Shown here: one piece after another, positions 1 through 52,292 of the stretch
Layout: the number at the start of each line of letters is the position of its first letter
Position numbering within the stretch: position 1 is the stretch's first letter
Virus record (IMG/VR): IMGVR_UViG_3300047361_000395
Coordinates: 1 to 52,292 of that record
Length of the DNA: 52,292 nt
DNA from: a virus
Taxonomy: Duplodnaviria; Caudoviricetes
Direction: 5' to 3' (one strand)
Program-made: the position numbers and the translations under genes
The notes under the pieces: model-generated
What the model was told of the DNA's origin: nothing
Seen by the model: the letters and a program-made list of their open reading frames with translations, nothing else
Database searches by the model: none

Positions 1-696
1 ATAGAAAAGTTTTTTGGCAAGAACTTTTTTATTGATAATGCTGGTCTGCCAAGAATATCTAAAGCAGAGATACAGAGGTATAAGGATTGGGCACAAGAAA
101 GACTTTATACCACCTGCTCAGAAGATGGCAAGTTTCCTACATGGAATTGGTTGATGGAAAAGTTTAAAGAGCAAATGTTTATCTATGGGGTAGACATATT
201 TGTGATTGATGCATTTAACAAATTGGATTTCGATAGTAACAAAGATGCAGAATTATCAAGGATTAAAAGAGTTTTAACTCAATTGACAATGTTTGCACAA
301 ATGAACAATGTTATTATATTTTTGATAGCACATCCGACAAAAATGAAGAAGAATGAAGCACAAGTGTATGAAAAACCAACCCTTTATGACATCTCAGGGT
401 CGGCTGACTTTAGAAACCAGGCTCATGATGGGTTTTCTATTTATAGATTTTTCGATCAGGTACAGGAGGGCGATGAATTTATAGAAAAGAATCAGGTTGA
501 ATTTTGCACACATAAAGTAAAAATGAAGTTTCAAGGAGAGATGCAACAAAGAGAATTGTTTAATTATCACATACCATCAGGAAGATATTACACCGGGCAC
601 AATCCTCCATCATTTGTTTTTGATAGAGAGGAACAGGAGCCTGAAAAAAACATGACACCGGAACAGGCGTTTGATGTTGATAAATTACCTTTTTAA
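1..696 (+). CDS. SF4 (DnaB/Twinkle/T7 gp4-like) replicative helicase, C-terminal part; 5' end lies outside the window
   Basis: Frame 1 is open from base 1. Walker B-like IFVIDAFNKL, IIFLIAHPTK and LYDISGSADFRNQAHDGFSIYR match the H2-H4 motifs of Twinkle-type helicases. Acidic tail ends DKLPF. Confidence 0.85.
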   Translation: MEKFFGKNFFIDNAGLPRISKAEIQRYKDWAQERLYTTCSEDGKFPTWNWLMEKFKEQMFIYGVDIFVIDAFNKLDFDSNKDAELSRIKRVLTQLTMFAQMNNVIIFLIAHPTKMKKNEAQVYEKPTLYDISGSADFRNQAHDGFSIYRFFDQVQEGDEFIEKNQVEFCTHKVKMKFQGEMQQRELFNYHIPSGRYYTGHNPPSFVFDREEQEPEKNMTPEQAFDVDKLPF

Positions 697-1544
697 TGAA
701 AAAAATTAATAGTTTATCTGGAGGAAAAACCTCATCGTATATAGCCGCAAACTATCCGGCAGACTATGATGTATTTGCTTTAGTGAGGATAGAACACGAA
801 GAATCTAGATTTCCTGATAAAAAGATAGCACAAGAGGTAGAGGACAGAATACAAGCACCATTTATTGCCACCGCAGAAGATGATATAATTATTTATACAA
901 TGCTTGACTTAGAACAACATATAGGTAGAAAAATATCTTGGGTTACGGGAAAAACATTTGATAAAGTTTTAGACAGTGCGGGCAGTTTACCAAACGTAAC
1001 AAGAAGATATTGTACCACACAGTTAAAATTAGAACCAATATTTGAATGGTGGAGAAAAAAAATAAATACGCCAGTAGAAATGAGGATAGGGTTTAGGGCT
1101 AATGAAACAAGAAGAGCTGCCAACATGAACGATAAACTAAATAAAAATGGATTGTTAGAAATGAAAGCTGTTGTTGGCAAGAGAAAAACTAGAAATAAAT
1201 GGGGTATTATAGAGTGGCAAAAACCATCGTATCCTCTCATAAAAGATGGCATTTATAAAGATAATATTGAAAAGTACTGGAAAAATAAAAACGTTAGGTT
1301 TGCAAGGATAAATAATTGTGTTGGATGCTTTCATCAAAATTTAATATTAGCAAGAAAAAGATTTGAATGGCACCCAAATAAAATGGAGTGGTTTAAATCT
1401 AAAGAAGGAATTAAACATTTAAACGACTGTTGGCGAAACGGAATAGATAAAATTAAGTATGAAGATATTCAGAAATGGAATTTACAGGGAGAGCTTTTTG
1501 AAGACGATTTTAATGAGTGCGATTCTGGGCACTGCGGTTTATAA
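696..1544 (+). CDS. PAPS reductase-like / PP-loop adenylation protein with Cys clusters
   Basis: N-terminal PP-loop SLSGGKTS, RYCT-x2-LK-x-P, IGFRANE-x-RR, NCVGCF and C-terminal ECDSGHCGL. TAATG overlap with the helicase stop. Confidence 0.75.
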   Translation: MKKINSLSGGKTSSYIAANYPADYDVFALVRIEHEESRFPDKKIAQEVEDRIQAPFIATAEDDIIIYTMLDLEQHIGRKISWVTGKTFDKVLDSAGSLPNVTRRYCTTQLKLEPIFEWWRKKINTPVEMRIGFRANETRRAANMNDKLNKNGLLEMKAVVGKRKTRNKWGIIEWQKPSYPLIKDGIYKDNIEKYWKNKNVRFARINNCVGCFHQNLILARKRFEWHPNKMEWFKSKEGIKHLNDCWRNGIDKIKYEDIQKWNLQGELFEDDFNECDSGHCGL

Positions 1545-1552
1545 TTAAAAAT

Positions 1553-1816
1553 ATGGGAAGACCAAAAAAAATAAAAACAGAAGAGTATTTTCCTACTAAA
1601 GAGGACTTTAAAGCTATGTCCTGGTGTCTTGAAAACAGAATTAGATGTTACCCAAAGGTTTGTGGCGATGAGTTCAAGGTTATATTTGAGTATGTGGATA
1701 GCGGAAAAGTTAAAACAATTGAATCTCCTGAATCTTATGATAAACACGCATCTTCTAAGGCAATGTGGAGACTTTATAGGCATCAATATAACAGCCACAA
1801 AAAGCGGACATCTTGA
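1553..1816 (+). CDS. hypothetical protein
   Basis: ATG at 1553 after an A-rich spacer (taattaaaaat); fills the gap in the + operon (track ORF 1517..1816 trimmed). Confidence 0.7.
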   Translation: MGRPKKIKTEEYFPTKEDFKAMSWCLENRIRCYPKVCGDEFKVIFEYVDSGKVKTIESPESYDKHASSKAMWRLYRHQYNSHKKRTS

Positions 1817-1821
1817 TGGAT

Positions 1822-1853
1822 TTTGGTTTTTATAAAAAAAAGTTATAATTTTA
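1822..1853 (+). promoter_or_regulatory. possible Bacteroidota sigma-70-type promoter
   Basis: TTTG (1822-1825), 20 nt, then TAATTTTA: one mismatch to TAnnTTTG, in an intergenic gap. Confidence 0.4.
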
Positions 1854-1867
1854 ACAAAAAGAATCCT

Positions 1868-2164
1868 ATGAATGATTTTCAAAAACGTTACCAAAAGCTC
1901 AGAGGCGCTAAGTATAGTATATTTGAACTAGATGTTCAGGGGTTTTGTGATAAACTGTTGTCTTATAAGACTATGAAGGATAAAGAAAAAATTGACAACC
2001 TTCTTCAGTTAGATGCTTTTATGTATGTAAACTTGGGATGTGATTCCCTTAAATCTGAAAAGCAAGAAACAAAAAAGAAATCTAGAATTATATACAGGTC
2101 TATTAAAAAATTAGACAACGCTTTTGGTGATCAATGTTTGATTCACCAAGATAAAAGTATATGA
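1868..2164 (+). CDS. hypothetical protein
   Basis: ATG at 1868 (MNDFQKRY), in frame with track ORF 1823..2164; co-oriented in the operon. Confidence 0.7.
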   Translation: MNDFQKRYQKLRGAKYSIFELDVQGFCDKLLSYKTMKDKEKIDNLLQLDAFMYVNLGCDSLKSEKQETKKKSRIIYRSIKKLDNAFGDQCLIHQDKSI

Positions 2165-2337
2165 AAGGGACAAGGCGAAAGTATGTAAAACATGTAGTAA
2201 GAAAACTAATTAAATTGTGTAATGATCTCGAATTTTACCTGCTTTTGCCCGATGCCGAATCTAAAATAGAAGAAACTTTCTTCAACCTAAAGAACATGGT
2301 AGAAAAGACACACAATCAAACAAAATCAAATGATTGA
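2161..2337 (+). CDS. small hypothetical protein (58 aa, not in ORF track)
   Basis: MKGTRRKYVKHVVRKLIKLCNDLEFY...KSND*. ATGA overlap with the upstream stop; overlaps the next start. Confidence 0.6.
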   Translation: MKGTRRKYVKHVVRKLIKLCNDLEFYLLLPDAESKIEETFFNLKNMVEKTHNQTKSND

Positions 2338-3484
2338 ATTAAATAAACTAGTTGATGAAGGGGTTTCGTTAAGAGAAATAAACGGATACTCTTTTGCTAA
2401 AATAGCTCAGGTTTTACATGAAAAATACAACATAAAAGATGATTCAAGAACTGAGCATCAAACTTCTGAAGCCATAAGAAGGGCTTTTCATAAAAAGAAA
2501 AGAACAGAGGAGCATCCCGCTTTGGCTGGTGCATGTGATGAAAGAGGTATAAATGTTGGGAGTGTAGGTTTAGCTTGGAATAAAGACAAGCATTGGTCCA
2601 TACAGTTTAAACCAAGTAATAATGAGGGACCAACTTTTGATGAAATGCTGAGAGATCATATTCATGACATTAAAAAACACACATTTAATTATGAAAAAAT
2701 TAAGCGACCAAACTATTCTGATGCTTGCTTACTTGTTGTTGATCCTGCTGATATACACATTGGGAAATTGGCATCGAGCTTTGAAACAGGAGAAGAATAT
2801 AATAATCAAATTGCAGTCCAAAGAGTTAAAGATGGAGTAGCTGGAATCATTGAAAAATCTAAATCTTTTAACATAGACAAAATAGTGTTTGTTGCAGGTA
2901 ATGATATCCTCCACATAGACACCCCTAAGAGGACGACTACGGCCGGAACTCCACAAGATACAGACGGAATGTGGTACAACAACTTTTTAGTGGCTAAGAA
3001 GCTCTATATAGACGTTTTAGATGAGCTAGTAAAAATAGCTGATGTTCATGTAATGTACAACCCATCAAATCACGACTATCAAAACGGGTTTTTTTTAGCA
3101 GATGCGATTAAGTCCTGGTATAGAAATTGTAGTCACATAAGCTTTGACACTGATATTTCTCACAGGAAATACTATCAATACGGAAACTCTTTGATAGGCA
3201 CTACTCATGGAGATGGAGCTAAACAACAAGACCTTCCTTTGTTGATGGCTCAGGAATCTAAAGATATGTGGAGCTTAACAAAGCATCGGTATGTTTACAT
3301 CCATCATCTTCACCATAAGGTATCTAAAGATTACATAGGGGTTACAGTAGAGGCCTTAAGGTCTCCTTCGGGAACAGACTCATGGCACCACAGAAATGGA
3401 TATCAACATTCTCCAAAAGCAGTTGAGGCTTTTATACACTCAAAAGAACACGGGCAAGTGGCAAGATTTACCCATTTATTTTAA
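2330..3484 (+). CDS. calcineurin-like metallophosphoesterase with N-terminal extension
   Basis: All five metallophosphoesterase motifs are recognisable: ADIHIGK, GNDILH, PSNHD, THGD, HHLHHK. Confidence 0.85.
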   Translation: MIELNKLVDEGVSLREINGYSFAKIAQVLHEKYNIKDDSRTEHQTSEAIRRAFHKKKRTEEHPALAGACDERGINVGSVGLAWNKDKHWSIQFKPSNNEGPTFDEMLRDHIHDIKKHTFNYEKIKRPNYSDACLLVVDPADIHIGKLASSFETGEEYNNQIAVQRVKDGVAGIIEKSKSFNIDKIVFVAGNDILHIDTPKRTTTAGTPQDTDGMWYNNFLVAKKLYIDVLDELVKIADVHVMYNPSNHDYQNGFFLADAIKSWYRNCSHISFDTDISHRKYYQYGNSLIGTTHGDGAKQQDLPLLMAQESKDMWSLTKHRYVYIHHLHHKVSKDYIGVTVEALRSPSGTDSWHHRNGYQHSPKAVEAFIHSKEHGQVARFTHLF

Positions 3485-3489
3485 ATTGT

Positions 3490-3816
3490 ATGAAGAAAAC
3501 ATTATTACTCTTATTATTTAGCATAACACTATACTCACAATCTCCCGAAATATACGGTTTATGGTACAATACTGAAGGAGAGTTTGTAAGAATATTTCAG
3601 AATGACACCTTTAATAGATTTACTGTAGAAGCTGGTACAAAGAAAAAAATAACTGTATCTACAGGAACAATAGAGTATGTAGATAAAGAATTGCGTATTG
3701 TAAGAAAAGATACAACAGACACTTACAGCCTTTGTTATTATATAGGCAACGAAACCATGGTTGTGTGTAGGCCGAGGTCGCAACAAGCATGGCTATGGCA
3801 GAAAATAAGCGATTAA
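3490..3816 (+). CDS. secreted/periplasmic protein, possibly a lipocalin-like beta-barrel
   Basis: Sec-type signal peptide MKKTLLLLLFSITLYSQ, then a G-x-W motif (IYGLWY) and beta-strand pattern. Confidence 0.6.
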   Translation: MKKTLLLLLFSITLYSQSPEIYGLWYNTEGEFVRIFQNDTFNRFTVEAGTKKKITVSTGTIEYVDKELRIVRKDTTDTYSLCYYIGNETMVVCRPRSQQAWLWQKISD

Positions 3817-4169
3817 AAAGAATTTGCAACGTTTGCAAAAAAAGCAAAGAAAGTAAGTACTTTAAACATGAGGGCAAAAAAACATGCTCTAGGTGTGAGT
3901 TTCGTTGGAAAACTTCTTTTATAAGGTTATTAGTACATGACAGAAGGTTAACAGCAAAAGAAAGACTGTCAAGCAGGTTAGGATACATGGGCTCTGCGTT
4001 TATAATGCTTTCCCCTTACATATTAAATTATGGAAATATAGGTGCTATCACATATGTTCTTGGAGGGTTGCTATTAACTCCTCAAGTTTGGATAGCCAAG
4101 CAGTGGAACTTAGTTATAATAAACATAAATTTAATCATTGGCTATATTATATATATGCTAAATACATAG
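3789..4169 (+). CDS. Zn-ribbon plus ~3-TM membrane protein
   Basis: CNVC...CSRC followed by three hydrophobic segments (LGYMGSAFIMLSPYIL; IGAITYVLGGLLLTPQVW; LVIININLIIGYIIYML). Confidence 0.65.
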   Translation: MAMAENKRLKRICNVCKKSKESKYFKHEGKKTCSRCEFRWKTSFIRLLVHDRRLTAKERLSSRLGYMGSAFIMLSPYILNYGNIGAITYVLGGLLLTPQVWIAKQWNLVIININLIIGYIIYMLNT

Positions 4170-4176
4170 TAAAAAA

Positions 4177-4398
4177 ATGAAAGAACAAACCTTAATAGAG
4201 ATGTTAAAAGAAGTTAGAGAGTTGAGGGGAATAGTGAGGGCTTTGCTGGGTCAAATTCAAACAATTAAAGACTTAACGAGTGGATCTCTAGAGACATTAA
4301 AACGGATGCCTGGGTATGAAGAGGCTATAGAAAAACTTAAAAAGGACCTGGAGGATCAGGCCAAACAACAACAAGAAGGAGACACTTTAATAAAATAA
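4177..4398 (+). CDS. hypothetical coiled-coil protein
   Basis: 73-aa helical ORF, A-rich start context, in operon. Confidence 0.65.
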   Translation: MKEQTLIEMLKEVRELRGIVRALLGQIQTIKDLTSGSLETLKRMPGYEEAIEKLKKDLEDQAKQQQEGDTLIK

Positions 4399-4399
4399 T

Positions 4400-4501
4400 A
4401 TGGGAACAGCAATGATACAAGGATTTTTATTTTACGCTTTGTGTAGGGTAATAGAAATCGGATTAGTTAAGATATTTAATAAAATCTTGAAAAATGAGTG
4501 A
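4400..4501 (+). CDS. very small hydrophobic protein (33 aa, not in track)
   Basis: MGTAMIQGFLFYALCRVIEIGLVKIFNKILKNE*; exactly fills the gap between its neighbours. Confidence 0.45.
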   Translation: MGTAMIQGFLFYALCRVIEIGLVKIFNKILKNE

Positions 4502-4787
4502 TAGTATAAAGAAATACCACGAGATGCATGAGTTTGATCAACTAACCACACAGCAAGATTTACTAAAAAAAGATTCGGTGGTTGAGAGTATAAAAAATCA
4601 ATTCGACAAAAGAAGCTCTCTAGGAATAAAAAAATATGGAACTACATTAAATGAAAATGAATTATCTTTGACTGAGTGGATGGAGCACCTAAAACAGGAG
4701 CTTATGGATGCCATTCTTTATATAGAAAGGAGCAAAGATGAGATCAGACACAGAGAGAGTGGTCTTCAACAGGAGTCTAAACCCTGA
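4494..4787 (+). CDS. MazG-like all-alpha NTP pyrophosphohydrolase-type phage protein
   Basis: R-x3-GIKKYGTTL...EWMEHLKQELMDAILY resembles the E-x2-D metal-binding helix of all-alpha NTP-PPases. Confidence 0.5.
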   Translation: MSDSIKKYHEMHEFDQLTTQQDLLKKDSVVESIKNQFDKRSSLGIKKYGTTLNENELSLTEWMEHLKQELMDAILYIERSKDEIRHRESGLQQESKP

Positions 4788-5196
4788 CGAATATCTTTCA
4801 GCAAGCTTATTTATGATGAGTCTGCTTTTAAAGTATAAAAATGAGGATTATTACTATTACGTTAATGTTGGTAAAGACATGGATATGAATGTAACAACAT
4901 ACACTTCTGAGGAGGTTCAGTGGCAAGCAAACGAACTTATGTGCACAGATCTACAGGCTGTGTTTGCTATTGCTGAATATGATGGTTTTTATGAAGACCT
5001 AACTGAAATTCTCTGGAGAAACGATATAGGAGAATACAACAGGTATGTAGCTCAAACAACAAACACATTAGTAAAAAACGAAGAAATAAAACACTGCATA
5101 GCTAAATCGGAAAAAGACGCTATGTTTTATTTTGATACAATATTAGGAGTTGATGACATCTTAACCATAAGAGAAGATAATGAGGAGATTTTCTAA
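4738..5196 (+). CDS. hypothetical protein
   Basis: 152-aa ORF overlapping both neighbours in the operon. Confidence 0.65.
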   Translation: MRSDTERVVFNRSLNPDEYLSASLFMMSLLLKYKNEDYYYYVNVGKDMDMNVTTYTSEEVQWQANELMCTDLQAVFAIAEYDGFYEDLTEILWRNDIGEYNRYVAQTTNTLVKNEEIKHCIAKSEKDAMFYFDTILGVDDILTIREDNEEIF

Positions 5197-5629
5197 AAGA
5201 AAACAAATCACCAGGAGTACCAAAGTAACATATAAAGGACATAAATTCGCTTCCAAGTTAGAGCTATATATGTACAAAGCATTAGAAAGAGAAAAAATAA
5301 AAGTTTTATACGAAGGGGAGACATATGAAGTTGTTAAGGGTTTTAATTTTCCTGCATCAAGTTACGAAAAAACTAAAGGTAAAAAAATTTTACAAGACAA
5401 AGGAAACAAAAAAATTCTGCCCATAAGATACACTCCAGACTTTATAGATGTTAAGAAGCCAAGGAGGTTTATAATAGAGTGTAAGGGAAATCCAAACGAA
5501 GCATTTCCCATCAGGTGGAAATTATTTAAGAAACATTTAGTGGATACAGGCCAAGACCCAGTACTTTTTATGCCTAGAAACCAAAAAGATTGTGAGGTTG
5601 TTGTTGATTTATTAAAAAAGATATTGTAA
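5180..5629 (+). CDS. PD-(D/E)XK endonuclease, T7 endonuclease I/DUF1064-like (Holliday junction resolvase)
   Basis: FASKLE...YE...YTPDF...IIECKG motif arrangement. Confidence 0.8.
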   Translation: MRRFSKRKQITRSTKVTYKGHKFASKLELYMYKALEREKIKVLYEGETYEVVKGFNFPASSYEKTKGKKILQDKGNKKILPIRYTPDFIDVKKPRRFIIECKGNPNEAFPIRWKLFKKHLVDTGQDPVLFMPRNQKDCEVVVDLLKKIL

Positions 5630-5639
5630 GTTTGAGTGT

Positions 5640-5672
5640 GCTTAGATGTAGGGGTACGTCTAAGCTCTTTTT
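5640..5672 (+). terminator. intrinsic terminator ending the + module
   Basis: Stem GCTTAGATGTA-gggg-TACGTCTAAGC (one G-U pair) followed by TCTTTTT. Confidence 0.7.
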
Positions 5673-5678
5673 GGGGTG

Positions 5679-5712
5679 AAAGGGATCAATTTACTTTGGT
5701 CCCTTTTTATTT
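5679..5712. terminator. second hairpin/terminator at the convergent junction
   Basis: AAAGGGATCAA-tttact-TTGGTCCCTTT followed by a T-run; abuts the stop codon of the 1842-aa - strand gene. Confidence 0.7.
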
Positions 5713-8700
5713 TTTACCCTCTATAATTAATTTTTTGTATTCCCTAAATGCACTTTTACCAAGGCTTCTGCCCATGATTAGCTTAGATAGTTTATTGACC
5801 TCGTTCATTTCTTCTTTGTCTATTTGTTCCCCATATATGGCTCTTAAAATTAATCCTTGAGATTTAGAGTTTTTTTCAAAAACCAAATCAAAATATATTG
5901 AAGAAACGCTAGGAAGCTGTATTTTTCTGAGGGTTTTTCTTTTCATTCTTCTTCGTTCCTCTGGAGAATCAAAGTTTTCGTTTATAAATTTGTTTATTTT
6001 TTCAGGAACAATCTTAGGGTTTCTGTCCTCTATTTTATTTTCTTCTTTGTATTCACTAATCAAATTTTTAACTTTAGATTCTTTTAGATATATCTCTGTA
6101 TTTACATTTTTTATATCTTCCTCTAGCTTTTCTCTTGTTGCATAATCCTTTACTCTTGGATTTGTAGATCTAAACATTCTTCTTGAGCTTGATTTAGCTA
6201 TTCCTTCAAAGAAAGACTTGAACCCTTCTTTTACAGGCTCAACATCAGCCCCTCCTTTATATAGATTAGAAAGGGTCTCAATGCTTGCGTATCCTGCCCC
6301 CACTAGAGGGTTTGTGGATGGGCTCGTAATAAACTTTTCTACAGCCACTTGCATTCTTTTTGGGGACACAACATCTAATCCACCGAACCCAAAGTATTTG
6401 TATATCGTAGCAACATCCTCATCATACAGACCTTCTGCATTTTCGTTTATTAGGGCGTTATCGTTTTTTCTAAATATCTCCTGTCTTCTATAAAGGTCAT
6501 AATTATTTAAAGCAGCAATCGCTGAAACGCCTGGATTATAACCTATGTTGTCAACCAAACTTCCGCTGATAGGAGCTGCAGCTTCAATTGTCTTAGAAAA
6601 ATCATCAAAACTAAAATCTTTTCCAGATTGATACGAATGAATCATTTCTTCTCCTAAGTAAGCTATAGGGGCGATAGTTGGGAGTTTTCTTATTCTTATG
6701 TAATTTATATCTCCATTTTCGTTTTTAGGATTTCTAGGATCTATTAGTAAAAAATAATTTGTTCTTTCATATGGAGTAGTTTCTTCCCTAAGCTTTCTTA
6801 GCACATCGTCTTTTTCCTCATCTTCAAAAAACAAACCTGCCATCAATCCGTTTGCCAAAGGTACGCTTGAAGCTAAAAAAGTTGCCTGTACTACATTTGA
6901 TATGAACCCAAGCCTGTTTTCTGAATAATATTTAAAAGGCCTCCTAAATCCTTGGAAGGTAGCGTTAAGATATGGGGCCACTTTATCTAGATCCTTAACA
7001 AGGCTTCCTCCTTGAGAAAAGTCAATAGTCTCCCTGGCCTCAGCAGCAGAAGAAAATTTAATATCCTCTAAGGCTTGTCCTGTAGGCTCTACTCCATTTT
7101 CTTTTCTATAGTCAGCTATTTTATCTTTCTTTACTTTTAAGTAAACAGAAAGCCTCATAGCTTGTTCTGAGGCCACACCGGCATATGAAAGGAAATCCAC
7201 TACCTTGCTTCCTATTTTTTTTGATCCAACTCTTTTGGATTTTCCTTCTTGAGATAAAAAATCAAAGCCCATTCCGTGTTCTATAGCTTCCTCAAGAGCT
7301 TCTTTAAACTTTCCACTGCCTGTAAGATCTGATTTTATTTTTCCAGCTAAGTTTAGACTAAAATCTCTAGCTAACTTAAACATAGCCACTGGTTTAAACT
7401 TCTCGATCCCCCTGTTATATGCGTCTGTAAAAAACGCTACGTTAACAAAGTCCATCGGAACGTTTGAAACAATAAAGAATGGGTTTGCGCCTGTAGCAAA
7501 AAACCTAATTAATTTTGCCCCTGAAAATGTTCCAGCGATATCAAGAAGCTTTGTATCTCCCCTCAGGTCCAACATTTGTTTAGCGGTAGTTTCATCTACA
7601 TACAACATCGTCCTCTTCCCGTCTTTAAAGAAACCCATAGGAACAAATCCTTTTTCAGCAGCAACCTTGGGGTCTGTTGTCATGTGTTCTTGTATAGTTT
7701 CATTTTGAGCATGCTTTGTATATACATCAAAGAAAGCATTCATAAATTTATTATGAAACGATCTTCTGGCAACAGCAGCAGAATACATTGCTAAGAGTTG
7801 TTTTGAGTCTTTCATAACAGTGTACTCACCCCCATCTTTAAGCGCCATAATATCCTTAGCTGGTATTCCATTTACTCTAAGAAAATCAGCTTCTTCCTTT
7901 TCTGTTAAAGAAGACAGGTCTTTTCCTGATTCTGGAAATATTTTCTCAATAACTCTAAATGGGCTGTAGTTTATGTCTTTGAAATAATCAAACTGAGCTT
8001 TTGTTATTCTTCCAGAATCGTAGAGCCTTTCAAGTAAAGATTTGGTTGATTCAAAGTATGCCTCAGATCTATCAAAAAGCTTGTTGTATTGTTCCTCTCC
8101 TATTCTTTGCTTAAGTTGCTCTAAGGACTCATTAGCAACATCTTCATTTATTGTTTTACCCTCTGTGGTAACCTCATATGGACTGAAGTCTCTTATTTCA
8201 TAAACACCAGTATCTTCATTTTCTTCGTAATAAAAATCAAGTATTTCGTCATCTATATTTTTTGCTTGTTCTGGGGTTATTTCGCTTCCATACTGAGCCT
8301 CATATTCAGCAGACTTTGCTCTTCTTTGTCTTCTGTTTTCATTTATAGATATTATCCTTCTAGCATATATGATGCTATCAAGAGCTTTTGTTTCTACTGA
8401 TTTTAATCCTTTATAAATTTTAGATTCAAATCCTTTAAATATTTGAGAAGCCAAAGCGCCTGACCCAGCTTTTGTTATAAGAAGGTTTAACGCCCTTATT
8501 GATTTTGTATCGCTTATATTTGTTAAAATTCTTTTGAGATCCGCCTGTCTATCTATAAGTTGTCTTTTCAAAACCTTAGGCAATTTACCTGCAAAATCCT
8601 TAGCCCTTTTCAGTAAGCTTGCTTTTTTTAATTTCTTATCAGCAGCATCCATGTGAGTGTCTAGCACATCAATACTCTCGGGCTTTTCACTATCATCAAA

Positions 8701-11235
8701 TAACTCTTCCTGGTTTTCTTGTTGCTCGTTTGCTTGATCTTCTTTCTCAATAGTTTTCTCGGCGACCTCCCTTTCCTTCCCTTGCTCCTCAACTACCTCC
8801 TGTGGAACCTCAGACTTTAGTTGGCTGGGGTCTTGATTAGCGACTGCATCAATAGTTGTTTCTGAACCAGAAAAACCTGTAAGCTCTTTGAATTTAAATA
8901 AAAGATCATCGTAAGTTGTGGTTTTTTTCCTTACCCTGTTTGATGGATTATTTAATATAATATCCTTTATATTGTCTTCATCATATTGAACATTAAATTT
9001 TTCATTAATCTCTTTTATCACATCGTCTACATTTACTCCATTTTTTCTAAACCAAGAGAGTTGTATTGTTTTTGTAGTTTCTTTACGAACTCCTTTTGAT
9101 AATACTCTTTTAAGAAAGCTAGGGTTAATTTTAGTTCCTTCAATAAATTCAAATATAGGATCCACTTTTTGAGATGTATCTACCTTTGATTCTCTTTGCA
9201 AAGCTTGCGCAACTTCTTGAGCGTTTTCGCTTTTGTCTGCTATAAATTCATCAAACTCTATATTTGGATTCTTAGCCCCCTCTGGATCCACCTCTGTAGC
9301 CTTTCTTCCTTTTGTATAGTCATATTCTTGAACAAGTTCTTTTTCCGCAAGAGTATTTGTTTTTCTTTTCTTGCCTGTCTTAGAGTCGAAAGAAGCTATC
9401 AGCTTTCCTTTGCCATCGACTAAAGCTAGTGTTTGTTTTTTGGAACCTATTTCAAATGTAACAGAACCTTCGGGCTTAACAAATTCTGTAGTAGCGTCTT
9501 CTTCAAATAAATTAAAAGATTTTTTTTCTTCAGCTGGCTGCTGTGCTTCTTCAGATTCAACCGTCTCTTGCTGTTCGGCAGCTGGAGTTTCATCTGATTG
9601 CAATTCTTTTATTTGTTGTTTTAAATCTTCCCTTCTGAGTCTTGCACTTTCTGTTTTCTTGTTACTCAGTGCATCTAATTCAAGTTCAAGATCAATAATT
9701 TTTTCTGTATTTTTTCCAGCAGGGTCACTAACTATGTCTTCAGATATTTTAAATCTTTTTTGTTTGTTTTCTATCTTGTTAGACAACTCATTGTCGTTTG
9801 TGATTTTAATGTTGTTGTTTTTTAAATATAAATCCACCTCCTCTGGAGTGCTGCTGTCTATAAACTCCTCTATCTGCTCTTTGTTCACAGTCTTTCCGTT
9901 AAGCTCGTAACTAGCTATGCCTTTGCTAAGGTTTTTATAGTAGGGCGTGTTCTCTAGATAAGTTTTTGCAATACCCAAAGGTCCTGTAACTAAACCTCTT
10001 GAAGCACCTCCGAATGTTTCAAGCCCAGTTTCTATTGCAGAATACTCTTGTCCAGCGAATACCCTTGCGGTAGCTTCTCCTGCTCCTCCAGAAACTCCTT
10101 CTATAACACCTGCTGCAGTTATAGCTCCAGCTTTACCTGCTGCTTTTCCTAATGCTGATGTAGTTTTTTGAGCAAGTTTAGCTACACGCCCTGCTGCTTG
10201 TGTAGCAATTCCACCTCCTATTAAATCAAACAACGCTGTTGTTCCTCCTCTTTTTAAAGCTCTATTTCTTATGCTTTTTCTTTTTTCGTCATCGTTAAGT
10301 ATTTCAATAACATTCTCTCTATTGAAATCTTTGTCTCCTAATTCTTCTTTAAGGAACTCTATAAAAGAAACAGAAGTTTCCATCAGACCTCCTGCTGCAG
10401 ACATAGCTCCCACTACAGTTGCTGTTGGTCCTCCAGCGATACCACTAAAAACACCTGTTGCTGCTGTTAAAAGCGGCTCCTCGTAAGCTGCCTTTCCCAT
10501 TCCAACAAAACTTCTTATCCCTGTTTCTGCTAAAACTTTAAAAGAATTTACATCGTCATCAAAATCTGCAAGGGTTTTTAAAAACGCAAAGTTGTCTCCC
10601 CCGTTATCTTGTACCGCTTTTGTAAATTTTATCATTTCCTCAGACGGCGGTAGATTTTCCATCTGTTTAGCAGACTCGATTAGATCATCAACGTCTTCTT
10701 GTGTAAAATTTTTACCTTGAGTCATTAACTCAACCACTTCACTCACACTATTGCCCTGTGCTAAACCAGCATCTATGTTTGAAGAAAAAAAGTTGACAAA
10801 ATCCTCACCCCGGCCTGCTTTATTATAGACCTCGTCCTCGGGATTTACTATGTCAGTCGTTAATCCAACCCTGCCTGTCTTTACTTCTGGAACTTCAATC
10901 TTTGGTAACTCCGAAGAAGTATCCTCTAATTGTAAATCCGTATCTTCTTTTTTTTTTACAGGCTCAGGATCTTTTATTCCTAAAAGTCCAGCTAACTCGT
11001 TTTTAGTTCCTTCAAAACCAGTACTGGACATTAAATCAAAAGATAAATCTAACACCTCAGGATCTGTGCATAAAAGGGTGAAAAATTGTCCTCGACTCCC
11101 AGAAAATCCTGTTTCACGCATTCCTTTCCAGACAATATCTAAAACAGAGTCAAAATTTTCACCATATTGAGCGGTACCCACATCTACTTGTGGCGTTGGA
11201 TTATTTGGATCACTTATCTTTTCTTCCCCAATCAT
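5707..11235 (-). CDS. large internal virion/DNA-ejection protein with LPD38-like C-terminus
   Basis: 1842 aa, last gene of the structural block. Gly/Ala-rich membrane-like segment near the N-terminus, acidic linker, and C-terminal RETIDFSQGG...APYLNATFQG typical of large polyvalent/ejection proteins. Confidence 0.65.
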   Translation of the reverse strand: MIGEEKISDPNNPTPQVDVGTAQYGENFDSVLDIVWKGMRETGFSGSRGQFFTLLCTDPEVLDLSFDLMSSTGFEGTKNELAGLLGIKDPEPVKKKEDTDLQLEDTSSELPKIEVPEVKTGRVGLTTDIVNPEDEVYNKAGRGEDFVNFFSSNIDAGLAQGNSVSEVVELMTQGKNFTQEDVDDLIESAKQMENLPPSEEMIKFTKAVQDNGGDNFAFLKTLADFDDDVNSFKVLAETGIRSFVGMGKAAYEEPLLTAATGVFSGIAGGPTATVVGAMSAAGGLMETSVSFIEFLKEELGDKDFNRENVIEILNDDEKRKSIRNRALKRGGTTALFDLIGGGIATQAAGRVAKLAQKTTSALGKAAGKAGAITAAGVIEGVSGGAGEATARVFAGQEYSAIETGLETFGGASRGLVTGPLGIAKTYLENTPYYKNLSKGIASYELNGKTVNKEQIEEFIDSSTPEEVDLYLKNNNIKITNDNELSNKIENKQKRFKISEDIVSDPAGKNTEKIIDLELELDALSNKKTESARLRREDLKQQIKELQSDETPAAEQQETVESEEAQQPAEEKKSFNLFEEDATTEFVKPEGSVTFEIGSKKQTLALVDGKGKLIASFDSKTGKKRKTNTLAEKELVQEYDYTKGRKATEVDPEGAKNPNIEFDEFIADKSENAQEVAQALQRESKVDTSQKVDPIFEFIEGTKINPSFLKRVLSKGVRKETTKTIQLSWFRKNGVNVDDVIKEINEKFNVQYDEDNIKDIILNNPSNRVRKKTTTYDDLLFKFKELTGFSGSETTIDAVANQDPSQLKSEVPQEVVEEQGKEREVAEKTIEKEDQANEQQENQEELFDDSEKPESIDVLDTHMDAADKKLKKASLLKRAKDFAGKLPKVLKRQLIDRQADLKRILTNISDTKSIRALNLLITKAGSGALASQIFKGFESKIYKGLKSVETKALDSIIYARRIISINENRRQRRAKSAEYEAQYGSEITPEQAKNIDDEILDFYYEENEDTGVYEIRDFSPYEVTTEGKTINEDVANESLEQLKQRIGEEQYNKLFDRSEAYFESTKSLLERLYDSGRITKAQFDYFKDINYSPFRVIEKIFPESGKDLSSLTEKEEADFLRVNGIPAKDIMALKDGGEYTVMKDSKQLLAMYSAAVARRSFHNKFMNAFFDVYTKHAQNETIQEHMTTDPKVAAEKGFVPMGFFKDGKRTMLYVDETTAKQMLDLRGDTKLLDIAGTFSGAKLIRFFATGANPFFIVSNVPMDFVNVAFFTDAYNRGIEKFKPVAMFKLARDFSLNLAGKIKSDLTGSGKFKEALEEAIEHGMGFDFLSQEGKSKRVGSKKIGSKVVDFLSYAGVASEQAMRLSVYLKVKKDKIADYRKENGVEPTGQALEDIKFSSAAEARETIDFSQGGSLVKDLDKVAPYLNATFQGFRRPFKYYSENRLGFISNVVQATFLASSVPLANGLMAGLFFEDEEKDDVLRKLREETTPYERTNYFLLIDPRNPKNENGDINYIRIRKLPTIAPIAYLGEEMIHSYQSGKDFSFDDFSKTIEAAAPISGSLVDNIGYNPGVSAIAALNNYDLYRRQEIFRKNDNALINENAEGLYDEDVATIYKYFGFGGLDVVSPKRMQVAVEKFITSPSTNPLVGAGYASIETLSNLYKGGADVEPVKEGFKSFFEGIAKSSSRRMFRSTNPRVKDYATREKLEEDIKNVNTEIYLKESKVKNLISEYKEENKIEDRNPKIVPEKINKFINENFDSPEERRRMKRKTLRKIQLPSVSSIYFDLVFEKNSKSQGLILRAIYGEQIDKEEMNEVNKLSKLIMGRSLGKSAFREYKKLIIEGKK

Positions 11236-11236
11236 C

Positions 11237-12883
11237 TTACTTACCTTTTAATTTTGAATTTATCAAAGACCCATATTGACCAGATTTTCCTAAGGCCGCT
11301 GACTCTTGTGGGGTCAATTTTTCACCTGCTTCTTTCTTGGCTTCTAAAGATTTTAAAAACTCTTTCTGGGATGTATCGCTTAATTGTTTTCCTGTTAAGT
11401 TTTGGTAAAACATGTTTACTTCTTTTAAAGTGCCAGGATTAATTTCAATAACCTCCGAATAAGATCCGCCTCCCTCTTCCACAGGCTCTGTTGCGTTATC
11501 ACTATCTTCAAAGCCCACTTTTCCTTTTAAATCTATTCCCACTCTAAAAGTCCAAGCCCCAGTATTTTTGTTTCTTTCTCCTTGAAGAAGGGTTGTTTTT
11601 TTGATGGCATCAATACCTAAGGTTTGCTCTCCAGATTTTAGTTTATCATTCATTTGTCTTAAAATCCTAGTGGCAAATACGTTTTCAGCAGAGTCAGAAT
11701 CTGTTTGTTGCAGAGTATAGCTTATGTCAATACCAGAAGGCTTCCCAGGAATTTTTATTGGCATATATGTGTCAAAACTGTTTTCCACTTTATCTTCAGT
11801 TCCGTCTGGTTTAGTTACTGTAACCACCCTCTTCTCCATTCCTTGAGTATGAATGGGCTCTTTTTGATTATCCAGTCTCTTTTTATAAGCCAAAATAGCT
11901 TTAGGATCCTGATAAAATGTTTGCTGTCTCTTGAGTTCTAATTGATTCACCAACTCCTCTTGGAGCTTAACCTTTAGCTTTTTCCTGTCGTCATCTGTTG
12001 CTTTAAAAGAAAAAACATCCTCACCCTTAATGTGTCTCAGGTTGTTATCTTTAGCTATTTTTTCATCGTCATCCGCCAATCCAAGCTTCATCATCATATC
12101 TAAAATCTGCTCGTCTGTTTTTTTAGCAAGAGAAACATCAAAAGCGGTTCCAATAGCTTCACCTTTCTCTTCGTCAACTATTGAAGTAAAATCTTTAATT
12201 TTTTTGTCTCCTTTAACATATTCATCAAAACCACCAAGCTTTATTATCTCATCAATGTCTGTTTGAATATTCACTCCCTCTCTTGCGTCAAGAACCTTTT
12301 TAAACTGGCTAGCATTTACTCCTTTTACCTCCCCGTCAACAATTGTTTGGTATTGAAGTCCTTTTTCTGTAGAAACTACGTTAAAGTTTTTTGACATAGC
12401 TTCCAGGAGATCAGTTCTCACATTATTTACCTCACTACCTTTGCCTTCATCTTCTAGTTTTTTAACTGAGTCTTGATATGCCACTATATCCTGTGATAGG
12501 TTTTTAATCTCTCCAACTTGCCCTTTTATCTCATTGTTTCTTCTTCTAACCTCAGCCTCATCTATTGTTCCTTGATTATAAAGAAACTCTGTCTCTAAGT
12601 GAGACTGTTTTATTGAATTCCTAAGCTTTTCTGTAGATGAATCAAAGTCTAATATGCCTGTGTCGTCAAAATTATTTTCATGAACATATTGATCGTAAGT
12701 GTCAGCCATTTCTTTCTTGAATGCTGCCCTATTCTCATCAAACTCTTTTTGTCTTTTTCTGGTTTCTTCAGCTTGTTCCAATCCATATGCGGCAACACCT
12801 GCTGCTGCTGCTGAAAGATCAACAACATTAGCTTTTCCTCCGCCTGCTACCTGAAACCCCGCTACATAATCTCTTGCTGCCAT
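11237..12883 (-). CDS. putative internal virion (ejection) protein
   Basis: 548 aa, helical and charged, positioned between pilot-like and large ejection genes as in podoviruses. Confidence 0.55.
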   Translation of the reverse strand: MAARDYVAGFQVAGGGKANVVDLSAAAAGVAAYGLEQAEETRKRQKEFDENRAAFKKEMADTYDQYVHENNFDDTGILDFDSSTEKLRNSIKQSHLETEFLYNQGTIDEAEVRRRNNEIKGQVGEIKNLSQDIVAYQDSVKKLEDEGKGSEVNNVRTDLLEAMSKNFNVVSTEKGLQYQTIVDGEVKGVNASQFKKVLDAREGVNIQTDIDEIIKLGGFDEYVKGDKKIKDFTSIVDEEKGEAIGTAFDVSLAKKTDEQILDMMMKLGLADDDEKIAKDNNLRHIKGEDVFSFKATDDDRKKLKVKLQEELVNQLELKRQQTFYQDPKAILAYKKRLDNQKEPIHTQGMEKRVVTVTKPDGTEDKVENSFDTYMPIKIPGKPSGIDISYTLQQTDSDSAENVFATRILRQMNDKLKSGEQTLGIDAIKKTTLLQGERNKNTGAWTFRVGIDLKGKVGFEDSDNATEPVEEGGGSYSEVIEINPGTLKEVNMFYQNLTGKQLSDTSQKEFLKSLEAKKEAGEKLTPQESAALGKSGQYGSLINSKLKGK

Positions 12884-12893
12884 TTTAATTTCT

Positions 12894-13586
12894 TTAATTT
12901 ATAAACCGTGAAAAATCTGATGAATTACCTGTTAGTGAGGTGTTCATGTTTTGAGATCTTTTTACGGTGTCCATTCCAAAATTAGAGTAATCAGACTTAA
13001 TCGGATTTATGTTTGGTAAAGCTGGATTTTTCATAGTTGATTTTACTCCTCCTCCAACAAAAGGATCCTTAGCCTGCATTGAATCCATTGATGTTAATCC
13101 AGTCATTGCAGCACTTCCTATTTGCGTTAATCCAGCAGTTACAGCTTGCTGTCCAGCTTGCTGCTCTGACATTAAAGCCCCTATTTGAAAGTTTTCCCTT
13201 GATTCCTGCATCTGTCTTAAAGATTGAGCCTCTTGAAACTGCATCCTTTCTATTTGCATTTGCTGTCTATCCAGGTCTGCTGATATTTGTCTTTGTTGTT
13301 GTCCCTGAGCAGCCTCAACTCTTCCGAGACCTCCGACTAATCCTCTTACACCCCCAGCTTGTAGAGCATCAACACTTGTAGCTTGCCTTTGCAATGCTGC
13401 TTCTGTTTGTAACTCAGCCCCTAATGTAGACACTCTTAATCCTTCTGTTTGTGATAATTCTTGACGCTTAAAGTTTTGTAGCGCCTTTTTTGCTCTTTTA
13501 GCTCTAGCCGCTCCGGATATTGCGGTAGCAGCCCCTGCTGCTGCTGACACTCCTAACGCTATCGCTGTTCCAGTTGCTATTGCCAT
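12894..13586 (-). CDS. putative internal virion/pilot protein (T7 gp14-like position)
   Basis: Ala/Gly-rich N-terminus (MAIATGTAIALGVSAAAGAA), Gln-rich coiled coil; follows the GNAT-like gene. Confidence 0.65.
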   Translation of the reverse strand: MAIATGTAIALGVSAAAGAATAISGAARAKRAKKALQNFKRQELSQTEGLRVSTLGAELQTEAALQRQATSVDALQAGGVRGLVGGLGRVEAAQGQQQRQISADLDRQQMQIERMQFQEAQSLRQMQESRENFQIGALMSEQQAGQQAVTAGLTQIGSAAMTGLTSMDSMQAKDPFVGGGVKSTMKNPALPNINPIKSDYSNFGMDTVKRSQNMNTSLTGNSSDFSRFIN

Positions 13587-13978
13587 GCTTTAACTAATTC
13601 TAAAACGTTTTTATCGGACTCTATATATCCAGCCCTTTTATATCTTCTTAATAGACTCTTGTTCTTTAAAATAACATGAGCGTATTTACATCCATTTTTA
13701 TCTGCTAGCTCTAGAATACAATCTAAAAGAAAGTCTAAAGCTTCTCCTCTGTCTGAGTCTCTATATTCTTTGTTTGAAACCACAAACTCTGTCAGTCCAA
13801 CCTTAGAATTTGTAAGGTATAGAAACCCTGCACAAATATCAATATTGCCTTTTGACACAATTAGTCCGGTTTCTGGTAAAAAATCCTTGGGTGGTGCTTC
13901 CCATCCCCAGTTTTTCCACCATTTTAAAAGAACATTGTCATAGTCCTCTCCAGAGACTGTTCTTAAATTAAATTTCAT
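13577..13978 (-). CDS. GNAT-fold acetyltransferase-like protein (T7 gp13-like position)
   Basis: ICAGFLY...EFVVSNKEYR...RGEAL...LADKNGCKY...YKRAGY pattern of GNAT; lies between tail and ejection genes. Confidence 0.6.
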   Translation of the reverse strand: MKFNLRTVSGEDYDNVLLKWWKNWGWEAPPKDFLPETGLIVSKGNIDICAGFLYLTNSKVGLTEFVVSNKEYRDSDRGEALDFLLDCILELADKNGCKYAHVILKNKSLLRRYKRAGYIESDKNVLELVKAWQ

Positions 13979-13983
13979 TAATG

Positions 13984-13991
13984 CAAATATA
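13984..13991 (-). promoter_or_regulatory. Bacteroidota -7 promoter box (TATATTTG)
   Basis: TAnnTTTG in a 20-bp intergenic gap, 5 nt upstream of ATG 13978. Confidence 0.6.
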
Positions 13992-13998
13992 CTAAATA

Positions 13999-14946
13999 TT
14001 AAGGGAAGCTTTTCGAAACTTCTGAGTTTACAGCAAAAACCTCAACCTTAGAATTACTTGTGTTTGATATCTTAATATTTGCAAAATAACCTTTTAAGCC
14101 ATACGATTCTGCTACAGGAGACTTAGCTCCAAATATAAAATCGTTTACAGAAGGAGTGACTGCTGACGCACTTGTTGTTATAGACGTTCCTGTCATTCCT
14201 GATATAGTTCCAATTAATTGATAGCTCCCTGACGTAGCTTTGTAAAGAGAATCTCCTACAGATATTTCAGAAGGAACTGAAGTAAAATTGTAAACATTTG
14301 TTGTGGTGCTAATAAGCATTCCAACCCCCTGAACAGACAACAGCTCGGTATTAACTAAATCTGTAGAATTTCTTCTTATATAAGAATAATGAAACCCTTC
14401 TTTCTTTTCAAAAGAACTTTTATCTATATGACCTTGGTCTAGGTTCGTTGCAATAGTTACATCCCAATCCTTAGCGTCACCTTCAATCTCTATGGTTTTG
14501 AACATTTTAACATCTCCTGATGCATCATTAGACACAAACTCTAGCTCCGAAGGGTATGTTGCTCCATAAAAATTATTCCTGTTGGCGTCATTTGCGTGGT
14601 GCTTATAAAGCTGACCGCTTTTAAATGTAAAAAAATCTCCATTCATGTTGACCATAGACTCTGGTATCCACGAGTGGAAAGATGTCCATCCATTTACATA
14701 CTCACTAAAGCTTACCGTGTAGTTGTTTGAACCAGTAACTGTTGGATTCTTGTATGCCTGAGTAGATGGCGTTGTTGGGGTAACAGTTACCCCAGATGGA
14801 AGCGTATTAACGGGGCATTCGTCAGACAAATATTTTTCGATATAATCAGTGTCTGAAGCCACATTAGCTTTAGTTATGTTAGTAGGCTTTCCATTAACAT
14901 ACTTCCTTAGAGTTTTAACTTTTCTGTATCCTGATCTATATTTCAT
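13999..14946 (-). CDS. tail nozzle/stabilisation protein, C-terminal part encoded as a separate gene
   Basis: TVSFSEYVNGWTSFHSWIPE...FFTFKSGQLYKH...KMFKTIEIEG...KKEG...GLKGYFA...EVFAVNSEVSKSFP resembles the C-terminal region of Flavobacteria-phage tail tubular/stabilisation proteins. Confidence 0.7.
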   Translation of the reverse strand: MKYRSGYRKVKTLRKYVNGKPTNITKANVASDTDYIEKYLSDECPVNTLPSGVTVTPTTPSTQAYKNPTVTGSNNYTVSFSEYVNGWTSFHSWIPESMVNMNGDFFTFKSGQLYKHHANDANRNNFYGATYPSELEFVSNDASGDVKMFKTIEIEGDAKDWDVTIATNLDQGHIDKSSFEKKEGFHYSYIRRNSTDLVNTELLSVQGVGMLISTTTNVYNFTSVPSEISVGDSLYKATSGSYQLIGTISGMTGTSITTSASAVTPSVNDFIFGAKSPVAESYGLKGYFANIKISNTSNSKVEVFAVNSEVSKSFP

Positions 14947-14948
14947 AT

Positions 14949-17900
14949 CTATATATTTATAGTTATAGTTTTAAGTATTAATGGATCCGTGCCTGATCCT
15001 GGATAAAATATAGATGTTGCAGCATTGCTAACCGTAGGAGGTGTGTCGCTGGTTATTACTACAATCCCATACTTTGGAACAAAATCTTTAAGGTAGTACA
15101 CCAACTTAATTTCAGCATCAATCGTTCCAGGTTTGTTAGCAAGCGAAGAATAGAAAACCCCTCCAATAAGGTCTAGTGAGCCAAATCTAGATCCTGAGCT
15201 TCCTTCACCATTTTGTATAATCGTTGTGTTATCCCATTGACTATTGTCAGTTGACCCGCCGTAGGGATAATTTGAGTATCCTGTAGTTACTGGGAAAGCA
15301 GAGCTATTATTAGGAAAAGGCGTACCAGTTCTTTGTAACTGCCATTCATCATCCCCCAAAGAGTCAATTTTAATAAACTGTGCCTTAAATGGCGTGTATA
15401 TCTTTTGACCGTTACTATCATAGGTAAAACTTCCCGTGTGAATTGTCGCACCAGGAATGTCTGGATGAGAAAGGGTGTTGGTGTAACTTGTGCTTCCCAT
15501 AGAGCTTACTGTAACGTTTCCATTTGAGTCAACAGACACTCCAGACCCTATGTCTCCAGCCGCAGCGCTTAGGGTAATTTGAGCTCCTGAAGGATACGTT
15601 TCTCCAAAATTTTTGTTTTTTATATTTATTGTTAATGGCGGCACTGTATTGTAATAGGAATGAAGTTTTATCGTTTCTTGATTAAATCCTGTCTGCTTAA
15701 ACATAGGCCCAACATTTTGGTTTATCGTATGTTGTGTCAAACCGAGCATAGTAAAAGCATCCCCTCCGGCTACCGGAGAATTTGTATCTGAAAATGTAAT
15801 ACTGCTATTTGTATCTGTATAGGCGGTAACCTGAGGGAATGTTAGTGATTGATTTTCTACCCCACTAATAATTCCATTTAAACCTTGAGTTGAGCTCAAT
15901 CCTGATGTCACCTCAACCCAAGGTTTAGCGGTGTATGAAAATGCGCTTGTACATGGTTCAGATATAATAAAAGCTAAACTTGTGTATAAATGTTTGTTAT
16001 TGCTAGCATCGCTCCTAATAGCATGATTAACTAAAGATAGTTTTGTTATCTCCCTAAATCCTATAGGAGTAACTATAGCAACTGGGCTTGTTAAGCTATT
16101 AGGTCTTCCGTTAGAGTCTACGTCATTTGTGAATGCATACATTATTGCGTCACCAGGAATATCATTTATGCTCTGCCCTGTTAATGATTTTGCTGTATTA
16201 TCGGCGTTCCTCATTATTCCAATAGTATAACCAAGGGTTACTGCGGCATCTTTTGTAATATATCTGTCAGAAAGAGTTAATCCATATGTGGATCCTGTTT
16301 GTGCGTCACTCCACTGTACTGCATCGGTTAAATTTAGACTAGCCACTGTGACTGTGTTATCGTATGGAACGTAAGTAGTATCACTTACTCTTAATGCGCT
16401 GGAAGCAAGCGGAATATTTGCTAAATTTGAATCTGTTGTGCTACTGTTTCCATTGTAACCATCTGCTTGCATCTTATCAGCATAATGGTTTGGGAAGAAA
16501 AATAATCTTTCTGGAGGGCTACAACTAGAACTTCTTCCGCTACCAGAAGTATCACTGACTCCTGGTGTAGATGCATCTAAAGGAGCAGAATCAACAGAAT
16601 CAACTATATAGTCACTGTCTGTATCAGCAAGCAATGGGTTTGTTCCAGCTGTTGCTTCTTGAGCGTCAGTTAGACCATCGTTATCATCATCCGTGTCTGC
16701 ATTATTACCAACACCGTCTCCATCGGTATCTACGCTTTCAGAGGCATCTAGCGGGAAAGCATCATTCACATCTAAGACTCCATCGTTATCATCATCTGTA
16801 TCTAAATAATCTAGAGTTCCATCCCCGTCAGTGTCAGGGGGAGTGCTAGTGCTATCTAAAGGATCCGTTCCTGCAGCTGTTTCATCTGCATCTGAAACCC
16901 CATCATTATCATCATCAGTATCGGCGTTATCTCCAGTGCCGTCAGAATCCGTATCTGTTGTTTCTGTAGAGTCAAGAGGGAAAGCGTCACTGGTGTCCGG
17001 AGTCCCATCATTATCATCATCTGTATCTATAGCGTTTGGTATGCCATCAGAATCTGTATCTGTTGGAGTATCTGTACTGTCTAAAGGATTTGTTCCTAGC
17101 TGCGTTTCATAAATATCACTTATGCCGTCTCCATCGTCATCTAAATCAGCATTGTCTCCGATACCATCAGAATCCGTATCTGTTGTTTCAGTTGCGTCTA
17201 AAGGAAAAGCGTCTGCGCTATCAAGTACCCCATCATTGTCATCATCTGTATCTGCATTGTCCCCAATACCATCACTATCGCTGTCTGTAGTTTCAGTTGC
17301 ATCTAGCGGGAACGCATCAGAAGAGTCTGGAGTGCCATCATTGTCATCATCTGTATCAGCATTGTCTCCTGTTCCGTCGCCATCTGTATCAGTTGTCTCT
17401 GACGCATCTAGTGGAAATGCATCTGACGTATCGGGTGTTCCATCATTATCATCGTCAGTGTCCGCATTGTCACCAGTTCCATCGCTATCTGTATCAACGC
17501 TTTCAGTTGCGTCTAGCGGGAAAGCATCGCTTGAATCAGCAACTCCATCTCCGTCATCATCCGTGTCTGCATTATTTCCTATGCCATCACTATCTGTATC
17601 TATGGTTTCAGTTGAATCTAAAGGAAAAGCGTCTTGTAAATCTAAAACACCGTCATTGTCATCATCTAAATCAGCGTTATTTCCTACCCCATCTCCATCT
17701 GTATCCGTTGTTTCGGTAGCATCTAACGGGAATGCGTCATTAACATCTAAAACACCGTCGTTATCGTCATCGGTATCAGCGTTATCACCAGTTCCATCAC
17801 TATCTGTATCAACAGTCTCTGTAGAGTCTAAAGGAAACGCATCAGCTGTATCTAAGACTCCATCGTTATCATCATCTGTATCAGCGTTGTCACCGGTCCC

Positions 17901-20900
17901 ATCTGAATCGGTGTCTGTCGTCTCCGTAGGATCTAATGGGAATGCATCGCTTGAGTCTAGTGTTCCGTCGTTATCATCGTCTGTGTCGACATCATCTATT
18001 GATCCATCTCCATCACTATCGACTTCATTTACGTCTGCTATTCCATCATTATCATCATCTGGGTCTGCATTGTCCCCAAGGCCGTCTGAATCAGAATCTA
18101 CTGTTTCTGTAGAATCGAGTGGGAATGCGTCAGAGGAATCAAGGACGCCATCTCCGTCGTCATCAGTATCTGCATTGTTCCCAATACCGTCTCCGTCTGT
18201 GTCTATACTTTCTGTAGAATCTAAAGGAAATGCGTCTGCTGTATCTAATACCCCGTCACCATCGTCATCAGTGTCCTGATTATTTCCTATGCCATCTCCG
18301 TCAGTGTCAACAGATTCATTAGGGTTTGTTGGTAAAGCATCACTTCCGTCAAGTACCCCATCATTATCGTCATCCGTGTCAGTTGAATTAGGCGTGCCAT
18401 CTCCGTCAGTATCAGTATCATTGTTATCATCAACACCATCGCCATCCATGTCGCCTTCATTAACATCTAAAATACCATCGCCGTCATCATCGGTATCAGC
18501 ATTGTCTCCTGTTCCGTCTGAGTCTGTGTCGGTTGTCTCAGTAGAGTCCAAAGGAAATGCATCTTGAGCGTCATCAACCCCGTCTCCATCATCGTCGGTG
18601 TCAGCGTTATCTCCAACACCATCCCCGTCCGTATCAACACTCTCTGTTGAATCTAGTGGGAATGCATCTGCGGTATCAAGCACGCCGTCGTTATCGTCGT
18701 CTGTATCTATAGAGTCAACAGTACCATCGCCATCTGTATCTGTACTATCATATAAAATTTCACACTCTACTTCGTCTTCTCTCCATTCTTCTTGCGTTCC
18801 ACGGAGTGATAATGAATAAGAACGGTCAGTTGGGTCATATCCTCCTATAACATCAGGAGTCACTTTTAAAGCATCTCCGAACCAATCAAGCATTCCATAG
18901 TCTGATATTTGTGTTATACCATCTTGAGATAGTCTGCAAACCACCCTTCTTCTTTCATCTACAAAGTAAATTCTTCCTCCCCATATTATCACAGCAAAAG
19001 GATTAGCTGTAACCCCATATTCTCCAAGATAAGGAATATCTTGCCCTAAAATATTTGTACTGGAAGCAACATTTCCACTTCCATCGGCATTAAATAAAAC
19101 ACTTTTATTAAACAACAGCTTAGAAACTCTGTTTTCCTGAAACACAACCAAATCTGATTCTCTTCCTACAATCTTGTTGATACTTCCATAGAAGTCATCC
19201 ATATCTTTGTAGTTTGCAGTAGATAAGTTAAACTCGTTTAATCCGTTGTATTTTGTTGTTTGGTCATAAACATTACTGTAGGTTAATGAAGTTGTTCTGT
19301 TGTTTTGTTTATAATCCTTTAAGTTTGATGATGGCCTATTTTCTGGCTCAAAAAACTTAGCATTAAAATCGTCTTTTATTTTATATGACTCAACACAATT
19401 TCCCCATGAAAAACAATTGAAAAACGGAAGCTCGAAAGTAGCTTGAGTTGAATCTGTTTGAGTTGTGCCTCCAGCGGGGGCCTCGTGATACCCTTGACTA
19501 TTTATATTGTATGTTGCCGGAAGCTCATAAAATATCTCAGAGTTTATTGTTTCTGGTTTTGTTTCTAAATTTATTATGTCAGTTGTCTGTCTTGTAAATA
19601 AAACAAATGTGTTGTCTATTTTAGCTCTTTTGCTTATTGATGTATTTTGTTGAAACTTAGATCTTATAACCATTAAAAGATCACTAGTCAAAGAGTTATC
19701 TATAAGAGACTGCCTAGATCCATATGTTCCTCTTAAAAAAAATATTCTGTTTTCAGGAATATCAGGATTTAATATTGCTTTGGCTCCGCTTTCATGATAC
19801 CATTCTTCTAGGTTTTTGAATGTTTGATTAACTACAAACTCATGTGTTACAAACTGGTCCCCCCTGTTGTACTCGTCGTATGTAAAATTTATTATTGTTC
19901 CTAAAGGTATTTCTTCTTCTGTTTGGGGAAAACTTCTAAATTGAGAATAAGCTCTTTCACCTCTTACGCTTGCGTTAGTGTAAAGGGCGTTTATTGTTGA
20001 GGGTCTAGCGTTAAACATCCACCTGTCGCCTATTGTGTGCCCTGTTGCAGCAGCAAAATCAATTGTCAATCCAGATCCAGTAAGAGCTATTGGGGTTCCT
20101 GGTGTCATGGTTAAGTTTGTTGCGCTTAAAGTATTTGTGCCATCATTATCAAGAGTATCGACTGACCATTGGAATGTATCAACTATCAAAGAACCATCTC
20201 CGTTAACATCTACATTAATTCCATCAATTTCAACCCTAATTCTGGCAAACTGCTCAGATATAGTGTATGTTCCGCCAAGAGTTACGTCGGTTACAGCTCC
20301 ATTTGTTCCATAATAAAAAGGACCTTCAACTACTGAGGAGTTAAATTGAATGCTTAAAGGGTTGTCTCTTTTATTACTAGAATCATCATAATCAGTATGT
20401 TCTGTTCTAACAAAATCATCTATAGAAAGACTATATCCGCTTGGCTTAAATTTAGCATAAAATCCTGGCTGCTGTGCAATTGGAGGATCTCCAGTTCCTG
20501 GATAAGTGTCATCTTCTAAAAAGTTAACACTTTGCTCTTTCATCTCTAAAACTTGAGTCTCCACAAGGCCTGTTTTAACGCCTCTAGAGTCAGCTTTTAC
20601 CACAAGGAATTCTCCTTCTTTTATTTTATTTTTATCATTTCCGTTTAACTGAACATAAACGTAACCTGTTTCTTGTTCCTCGTAAAATATCGCAGGAGAT
20701 ATGCTTTCGTAGTTTCCTTTACTTTGCTTTATATATATTCTATATTTTTTTGCAAAAGCAGGAGGCAGGTGATTTATTGTTACCTGCAATTTATTTTGTA
20801 GCTTTTGACTGCTTAACGGAATATTTGTGCTAGACTGAGGAGAGGTAATAACAGTTGTAGACCTCCCATAATCGTCTAAATAAATAATTCCAGCCTCATA

Positions 20901-22022
20901 GTCTTTATTACTTTTCACGCTTGAAACAGGAGGTGTAGTTATTGTTGCTGTTGTGGCTTGTAGATTAATGTCTGGTTTTATTTTTTTCCCGTTAGAATCA
21001 ATAAGGTTAAAATTTTCTACATAATTTCCATAAACAATCCTGTTGCCTATAAGTTGTTGAGTTTTTGCCTTTAAGGGCACATTATCATATACCCTAAACA
21101 ACTCTTTTTCTGCAAGGGCTTTGTATATTTTTGAGTTTTTAAACAAAAAGTTTTGCGTAGCATTATTTGCATAAGATTCATCTTCCTTGTTAATAGATTC
21201 CACAACGTACACAACACTAGAGTTACTTTCTTTAAAAACAATCTCTACGTCTGTAACGTTTTTTGACCCTGTATCAAACTGTATGCTTACTGATCCGTTT
21301 GCATTTACCATAGACTTATTTAGTCCGGTAGAAAAATCTAAAGAAAAAGATTTAGGAAAAAAAGCTACTTCCGAAAAAGGAGACAACGCACTATACTCTC
21401 CATGCTTATACTTATATCTATAGGAAAAATAAAGAAATCTTTCTTCAATAGTATTTTCTTCATTTGTTGCGCTTTGAAGAGTTAAGACTGGCGGGTACAA
21501 TGGTGGTTTTTGTATAACATCTATGTCATATTTATCAAAATCGTTTCCGTCTATAAGCTTGGCAGAATCAATTTCAACCCGCCTAGGAGGATTCAATCCA
21601 TCTGTAAAAAACAAAAATCTTTTATTATTGTCAATATCTATAAGAATATTTGACTCAATAAAATTAGTTTTTGTAAAATTTAAAACATTATTGTGCCCAG
21701 TTCTTGTATCTATTAAAACAAATGAAGACGCATTATTGTCAGAATCATATTCACAAACATAGCTTCCTAAGTCAGATCTTACAAACCAATATATCTTATT
21801 ATTAACATCGTCAGCTACAGATCCAATACAAACAGGATTATTTCCCATGCTCAAACTAGATAGCACGGCATTAGAGATTTCATTCTCTACTGATCCAACA
21901 TCTGAACCACTAGAGTTTGCAACCTTTACATTTAAAGCATCACGATACTCTCCTTTCTGAACAAGCCTTTCATCCAGGTCTTTGTTCATTTTTCCGGAGC
22001 TGAAGATATTTTTAAACTTCAT
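14949..22022 (-). CDS. tail nozzle/stabilisation protein N-terminal part fused to a TSP3-like repeat array and a C-terminal beta-rich domain
   Basis: N-terminal [42 protein letters not shown]-x2-GEYS-x-LSPFS, [30 protein letters not shown]-x-IS-x-YGM and GGYDP, then Asp-rich repeats. Confidence 0.8.
16570..18750 (-). repeat. thrombospondin type-3-like Ca-binding repeat array (~35-aa/105-bp unit)
   Basis: Consensus [35 protein letters not shown]; 14 exact DAFPLD copies plus variant units (GTNPLD, GTDPLD, DALPTN). Codons vary between copies. Confidence 0.9.
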
Positions 22023-22879
22023 TACTTAATCCATTTATTTCTTCCTTTTAAGGTCTGAATCAGATCAAAAGGATGTATGTCCATTAAACGGATTTTCATG
22101 TTTTTCATAGAAGCAAAAGCTTCATTTTTTATTCTTCTAACTACATATTCTTGAACATTAAACTTATGCTTTATAACTTCGTATGCTATTTGTTTATATA
22201 TGTAATCTTCTGCTAATTTATTTATTTGTATTTGATCTTCCGTTAAGTAGTCTAATCCATCTGTTATGTATTCAACAACAACATGCTTACCTTTTACTTC
22301 TGAACTGAATCTTATTACGCCAGCAGATTTATCTAAATTGTACCTTCCGTTTACATTTGATATAGCAGTGTCAAGCCCAAATCTTCCACCAAAAAACTCA
22401 TCGCTTAATGATGAAGAAGCGTCTTGTGTTGTATTTTGAATTTCAGAAAGCTTGGTGTCTATAAAAGAAGTTCCTTCTAGCGCAGCTCCATTTCCATCAA
22501 AAAGAATATTGTAGCTATTATCTTGCAAGTATGACTTTGCTATTGTTGTATTATTATCTACCATTAAAGGGTGTAGCCGTCCTCTGTCATCCACCCAAGA
22601 CAATCTAACAAGTTTTACAAAATCTTTAGGAACTGTCAATTGCAAAGAATCTGGAAGCTCTAACTCTAACGCTTTTACATTTTTTAATGCATCATAATTT
22701 AACTCCTGTACAGCTCTTTTGGCGTGAAATATTACATCAAATCTTTTAACGTTATTTATTAATTTTTCATCTCCAATGTAAAATAAATAAAAATTATTCA
22801 CTATATCTTTAAGACTAACAAATTGTGAGTCTCCATAGTTTGATGCTGATGAATAGTATTGTTGATCAGTTAGTGCCAT
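22022..22879 (-). CDS. tail ring / head-tail adaptor protein
   Basis: [13 protein letters not shown]...[12 protein letters not shown]...VEYITDGL; position immediately upstream of the nozzle gene. Confidence 0.65.
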
Positions 22880-22880
22880 A

Positions 22881-23567
22881 TTATGCTTCTTTGCTTGTAT
22901 TCACCTGGTCAATAGTTGTTGCAGCCTGAGTAACTTCCGCCTCTCTTATGGTAACACCAGTTAGTTTTAAAACTTCAACTATAAGATTTACAGACTCATC
23001 TTGATCTAATTCGAAATCTTGATAGTCAGATGCATTTATATTAAAAACAGGATTCTCCCCTATTGTATTGTAGGTCCATTTTGGGTCCTTTGGGTTTCTT
23101 ATGTAAATAAAATCAACAGCTCCTGCGAGTGTTTGAGGATAAAGTATAATGTCACTTCCTCTATCCACAAAAACAGGATAAGTGTCCGTAGGCGCTGTTA
23201 AATTAGAGTCAACTAAATATCTTTCTTTATCTCTAGGAACCTGCTCAATTTCTTTATTTGAATATCTTAAAGAGACTAAGTGCTGAAAATCGGCAGGCTT
23301 TATATACCTAGTCAATGTCTTAGTTACATTTGTTTCTTCTGTAAAAACTTCAAGGTTAGACTTTAAAATATCAACCCTATCCATAAAGTCAGTAGCTACC
23401 ATTCTAGAGTTCCTGGCAGCGACCATTCTTGAGTACTCAGAGATCTTCTGATTAAAGATTAACTGCTGCGCATGCTTTGCATAAGAATTAAACTGTTGAG
23501 GCGTTATAAAGCCCCTGTTTTCCTTATTTAGTACAGTTAAAACGGTGTTTCTAACATGATTTATCAT
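22881..23567 (-). CDS. tail ring / head-tail adaptor (tail tubular A-like) protein
   Basis: VRNTVLTVLNKENRGFITPQQFN-x2-A-x2-AQ...YIRNPKDPKWTY...DFEL; position between capsid and tail genes. Confidence 0.65.
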   Translation of the reverse strand: MINHVRNTVLTVLNKENRGFITPQQFNSYAKHAQQLIFNQKISEYSRMVAARNSRMVATDFMDRVDILKSNLEVFTEETNVTKTLTRYIKPADFQHLVSLRYSNKEIEQVPRDKERYLVDSNLTAPTDTYPVFVDRGSDIILYPQTLAGAVDFIYIRNPKDPKWTYNTIGENPVFNINASDYQDFELDQDESVNLIVEVLKLTGVTIREAEVTQAATTIDQVNTSKEA

Positions 23568-23571
23568 GCTA

Positions 23572-23579
23572 CAAATGTA
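23572..23579 (-). promoter_or_regulatory. Bacteroidota -7 promoter box (TACATTTG)
   Basis: Lies directly after a terminator and 4 nt before ATG 23567. Confidence 0.6.
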
Positions 23580-23581
23580 CG

Positions 23582-23611
23582 AAAAAAAAAGAGGTCGATA
23601 TTTTCGACCCC
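23582..23611 (-). terminator. intrinsic terminator
   Basis: On the - strand: GGGGTCGA-aaata-TCGACCTC followed by nine T. Confidence 0.85.
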
Positions 23612-23641
23612 TTCATTTCAAGTATAGTTAAGGTGGATTAA

Positions 23642-24394
23642 CTATAGCTTGTTACTAATAGCTTGAAGAGTGTCTAACCCTTCGTCTGTTTTAAAATAAA
23701 CCGCTAATGCACTATATACATTTTCTCCATAAGGAACTGTAATAATTTTTTCCTTCTTTGAATCATTCCAACAAACAGTCCTTTGGTCGTCTTTAATAAA
23801 AAGTATTCCCATTTCAACTCCCCTTACTGCAATGTTTCTTAAGTTTATATTTTCATCTTTAGTAAGTTGTATAAACTCATTAGGATTTTGTCTAGCGTAA
23901 ATAAGCATATCTCTTCTTATTTCATTTGAAGCCATATCAGACACTCTTCCTTGAAGAACAACCCTTGCTATGGCCTCTAAATCCTCAATAGGCAAGTCTT
24001 TAGCTATGTTCATTGCATCTAGTTCTTCTTCTACGGTTTTAACCTCAGCTTCAGCCTCTTTATTGGCATCAAATTCTGCGTAAACTTTTCCAAGGTCAGG
24101 ATGATATATGGATAAAAACTGCTGAAGCAATACATTTTCTTTTGAAACAACAAGCTTTCCGTCTTTAAAAATTACAGCAGGCAAAGTAACATCGCCCATT
24201 TGTTCATCTTCAAAAACAGATGCTTGATTAGAAGCATATCTCAATGATCTACTCATTGATCCATCAAAATATTGAAGTGGTTTGTTTAAGTGGTGTCGTG
24301 AACGCAATATATAGTTCACAGGAGTAATTCCTCCGTTTAGAATATAAATTCTATCTTTTATCTCCCAAGAGGGAGTTGTTTTTTTTCTAGGCAT
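23642..24394 (-). CDS. structural-module protein of unknown function downstream of the capsid gene
   Basis: 250 aa; LRYASNQASVFEDEQ, IFKDGKL-x-V and LQQFLSIYHP motifs; position directly after the capsid gene. Confidence 0.6.
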   Translation of the reverse strand: MPRKKTTPSWEIKDRIYILNGGITPVNYILRSRHHLNKPLQYFDGSMSRSLRYASNQASVFEDEQMGDVTLPAVIFKDGKLVVSKENVLLQQFLSIYHPDLGKVYAEFDANKEAEAEVKTVEEELDAMNIAKDLPIEDLEAIARVVLQGRVSDMASNEIRRDMLIYARQNPNEFIQLTKDENINLRNIAVRGVEMGILFIKDDQRTVCWNDSKKEKIITVPYGENVYSALAVYFKTDEGLDTLQAISNKL

Positions 24395-24423
24395 TTTATT
24401 AAATATTAAATTAAAATTAAATG

Positions 24424-24455
24424 ATAGGTTATGGGGGCATTAGCCCCCAGCCTAT
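24424..24455 (-). terminator. hairpin/terminator after the major capsid gene
   Basis: ATAGGCTGGGGGC-taat-GCCCCCATAACCTAT (- strand) followed by an AT/T-rich run. Confidence 0.7.
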
Positions 24456-24464
24456 CCAGTTAAA

Positions 24465-25802
24465 TTACTTCATTATGATGAAGTTGTTAGCTCCGTGTAC
24501 ACATAGTGCACGCTCAGATAAGAAGTGTACTTGCATTGCATCTAGATCACTAGACATTCCAGCACCTCCGGCAGATCCAACTACCCAAGATTTGTACTTT
24601 CTATCTTCAGCTTCTGATTTACGATATTTTACATGTAAAAAAGGACGAGTTGCGTTCTTTCCTAAAATCTGATCGTAAATAGTAGTTGTACCAGCAGGTA
24701 CAATAACTCCGTCTACAGCAGAAGTCAAAGACCCAGTAGTAGCATCGTTTAAGTATTTCCAGTCAGATTTGTAAAAATCATATCCTAAATTAAATCCTGT
24801 AAATCCAAGATTTAAAGCCATTGACTCATCATTGTCAAACAAACCATAAGATGCAGTTGATGCACCTGAGTTGTTTTGTGCAGCTAAAACTGTATCAATT
24901 TCAAAAGATTTTGTTCTATTCACAAACATTACGTTTTCTTGAATAGCTCCTTCTTTATCTAGAACTTTAATTAGCTCTTCAATATCAGTTCTTGCAGCGA
25001 TAGATCCAGTAGCAATATTACCTCTGTTTTCGATTTCATGGAATAAACCTTTTGTTCCTTTAAATCCAGCACCTTCAGCACCAGAAGATGATGCGGCAGG
25101 CTTGCCTTCAATTAAAGATAACTCTAAGTAATCTTCAAATCTTAAACGAGTTTCGTGCTCTGATTTTAAATACCAAAGGTATCCAGTTGCTCCATTCTCA
25201 GTAGTCACTTCAATCCATCCAATCTGAGCTAAGTCAGAACCATTAACCTCATACTTATCTTTTATGATAATTGGGTTATTAGTTTGAATATCTTTAGCGG
25301 CTTCTAAGCTACCAGCCATACCAGAAGTTCCTTTTGCAAATTCAGAACCATAGGCAAAAACTTTAAGGCCACTAGCGGCTATAGCTGCTGCAAGGTTGGC
25401 ATTTTCATAAGAGGCAACTGTAAATGTGTTTGCATTTGCTGCTGTTATGATAGCTTTTTCCTGGTCAGTTCCGTCAGAAATAACTACTGTTTGATTTACT
25501 CTAAATGGATGCCCATTTGAAGTAATAACATCACCTACTCTTGTAGCACCAGTGACTGCTAGGTGTAATCTACCTTGCTCTGACCATTGAATAACGTCAG
25601 AAGCAAAAGGCATTTCAGCACCTACCATTCTTAAAAAAGAAGATACAGAACGATTTCCGTATTTTTCAAATTCTTTTTCATAAACATCGGGAAGATATTG
25701 AGATGTAAACTCAATACTTGACCCTAAATAATTACTTGAAAGCGTTGCTTTCGAAGGAGCGGGGGTTAATGCACCACCAACTCCGGTCATAGTTACAGAC
25801 AT
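24465..25802 (-). CDS. major capsid protein
   Basis: 445 aa; EFEKYGNRS-x-SSFLRMVGAEMP...WSEQGRLH, GWIEVTTENG-x-GYLWYLKSE and VHFLSER. Follows portal and scaffold; followed by a hairpin. Confidence 0.85.
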   Translation of the reverse strand: MSVTMTGVGGALTPAPSKATLSSNYLGSSIEFTSQYLPDVYEKEFEKYGNRSVSSFLRMVGAEMPFASDVIQWSEQGRLHLAVTGATRVGDVITSNGHPFRVNQTVVISDGTDQEKAIITAANANTFTVASYENANLAAAIAASGLKVFAYGSEFAKGTSGMAGSLEAAKDIQTNNPIIIKDKYEVNGSDLAQIGWIEVTTENGATGYLWYLKSEHETRLRFEDYLELSLIEGKPAASSSGAEGAGFKGTKGLFHEIENRGNIATGSIAARTDIEELIKVLDKEGAIQENVMFVNRTKSFEIDTVLAAQNNSGASTASYGLFDNDESMALNLGFTGFNLGYDFYKSDWKYLNDATTGSLTSAVDGVIVPAGTTTIYDQILGKNATRPFLHVKYRKSEAEDRKYKSWVVGSAGGAGMSSDLDAMQVHFLSERALCVHGANNFIIMK

Positions 25803-25824
25803 GTTTTAATAATTTTAAAAATTG

Positions 25825-26991
25825 TTAGTTTCGTTTTTTAATTTTAAACTCAAACTTGTCCTCTGATTCTACTATTCTAAACTTAGTTCCTCCTGTATCC
25901 GTTACCGTGTTTTCACGAACTCCCATGTCGATATTTTTAGTTTCCTTGATAATATCTCCAGTAGCATCTGACTTCCCTTGCTCATAAAAATGTTTTGCTA
26001 TAGCATCAGGATTCATAGCCGTGTACAAAGAACGGTGATAAGTGGCAGGATCTTTTAAGAATCCTTTCTCATCAACATGTTGAGAAATAAAATTCTGAAC
26101 ATTGCTCTGATTAGACTTCACTTTATCTAAATCACTTGGTTTAAAAACTTTTTTTTCATCTCCAAGATTAAATTCAAAACCTTTGAATTCGTCTGAAAAT
26201 AAAGAATTAGTTTTTTCAGTGAAATAAGAAGCCTGCTCTTTTCGAGCGATAGAATCTTTTTCATTTTGAGTTTTATATTCATTATAAAAGCTAAAAGCTT
26301 CTTTGTATGTCTCAGGAATATCAGCTTCACTAGACCCTAGCGGAGCTTTATATTTTTCCTTTAACTTTTCAAAGTGATTTCTAGCCTCATACAATGCTTC
26401 TTTGTGAGCAATTTTTTTTGCCCTAATATCCTTATCATCATCTATTTCTTGATCATAAGAAAATTGTTCATTTAAAATATGCTCAATGTCTTCCCTATCT
26501 AAATGTGGTTTTGTTTGCTCATAGTATTGACGTAATATATCTCCGTCTCCTACAGTAGCCCAGTCTTTTTGAAGTTCAGCAAAGTCACTAAAAGACCTTC
26601 CAGTTTCTTTACGAAACTCCATATACTTCTCCACATCTTCGGGAAGATTTTCTTTTTCTTTATCAGTATTTGAAAGAACGTTTTTAAGGTCATCAATAGA
26701 ATTTAATTCTACCTCATACCTGTCTTTTAATCTACTTAAAAACCAGTTATCATCTTTTTCTGGTTCTTCGGTCAGTAACTTTTCTTGGTCTTCCTCTTCG
26801 ACTTGCTCTTGCTCTTGACCTTTACTACTTTCTTCTTCTTGTTGTGGTAACTCATTTTCTTCCTTTACCTGTTCAGGGGTTTCTTGATTCAAAACCTCTT
26901 GTGAAACTTCTTCTTCTTTTTGTTCTACTTCTTGCTGTGGCTCTATTCTATTGCCATCATCATCCAAAGCATAAACTTCGATTTTATCCAT
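25825..26991 (-). CDS. capsid scaffolding protein (putative)
   Basis: Highly acidic E/Q-rich N-terminus; AKHFYEQGKSDA near the C-terminus; sits between portal and capsid genes. Confidence 0.7.
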   Translation of the reverse strand: MDKIEVYALDDDGNRIEPQQEVEQKEEEVSQEVLNQETPEQVKEENELPQQEEESSKGQEQEQVEEEDQEKLLTEEPEKDDNWFLSRLKDRYEVELNSIDDLKNVLSNTDKEKENLPEDVEKYMEFRKETGRSFSDFAELQKDWATVGDGDILRQYYEQTKPHLDREDIEHILNEQFSYDQEIDDDKDIRAKKIAHKEALYEARNHFEKLKEKYKAPLGSSEADIPETYKEAFSFYNEYKTQNEKDSIARKEQASYFTEKTNSLFSDEFKGFEFNLGDEKKVFKPSDLDKVKSNQSNVQNFISQHVDEKGFLKDPATYHRSLYTAMNPDAIAKHFYEQGKSDATGDIIKETKNIDMGVRENTVTDTGGTKFRIVESEDKFEFKIKKRN

Positions 26992-27013
26992 TATATTTAA
27001 ATTTAATTTATTA

Positions 27014-27029
27014 CAAAATTACAAATATA
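27014..27029 (-). promoter_or_regulatory. tandem -7 promoter boxes (TATATTTG, TAATTTTG) for scaffold/capsid
   Basis: Two adjacent TAnnTTTG matches in the 56-bp gap upstream of ATG 26991. Confidence 0.6.
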
Positions 27030-27047
27030 TTAAGCTTTACTAAAAGC

Positions 27048-29450
27048 CTAATAACCAGCACTTAACGAGTCTTGACCATCAAAATCTATCGGGTCTAAGT
27101 CTTGTTGTCTTTGCTGTATAAGTTTAGACTGTTGAGACGCTTGTTTTGCTGTTCTTTTGTCTTTTCTGTCTTCTTTGTACTTTTCTTTAGTTAGTTGTGT
27201 TTCAACTTGCATTCCTTGAATATTTGCATCCAAAGACTTTTGTTCTTGAATCAACCTAAGCTTCAAGGAAAACTCTTTATCCATTTCCAACATTTTTAAA
27301 TCTGACTCCATTTTCATAAGCTCCATATCGGCTTGTTTTTTAGCCATTTCCCTTTGCTGCTTTGCCTGTTCAGCAGCCATTGCAGAGTCTTGATTTGCTT
27401 TTGCCTGTTGTTGAATATTGTCTTGTTGTCTTTTTTGGTCTTCCTTTTCTTTTGATTTTTTTCTAACCTTAAGAAGTTGAGAAGCTATTTTTACGTTTCT
27501 AACATTTCTAATATCAATAGCATCATCTATATCTATTTTTCCTTGAGATAAGGATGTATTTATGTGTTGCTCTAAAACAGCTCTTTCTTCTTCGTCTGGG
27601 TGTAATTCTATGTAAACGCCAAAATCATGAAGATGAAGCTCTTTTATTTCTTTTAGTATTTCCATACTATATCTGCCGATTGATTTAGCAAAATCCTCTT
27701 TAAATTCAGAAAACTCTAATACATCAGACATTCTATAAGTAACACCTTCAGCAACTCTTCTTGTTATGTTTATTCCTGATTTTAAAATGTGCCTTGTAGC
27801 TGTATTAGAATTTAATGCTGCTATTTTTTGTACACCAACTAAAGAATTTGAGTCTGGAGTAGATCCGTCTCTTGCCTCATTTAGGCCAGTTGCAGATCTA
27901 ATCATCCCTAAATTGTAATTATACATATTTATTAAAGAAGATATTTTTGCGTTTGCACCAGAAGAAGTTAACTCTTGAATAGGCATCTTACCGTGGTTAA
28001 ACTCTCCTTCCTCAGTAAATGACCTTCCTATTACAGATCCGGTTTGAAAATATAAATTCAAAGCCTCTTGTGGTGTATACATTGCTCCATTGCCTAGATT
28101 AATTGAACTTAATCCATCAATATCCATATATACGCCATCAGGAATCATTTTTGCCGTGACCTGTTGGAGTTTAAGATGTATCAGTTGTATCTGATCCGCA
28201 AATGGAATCATTCTTTTTACCAGAGAGTCCACTTGGCCCCTGTACATTTTTGGAGCACTTACAATATAAGGTGCTACCGCTTTGCTCATTGAGGACTTTG
28301 GGCGAACCATGTTCTTCATTAAGTCCCATTTTAGAATGTAATTTGTTCCTAGAACAAGTACACCTTCGTACCATACGTCAATTCTTTTAGAAAGTTTTTC
28401 AAATCTAGCTTTCTCTGTTTTTGGTGGGTTAAATTGATCGTCTTTTTTAAGTACCTTGTCTCCTCCTTGAGATGTTTTCTTCTTTTTATATACGATATTC
28501 TTGTCCGTTTTATAACAGAAATACAACAACGTTGCAGTGTTGTGGTCAAAATTGTCTGTCTTGTATCCGCCTCGTATTCCTTGGTAAGCATCCCATTTAG
28601 AAGACATCTTTGATATTTCCTTTATGTCTTCTTGACTTAAGGAAGGGTCTATTTTTTTTAATTCTGTTATATTTACGTTTTTGACTTCTCCAAAATAATA
28701 ACAATCTTCAAAATCTTGATCTTCAGTAGGGCTCCATATTAAGTTTGCTGGATCTACGTATTCGACTTTTATTCCATCATGAGTATTAAAAGAATGCTTT
28801 ACAGAAGATATCCCCAATGTAGTTTGATCTTCATCAATTTTGTTTCTTATTTGCTCATAATTATTCATTCTTAAGACATTTTCAATAGCCTTTTCTTGAG
28901 CAATTTCTATATCATCTTTGTAGTTTAGTTGCATTTGCAGCTCTAACTCATCAGGACTTTGTGGAAGCGTTGTTGGGTCTTGATCAAACATATCTTTTCC
29001 AGTAATCTGCTGCATTTCCATTAAGTCATTCTTATTCCTCATTTCAGCCTGTAGCTTCAACTTATACATGGCTTTTTTATTGGATGATATTGAATCAACA
29101 GCATCAACCATAACGTCATACAGTCTATTCTGCATTCCATTAACCACTATATCTACAAACTTTGGTATTACCGGAACTGGTGTCCAGTCTAAATTTAGAT
29201 ATGATATGTCTCCATTTATAGCAAGCTCATCCTTGTACTTTTGAACCGACTGCTCTCCCATAGCATAAGTTCTTAGCTTATGGTAAGTATCTCTGTTATT
29301 ATAAAATCTTGAAGTTCCGCTTTCTTTTCTAAACCACTCGGACTCTATTGCTCGAGCCACAACTAACCCATACTCCTTAGATCCTTTTTTTGAATCAGAA
29401 GCGAGTTGATCTGGAAAGCCAATAACATTCCTTGTTTGGACTCCGTTCAT
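27048..29450 (-). CDS. portal protein
   Basis: 800 aa; YLNLDWTPVPVIPKFVDIVVNGM, VEYVDPANL and TGLNEARDGS-x-PD; C-terminal coiled coil; follows terL. Confidence 0.85.
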   Translation of the reverse strand: MNGVQTRNVIGFPDQLASDSKKGSKEYGLVVARAIESEWFRKESGTSRFYNNRDTYHKLRTYAMGEQSVQKYKDELAINGDISYLNLDWTPVPVIPKFVDIVVNGMQNRLYDVMVDAVDSISSNKKAMYKLKLQAEMRNKNDLMEMQQITGKDMFDQDPTTLPQSPDELELQMQLNYKDDIEIAQEKAIENVLRMNNYEQIRNKIDEDQTTLGISSVKHSFNTHDGIKVEYVDPANLIWSPTEDQDFEDCYYFGEVKNVNITELKKIDPSLSQEDIKEISKMSSKWDAYQGIRGGYKTDNFDHNTATLLYFCYKTDKNIVYKKKKTSQGGDKVLKKDDQFNPPKTEKARFEKLSKRIDVWYEGVLVLGTNYILKWDLMKNMVRPKSSMSKAVAPYIVSAPKMYRGQVDSLVKRMIPFADQIQLIHLKLQQVTAKMIPDGVYMDIDGLSSINLGNGAMYTPQEALNLYFQTGSVIGRSFTEEGEFNHGKMPIQELTSSGANAKISSLINMYNYNLGMIRSATGLNEARDGSTPDSNSLVGVQKIAALNSNTATRHILKSGINITRRVAEGVTYRMSDVLEFSEFKEDFAKSIGRYSMEILKEIKELHLHDFGVYIELHPDEEERAVLEQHINTSLSQGKIDIDDAIDIRNVRNVKIASQLLKVRKKSKEKEDQKRQQDNIQQQAKANQDSAMAAEQAKQQREMAKKQADMELMKMESDLKMLEMDKEFSLKLRLIQEQKSLDANIQGMQVETQLTKEKYKEDRKDKRTAKQASQQSKLIQQRQQDLDPIDFDGQDSLSAGY

Positions 29451-29457
29451 ATATTTT

Positions 29458-31737
29458 TTATCTCAATATTGTACTTGTTATTCCACCATTATTGTACCTT
29501 GCAAAGGTAACATTTATTTCTTTAACATTTTTCTTCGGTTTGCTAACATATTTGTTATTTGCCATAAGGGCAAATCCAGAACTTACGGTAGCATCAAACT
29601 TTGTTCTGTTGTTTATATCATAGTTTGCCCAGTCTAAAAGCGTCCTTGTAAAATACATATTTCCAGAGCCCGAATCTAACAACCCAACATTTTGTTCAAT
29701 ATAAGACTCTATTGCTTCAGCATGAATTGATATTACTGCTGACGAAGAAGGAATTCCTCCAAGCTCTCTTTCTGCTTTAGATAAATCATTCTTGTGCTTA
29801 TCTGGTCTTGATAAACTAAACCCCCTGTATCCTCTATTTTTTAAATGATAAAGAAGTCTTGGTTTGTTATTTTCAGCAAGGACCGGCATCCCATAAAAAA
29901 CACAAGCCATCAAAACATCTTCGTAGAATATTTCAGCAGTCTGAGGTCTACTTATATATTCTAAAAAAAACAAATTAGATGGACCTTCAAAGTTTATTTT
30001 GGTTATTCCATGAAGAGAACCATTAGACCCTCCGCCCCCTACAGTTCCAGATATATCATAACTATCACATCCAAAAGCCCCTATGTGTTCGTTACCTGGA
30101 TACTTTATTCCGTTTTTATTTATTATTCTATTCCTTAATTCAAGTGGAGGTATCCATGTAACATAAAATCTTCCTTTTGGATTTGGAGACCAAACAACTT
30201 CTGTGTCTTTTTTACCATTAGCCCAAGAAAAATTACCTCTTTGCAATACCCTCTGCGCTTCTAATCCGTCGTTATAATCTATCTGCTCATATATTTTGCT
30301 GAGATTATACAAAGTGTTCTTAGACTCATCCCTAAAGGCATGATTTTCTGTTCTTGGAAACTGCCTATAAAACTCATTTAAAGCGTCTGAATCATTTTTT
30401 AAAGACTCAACTTCATTATTCCAGTAATTAATTACGCCTATATCTATATCCATTCCATCAATTCCTTCTACGACGGATTCTGGTGTGTTAAAAACAGGGT
30501 GACCATGTTTATCTATAAAGCCCTCCATGTTCCATTCCATAGGAATAAATAAACTGTATATTCCACTCTTTGTTTGGCCATTAGAATTTCTTTCTAAAAC
30601 ATCAGAAGCTCTATAAAGTTTTTTAAAATTATCTCCACCCTTATCTAGTGAGTTTGATGTGGATCCCATCATACACTTTCCAATAACCTTTCTACCTAAT
30701 CGTAATGTAGTTTTAGTGACCCTCCAGTTGTTGAGGATATTATCGGGCCTTTCCCATTTACCAGATTCATCATGTACAAGGAGTCTGAGTTTTTCACCAT
30801 CGTAAGAGTTATCTCCTGTGTTTCTCCAGTCGATAGTAGTGTCAAGACCTGTAAGCTCCTCTGTATTTGATTGCTCAATAGATTTTCTTGTAAGTTTTGA
30901 AGCTGGCACTCTATAGGCAAGTTCAGTTTTTGGTCGATCCATTCCGTCCTGTATAGGCTTGAAGAAAAAAGGATAGTTTGTGGATATTGGAACGACTTTA
31001 TCTGTAAACATTTTTTTAGCATCTGAACCTGTTTTTGATAAAATTCCAAATCTTGCGTCGGAAGTAATTGTGGCTTGATTGACAGTTTCCGATGACGACA
31101 TAAAGCTAAATCCACTCCGTCTATTTTTGAGGTAGCACATTCCAAAACATCTGATGTCTGCCTTGCAAGCTTCCCAGAATATATAGAATAATCTGTTTGA
31201 CTCCCTAAACTCTGGGTGCCCAACATCAATCTTGGTCCACTGGAGATACATGTAGTGAGAGCCAGTAATATAAGTAGAGACACCATTATTCTTAAACCAA
31301 AATCCATTTTCTCTTCTTTCAAATTCCGCTTCAATATATGATATCCAAGATTGTTTGAAGTCAGAAGGGTATTCATTCCATTGAAATATACTTTTAATTT
31401 TTTTAAGTTCTTTTGGATATTCTGAAGGCTCCCAATACTGATCTTTTTTTTCATTGCTTTTATGGTATACAGATTTTGGCTGCAAAGGTAGTCCAATTTT
31501 TAAATTCTGTATTTCTACAACATCACCTAAAGTTCCATCTTTGGATATAATGATTATATCATAATCTTTATCATAACCATACTTCCAGGATTTTAATTTA
31601 TTTTTACTTTTTCGTACAGATTGTTTTATGTCATCCTGCACAATTCTATAAAGACTAAGACTTCCTGCCTCTAGTTTCTGCGAAGCTTTGGAATCCCTTA
31701 TCTTTTCCTGAACTTGTTTCAGATTCGTCCGTGCCAT
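29458..31737 (-). CDS. terL: terminase large subunit (start uncertain)
   Basis: Walker A LKNRRSGFS, Walker B LLVHDESGKW, MGSTSN, RuvC-like nuclease motifs FGCDSYD and LAENNK, and FDATVSSG. Confidence 0.9.
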   Translation of the reverse strand: MARTNLKQVQEKIRDSKASQKLEAGSLSLYRIVQDDIKQSVRKSKNKLKSWKYGYDKDYDIIIISKDGTLGDVVEIQNLKIGLPLQPKSVYHKSNEKKDQYWEPSEYPKELKKIKSIFQWNEYPSDFKQSWISYIEAEFERRENGFWFKNNGVSTYITGSHYMYLQWTKIDVGHPEFRESNRLFYIFWEACKADIRCFGMCYLKNRRSGFSFMSSSETVNQATITSDARFGILSKTGSDAKKMFTDKVVPISTNYPFFFKPIQDGMDRPKTELAYRVPASKLTRKSIEQSNTEELTGLDTTIDWRNTGDNSYDGEKLRLLVHDESGKWERPDNILNNWRVTKTTLRLGRKVIGKCMMGSTSNSLDKGGDNFKKLYRASDVLERNSNGQTKSGIYSLFIPMEWNMEGFIDKHGHPVFNTPESVVEGIDGMDIDIGVINYWNNEVESLKNDSDALNEFYRQFPRTENHAFRDESKNTLYNLSKIYEQIDYNDGLEAQRVLQRGNFSWANGKKDTEVVWSPNPKGRFYVTWIPPLELRNRIINKNGIKYPGNEHIGAFGCDSYDISGTVGGGGSNGSLHGITKINFEGPSNLFFLEYISRPQTAEIFYEDVLMACVFYGMPVLAENNKPRLLYHLKNRGYRGFSLSRPDKHKNDLSKAERELGGIPSSSAVISIHAEAIESYIEQNVGLLDSGSGNMYFTRTLLDWANYDINNRTKFDATVSSGFALMANNKYVSKPKKNVKEINVTFARYNNGGITSTILR
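29502..29509 (-). promoter_or_regulatory. possible -7 box (TACCTTTG) for the portal gene, inside the terL 3' end
   Basis: TAnnTTTG about 50 nt upstream of the portal ATG. Confidence 0.4.
30696..31307 (-). CDS. candidate overprinted lipoprotein in the +1 frame of terL (203 aa from ATG 31307; frame open from 31496)
   Basis: 266-codon open frame inside terL. ATG 31307 follows A-rich GAAAGAAGAGAAA; the N-terminus MDFGLRIMVSLLILLALTTC has a signal-peptide-II layout with Cys20. Confidence 0.45.
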   Translation of the reverse strand: MDFGLRIMVSLLILLALTTCISSGPRLMLGTQSLGSQTDYSIYSGKLARQTSDVLECATSKIDGVDLALCRHRKLSIKPQLLPTQDLEFYQKQVQMLKKCLQIKSFQYPQTILFSSSLYRTEWIDQKLNLPIECQLQNLQENLLSNQIQRSLQVLTLLSTGETQEITLTMVKNSDSLYMMNLVNGKGPIISSTTGGSLKLHYD

Positions 31738-31957
31738 TTAATTTTTCTCTTTCAATCTCTATCCTTTGAAGTATCTCAAAAGCATCAAATATTGCTAGTT
31801 TTTTTGTTGCGGCTGCATTCTTAAGCCTATCAGCAGCAAGATCATCATCTGGGTGTCCAGTAATAATTTCTTCTTCAGCAACCTTTATAAGTTCTTCAAC
31901 AGCTTTTTCTCCAGCACTAATTACCTTTTGTATTGTTTCTATAACCTTTACTTCCAT
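31655..31957 (-). CDS. terS: terminase small subunit (putative)
   Basis: 100-aa helical protein (AVEELIKVA...DRLKNAAATKKLAIFDAFEIL) directly upstream of and overlapping terL. Confidence 0.65.
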   Translation of the reverse strand: MEVKVIETIQKVISAGEKAVEELIKVAEEEIITGHPDDDLAADRLKNAAATKKLAIFDAFEILQRIEIEREKLNGTDESETSSGKDKGFQSFAETRGRKS

Positions 31958-32153
31958 TTTTAATTGTTTTGTGCCACAATATTTGGGCTAGCTTAATTTC
32001 ATTTGGATCTTCAATAGAAACACTATTAATTATTTTTTGATACGTTTTTACTCTCAATGCTTGTCTTTGCTTCTGTACTTGAAGTTGTGAAGTACATCCC
32101 ATCAATAGAATCACCCCAATACTCGCCAGTAGCGTTGTTTTTAATGTTTTCAT
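31917..32153 (-). CDS. small lipoprotein (o-spanin candidate)
   Basis: MKTLKTTLLASIGVILLMG-C: basic N-region, hydrophobic core, lipobox with Cys20. Confidence 0.55.
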   Translation of the reverse strand: MKTLKTTLLASIGVILLMGCTSQLQVQKQRQALRVKTYQKIINSVSIEDPNEIKLAQILWHKTIKNGSKGYRNNTKGN

Positions 32154-32274
32154 TCTGTTTGTTTGTTTGTTGAAGTAGTAATACTTCAGTTAGTTTGTCG
32201 ATACTTTTTCGTATCTCTTTTAATTCATTTCTTAAGCCATTTGACTTTACAGTTACTTCTGTTTTCTTACTCAT
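32026..32274 (-). CDS. hypothetical coiled-coil protein
   Basis: Overlaps the upstream stop; helical N-half (LRNELKEIRKSIDKLTEVL); 3' part overlaps the lipoprotein gene by 128 nt. Confidence 0.5.
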   Translation of the reverse strand: MSKKTEVTVKSNGLRNELKEIRKSIDKLTEVLLLQQTNKQNENIKNNATGEYWGDSIDGMYFTTSSTEAKTSIESKNVSKNN

Positions 32275-32518
32275 TTTTTACATTAGATTTTGACATTGCT
32301 TCAAGCAACCCTCTTTCGTATTCAACTTGTTTTTCTATATTTAATATTCTTTCTTCAAGTTTATTTATAAAAACAATTTTTTCGTCTAACCTGTCGTGGA
32401 CTAAAGATATTTCATCTTTTAATGCCGTAAACTCTGCAAATATTCCTCCTGCTGTAAATACAGCAACAACAAACGATATTACTATTGATAGGTTGTTCTT
32501 TAAAAATGCGTCCGGCAT
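32267..32518 (-). CDS. single-TM coiled-coil protein (i-spanin-like topology)
   Basis: N-terminal TM LSIVISFVVAVFTAGGIFA followed by heptad-rich coiled coil. Confidence 0.55.
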   Translation of the reverse strand: MPDAFLKNNLSIVISFVVAVFTAGGIFAEFTALKDEISLVHDRLDEKIVFINKLEERILNIEKQVEYERGLLEAMSKSNVKNE

Positions 32519-32536
32519 TAGTTATTTTTTTTTGCT

Positions 32537-33082
32537 TTATGTAAATTTAACACAAATATCATTAACTTTCATTCTGTACATTTTTTCTCCACCCAATTCA
32601 AACTCATATTCAGAGTTTTTGGTAAATCCAACACGAGTTCCTTTTGGAAATAAAGAGCTGTGTCTTATAAGTCCCATATGCTCTTCTTCTTTTTCATTTG
32701 ATTGATATATACTATCATCTTGAATATAATCATAAGGAGAAACAAAAACATATCCTTCAGTACACTTCCAACCTTCTCCATCATTATACATATATATTCT
32801 TTCAGGACCAACTAAATATTTTTCATCTCTGAAATACTCATTACTTTTTCTTTGTCTTCCCTTCATGTCCAGGTAAGTTCTAAAAACGTTATGGTGAACA
32901 ACAACAAGGCTTCCGTTAGGAATTTCAGAATTTTTAGGGGTTGATATAACAAGTCCAATTCTATTAACATATTTTACATCCTCTATAGATGTGTTAACTA
33001 TCAAAGAATGCCCGTCAATATTTTTTGTGTTTTTGTATTCTTTCCCGTAGGGAGCAATTAAATACTTATTCCTAGGGATCAT
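32537..33082 (-). CDS. GroES-like co-chaperonin, apparently a tandem double domain
   Basis: Two GroES-like halves: YLIAP...LIVNT...IGLVISTP...GSLVVV, and YVFVSP...MGLIRH...GTRVGFTKNSEYEFELGGEKMYRMKVNDI. Confidence 0.55.
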   Translation of the reverse strand: MIPRNKYLIAPYGKEYKNTKNIDGHSLIVNTSIEDVKYVNRIGLVISTPKNSEIPNGSLVVVHHNVFRTYLDMKGRQRKSNEYFRDEKYLVGPERIYMYNDGEGWKCTEGYVFVSPYDYIQDDSIYQSNEKEEEHMGLIRHSSLFPKGTRVGFTKNSEYEFELGGEKMYRMKVNDICVKFT

Positions 33083-33297
33083 ATGGCGTTTAGATTATAC
33101 TCAACCATAACAGGGGTGTTTGTGACTTCTTTCCATTTAACAACCTCTCCGTCTTTTTTAACCCAAACAGAATACCCTTTTTCTTCAAAATTAATACTGT
33201 CTATTAGGTAAGATCCTCCAAGAACCTCCTGTCCAACTATATAATGCATAGCATTCTTGTAGTCAGAACCAACTGATATTTTTCTTATATAGTTCAT
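33079..33297 (-). CDS. small phage protein of unknown function
   Basis: IRKISVGSDYKNAMHYIVGQ...WKE...VEYN; ATGA-type overlap with the downstream gene. Confidence 0.65.
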   Translation of the reverse strand: MNYIRKISVGSDYKNAMHYIVGQEVLGGSYLIDSINFEEKGYSVWVKKDGEVVKWKEVTNTPVMVEYNLNAI

Positions 33298-33330
33298 ATT
33301 TTTTCATTATAGTAGATTTTACAATTTTAA

Positions 33331-33606
33331 TTAAAGGGAAGGACAGGTGTCAGGAAAGCTTTCTGTATTAGGCCAATCTCTTAATTTTTGCCTGTATAAA
33401 ATATAAGCTTCTCTTTGAGAGTGATCTGAAATAGGAATGATCCAATCCGTGTTTTTTAATTCTAAGTCCCTCCAATCTTTTTGATACTTCTCAAAATCAG
33501 AATCCTCCATTTCAAGATATTGTTCAGCATTAAGATCCTCATAAAGTTCTTTAGATGAAGAATAAACCTTTAATACTTTTTCCTTTTTTATAGATATATA
33601 TTTCAT
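33331..33606 (-). CDS. tail fibre assembly chaperone
   Basis: WRDLELKNTDW...YRQKLRDWP...FP motif of phage tail assembly chaperones; directly follows a fibre gene. Confidence 0.75.
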   Translation of the reverse strand: MKYISIKKEKVLKVYSSSKELYEDLNAEQYLEMEDSDFEKYQKDWRDLELKNTDWIIPISDHSQREAYILYRQKLRDWPNTESFPDTCPSL

Positions 33607-33607
33607 A

Positions 33608-34780
33608 TTAAGCTATTCTTTTCCATAAATAAATTAAGTTGCCGCCTTGTCCAAGAATATCATTTGAATCAACATCTTGAAGGTGAATAAGTGCTTTGCT
33701 TGCAGCAGTTCCGGTAAAAGGGCCCTCTACGGTTTCAACAAGATCGTACCTTGTGAAAGTTTGAGACGCTGAATTATTTCCAGTACTCCCACCTGTTCTT
33801 GTCCAAAACTGTGTTACGTTGTCGGAATTTTTAAAAGCAGGAACACAAACAAAACCTACATGATAACTTGTATCAGTAATAGCACCAGGAAGTCCACTAA
33901 AAGTAAGGGTATTGTTTCCATTCAAATCATACTGATGTAAAGATGTTCCGCTATGAACATAAAGTTTATCTACACCATCCGACATAAATCTTTCAGCAGA
34001 TGCAACAGTAAATGTATTTGACGGACTAACCGCTGTAAATGGATTTGTTCCGTTTGACGCTGATGCATTAAAAGTGTATTCTGTTACCGTAGTTCCGTCT
34101 TGGCTAACTCCCCAATATCTCGGTGTTGTCTGGATATTTGTTGTAGCCATTAATGGAACAGGAAGTGTAAAATAGTTGGTTTGTGAATATCCGTTTGTTG
34201 AGCCAGTAAAAGAAGTGAAAGGGGTATAAGCATGTTTAGCTGCACTATAAAAACTATTAATTCCAGGTCTGTGAAATCCAGTAAAAGCATGAGTGTCATT
34301 ATAAAAAGATGAACCAAAAACCCATCCCATTGGGTTTGTTGTCCCTCCTGGGTCTTGTGAATATCCGGCTGAAAAAGGCCCAGTTGAGGCGTAACTCGTA
34401 GCTATATTAGTGTTATCTTCATCACGAAGAGCATAAGACCCATAATTATTACTTCCTCTTAATCCAATCGCCTGAAGATGAACGCCATTATAACCAAAGG
34501 ATGTCCTACCAACGTAGCCTCCGCCTCCACTAAAAGTATTTGATGACACAAGTAAAGAATTAGTAGAACCAGAATACTGTGAAGCCTCTAAAACTCCAGA
34601 ATCCGACGAAAGAATAGTAGCGGCTGTTTTAATCCAAACAATATTGTCTGCGTCTGTGTATACTTCTTTTCCTGAAGTAAAGCTAACACCTACGGGATTT
34701 TCAAAAAAAGCAAAACCTCCTATTGGAGTTCCTCCGCCTCCGCCCCCGTCTAACTGTGTCGCTCCTAAATATACTGCCAT
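33608..34780 (-). CDS. tail fibre / receptor-binding protein
   Basis: Gly linker GGGGGGTPIG, Ser/Thr/Gly-rich beta content, C-terminal YLWKRIA typical of fibre ends; followed by a chaperone. Confidence 0.65.
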   Translation of the reverse strand: MAVYLGATQLDGGGGGGTPIGGFAFFENPVGVSFTSGKEVYTDADNIVWIKTAATILSSDSGVLEASQYSGSTNSLLVSSNTFSGGGGYVGRTSFGYNGVHLQAIGLRGSNNYGSYALRDEDNTNIATSYASTGPFSAGYSQDPGGTTNPMGWVFGSSFYNDTHAFTGFHRPGINSFYSAAKHAYTPFTSFTGSTNGYSQTNYFTLPVPLMATTNIQTTPRYWGVSQDGTTVTEYTFNASASNGTNPFTAVSPSNTFTVASAERFMSDGVDKLYVHSGTSLHQYDLNGNNTLTFSGLPGAITDTSYHVGFVCVPAFKNSDNVTQFWTRTGGSTGNNSASQTFTRYDLVETVEGPFTGTAASKALIHLQDVDSNDILGQGGNLIYLWKRIA

Positions 34781-34783
34781 AAT

Positions 34784-34969
34784 TTATGTTGTTATATATA
34801 ATGTTGAGGCGCTGTAAGAGCCTAAAGCATCATAAGCTGATTGTGTCAGTGTAATTATTTTAGCTACAGATGAGTCTACTTTGCCAGAGGTAATTGTTGT
34901 ATTGGCTATTTTAGTTCCTGTTATAGTAGCGTCTTTTATAACGTCTGCTGTTACTTGTGTTGCTGCCAT
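34784..34969 (-). CDS. small tail-fibre adaptor protein
   Basis: I-x-D-x-TIT-x2-KI repeats plus C-terminal TLTQSAYDAL...TLYIT motif seen in fibre/baseplate proteins. Confidence 0.6.
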   Translation of the reverse strand: MAATQVTADVIKDATITGTKIANTTITSGKVDSSVAKIITLTQSAYDALGSYSASTLYITT

Positions 34970-34982
34970 TTTTTATTTTTTA

Positions 34983-34990
34983 CAAATTTA
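34983..34990 (-). promoter_or_regulatory. -7 promoter box (TAAATTTG)
   Basis: TAnnTTTG in the 27-bp gap, 13 nt upstream of ATG 34969. Confidence 0.55.
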
Positions 34991-34996
34991 CAAATT

Positions 34997-37900
34997 TTAA
35001 GCGAATGCCATATATAAATATGTTCTACCTGCAAAATTATGTTGTTCGTGATTAGTGGCACTTACAACAAAACCGCTATCATTCATATCAAAATAATAAT
35101 TAGTAGCACTTGGTTCTGAATTATTTAAGTTTGGATATAATATTTTGTTTGCTCTATCTACAACAGTACTTCTGTTAACATCGTACATATTCCAATTTGC
35201 AGTTGCATCAACATTTTTTATCATAATAAACGATGGCTTAAATCCTACATCTGAAACTGTTACGGTAGATGTGCCCAACCCTTCATAAGTGCCTATCTTA
35301 CTATATCCAGCTACAGAATGCCAGCAGTATGTAATCATATTATCAACAGAGCCATAGTCGGTTGTAAAAACGCTTGATGTTGGTGCTGCTTTTGTAGAAT
35401 TATATTTTGAATCAGTTCTATCAAGTGCCACATAATCTAAGCTTCCATCAATAACAGTGGTATATGTCCACCAAGAGGCAGAAGTGCCAAGTCGCTTTGT
35501 AATATATAGTTTAGGTGGTAAAGAAAGGCCGTGCCCTACTGTATCACTTGAATTAGTTGTGCTTGTATACTTCACAATACTAAACCCAGCTTCTGGATTA
35601 ACACTAACCAAACTTGTAATATTTCCATCTTGGTTTATAGTAGGTAAATTTCTATCATGGTCTGCAGCTTTCCAATTCCATGAAACATAGTTTTCATTTA
35701 AAACATTTTGATTGCCTGTGGTCCCAAGTGTAAATCCATCTGTATTAAAAGCTGTTAATGAGTTTTCTGTAAAATCCCGATTAGGAAGATCACTAGAAAT
35801 ACCTTTTGTTGCACCTCTTACAGAATCAAAAAGTCTGTGATTTCTAGGGTCGACCCTACATTTTAGCCAAGTAAAATCTGGTTTAAACCCGACTCCTGTT
35901 ATAGACTGCGTACCACCATTTCCTGTATATATTTTAGTTTTAAAACTATTAGCTTTGGTCGATGCTGTAGTATCTGGATTTGCAGCTATGGCCCAAAATA
36001 AATAAGTGCCTGATGAATGATTATAACCTGAAAAAGTAGATTTTGGTTGAAATCCATTAGAATAGAATTCAGTTTTCCAATTAGCATCATCTGTTTCAAT
36101 ATTATATAAATTAGCTAATAATCTTTTATCTTTTTCTTTATCAGTATCTCTTTTATTATCTATAATCATCCAATGTGATGCGTATGATGATGTCGTTCCT
36201 TTAACTAATATAAAAGCGGGTTCAAAACCTGTATAAATAAAAGGACCATTAGTTGAACCGTTCCCAACATAAGAACCTATACGCTGATAACCATCTACAT
36301 TTGCAAAACAATAAGCAACTTGATTTCCGCCGTTACCCCAAAAAGCACCTGTTGCAGGAAGCTCTAAAGTAGAAGATTTAATATTCATAAAGTTGCCAGA
36401 ACCATAAGCATCGGCATCATTTAAAGATAACCAATTGGTGGTAGTGTTACCTGTAGAAACATTAGTATAAACTCCCCAATCTTGAGCAGTATCTAATCTT
36501 TTAGTAATTACGAGAGAAGGGGCCTTACCCAAACCATGCCCGATAGACATCCCAACTGTATCATTAGGACTATACGTAACAATACTAAATCCAGATTCTG
36601 TATTAGCACTTACCGTACTTTCAATTGTTCCATTATTATTTCTGGTTAAATGACCAGGATTTTTAAATGTTACATTTGAAGGAGTCCCCGAATACGTATT
36701 GTTAAGATCTCCAGCTCCAACGCCTAAAGGATATGCTGCTACACAAGAATCGTCCCCTAATACTTGTAAAGTATTTATAGTGCTGGCTGTTTCATTATAA
36801 AGAGTTGTGACTTCTGAAGCTAATATTGCTTTATTAAATATTCTTACTTGGTCTATTAATCCAAGCCAATTATAATTTGACCCCGCACTATAATTTAAAT
36901 CGCCAATTACTCCTGTTGCGTCAGAAGGGTACGAAGAAGAAACAGATACGGTTTCTGTATCTTGTAAAGAACCATTAACATAAAAATTAGTTACATTAGT
37001 AGAATCATCTCTAGTAAAGCATACGTTATACCAAGTTAATTGTGTTAATGTGTATGTATGTGTTAATACATCAGAATTTGTAGAAGTACCGTTTCCTGAT
37101 CTTACTAGCCATTGACCATCACTTGGCCTATACAGAACCGACATGGTTCCCGCATAACCATTTGCATTCGTATTTAGTTCGATAAATCTTATCCTATTGG
37201 ACGTTGTTGTATTCCCTATATTTACCCATCCTGAAACAGTTACGTCGGCCGTTAATCCTGTAAGCTTAGGCAATGTTATCCTACTACTACTACCATTAAA
37301 ACTAGCTGATTTGTTTAATAAACCTCCGCCTTTCCAGTTCCACGATACAAGATTATCGCTTGTTTTATTAATAATATTATTAGTATGTGAAGTTGCTCCA
37401 AGTGTAAACCCATTTGTATCAAAAGAAACAAAATTATTTAAAGTTGGATAGGTATTTTCAGCAACATTTTCATTTGAATAAATCGCTTTAGAAGTACCTG
37501 TTCCTCGGACTGAATCATACAAGGTGGGGTTATAGTTATTATTCCTACTTTTTATCCAAACCAAGTCAGGCTGAAACCCTACTCCAGTTAAAGCGTTAGT
37601 TCCACTATTTCCAGCATATAGTTTTGTATTAAAATAACTTTCAGGTGCAGTTATAGTATTAGCACATTGTATTTCGTTATAAAGTTTCGTAACTTCTGAA
37701 GCACTAATTGCTTTATTAAATATCCTTACTTGATCTATTTTACCATCAATATAATAATCATTATAATTACCATACCATCTACCTATAACTAAAGGCTGAT
37801 CTGTTTGAGCAGGAGTAGCACTGTAAGCTGTTGTTCCTTCTAATGAACCATTCACATATATTTTTATATTTGTTCCATCATAAGTTCCAATTATATTATA

Positions 37901-39661
37901 CCATGTGCCCGCAACTGGATTTGTTGTGCCTTGAGCTTTTGCCCCACTAGAACTTGCAGTACCATCTGCCCAAAATTGAAACGGAGTTCCATTTTGATGA
38001 GCTATAGCCCAACCAACCTGAGGTGTTACTCCTGTTTTAAAATTTGCAACTATACCTGTTGAAGCAGCTTTAATAGTATTAAAATTTACCCAACAAGAAA
38101 CACTAAAATTTTTAGTTGGTTGTTGTACTGAATTAGCAGCATATAGGTAGCTATTAGTCCCATTAAATTTACCAGCAAATCCATATTTGCCTTGAATATT
38201 AAAATCTACATTTGATCCAGTTAAATTATATAAGCCAGTTTCATCTGTAGGATCAGCCATTTTATAATATGCAACAGTAGACGGATTAGTTATGGTACCC
38301 AGTGCTGCTGTAGTTGTAGTTTCATTATAAAGACTATTTACTTCGCCGGGGCTTAACTCTTTACTAAATATCCGAACTTGATCTATTTGACCACTAAACC
38401 AAGCAGAAGCATAAGAGCCATTAACATAACGACCTCCTATTCTAAACGCATCAGATGTATCAGTAATTGCTACAGTTGTTGTATGAGTACCATCTAAAGT
38501 ACCATTAACATAAGTTTTTAATATTGAACCAGATGCAGTGCCACTCATTGTAAGTGCACAATGAACCCACTCGCCTGTATTTACATTTGCGGAAGACGTA
38601 GGACCATAATTTTCACCTGAACCATTTCCTGAGGTACTATATAGTTTGTTATTATAAACAAACATATTTAATCCTCTAGCATGGCTTGTTCCCCCGTTAG
38701 TTATTATGCTTTGAAAACCCGTTGAAGTAGTTTTAATCCAAGCCGAAAAACTTCTTGCACCTCCAGAAGCATTTGGATTATCAGCACTTATATAGTCGTT
38801 AGTTCCATCAAATGAAGCAGATTTACCGAATTTACCTGTAACATAAGTCGCTCCAGATAAAGTACCGCTATAATCGTATGTTACATTTGATGCTGTTCCA
38901 TTTTGTGGAGTTGACGTATCTAAATCATTTGCATTTCCTTCAAAAGTATATGCTGCAATACAACTAGTATCCCCTAAAATTTGTAAAGTATTAGCCGTAG
39001 TTGTAGTCTCATTGTAAAGTGTCGTTATTTCAGAAGTACTTAGTGCCTTATTAAAAATACGAACTTGATCTATTTTTCCGTCAAACCACATAGCACTATT
39101 AGAATGCTTTCCTATTGTACTAAAAGAACTGGGGGTGTAGTTATCAGTTAAACCAGCACTTGTATAAGTGCCTAGGGAGGAGCCATCTAAAAATAATTCC
39201 CACTTAGAGTTATAGGTTCTAGTTAGTATCACATGATGCCAAGTGCTCGTAGACAACGTTCCTGCAGTAAAAATGTCAGTATATGTTGCCTGCCTATCTA
39301 TCCAGGGTTTTATAGTATTGCCGTATAAATAAAGAGCAATTCCATAATCTGAGTTAGACCCTCCATACCCATCTGTAAAAAACAATGGTGTATAATCACC
39401 AGAGGGTAAAGTGTCAGCGTTGAACCACATTGAAATTGAAAAACTTGAACTAAAATCAAAAACACTATTTATTGTTACAACAGAACTAGTCCCATTAAAT
39501 ATAGCCCCTTTACCAAACTTACCTGTACTAGACGCAGTATCATTAGCGTTGTCTTCAAATCTATATAAAGCTGTAGACTGAGTTGAGCCTCCATCTAATA
39601 TTTGTGTAGTATCTGTAGTACAAGATACTCCTCCAGTATTTATTATTCTTTTTCCTAACAT
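34997..39661 (-). CDS. multi-LamG (concanavalin A-like) tail/receptor-binding protein
   Basis: Four LamG-like units ending G-x-IDQVRIF(N/S)K-x-(L/I), plus repeated GVGF-x-PD-x2-W-x-K / GFSIV-x-Y / GF-x-P-x-FI modules common in marine phage tail proteins. Confidence 0.8.
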   Translation of the reverse strand: MLGKRIINTGGVSCTTDTTQILDGGSTQSTALYRFEDNANDTASSTGKFGKGAIFNGTSSVVTINSVFDFSSSFSISMWFNADTLPSGDYTPLFFTDGYGGSNSDYGIALYLYGNTIKPWIDRQATYTDIFTAGTLSTSTWHHVILTRTYNSKWELFLDGSSLGTYTSAGLTDNYTPSSFSTIGKHSNSAMWFDGKIDQVRIFNKALSTSEITTLYNETTTTANTLQILGDTSCIAAYTFEGNANDLDTSTPQNGTASNVTYDYSGTLSGATYVTGKFGKSASFDGTNDYISADNPNASGGARSFSAWIKTTSTGFQSIITNGGTSHARGLNMFVYNNKLYSTSGNGSGENYGPTSSANVNTGEWVHCALTMSGTASGSILKTYVNGTLDGTHTTTVAITDTSDAFRIGGRYVNGSYASAWFSGQIDQVRIFSKELSPGEVNSLYNETTTTAALGTITNPSTVAYYKMADPTDETGLYNLTGSNVDFNIQGKYGFAGKFNGTNSYLYAANSVQQPTKNFSVSCWVNFNTIKAASTGIVANFKTGVTPQVGWAIAHQNGTPFQFWADGTASSSGAKAQGTTNPVAGTWYNIIGTYDGTNIKIYVNGSLEGTTAYSATPAQTDQPLVIGRWYGNYNDYYIDGKIDQVRIFNKAISASEVTKLYNEIQCANTITAPESYFNTKLYAGNSGTNALTGVGFQPDLVWIKSRNNNYNPTLYDSVRGTGTSKAIYSNENVAENTYPTLNNFVSFDTNGFTLGATSHTNNIINKTSDNLVSWNWKGGGLLNKSASFNGSSSRITLPKLTGLTADVTVSGWVNIGNTTTSNRIRFIELNTNANGYAGTMSVLYRPSDGQWLVRSGNGTSTNSDVLTHTYTLTQLTWYNVCFTRDDSTNVTNFYVNGSLQDTETVSVSSSYPSDATGVIGDLNYSAGSNYNWLGLIDQVRIFNKAILASEVTTLYNETASTINTLQVLGDDSCVAAYPLGVGAGDLNNTYSGTPSNVTFKNPGHLTRNNNGTIESTVSANTESGFSIVTYSPNDTVGMSIGHGLGKAPSLVITKRLDTAQDWGVYTNVSTGNTTTNWLSLNDADAYGSGNFMNIKSSTLELPATGAFWGNGGNQVAYCFANVDGYQRIGSYVGNGSTNGPFIYTGFEPAFILVKGTTSSYASHWMIIDNKRDTDKEKDKRLLANLYNIETDDANWKTEFYSNGFQPKSTFSGYNHSSGTYLFWAIAANPDTTASTKANSFKTKIYTGNGGTQSITGVGFKPDFTWLKCRVDPRNHRLFDSVRGATKGISSDLPNRDFTENSLTAFNTDGFTLGTTGNQNVLNENYVSWNWKAADHDRNLPTINQDGNITSLVSVNPEAGFSIVKYTSTTNSSDTVGHGLSLPPKLYITKRLGTSASWWTYTTVIDGSLDYVALDRTDSKYNSTKAAPTSSVFTTDYGSVDNMITYCWHSVAGYSKIGTYEGLGTSTVTVSDVGFKPSFIMIKNVDATANWNMYDVNRSTVVDRANKILYPNLNNSEPSATNYYFDMNDSGFVVSATNHEQHNFAGRTYLYMAFA

Positions 39662-40216
39662 CTATTGTGGTTGCTCTGTTTCCTCTGTAAAGGTATAAAT
39701 GTATTTTAATATTGACTCTACAGTTGTAAGCGCTGCAACTTCTGCTTCTATAACATCTACTTTATCTCTAATTTTTTTTCTTTCTGCAAGTATACTGTCC
39801 GGTATTGCAGTACCTAATTCCGCTTTTCTGCTTGAATACCAGTCAGTTGGAGATAATAAATTATTAGCATCTCTTTTAACACTAGAGATAATATCTGCTT
39901 TTAATTTATCTTTATCGTATAAAGGTTTTGTTTCTTCTGTTTTATTGCCTTCTTCGTCTTCTACTTCAATTGTGTATGTAGCATCAAAATCAATATTACT
40001 TACTGTATATGTAAATACTTTATTATCAGCATCCCAAAATATTTGAGATAACTGTTGTGTTACTTTGTCATATTCAGGAGTTACAACATTATAAAAACCG
40101 TAATCTTCTTTATTTGGGAACAATCTAAAATTCATGTATACTCCTTTTTCATCTTCCCATTTATTAGGCAAGCGATTAAATGTCTGTATCGTTCCGTTTT
40201 TCTCTATTGCTACCAT
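39662..40216 (-). CDS. tail fibre assembly chaperone-like protein
   Basis: ANNLLSPTDWY-x2-RKAE...R-x2-IR motif; adjacent to the LamG gene. Confidence 0.65.
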   Translation of the reverse strand: MVAIEKNGTIQTFNRLPNKWEDEKGVYMNFRLFPNKEDYGFYNVVTPEYDKVTQQLSQIFWDADNKVFTYTVSNIDFDATYTIEVEDEEGNKTEETKPLYDKDKLKADIISSVKRDANNLLSPTDWYSSRKAELGTAIPDSILAERKKIRDKVDVIEAEVAALTTVESILKYIYTFTEETEQPQ

Positions 40217-40563
40217 TATGTTGATTGTTTTGATATTGATAAAAAGTATTCAGCAGCTCCAGTTTTTACTATTTGTATAAAATTTTCTACTGTCGTGTCA
40301 TATTCTCCAGCAATAATCTTTGTTCCTGTTGGCCATGTAATACCATAAGCTCCTGATATAACTAAATCTTTAACCATTCCGATTTCATCATTAGTATAAG
40401 TAAATGTTGTAGCCCCGCTAAGTGTTTTTGTAAACACTTGTGCTGAATCCCAATTTATTACTGTTCCTGATAATGCAGATGTTTCTGTAAACTCTGGTCC
40501 TAACTGATCATAAGAAACAGAATTGTCTGCTATAACTGATTTTTTAACTTTTGTTCTTGACAT
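40216..40563 (-). CDS. small tail adaptor protein
   Basis: MSRTKV...IADNSVSYDQLG and INWDSAQVFTKTLSG...ITWP; lies among tail genes. Confidence 0.55.
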   Translation of the reverse strand: MSRTKVKKSVIADNSVSYDQLGPEFTETSALSGTVINWDSAQVFTKTLSGATTFTYTNDEIGMVKDLVISGAYGITWPTGTKIIAGEYDTTVENFIQIVKTGAAEYFLSISKQST

Positions 40564-40596
40564 AATTTATTCTTTTAATTTGTTATTTGTAATATT

Positions 40597-40899
40597 TTAG
40601 ACCCAGGGAAAGCTATCTGTTTCAGTACCTTTATTTAAATTAAATTTTTGTTCTATTTCTTTTTCAGCCAAAAAGTCTCTTACGCCATCCTTAAACCAAT
40701 CTATTAAATGTTGTTCATTTAAATTTTCGTATTCTATAAAAGACTCTTCAGACGGTATATCTAATAATATTTCTTTATCTACATAAAGAGATTTACCATC
40801 TTTAGTTCCTGTAATCCGTAATTTAAAACTGTTCACAATATCTAAAAGCGTGTCGTTATACTTTCTTAATGATAATATTTGATATGTGTGTGAAATCAT
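40597..40899 (-). CDS. tail-associated small protein (fibre chaperone-like)
   Basis: FIEYENLNEQHLIDW...FPW motif frequent next to marine phage fibres. Confidence 0.55.
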   Translation of the reverse strand: MISHTYQILSLRKYNDTLLDIVNSFKLRITGTKDGKSLYVDKEILLDIPSEESFIEYENLNEQHLIDWFKDGVRDFLAEKEIEQKFNLNKGTETDSFPWV

Positions 40900-40902
40900 A
40901 AT

Positions 40903-41460
40903 TTAAGTTGTTGCTATTAATTGATACGTTGGCCTTTGGAAGGTATTTTCGTTACCTCCCGGTATATAATTATTTTCACCAAATCTCCAATCATATGTGG
41001 AACTATAAGATGCAACTCTATATTCTAAAGTTTTATCACTAGTCCAGCTTCCTATTATTCCACCTGCTATATTTTCAGATGACGCTCCTACTTGAAGACA
41101 TCTTTGAACATTAACTACATTGAAATAATCGTCAGACCCTCCATACAAAGAATCGTGCGACCCTAACCAATCTGTACCGTCTATAGTTATTTTGGTCAAC
41201 CATATAGGTCCATAACTAGCATCTCTTACATAATTAAAATTCATAGCGAATAATAAATTTTTAGTTCCTTCAGGAGGTGTATAAGCTATAGTACTACCTG
41301 CATCTACAAAAGTTGTTCCCGGAGTGAAAGTTGCAGTTAAATTATCTGCTGTTTTATCACCATTTGCCGTTTTTATAGTTCTACCATCTGGCATCCAAAT
41401 TAAATGTTCCAACACATTTGTACTAGATGCAGCCGGAAAAAATGTACTTAAATTACCCAT
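40903..41460 (-). CDS. short tail fibre/tip protein
   Basis: MGNLSTFFPA N-terminus, beta-rich body (TIAYTPP...ITIDG...WTSDKTLEYRV). Confidence 0.55.
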   Translation of the reverse strand: MGNLSTFFPAASSTNVLEHLIWMPDGRTIKTANGDKTADNLTATFTPGTTFVDAGSTIAYTPPEGTKNLLFAMNFNYVRDASYGPIWLTKITIDGTDWLGSHDSLYGGSDDYFNVVNVQRCLQVGASSENIAGGIIGSWTSDKTLEYRVASYSSTYDWRFGENNYIPGGNENTFQRPTYQLIATT

Positions 41461-41461
41461 A

Positions 41462-44400
41462 TTATTGTCCTATTATTACCCATCCGTTTGTTGCGTCAGA
41501 GTATATTAATTCAAAACTTGCTGATGCTGTATCTAGTGTTAAATCAGATGCAGCACCCATTATGTTACTTCCATTTCTTGCAACCACGCAAGTTGCAACT
41601 CCTGATCTATTTGATATTTTTATCCACTGTCCAGCCTCTGGTGAAGCAGGAAGCGTTAAAGTTAAATTAGCTGTAAAAACATAAACATGATACGCTTGAG
41701 CGTTTGTGTTACCACTTATAACACTTACATTTTGCTTTAAGTTATTTAAAACAACATCTCCTGATAAACTACCCACAGAAGTTACAGCTGGCACAGATGC
41801 GGTATTAAGAGAGTTAATAGATATTATTTCTACTTCATCTCCAACGTCTGGTGCTGTAGTAAATACTATATCACCACTGTTTAACGCATAAGTTGATTTG
41901 GATTGGTAAACACCATTTATATATACAAGAGTAAACTCCTTTGTTTGAGGAGCACCGTTTGGTGTTGAAAAAGTTTGATTGGACCCGTCTCCTGTTCCAG
42001 TGTCCGAAACCATATTTGCATATGTCAACCCAGATGGAGTTATTACTTTTCTACTTTCAACCTCTATGGTATCTCCTGTAGTTGCAGAGTATCCTGTTAG
42101 AGTTAAAGCGTTTCCACTTAATGTATATGTAGATTTTTCTTGATATACACCATTTATGAAAACATTAGTGTGTTGTTTGTTTTCAGGTGCTATTGAAAGT
42201 GTTAGGTTACTAGAATAGTTAGCCCCATCAAAAGTATCAACCTGTAATACCCCTACATCTGTAACAGCAGGTGCTGATGTATAATGTATTACTTCTATGT
42301 TATTTGTTCCAACTGGTGGCTGGTACCCAAAAGTAAGAGTTGTACCAGACATGCTATATGTTGTTTTAGATTGGTAGACCCCGTCTATAAACACATATGT
42401 ATTATTTTCGTCTGCAATAGATTGAGATAAATTGTATGATTGTGTTCCAGAAACTCCACTTAGAGTATCTCTTGCTACAGTAGTTCCTCCGCCTCCAGCA
42501 CTACTTCCTGTAATTGTAATTGTTTTAGAAGCACCACTTCCTGCTGCAGTGACAGTACTACCAACAAAATTTAATGTGGTTGCCGCAGTACCTACAGCGC
42601 TTCCCTCTTCTTGTATCGTTATACCGCTTGCTGCACCTGGTATCGTTATTGTTTTAGTAGCACCCGTGCCAGAGGCAGTGACTCCTGTACCCACAAAATT
42701 AAGGGTCGTACCAGAAGTAGAAAGATCGCTACCTTCGTCTTGAATTGTTAAGGTGCTTCCGACTGTACCTGGCTCAAATTTACTTCCATCCCAAACAAGA
42801 GCCTGTCCTGTAGATGGTGCACTTGTTGTGGTATCTACATCAGACAAAGCATCTATTGAAGCAGCCGCTATCCTTGCATCTGCCCTTGCGTCTGTGTAAT
42901 AAAGATTAGAAGAACCTTCATTTAAATCATCAGTTAAAAAATTTGTTAAGTTTCTTGTATTAAATACAGCCTTCCAGCCCATCTTAACATGAGCGCTACA
43001 CTGATAGTATAATACGTTAGGTGTTGTCTCTAAAGGTGTGATTTGAGTATAAGCACCGCTTTGACCAGCAGATGCAGTCGAGTAGCTTACTCCTGATCCA
43101 AATATAGCTGTTTTTGCCTCGTCAGTATAAAACCTAAGAGGGTGGTTTGTATTGCTTGAATCTGATTGATCAAACTTATAAGTATTTCCTACAGCAAAAG
43201 TTAACTCAGGCGATTCTATACCGTCTATAGAATATCCTAAACTAGAGGCCCCGGCTACACCGTGTGCTGGGTGTGCTGCAGTTTTAGTTACAACAGTAAC
43301 AACCATAGTCTTTACGGTATTACTATGCTTTGTAGCTATTTTAGAATCTACAATTAAATCATGATCAAATTCTATTTTATCTGAAGTAAGACCTTCTAAG
43401 TATGTACTAGCGTCCGTCTTTACTCTGTTACCCATTCCAGTACTATTAGGAGAGTAATAGTATAAATTTGGATATTGATAACTACCAGTTATTTCGATAT
43501 ATGAGCCTGATTGTCCAGGTGTTCCTACAGCAGTGACATTGGCTGTATATGATCCAGTTCCAGCTCCGTCTATATTTTCACTAAACTGAAAATCATGATT
43601 TGCATTTGTAGCATCGCTTAGATCAAACCTATATTTAGTTTCTGGTAAAACAATTAAAACAGGTAACTCACCTCCGTCTATATAAAAAGCATTTCCTCCT
43701 CCTGTCTTGCTTCCTACAGTTACAGTATGACTTTTGTATGCTAGGGTAGAGGTAACACCATCTAAAAAATTAATTTCTTGAATAGTAGAAGTAATCCCTA
43801 AGTTTGTTAGTATCTGAGTTTTTTCTGCAGAACTTAAAGTTTGAGAAGAATCAAATCTTAATCTATTACCTAAAGCTGTCGTTATGGTAGTAGAAAATGC
43901 TGCATCATCCCCTAAGGCTGCGGCTAATTCATTTAATGTGTCTAACGCTGTTGGAGCACCACTAACAAGATTTGATATTGCAGTATCTATTGCATCTTTA
44001 ACAGCAGCATTTGAAGGAACCTTTGCATCACTATCGTTGCTATTTATTCCTTGGGATTCTATTGTCAGATCAATAACCGATCCATTAGCCAAAAGAATTT
44101 GTGCTGAGGTTCCTCCTGATTTTACAAAAGAAGCGGCGGTTGCAGCTCCAGTTACTGTTAAATCATTTCCTATGGTTACATCATTTGGAAGTCCAACTGT
44201 AAACGTTCTGTTTGTAGAAAGATCTTGCGCTCCGGTAGGAGATACCTCAACTTCATTTGTAGTCCCTGCAACCTCTATAGTTCTAGAAGAAGGAGCGACA
44301 GTAATACTATCAGTCCCATCTGTTATTGTAGAATTTGTAGGATTGACATCTATTGCGCCAAGCTTTGTCCTTTCTGTGTTTGTAATAATAGATCCTGATC

Positions 44401-45490
44401 CTGCGTCTGTCAAAGCAGTAGCTGTGGATCCTGTAAAAAAAGCTGTATTTACATCTGAAAGCTCAATTACGTTGTGAGCAGACAAATCAGTTATATCTGA
44501 AGGTATGTTTAATATTTCATTAGCAGCACCTGTTGTAGCAGTAAAATCTGGTTTTACATTTACTTGAGCATTAGCAGCTATACCGTTCAGTTTATTTAAA
44601 AGAGCAGTAGTGAAGTCGTTTTCTGAAAGAGCTTTACCGGATACAACATCAACCTTTGCATTTAAAGCAACTTGAAGTCCCGCAATGCTGCCTATCCCTA
44701 AAGAAGATAAAGTAGCTGCATTTATTTGACAAAAATTAACAACCTCTCTAAGTGTATCCAAAGCAGGTTTATCTGCTGCATCAACGTCTAATAAATCAAA
44801 TAGATTGTCTGTAAGATCTTTAAGTATCTTTCCTTGATTTGCAGACAAAGCTTTATTTGCATCTGTAGAGGTAAGGTTATCTGTTATGTCTGAAGGCTGT
44901 AATGCTGTTCCTAAAGTAGTTCTTTCTGCGTCAGTGATTATTAGTCCAGACCCAGCATTAGTAACATCTTCTAAGTCTGTAACTAAAGGAAGTCCATAAA
45001 ATGAAAGGAAATAATAACTGTTTGGCTCAAAACTTCCGTTTGATTCTTTATGGGTTACAGTTAAAACTAAATACCTGGTGTTTGAATGATTCTGAACATT
45101 AGTAACTCTAAATACACCAAACTTGTCAAAGTCTCCTTGCTTTGAAACTTTTATTTTTTTGCCTAAAAATGAAGTTACATAGTTTTCTACATCAATACCA
45201 TTAACAACTTTCTTTGATACTATTATCTGAGTTGTTGCTGAAAATGCTTGCGTAGCCGCAACTCCACCAACAAGGTTTAATGCTCCCGCAGGATCTGCAG
45301 CAGCTGGCTCAAACGCTTGATATTTAAAAACTATACCATCAAATAAATCAACTCCACTTAACTGATTTATAACGTCCATCAGACTTTGAATAGTAAAATT
45401 CTTAGTTCCTGATGTTGATGAATCTGTCCCTAGCAGCTTGTCCTGAAAAGTTACATTACTATCTTGATCATATGTTTGTATTCTAGCCAT
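41462..45490 (-). CDS. large mosaic tail fibre / baseplate-wedge-like protein
   Basis: ALSANQGKILK; LVSGAPTALDTLNELAAALGDD; two cupredoxin-like repeats (Y-x-FD-x-SD-x2-N-x-NH); two TIQ(D/E)EGS...LNFVG repeats; three V(F/Y)I(D/N)GVYQ repeats; C-terminal LTLPASP-x2-G...RNGSNIMG. Confidence 0.75.
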   Translation of the reverse strand: MARIQTYDQDSNVTFQDKLLGTDSSTSGTKNFTIQSLMDVINQLSGVDLFDGIVFKYQAFEPAAADPAGALNLVGGVAATQAFSATTQIIVSKKVVNGIDVENYVTSFLGKKIKVSKQGDFDKFGVFRVTNVQNHSNTRYLVLTVTHKESNGSFEPNSYYFLSFYGLPLVTDLEDVTNAGSGLIITDAERTTLGTALQPSDITDNLTSTDANKALSANQGKILKDLTDNLFDLLDVDAADKPALDTLREVVNFCQINAATLSSLGIGSIAGLQVALNAKVDVVSGKALSENDFTTALLNKLNGIAANAQVNVKPDFTATTGAANEILNIPSDITDLSAHNVIELSDVNTAFFTGSTATALTDAGSGSIITNTERTKLGAIDVNPTNSTITDGTDSITVAPSSRTIEVAGTTNEVEVSPTGAQDLSTNRTFTVGLPNDVTIGNDLTVTGAATAASFVKSGGTSAQILLANGSVIDLTIESQGINSNDSDAKVPSNAAVKDAIDTAISNLVSGAPTALDTLNELAAALGDDAAFSTTITTALGNRLRFDSSQTLSSAEKTQILTNLGITSTIQEINFLDGVTSTLAYKSHTVTVGSKTGGGNAFYIDGGELPVLIVLPETKYRFDLSDATNANHDFQFSENIDGAGTGSYTANVTAVGTPGQSGSYIEITGSYQYPNLYYYSPNSTGMGNRVKTDASTYLEGLTSDKIEFDHDLIVDSKIATKHSNTVKTMVVTVVTKTAAHPAHGVAGASSLGYSIDGIESPELTFAVGNTYKFDQSDSSNTNHPLRFYTDEAKTAIFGSGVSYSTASAGQSGAYTQITPLETTPNVLYYQCSAHVKMGWKAVFNTRNLTNFLTDDLNEGSSNLYYTDARADARIAAASIDALSDVDTTTSAPSTGQALVWDGSKFEPGTVGSTLTIQDEGSDLSTSGTTLNFVGTGVTASGTGATKTITIPGAASGITIQEEGSAVGTAATTLNFVGSTVTAAGSGASKTITITGSSAGGGGTTVARDTLSGVSGTQSYNLSQSIADENNTYVFIDGVYQSKTTYSMSGTTLTFGYQPPVGTNNIEVIHYTSAPAVTDVGVLQVDTFDGANYSSNLTLSIAPENKQHTNVFINGVYQEKSTYTLSGNALTLTGYSATTGDTIEVESRKVITPSGLTYANMVSDTGTGDGSNQTFSTPNGAPQTKEFTLVYINGVYQSKSTYALNSGDIVFTTAPDVGDEVEIISINSLNTASVPAVTSVGSLSGDVVLNNLKQNVSVISGNTNAQAYHVYVFTANLTLTLPASPEAGQWIKISNRSGVATCVVARNGSNIMGAASDLTLDTASASFELIYSDATNGWVIIGQ

Positions 45491-45903
45491 TATTTGTGGT
45501 TTTTATTACCCATTACCTTCTCATAAGACCGCCCGCCAAAATATCCTGCAAAAACAACAAAAAGAAGCTCTTTCACAACTGATAAACCTTCTATCTGCAT
45601 ATACCATCCAACAACAAAAGAAACTGTAAGAAATATTAATGTTAACGGCCTTACATTAGAAGGAAGCCAACCGCTTCTAGCGTCTGCCACCCACCTTCGT
45701 GTTATGCCATCCATTTCAGCTCTTTCTAGCTCTAGTTTTTTTAAAGCAACCTGCTTGTCTTGTTCAGACATGTCGGAGCCTCCTATAATAGCTTGAATAA
45801 CACTTCCAACAGGAGTATCCTCGGCAATAGCGCCAACGACTGAAGGAATTTTTTGAAGTAAAAATTTTCCCACGGCAGTTTCTTTAAATGCTTTTTTTGC
45901 CAT
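45490..45903 (-). CDS. holin (3TM/GTA-holin-like)
   Basis: RW-x-AD...VRPLTL, two TM helices and YFGGRSYEK; adjacent to the endolysin. Confidence 0.75.
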   Translation of the reverse strand: MAKKAFKETAVGKFLLQKIPSVVGAIAEDTPVGSVIQAIIGGSDMSEQDKQVALKKLELERAEMDGITRRWVADARSGWLPSNVRPLTLIFLTVSFVVGWYMQIEGLSVVKELLFVVFAGYFGGRSYEKVMGNKNHK

Positions 45904-45904
45904 A

Positions 45905-46249
45905 TTAATATGTCCAAATTGTTTTTTCAGGCGCTCCTGGATATCCTATTCCCAAATGCATAAACCCTTTTTTTCTACTTATACCTATTCTAGTAAATCC
46001 AACCTGAATAGCGGCTTTTACAAGCCTAAATGTTTTTCCGCCACCAATACTTTCAATGTCAACAGCCGCTCCATAAGAATGTTCTCCAGGAGAATCTTTA
46101 GCTGCTTCAATGGGATGACTAGGGCTCCTATAGCTCGAAGTAATTTTTATCGGGCTACCATAGGCCTCTCTTAACTGATCTAACATAGTTAAGAGTTTTT
46201 CATCCATCATTTCATAGTCACTAAATTCTGATTCAGAAAAATATTTCAT
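45905..46249 (-). CDS. endolysin, peptidase M15A family
   Basis: LDQLRE-x-YG-x-PI-x-ITS-x-YR...H-x2-G-x-A-x-DI...GF-x-RIG...FMHL (Zn ligands H, D, H). Confidence 0.85.
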   Translation of the reverse strand: MKYFSESEFSDYEMMDEKLLTMLDQLREAYGSPIKITSSYRSPSHPIEAAKDSPGEHSYGAAVDIESIGGGKTFRLVKAAIQVGFTRIGISRKKGFMHLGIGYPGAPEKTIWTY

Positions 46250-46323
46250 TTGTACTTTTTAAACATCAACTTATACAAAAGACTATTCCAGGCTTGTTGT
46301 AATTTATCTATAAATTTTTTCAT
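46246..46323 (-). CDS. 25-aa amphipathic basic peptide (not in track)
   Basis: MKKFIDKLQQAWNSLLYKLMFKKYK*; ATGA overlaps on both sides. Confidence 0.5.
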   Translation of the reverse strand: MKKFIDKLQQAWNSLLYKLMFKKYK

Positions 46324-46469
46324 TTCTTCTTTGCTTTCTCTATAATTTGTATCACAGTGTAAACCAGCGTTGCTGTTAAAACTAAAGTTGATAACGCAGG
46401 ATTTATGTCACTTATCCCAACCCCTGTAATTGCAGAGATATTTATTCCATATACTCTCAAATCTTCCAT
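46320..46469 (-). CDS. small holin-like membrane protein (49 aa, not in track)
   Basis: MEDLRVYGINISAITGVGISDINPALSTLVLTATLVYTVIQIIEKAKKK*: hydrophobic segments, basic C-tail, upstream of the endolysin. Confidence 0.6.
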   Translation of the reverse strand: MEDLRVYGINISAITGVGISDINPALSTLVLTATLVYTVIQIIEKAKKK

Positions 46470-46474
46470 TTTTT

Positions 46475-46714
46475 TTAAGGCTTTCTGCCCCGGTTTTTAC
46501 TTCTATGCTCTTTAATCAATGTGCCATCCTTTTGATGAGAGCAATCCATTTTATCTCCATTACCATACGTTCCGTTATTTCTATTAAACCTATTACATTC
46601 AACTCTTTTTTTTATAGCACTTTTCTTTTTTTGATACTTTTTATCATACTCAGATTTAACACGCCTTGCTTTTGCGCTATTTTTATAATAAAGAGCTGTT
46701 TTGCTTAGGCCCAT
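46475..46714 (-). CDS. small basic protein with HNH-like remnant
   Basis: GDKMDCSH...KNRGR resembles the D-x2-H...NR of small HNH-like phage proteins. Confidence 0.6.
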   Translation of the reverse strand: MGLSKTALYYKNSAKARRVKSEYDKKYQKKKSAIKKRVECNRFNRNNGTYGNGDKMDCSHQKDGTLIKEHRSKNRGRKP

Positions 46715-46830
46715 TATCCTCTTTTTTTTCTTTTCTTAAGAACATCAAAATCCGCTTTTGTTATTTTGTTCCTAGGCGGAGCAACAGATGCTATTTTTTT
46801 TTGTTTCTTCGAGTATTTACTTGTAGGCAT
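46714..46830 (-). CDS. 38-aa basic protein (not in track)
   Basis: MPTSKYSKKQKKIASVAPPRNKITKADFDVLKKRKKRG*; TAATG coupling to the next gene. Confidence 0.6.
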   Translation of the reverse strand: MPTSKYSKKQKKIASVAPPRNKITKADFDVLKKRKKRG

Positions 46831-46832
46831 GA

Positions 46833-46982
46833 TTATGTGTGTTTTTTTTGAATTTTAAATTCCGCATACAAAGAAGCTCCTTTGTGCTTTACAAACTTAC
46901 CGCTATGTTTCATTAACTTAACATCTTTTCCTGATTTCATCCAATGATATCCTGAAGGTGCTTTTATTTTTTTTGAATTCAT
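46833..46982 (-). CDS. 49-aa basic protein (not in track)
   Basis: MNSKKIKAPSGYHWMKSGKDVKLMKHSGKFVKHKGASLYAEFKIQKKHT*; ATGA overlap upstream. Confidence 0.65.
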   Translation of the reverse strand: MNSKKIKAPSGYHWMKSGKDVKLMKHSGKFVKHKGASLYAEFKIQKKHT

Positions 46983-47221
46983 CCTGTTTTTACTTTAGCT
47001 TGCTTTGTGTTGGAAACAAATTGTTTTCCAGATCTTCCTTCTTTTTTTTTCTTTTTAGCTGTTGCCGCCCTTTCTGCTTTAGAAAGACTTTTTGCTTTAT
47101 TCAAAGGTAAGCATCTATCTGGATTTTTTTTATTTTTACTTGTTCCACATGGTCCTAAAATAGATCCATCAGTTCCTATTCTAACCCATTTTTGATCTCG
47201 CCATTTTTTTAACTCACCCAT
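46979..47221 (-). CDS. small basic protein
   Basis: LKKWRDQKWV...CG...CLP-x2-KAKSLSKAERAATAKKKK. Confidence 0.7.
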   Translation of the reverse strand: MGELKKWRDQKWVRIGTDGSILGPCGTSKNKKNPDRCLPLNKAKSLSKAERAATAKKKKKEGRSGKQFVSNTKQAKVKTG

Positions 47222-47226
47222 AAACT

Positions 47227-47676
47227 TTATTCTTCACACTCACAATCTTCTTTCTCACAAGAAGCCTTTTCCATCATACATAAAGCTTTACTCCTATCGT
47301 CATAATCAAGGGCTGCTTTTAATATAATTTTATCCATAACATCATCTTGATTATCAAGCATTTGTTTTTGTAAATTTATAACCATTCTTTCTAAGTCGTC
47401 TTTCCCTTTAGTAAGCAAATCTATTTTAAGTTGTTTCTTCTCTATATCTGACTTTAAGGAATTTACGTCATCAGGTTTCGCTCCAGTTATGGTTGATATA
47501 ACAATACCTATAGATGCACTTATAGTGCCAATAAGCATCATAACCACTTCTTTATTTGTGTCTAATACAGGAAACTGTATAAGAACAACAATTATTCCTA
47601 TAACAAACAGGAATATAAACAACGATCCGATATAGTGACGAATTTCTCTCGCCACTCCATTTTTTGGAAGATTCAT
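47227..47676 (-). CDS. 2-TM membrane protein with coiled coil and Cys-rich tail
   Basis: Two hydrophobic helices (IGSLFIFLFVIGIIVVLI; VVMMLIGTISASIGIVISTI), coiled coil, ending C...CEKEDCECEE. Confidence 0.7.
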   Translation of the reverse strand: MNLPKNGVAREIRHYIGSLFIFLFVIGIIVVLIQFPVLDTNKEVVMMLIGTISASIGIVISTITGAKPDDVNSLKSDIEKKQLKIDLLTKGKDDLERMVINLQKQMLDNQDDVMDKIILKAALDYDDRSKALCMMEKASCEKEDCECEE

Positions 47677-47822
47677 TTCTTTTTTGTTTTTTTAGCGTAA
47701 TTAGGATCTTTACAATATTTTGATGCAGCCATACTTGCATAAGCAGAAGGCCACTTATCAAACGTTCTCTTTGCCCAGGCTACGCCTGATGGGCATATCT
47801 TATTTCTTTTCTCTTTTGCCAT
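47673..47822 (-). CDS. 49-aa basic protein with PSAYA motif (not in track)
   Basis: MAKEKRNKICPSGVAWAKRTFDKWPSAYASMAASKYCKDPNYAKKTKKK*; ATGA overlap downstream. Confidence 0.7.
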   Translation of the reverse strand: MAKEKRNKICPSGVAWAKRTFDKWPSAYASMAASKYCKDPNYAKKTKKK

Positions 47823-47982
47823 AAGGGAATAAATCATTTAATGTTTTTCTTCTTCCTTCACATCCACACGGTTTGTTAAAAGCTTTTGATCCCGCATCAA
47901 CAATAGCCCTTATTCCTGTAGCTTGAGTTACAGCAGCAACGGTATCTCCAAAACCAGCGTGATTTTTAAAAGGTCCTTTCAT
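47800..47982 (-). CDS. small protein with CGC motif
   Basis: GFGDTVAAVTQATGI...PCGCEGRRKTLN-x-LFPY. Confidence 0.7.
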   Translation of the reverse strand: MKGPFKNHAGFGDTVAAVTQATGIRAIVDAGSKAFNKPCGCEGRRKTLNDLFPYGKREKK

Positions 47983-48161
47983 CCTCTTTTTTTTGGTTTT
48001 ACAACCTCAGTGTCATTAACAACTGGTTTTTTAGTGACGAACATTGTCCCAAAGGGCCCTTGCTTCTTTGATACAACTCTTTTCTTTTTTTCCTTATCAA
48101 AAGGTCCCATCTTACCGTAATTTGTACTTCCTACTATGGGATAATAACCATTGTGTTTCAT
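47979..48161 (-). CDS. small basic protein
   Basis: 60 aa, Lys-rich, ATGA-coupled to the downstream gene. Confidence 0.55.
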   Translation of the reverse strand: MKHNGYYPIVGSTNYGKMGPFDKEKKKRVVSKKQGPFGTMFVTKKPVVNDTEVVKPKKRG

Positions 48162-48164
48162 ATC

Positions 48165-48464
48165 TTAATATTTTCCTTGTTTTGATTTAGGAGATGATTT
48201 AGTAGACCCTCCTTTTCCGGCCCATAAGTCTTTACAAGCCCAATATCTTGCAGTCAGTTTGTTTTTTGCCTGGTCACACTTATGTCTTGCTTTAAAAGAT
48301 TTTCTGGCGGCAGCTGAGTAATTGTGCCCATAACCAGATGCCCCATAATGAATAATCTTTTCCTGTCCTCCAGAACAAGCCTTAACGACCTTTTTCTTTT
48401 TAGGATTTGGACTCTTACGGGGACTGTTACAAGTCATCTTACTTTTATCAACTTTTGTCGCCAT
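48165..48464 (-). CDS. small basic protein
   Basis: KKKVV...KIIHYGASGY...ARKSFKARHKC...TARYWAC-x2-LW, a motif set I recognise from marine viral small proteins. Confidence 0.7.
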   Translation of the reverse strand: MATKVDKSKMTCNSPRKSPNPKKKKVVKACSGGQEKIIHYGASGYGHNYSAAARKSFKARHKCDQAKNKLTARYWACKDLWAGKGGSTKSSPKSKQGKY

Positions 48465-48486
48465 TATGGTATTTTCTTTAATGAGA

Positions 48487-48518
48487 CAAAGATAAGAATT
48501 TTAAATTTTGTAGATTTG
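48487..48518. promoter_or_regulatory. divergent promoter pair: TATCTTTG (-, 48487-48494) and TAGATTTG (+, 48511-48518)
   Basis: Two TAnnTTTG boxes on opposite strands in the 74-bp gap between divergent genes. Confidence 0.6.
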
Positions 48519-48538
48519 ACTACTTATAATGAAATCAT

Positions 48539-49036
48539 ATGTATCACAGGTACTACCTGAACAAAAGACCAAGAAAAACTCCAGTATATAAACCAAGGGA
48601 AAAGGAGTTTAATTTTTTAAAAAACTGGAGAGTTGTTAGATACTATATTCAAAAAAGATATAGTCTTACTTTGTCTGAGCTTGAAATGCTCCTTTTCCTT
48701 TATGATGAAAAACTTTTTGACAAGGCTACTTTTTTTAGTTTTGCAAACTGTATGTCTTGGGATAGAAGCAGGTTTAATGATATGAAAAAAAGAGAATTAA
48801 TATCTCTTTGGAGAGAAGGTAAAATATCAAAACACAGAGAGCTGTATCAACTCAGCCAAAAAGCAAAACTAATATGCTCTCATACATACAAAAAGCTAGT
48901 TGGTCAAGAACTTATTTCAGAAGATCCATACAGAAATAATATAATGAAAGGAAACACATACGCTGATAAGGTTTACAGAAACCTTATTAAAAAAATGAAT
49001 AACAAAACTACAGTTGATTCTCATAACGGTAAATAG
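48539..49036 (+). CDS. winged-helix (MarR-like) DNA-binding protein, putative regulator
   Basis: YSLTLSELEMLLFLY...LISLWRE...LYQLSQKAK pattern; the only + strand gene inside the late region. Confidence 0.55.
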   Translation: MYHRYYLNKRPRKTPVYKPREKEFNFLKNWRVVRYYIQKRYSLTLSELEMLLFLYDEKLFDKATFFSFANCMSWDRSRFNDMKKRELISLWREGKISKHRELYQLSQKAKLICSHTYKKLVGQELISEDPYRNNIMKGNTYADKVYRNLIKKMNNKTTVDSHNGK

Positions 49037-49751
49037 CTTCCTTAAGTATAGAGTAGTCTCTAACTTTAGTTAAATCCTTAAGGTGTCTCATTTTTAAGTT
49101 TTCTCCTTCTGAAGTTAACACATCAATCCACTCTATAACTGAAGATATCTTTTTTTCTCTTTTAATCAAACTATTATTGTTTTTTATGAGATCTTTAATC
49201 TTTGGGGTTACAAGCCTTTGAATTGTTCTTTTACTACACCCTAAATTTTCTGATATAGAATCCTGAGTAGCCACGATTCTTGAACGATACATTGCATCTA
49301 AAGCTAAAAACAAATCTTTTTCAGTATAAAAAACAGACCTTCCAATTATTGTTGCTGTAATACTCATTTTTTCTTCAGCAGAAATAATTACATCTGGATT
49401 AAAAATAACCCGTCTTTTTCTACGACACCAGGGAATTACTTTTTCGTGATAAACAGACTCTATCATTTGAGAGATTCTAGCTTTTCCATAAGTACGAACA
49501 GCTCTTCCACTCTCCCTATTTCCAAGCCAGCAGAATAACCCATCAAAAATTTTTAGATTTATGTCTGGATTTAAGAAAAAGTAAACCTCAGCATAATACT
49601 CTAATTGATCAAAACTAGATATCTTACTATATATATACTGTATATCATAGTGGTTAACAGGAGATGAATACCAAACAAAGTCCATTCCATTAAAGTCATG
49701 ATTAGTGACTAGACTATGCTGATCATCTTCAACATACTCAAATAGTTTCAC
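49008..49751 (-). CDS. hypothetical protein with a C-terminal HTH
   Basis: TQDSISENLGCSKRTIQR helix-turn-helix signature. Confidence 0.6.
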   Translation of the reverse strand: MKLFEYVEDDQHSLVTNHDFNGMDFVWYSSPVNHYDIQYIYSKISSFDQLEYYAEVYFFLNPDINLKIFDGLFCWLGNRESGRAVRTYGKARISQMIESVYHEKVIPWCRRKRRVIFNPDVIISAEEKMSITATIIGRSVFYTEKDLFLALDAMYRSRIVATQDSISENLGCSKRTIQRLVTPKIKDLIKNNNSLIKREKKISSVIEWIDVLTSEGENLKMRHLKDLTKVRDYSILKEAIYRYENQL

Positions 49752-50020
49752 AGAATAACTACAATGTTTTTATCGTTTACTACCGTTAGTTTTTCCCCAT
49801 TGATTCGTATATCAGAACTAGCAGCAGAGTCATAAAACACATTATCCCCGCTATTAATATCACTAACACCATCTCCAACTGATTTTACTTTTGCTAATTT
49901 ATATCTTAAATTCATTTCGTTAGCCTCAGTCATAATAAGGCCCATTGAATTTTTAACTTCTTCTTTTTGCTTCTCCAAAACCACAAAAGATCCTATAGCT
50001 TTAAACTTTTCTGAACTCAT
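49748..50020 (-). CDS. groES: co-chaperonin GroES
   Basis: KAIGSFVVLEK...MGLIM...AKVKSVG-x-G...GDNVFY...IRINGEKLTVV...IVVIL; coupled to groEL. Confidence 0.85.
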   Translation of the reverse strand: MSSEKFKAIGSFVVLEKQKEEVKNSMGLIMTEANEMNLRYKLAKVKSVGDGVSDINSGDNVFYDSAASSDIRINGEKLTVVNDKNIVVIL

Positions 50021-51609
50021 GCTCTTTTATTTGAAATTACACAGTTAGTTTGTAATATTGTGGTTGCCACAGAAACAGCGTTTCTAAGTGCATTCTTAGT
50101 CACCTTAAGTGGATCTATAATGCCAAAAGAATACATATTACCTACTCTGTCTTTTTTGACATCATAGCCGGTAGTATGCCTTCCTGAGTTAAGAACTATC
50201 TCTGAGTTTTTCTCTGCATTTGCTCCTGCATTTGAAAGAATAGAAATAAAAGGCTCTTCAATGGCCTTATAAAGAACATGATACCCTTGTTTTACTTCAT
50301 TGGTCTTCCCTTTAAGCTGCATAGAAAGTAACTTGTTTGTTGCGTGAAGAAGTGCAGATCCTCCTCCTGGAAGTATTCCCTCTTCAAGAGCTGCCCTAGT
50401 TGCAGACACAGCATCATCAACTCTGTCTTTTTTCTCTTTCATTTCCACCTCACTAAGAGCTCCTACATAAATAGCAGCAATGCCTCCAGACAATCTTGAA
50501 AGGCGATCTTTATAGTGCCAGTGATTATCTTCATCCTCTTTAGATTTCAATATTGATTTTACTCTCTCTACTTGTTTCTTAACAGCGTCAGCTGTTTTTT
50601 CTAAATTTAGAGTTACAATTGTCTCTTTGTTTGTAGACACAGACTTTTTAGCCTGTCCAAGAAACTCAGCTGTTACACCATTCCAATCATTACCTGTATC
50701 ATCAGAAACAACAACAGCTCCTGTCATAACCGCTAAATCCTCTAAAAGCTCAAATCTGTTAAGACCAACTCCCTCAGGAATAAGAACATTAACTTGAAGA
50801 ACTCCCCTGGCTTTATTTACATTAAGAGTATTAACTACAGCCGTTTCAATATCTGAGATTATCAGTAAAGGTCTTTTAGAATTCATAGCCACCTTTAACG
50901 GAATCTCTATGTCTTCAATAGTATTTATTTTCTTATCAGATACAAGAACAAATGGATTATCTAAAATCGCCTGATTCTTCTCTTTGTCTGTTATAAGGTA
51001 TGGAGAGTGAAACCCTCTTTTAATCCTGGTTCCTTCAGCAACATCTACATATGTTTCTTTTGACATAGACTCCTCTATAGTCAACACACCGTCTACCCCA
51101 ACAATATTATATGCATCAGATATTATCTTACCAAGCTCCGAGTCATTGTTTGCAGAAATAGAAGCAACATACTTTAGTGTCTCCTTGTTAACAGGCTTAG
51201 ATTTGCTGTCTAGAAAGTCACAGACGACCTCTGAGGCCTCTTCTATAGATTTCCTTAGTTCTGTTACATTAAGGTTTGGAAAGCTCTCTAAACTCTCGTA
51301 TGCTTGATTTATAATAGCTTGTGCTAATACAATAGAAGTAGTTGTCCCATCTCCTGCCTCGTCAGCAGTCTTAATTGATGCTTGTTTTACTATTTCAGCG
51401 GCAAGATGCTCTACTGGATCTGATAAGTTTACATACCTGGCTACAGTTACCCCATCTTTAGTTACATGAGGTCTCCCTAAATCGTCCTCTAAAACAACAG
51501 TTGTGCCTGCTGCTCCTAGAGTAGATTTAACTGCATTAGCAATCTTGTTTACTCCGGACCTAAGTTTGTCCTTTGCGTCCTCATTGAAGTCAATGTCTTT
51601 CTCAATCAT
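50017..51609 (-). CDS. groEL: chaperonin GroEL (phage-encoded)
   Basis: VTKDGVTVA, AGDGTTTS, ISANND, EMKEKKDRVDDA, EEGILPGGG and GIIDPLKVT; lacks the GGM tail. Confidence 0.95.
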   Translation of the reverse strand: MIEKDIDFNEDAKDKLRSGVNKIANAVKSTLGAAGTTVVLEDDLGRPHVTKDGVTVARYVNLSDPVEHLAAEIVKQASIKTADEAGDGTTTSIVLAQAIINQAYESLESFPNLNVTELRKSIEEASEVVCDFLDSKSKPVNKETLKYVASISANNDSELGKIISDAYNIVGVDGVLTIEESMSKETYVDVAEGTRIKRGFHSPYLITDKEKNQAILDNPFVLVSDKKINTIEDIEIPLKVAMNSKRPLLIISDIETAVVNTLNVNKARGVLQVNVLIPEGVGLNRFELLEDLAVMTGAVVVSDDTGNDWNGVTAEFLGQAKKSVSTNKETIVTLNLEKTADAVKKQVERVKSILKSKEDEDNHWHYKDRLSRLSGGIAAIYVGALSEVEMKEKKDRVDDAVSATRAALEEGILPGGGSALLHATNKLLSMQLKGKTNEVKQGYHVLYKAIEEPFISILSNAGANAEKNSEIVLNSGRHTTGYDVKKDRVGNMYSFGIIDPLKVTKNALRNAVSVATTILQTNCVISNKRA

Positions 51610-51634
51610 GTTATATTGTATTTAATTTATGCTA

Positions 51635-51665
51635 CAAATATAACAATATTTGACTATACTACCAA
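51635..51665 (-). promoter_or_regulatory. Flavobacterium-type promoter for groEL-groES
   Basis: TTG (51665-51663), 20 nt, TATATTTG (51642-51635). Confidence 0.65.
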
Positions 51666-51790
51666 CGAAACTCTACTGTAAAGATTAGAAAATGAAATGC
51701 AACTCCATCAATCTCACGCTCTTTAGTGACATAAGCCTCTGCTCCGATCATTAAGGCATAAGGAACTTGAAATACAAATGTAATATCCAT
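51659..51790 (-). CDS. 43-aa hydrophobic beta-rich protein (not in track)
   Basis: MDITFVFQVPYALMIGAEAYVTKEREIDGVAFHFLIFTVEFRW*. Confidence 0.55.
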   Translation of the reverse strand: MDITFVFQVPYALMIGAEAYVTKEREIDGVAFHFLIFTVEFRW

Positions 51791-51802
51791 AATATTCTAA
51801 TT

Positions 51803-51842
51803 AAAAAAAGGGACCTTAATCTATAAAAAACCAAGATCCCTT
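51803..51842 (-). terminator. intrinsic terminator
   Basis: On the - strand: AAGGGATCTT-15 nt-AAGGTCCCTT then a T-run. Confidence 0.7.
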
Positions 51843-51887
51843 AAGTCAAACCCTATATTAATTAACTTAAACAAAAATTAACTAATC

Positions 51888-51918
51888 CAAAGATATAGAT
51901 AATAAATGTAACGACAAA
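51888..51918 (-). promoter_or_regulatory. full-consensus Bacteroidota promoter
   Basis: TTTG (51918-51915), 19 nt, TATCTTTG (51895-51888). Confidence 0.7.
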
Positions 51919-51923
51919 AAGAT

Positions 51924-51994
51924 GTGGCGGGAAAAGGTGACAAATAACTGTACACCTATAATAGTAGATAGTTAATGTCCACTTTTTATGCCAC
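51924..51994. repeat. imperfect long inverted repeat in the non-coding end region
   Basis: Left arm GTGGC..GAAAAGGTGACA..TAACT; right arm AGTTAA.TGTCCACTTTTT..GCCAC. Confidence 0.5.
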
Positions 51995-52292
51995 CGTTAG
52001 AAATGTGTAGTATTTGGGTTATATATATAATACAACGCCCGACATCCTACAGAAAACCCAACCACAAACACCACCCCCCAACGAAAAAACGACAGCAGGC
52101 GAAAAACTTTTGACGTTTGCCTCTCTTTGGGGCGTTTAATCGGGTAAGCTGTGGAAGTTATCCAGGGACAGCGACCAGCCCCCCTTTTAAGATTACAAAC
52201 ACCTAAACAAACACCCCCTAAAGAACTCCAGCTGGAAAAATTACAACTGCCCAACATTACCAGCCAATTAAACCAGCTCTTTAAATAGTCCC

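What the first reader, a model, noticed from the sequence alone, without database searches (positions are those of the whole stretch)
30696..31496. Hidden lipoprotein-like gene overprinted in the +1 frame of terL
Seen: a same-strand +1 frame stays open for 266 codons inside terL. The other same-strand out-of-frame ORFs lying inside large genes in the track are at most about 80 aa, so this one is an outlier in an AT-rich genome. An internal ATG (31307) has an A-rich Bacteroidota-style initiation context and begins MDFGLRIMVSLLILLALTT-C, a signal-peptide-II layout with Cys20, giving a 203-aa product. terL codons here look unusually C/G-ending (CAC TAC ATG TAT CTC CAG TGG ACC AAG), as double coding would produce. 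Established: overprinted lipoproteins exist in phages (lambda Rz1 within Rz), but inside spanin genes; I know of none inside a terminase. Inference: an unannotated late membrane lipoprotein (o-spanin-like, exclusion, or tethering packaging to the membrane).
Basis: partly seen in the sequence, partly recalled or inferred. Interest (0 to 1): 0.8.

Follow-up and report, generated by a model that had tools for sequence, protein, structure and literature searches.

The report
Hidden conserved gene inside phage terminase
A second, out-of-frame gene of about 200 codons sits inside the large terminase gene of this marine phage and many uncultured relatives; selection keeps it open, and it appears to encode an export-signal helix followed by a long polar, unstructured tail, not a classical lipoprotein.

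Summary
The +1 frame of terL (29458-31737, minus strand) is stop-free for 267 codons (30696-31499). No codon shuffle reached this: 0 of 20,000, maximum 187, with 12.5 stops expected in the region. None of 110 other gene-frame tests in the genome is comparable. Among the window plus 80 related loci, 33 of 81 keep the same stretch open (0-1 stops against 4.5-8.5 expected) and 45 carry 4-12 stops, matching their own expectation. Synonymous sites are near saturation. ORF status changes at least 7 times on the terL tree. ORF-bearing lineages share region-specific codon shifts that make the +1 product hydrophobic over about 15 residues and hydrophilic afterwards, in 6 of 6 independent sister contrasts. 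AlphaFold2 gives one N-terminal helix and no confident structure elsewhere. The best reading is a real overprinted accessory gene for an exported or membrane-anchored disordered protein, translated by internal initiation on the late terL mRNA. The lipoprotein reading fails. The Cys is forced by the terL residues Met-Tyr and occurs in 41 of 46 ORF-less sequences, and the residue before it is Thr, Ile or Leu. Translation and function are untested. Four literature searches found no prior report.

The parts
29458..31737 (-). terL (large terminase subunit, 759 aa), the ancestral host frame
   Evidence: ORF. PHROG phrog_6681 'terminase large subunit', E=1.7e-169. Portal gene directly downstream at 27048-29450. 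No Pfam hit.
30696..31499 (-). Stop-free +1 frame (267 sense codons plus the stop at 30696-30698); the listed ORF starts at TTG 31496
   Evidence: Codon shuffle: 0 of 20,000 reach this length. The full length is open in 8 of 80 related loci (L001-L006, L008, L009, runs of 264-267 codons).
30699..31307 (-). Most likely coding part in this genome: 203-aa product from ATG 31307-31305
   Evidence: This is the first ATG upstream of the hydrophobic segment, in an A-rich context. Several relatives have a +1 stop at alignment columns 151-153, so the N-terminus must lie just upstream of the hydrophobic segment.
31284..31334 (-). Zone of candidate start codons: TTG 31334-31332, TTG 31322-31320, ATG 31307-31305, ATG 31286-31284
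   Evidence: Of 33 ORF-bearing sequences, 25 have an ATG in the equivalent zone and 8 have only TTG or GTG. Predicted RNA structure here is weaker in ORF-bearing lineages (-6.4 vs -10.1 kcal/mol per 75 nt, p=5e-5, not corrected for phylogeny; 5 of 6 sister contrasts).
31236..31289 (-). Hydrophobic targeting segment (IMVSLLILLAL) plus a small polar stretch (TTCISSG); signal-peptide-like or signal anchor
   Evidence: AlphaFold2 helix at residues 2-22 and 3-23, pLDDT 77-86. Mean Kyte-Doolittle hydropathy is 1.95 in 33 ORF-bearing vs 0.77 in 45 ORF-less sequences with the same terL consensus, p=9e-9. Third-position A is 0.01-0.06 vs 0.25-0.28.
31248..31250 (-). Cys20 codon (TGT), forced by terL Met-Tyr and therefore not evidence for a lipobox
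   Evidence: Cys in 33 of 33 ORF-bearing and 41 of 46 ORF-less sequences; terL has Met at this column in 76 of 81.
30699..31235 (-). Polar tail with no confident predicted structure, overlapping the terL ATPase region between the putative Walker A (YLKNRRSG) and Walker B (LLVHDE) motifs
   Evidence: pLDDT below 50 over residues 25-203 and 32-203. Tail hydrophobic fraction is 0.26-0.29 in ORF-bearing vs 0.39-0.41 in ORF-less lineages, with third-position T 0.25-0.27 vs 0.38-0.39 and C 0.22-0.23 vs 0.10-0.15. The Walker motif names are my reading of the terL sequence, not a tool result.
30852..31307 (-). Core shared by all ORF-bearing lineages (alignment columns 160-313, about 150 codons); the C-terminal end varies (stops near columns 313, 335 or 365)

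Best explanation
This is a genuine protein-coding gene overprinted in the +1 frame of terL. It covers the ATPase domain of terL and is maintained by selection in a large group of uncultured phages related to Bacteroidota podophages. The likely mechanism is as follows. The gene is carried on the late terL mRNA. Ribosomes start internally at a start codon that shifts position between lineages, in an A-rich, weakly structured stretch; in this genome the best candidate is ATG 31307. The product has a short positively charged N-terminus, a Leu-rich hydrophobic core of about 10-12 residues and a small polar stretch (T-C-T-C-S-G in most relatives). That layout matches a Sec signal peptide or signal anchor. 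A polar, mildly to strongly basic tail of 130-185 residues with no predicted fold follows, and would be exported to the periplasm or anchored at the inner membrane. The gene is accessory: it has been lost repeatedly and decays quickly once lost. What is shown: the open frame, its conservation, and selection specific to frame and region. What is inferred: translation, internal initiation, export, and any role in the cell envelope late in infection, such as lysis timing, superinfection exclusion or another host or competitor interaction.
For: (1) Chance is excluded. 0 of 20,000 codon shuffles reach 267 codons, with 12.5 stops expected, and this is the only outlier among 110 gene-frame tests. (2) Conservation. 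In the core (columns 160-313), 28 of 81 sequences have 0 stops and 5 have 1, against 4.5-8.5 expected; the 45 ORF-less sequences carry 4-12, matching their own shuffle expectation. Third positions are near saturation between the two ORF-bearing clades (0.51 observed vs 0.46 expected at saturation). (3) Status changes at least 7 times on the terL tree, and sister pairs of opposite status have support 0.96-1.0. (4) Frame-specific selection. Third-position identity in the core is 0.514 for pairs of the same status and 0.439-0.476 for mixed pairs; outside the region all pairs give about 0.50. In ORF-bearing lineages of both clades, third-position A nearly vanishes in the hydrophobic segment and T is replaced by C in the tail, while composition outside is the same in all groups. 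All 6 of 6 independent sister contrasts agree for four features. 33 of 218 columns differ at p<1e-4, not corrected for phylogeny. (5) Product shape. AlphaFold2 with 33 and with 93 sequences gives one N-terminal helix (pLDDT 77-86) and nothing confident elsewhere. Small polar residues after the hydrophobic core are preferred in ORF-bearing lineages: Thr 32 of 33 at column 180 vs Ile 34 of 46. (6) The family is large. There are 247 database proteins at E<=1e-3 among 2,598 candidates and 152 representatives at 50% identity, all unnamed or 'hypothetical'. (7) The distribution is narrower than that of terL. The ORF is absent from one major clade (all 34 of its sequences, grouped, are ORF-less) and from 6 of 6 GenBank relatives checked. 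No standalone copy was found in 5 of 5 ORF-less records.
Against: There is no evidence of translation. The RNA-library contigs that hold the stretch do not even prove transcription. No start codon is conserved: 8 of 33 ORF-bearing sequences have only TTG or GTG upstream of the hydrophobic segment, and ATG frequency in that zone is barely above ORF-less sequences (0.79 vs 0.67 with at least one). Global suppression of synonymous change is weak or absent: 0.598 vs 0.544 in the window's clade, and reversed in group B (11 clade-II sequences with no stop in columns 160-330), 0.572 vs 0.620. Most of the +1 amino-acid identity is forced by terL (0.427 vs 0.357-0.383 for mixed-status pairs). There is no match in Pfam, PHROGs, NCBIfam or PADLOC. 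The group tests are not corrected for phylogeny. Only the best 80 of at least 600 related stretches were examined. No signal-peptide predictor was available.
Confidence: 0.75

Rival explanations
1. The product is a lipoprotein. Signal peptidase II cleaves before Cys20, the Cys is lipidated, and the protein acts as an o-spanin-like or receptor-blocking lipoprotein.
For: The layout is a positively charged N-terminus, a Leu-rich core, then Cys. The nearest Atlas clusters are auto-named 'Lipoprotein', but at scores of 0.78 and 0.75, which is within the range shuffled proteins reach.
Against: The Cys is forced by terL Met-Tyr and is equally present in lineages without the ORF (41 of 46). The residue before the Cys is Thr 23, Ile 8 or Leu 2 of 33, and Thr 48 or Ile 48 of 96 database relatives. 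It is never Gly, Ala or Ser, which the lipobox rule as I recall it requires. The genome has a separate small ORF with a canonical LLMGC lipobox at 31917-32153, conserved in 3 of the 7 clade-I loci scanned (L001, L002, L008). The ORF lies in terL, not in a lysis cassette.
Confidence: 0.1
2. The hydrophobic helix is the active part, and the protein works like a small phage lysis effector or lysis regulator such as phiX174 E, a class III holin or an antiholin. The tail is largely a sequence-independent appendage.
For: The logic matches phiX174 gene E in the +1 frame of D, where T-rich third positions of the host frame give a Leu-rich transmembrane domain (passages of the review PMC8227390). Selection here acts on hydrophobicity of the helix and on polarity and openness of the tail, not on specific tail residues. 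Expression would be late because the ORF lies in terL.
Against: The genome already has a holin (45490-45903, phrog_3427, E=3.4e-12) and an endolysin (45905-46249, phrog_894, E=4.7e-22). The hydrophobic core is short for a stable transmembrane helix (about 10-12 residues). There is no sequence similarity to any lysis family. A tail that were mere filler would not need to stay open for 130-185 codons.
Confidence: 0.15
3. There is no independent initiation. The +1 frame is reached by ribosomal frameshifting or transcriptional slippage from the terL frame, giving a fusion of the terL N-terminus with the hydrophobic segment and the tail.
For: No start codon is conserved. The window's terL has A8 (31444-31451) and A7 (31398-31404) runs upstream. 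Some database proteins are fusions of terL frame and +1 frame.
Against: The fusion junctions lie at many different positions, as expected of indel errors or gene-caller frame corrections, and not at one slip site. Most clade-II sequences have +1 stops downstream of the position of the A runs, and 6 have a stop at alignment columns 151-153, which leaves 15 codons or fewer for any shift site. Every one of the 33 ORF-bearing sequences has an ATG, GTG or TTG between the last stop and the hydrophobic segment. No indels were seen at the A runs in the RNA-library contigs, though contigs hide rare variants.
Confidence: 0.07
4. The ORF is not a gene. The open frame is a by-product of chance, shared ancestry or codon-usage selection acting on terL itself.
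For: Global suppression of synonymous change is weak. The +1 protein has no predicted fold and no known family. Translation has not been shown.
Against: The shuffle null fits the 45 ORF-less sequences well and fails only for the ORF-bearing ones. Third positions are near saturation, yet the frame stays open in two deep clades. The codon shifts are region-specific and go in opposite directions in the helix (T up, A gone) and the tail (T down, C up), which selection on terL translation does not predict. The 6 of 6 sister contrasts remove shared ancestry as a cause.
Confidence: 0.04

Closest known systems
phiX174 gene E, embedded in the +1 frame of gene D
   Same: An out-of-frame gene lies fully inside an essential morphogenesis gene on the same strand. 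T-rich third positions of the host frame become second positions of the new frame and give a Leu-rich N-terminal hydrophobic helix, followed by a poorly constrained tail (passages of PMC8227390; here).
   Different: E has 91 residues, acts on cell-wall synthesis and is the phage's only lysis gene (size and target partly from that review, partly recalled). Here the product is 150-216 residues, the host gene is terL, the phage has its own holin and endolysin, and profile searches returned only this family and no named protein.
Lambda Rz1 inside Rz, and T7 18.7 inside 18.5 (embedded o-spanin genes; recalled)
   Same: A +1-frame gene is embedded in a late phage gene, with an N-terminal export signal.
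   Different: Rz1-type proteins are short, Pro-rich outer-membrane lipoproteins encoded inside their partner i-spanin gene. Here the lipobox test fails, the host gene is the terminase, and a separate lipobox ORF overlapping its neighbours lies upstream of terL.
De novo overprinted accessory proteins of viruses (as reviewed in PMC8227390)
   Same: The phylogenetic distribution is narrower than that of the host gene. The protein is predicted to lack structure and has a biased composition. The gene behaves as an accessory gene, with repeated loss (passages read; here).
   Different: Most documented cases are in small RNA or ssDNA viruses. This is a ~52-kb dsDNA phage, where genome compression is not an obvious driver. 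The overlap covers about 200 codons of one of the most conserved phage enzymes.
T4 holin T, and the antiholin RI (recalled)
   Same: Each has a single N-terminal hydrophobic segment followed by a periplasmic domain; the holin T domain is large. Both are late envelope proteins that set lysis timing.
   Different: Those periplasmic domains are folded and the genes stand alone. Here the tail has no confident predicted structure, and family searches gave no match.

Membership tests
Overprinted (out-of-frame, embedded) protein-coding gene | The alternative-frame ORF is much longer than the host protein sequence and its codon usage allow | tested here: met
   267 codons against a shuffle mean of 70 and maximum of 187; 0 of 20,000 shuffles reach it. 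It is the only outlier of 110 gene-frame tests.
Overprinted (out-of-frame, embedded) protein-coding gene | The ORF is kept open in diverged homologues whose synonymous sites have turned over | tested here: met
   33 of 81 sequences have 0-1 stops against 4.5-8.5 expected. Third-position identity is 0.51 against 0.46 at saturation.
Overprinted (out-of-frame, embedded) protein-coding gene | Selection on the encoded protein is visible at host-frame synonymous positions | tested here: met
   Region-specific and status-specific third-position shifts. The 2x2 identity test gives 0.514 vs 0.439-0.476 in the core and about 0.50 outside. 6 of 6 sister contrasts agree. Global synonymous suppression is weak.
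Overprinted (out-of-frame, embedded) protein-coding gene | The ORF has a narrower distribution than the host gene (the novel frame is younger) | tested here: met
   Absent from one major terL clade and from 6 of 6 GenBank relatives at 33-64% identity. A single origin versus two origins is not resolved.
Overprinted (out-of-frame, embedded) protein-coding gene | The product is actually translated | not testable with these tools
   Only contigs from RNA libraries were available, and they show presence, not transcription or translation.
Bacterial lipoprotein (signal peptidase II substrate) | Lipobox with a small residue (Gly, Ala or Ser) directly before the Cys (rule recalled from memory) | tested here: not met
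   The residue before the Cys is Thr 23, Ile 8 or Leu 2 of 33, and Thr 48 or Ile 48 of 96.
Bacterial lipoprotein (signal peptidase II substrate) | The Cys is conserved because of selection on the lipoprotein | tested here: inconclusive
   The Cys is dictated by terL Met-Tyr. It is present in 33 of 33 ORF-bearing and 41 of 46 ORF-less sequences, so its conservation carries no information.
o-spanin (Rz1-like) | A small lipoprotein gene embedded in, overlapping or next to an i-spanin gene of the lysis region (recalled) | tested here: not met
   The ORF lies inside terL, and the holin and endolysin are about 14 kb away. The product is 150-216 aa. The lipobox test fails.
Sec-type signal peptide or signal anchor | A positively charged N-region, a hydrophobic core, then a small polar stretch | tested here: inconclusive
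   The pattern is present and is selected in ORF-bearing lineages: K/R at columns 165-167 in part of them, a Leu-rich core at columns 169-177, and T-C-T-C-S-G at columns 178-183. AlphaFold2 gives a helix over residues 2-23. No signal-peptide or topology predictor was available, so cleavage and topology are open.
phiX174 E-like single-gene lysis protein | Homology to E, or inhibition of a cell-wall synthesis step | not testable with these tools
   Searches returned only this family and no named protein. Activity cannot be assessed by computation. The resemblance is in gene architecture only.

The most novel reading that the evidence does not exclude
A protein family born de novo inside the ATPase domain of the large terminase is translated and exported to the host envelope. 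It has been kept for a long evolutionary time in hundreds of uncultured marine phage lineages and repeatedly discarded in others. That would make it the first overlapping gene described in a terminase. It would also be a natural example of a dsDNA phage evolving a new accessory envelope protein, for lysis timing, exclusion or counter-defence, by recoding synonymous sites of its most conserved enzyme.
Probability: 0.55. Interest if true: 0.85.

Novelty: new variant of a known kind. Interest (0 to 1): 0.8.

Why it matters
terL is the most widely used marker gene of tailed phages and is assumed to encode one protein. A roughly 200-codon second gene across its ATPase domain has several consequences. 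First, standard annotation hides a widespread protein family: 247 database clusters, none carrying an informative name. Second, synonymous sites of terL in these lineages are not neutral, which matters for phylogenies and dN/dS work on this marker. Third, overprinting can create new envelope-targeted proteins in mid-sized dsDNA phages, where genome compression is not an obvious driver. Fourth, many ORF-bearing and ORF-less sister lineages exist, so this is an unusually good natural system for studying the birth, maintenance and loss of a de novo gene and the cost it imposes on an essential enzyme.

Tried and rejected
Family searches with the +1 product found nothing usable. Pfam, PHROGs and PADLOC gave no match. 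NCBIfam gave only one noise match, of a relative's N-terminal segment to the signal-peptide end of a beta-lactamase model (E=0.035). The ESM Atlas gave 'Lipoprotein' clusters at 0.78 and 0.75, within the range of shuffled proteins, so I treat it as no evidence.

In the window's clade it is 0.598 inside vs 0.544 outside; in group B it is reversed; in ORF-less sequences there is no difference. I therefore replaced it with status-by-region tests.

I considered poly-A slippage or programmed frameshifting. I set it aside because most clade-II sequences have +1 stops after the position of the A runs, and because database chimeras join the two frames at many different places.

A search for a standalone copy in 5 ORF-less viral records (2 complete, 3 partial) found only the decayed terL-internal frame, with 7-12 stops.

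For expression, 4 oligo-dT RNA-seq runs from one marine study hold 0.87-1.00 of the sampled words. The three I laid (X1-X3) are contigs only. They are identical to the window and one of them may be its source. They do not prove transcription and show no indels. A fourth run laid, of unknown type, holds a variant strain. No statement about coverage gaps is made.

The antisense 385-aa ORF at 17122-18279 inside the 2,357-aa gene is explained by chance (p=0.79).

I did not run complex prediction, because I do not claim that the product binds terL. No supplementary files of papers were consulted. Those of large phage-annotation studies might list this ORF family.
Full report
**What is in the window.** The window is a whole viral record of 52,292 bp with 35.5% G+C. 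The gene at 29458-31737 on the minus strand is the large terminase subunit (phrog_6681, E=1.7e-169). A portal gene lies directly downstream, and a GroES-like gene lies about 0.8 kb upstream beyond several small ORFs. This order resembles Cellulophaga phage phi46:3, where a GroES-like gene, one small gene, terL and the portal gene follow each other. Inside terL, on the same strand and one base out of frame, one search lists a 266-aa ORF (30696-31496). From stop to stop, the +1 frame is open for 267 codons. The rest of that frame carries 43 stops, and its next longest run is 41 codons.

**Is it more than chance?** I shuffled synonymous codons within terL, keeping the protein and the codon usage. 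The longest +1 run then averaged 70 codons and never exceeded 187 in 20,000 trials. The region should carry 12.5 +/- 2.3 stops, and no trial had none. I applied the same test to 22 genes of the genome in all five alternative frames (300 shuffles each). Only this frame beat every shuffle. The large antisense ORF at 17122-18279 is unremarkable (p=0.79). The next lowest p is 0.007, for the +1 frame of the portal gene, which is expected among 110 tests.

**Conservation.**
- A scan of IMG/VR found at least 600 related terL stretches. The best 80, at 66-86% protein identity, were kept.
- On the ungapped sequences, 8 loci keep the full-length +1 frame (264-267 codons). Many more keep runs of 146-231 codons at the same place, and the rest have 9-22 stops in the region.
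- In the common core (alignment columns 160-313), 28 of 81 sequences have no stop, 5 have one, 3 have two or three, and 45 have 4-12.
- Each sequence's own codon shuffle expects 4.5-9.9 stops there. The ORF-less sequences match that expectation and the ORF-bearing ones never do. The null model is therefore sound, and the distribution is bimodal.
- Third positions are close to saturation between the two ORF-bearing clades: 0.51 identity against 0.46 expected from codon usage alone. Shared ancestry cannot explain the open frame.

**Phylogenetic pattern.** On a terL tree the ORF is present in two of three major clades. Its status changes at least 7 times by parsimony, and sister groups of opposite status are well supported at 0.96-1.0. 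Six GenBank relatives at 33-64% identity lack the ORF, with longest +1 runs of 39-87 codons. They are the Manatee Spring podovirus MW202828, Flavobacterium elemoD, Cellulophaga phi46:3 and phi38:1, Maribacter Panino and Tenacibaculum Gundel_1. Five ORF-less viral records, two of them complete, hold no standalone copy; their only match is the decayed frame inside terL.

**Selection on the encoded protein.** Global synonymous suppression is weak. Most of the +1 amino-acid identity is forced by terL, which is about 80% identical in this region. The third positions nevertheless carry a clear status-specific signal.
- In a 2x2 comparison across the two clades, pairs of equal status share 0.514 of third positions in the core and mixed pairs share 0.439-0.476. 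Outside the region every class gives about 0.50.
- In ORF-bearing lineages of both clades, third-position A falls to 0.01-0.06 in the hydrophobic segment, against 0.25-0.28 in ORF-less lineages.
- In the tail, T falls to 0.25-0.27 (against 0.38-0.39) and C rises to 0.22-0.23 (against 0.10-0.15). Composition outside the region is the same in all groups.
- A terL third position is the second position of the +1 codon. These shifts therefore make the +1 product hydrophobic in the segment (mean hydropathy 1.95 vs 0.77) and hydrophilic afterwards (hydrophobic fraction 0.26-0.29 vs 0.39-0.41).
- Six phylogenetically independent sister contrasts all point the same way for segment hydropathy, tail hydrophobicity, tail T and tail C.
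It is the same logic the Pavesi review describes for phiX174 gene E inside gene D (passages read).

**The product.** AlphaFold2 with a 33-sequence alignment and with a 93-sequence alignment gives one N-terminal helix (residues 2-23, pLDDT 77-86) and no confident structure over the remaining ~180 residues. Column by column, the ORF-bearing lineages show K/R just before the segment in part of them, a Leu-rich core of about 10-12 residues, and then small polar residues. These are T-C-T-C-S-G in most relatives and T-T-C-I-S-S-G in the window. ORF-less lineages have stops, Gln, Glu and Ile at the same places, although terL reads the same. This layout fits a signal peptide or a short signal anchor. 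I could not run a predictor, so cleavage and topology remain inferred.

**Why not a lipoprotein?** The Cys comes from terL Met-Tyr (ATG TAY), which read one base later is TGT. It is present in 33 of 33 ORF-bearing and in 41 of 46 ORF-less sequences. The residue before it can only be Ile or Thr when terL has Tyr there. It is Thr 23, Ile 8 or Leu 2 of 33, and Thr 48 or Ile 48 of 96 database relatives. The lipobox rule as I recall it needs Gly, Ala or Ser at that place. The genome also has a small ORF with a canonical LLMGC lipobox just upstream of terL (31917-32153). That ORF overlaps its neighbours and is conserved in L001, L002 and L008. A holin-endolysin pair lies at 45490-46249. An o-spanin role for the terL-internal ORF is therefore unlikely.

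**How it may be expressed.** No start codon is conserved. The ATG at 31307 is present in 5 of 9 members of the window's clade. Of 33 ORF-bearing sequences, 25 have an ATG between the last upstream stop and the hydrophobic segment, and 8 have only TTG or GTG. Six relatives have a stop at columns 151-153, so the N-terminus must lie within about 15 codons of the segment. Gene callers placed the start so that the Cys is residue 32 in 54 of the 96 motif-bearing database relatives, residue 27-28 in 22 and residue 20 in 3. Predicted RNA structure around this zone is weaker in ORF-bearing lineages. The values are -6.4 vs -10.1 kcal/mol per 75 nt (p=5e-5, not corrected for phylogeny), with 5 of 6 contrasts agreeing and no difference in four control windows. 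This fits internal, Shine-Dalgarno-independent initiation on the late terL mRNA. My recollection is that such initiation is usual in Bacteroidota. Frameshifting from the terL frame is a minor rival, because database chimeras join the frames at many different places.

**Spread and prior knowledge.** A profile of the +1 proteins finds 247 database proteins at E<=1e-3 among 2,598 candidates. Most are 182-216 aa, none has a Pfam domain, and none is named beyond 'hypothetical protein'. It also finds 152 representatives at 50% identity, 84 of them at E<=1e-30. Pipelines have therefore sometimes called the ORF, but nobody appears to have recognised it.

**Verdict.** The overlapping-gene reading is strongly supported by comparative evidence. 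The lipoprotein detail is not supported. Translation and function remain to be shown. I place the finding as a new variant of a known kind: a phage gene overprinted in the +1 frame that encodes a hydrophobic-headed protein, here in a new host gene, unusually long and with no predicted fold in its tail.

Noticed in passing
window 31917-32518 (minus strand): Just upstream of terL there is a spanin-like set of small ORFs. One is an 83-aa protein with an N-terminal hydrophobic segment and a coiled-coil-looking rest (32267-32518). One is an 82-aa protein (32026-32274). One is a 78-aa ORF with a canonical lipobox (LLMGC) at 31917-32153, which overlaps the 82-aa ORF by 128 nt in another frame and the next gene by 41 nt. 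The lipobox ORF, with the same overlap, is present in 3 of the 7 clade-I loci scanned (L001, L002, L008) and absent from L004, L005 and L006 and from the 4 loci of other clades scanned. No family match was found.
   Followed up: partly
window 17122-18279 (+), inside the 2,357-aa gene 14949-22022 (-): A 385-aa antisense ORF looks striking but is fully explained by chance in that frame (codon shuffle p=0.79).
   Followed up: yes
window 45490-46249 (minus strand): A canonical lysis pair is present: holin (phrog_3427, E=3.4e-12) and a short 114-aa endolysin or peptidase (phrog_894, E=4.7e-22), about 14 kb from terL.
   Followed up: partly
database proteins P0002, P0049, P0056, P0190, P0037, P0076, P0110: Some predicted proteins are chimeras that start in the terL frame and continue in the +1 frame, or the reverse. 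The junctions lie at many different positions. This probably reflects indel errors or frame-correcting gene callers, not biology.
   Followed up: partly
window 27048-29450 (portal gene), +1 frame: There is a 90-codon open run with shuffle p=0.007. This is marginal and expected among 110 tests.
   Followed up: no
window 31444-31451 and 31398-31404 (minus strand): A8 and A7 runs lie within terL, upstream of the likely start of the hidden gene. They are possible slippage sites, but most clade-II relatives have +1 stops after the equivalent position.
   Followed up: partly
window 29458-31957: Four oligo-dT RNA-seq runs of one marine study hold 0.87-1.00 of the stretch's sampled words. In one of the three that were laid, a single contig matches the whole stretch with no differences. 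That run may be the sample the record came from, and DNA carry-over cannot be excluded.
   Followed up: partly
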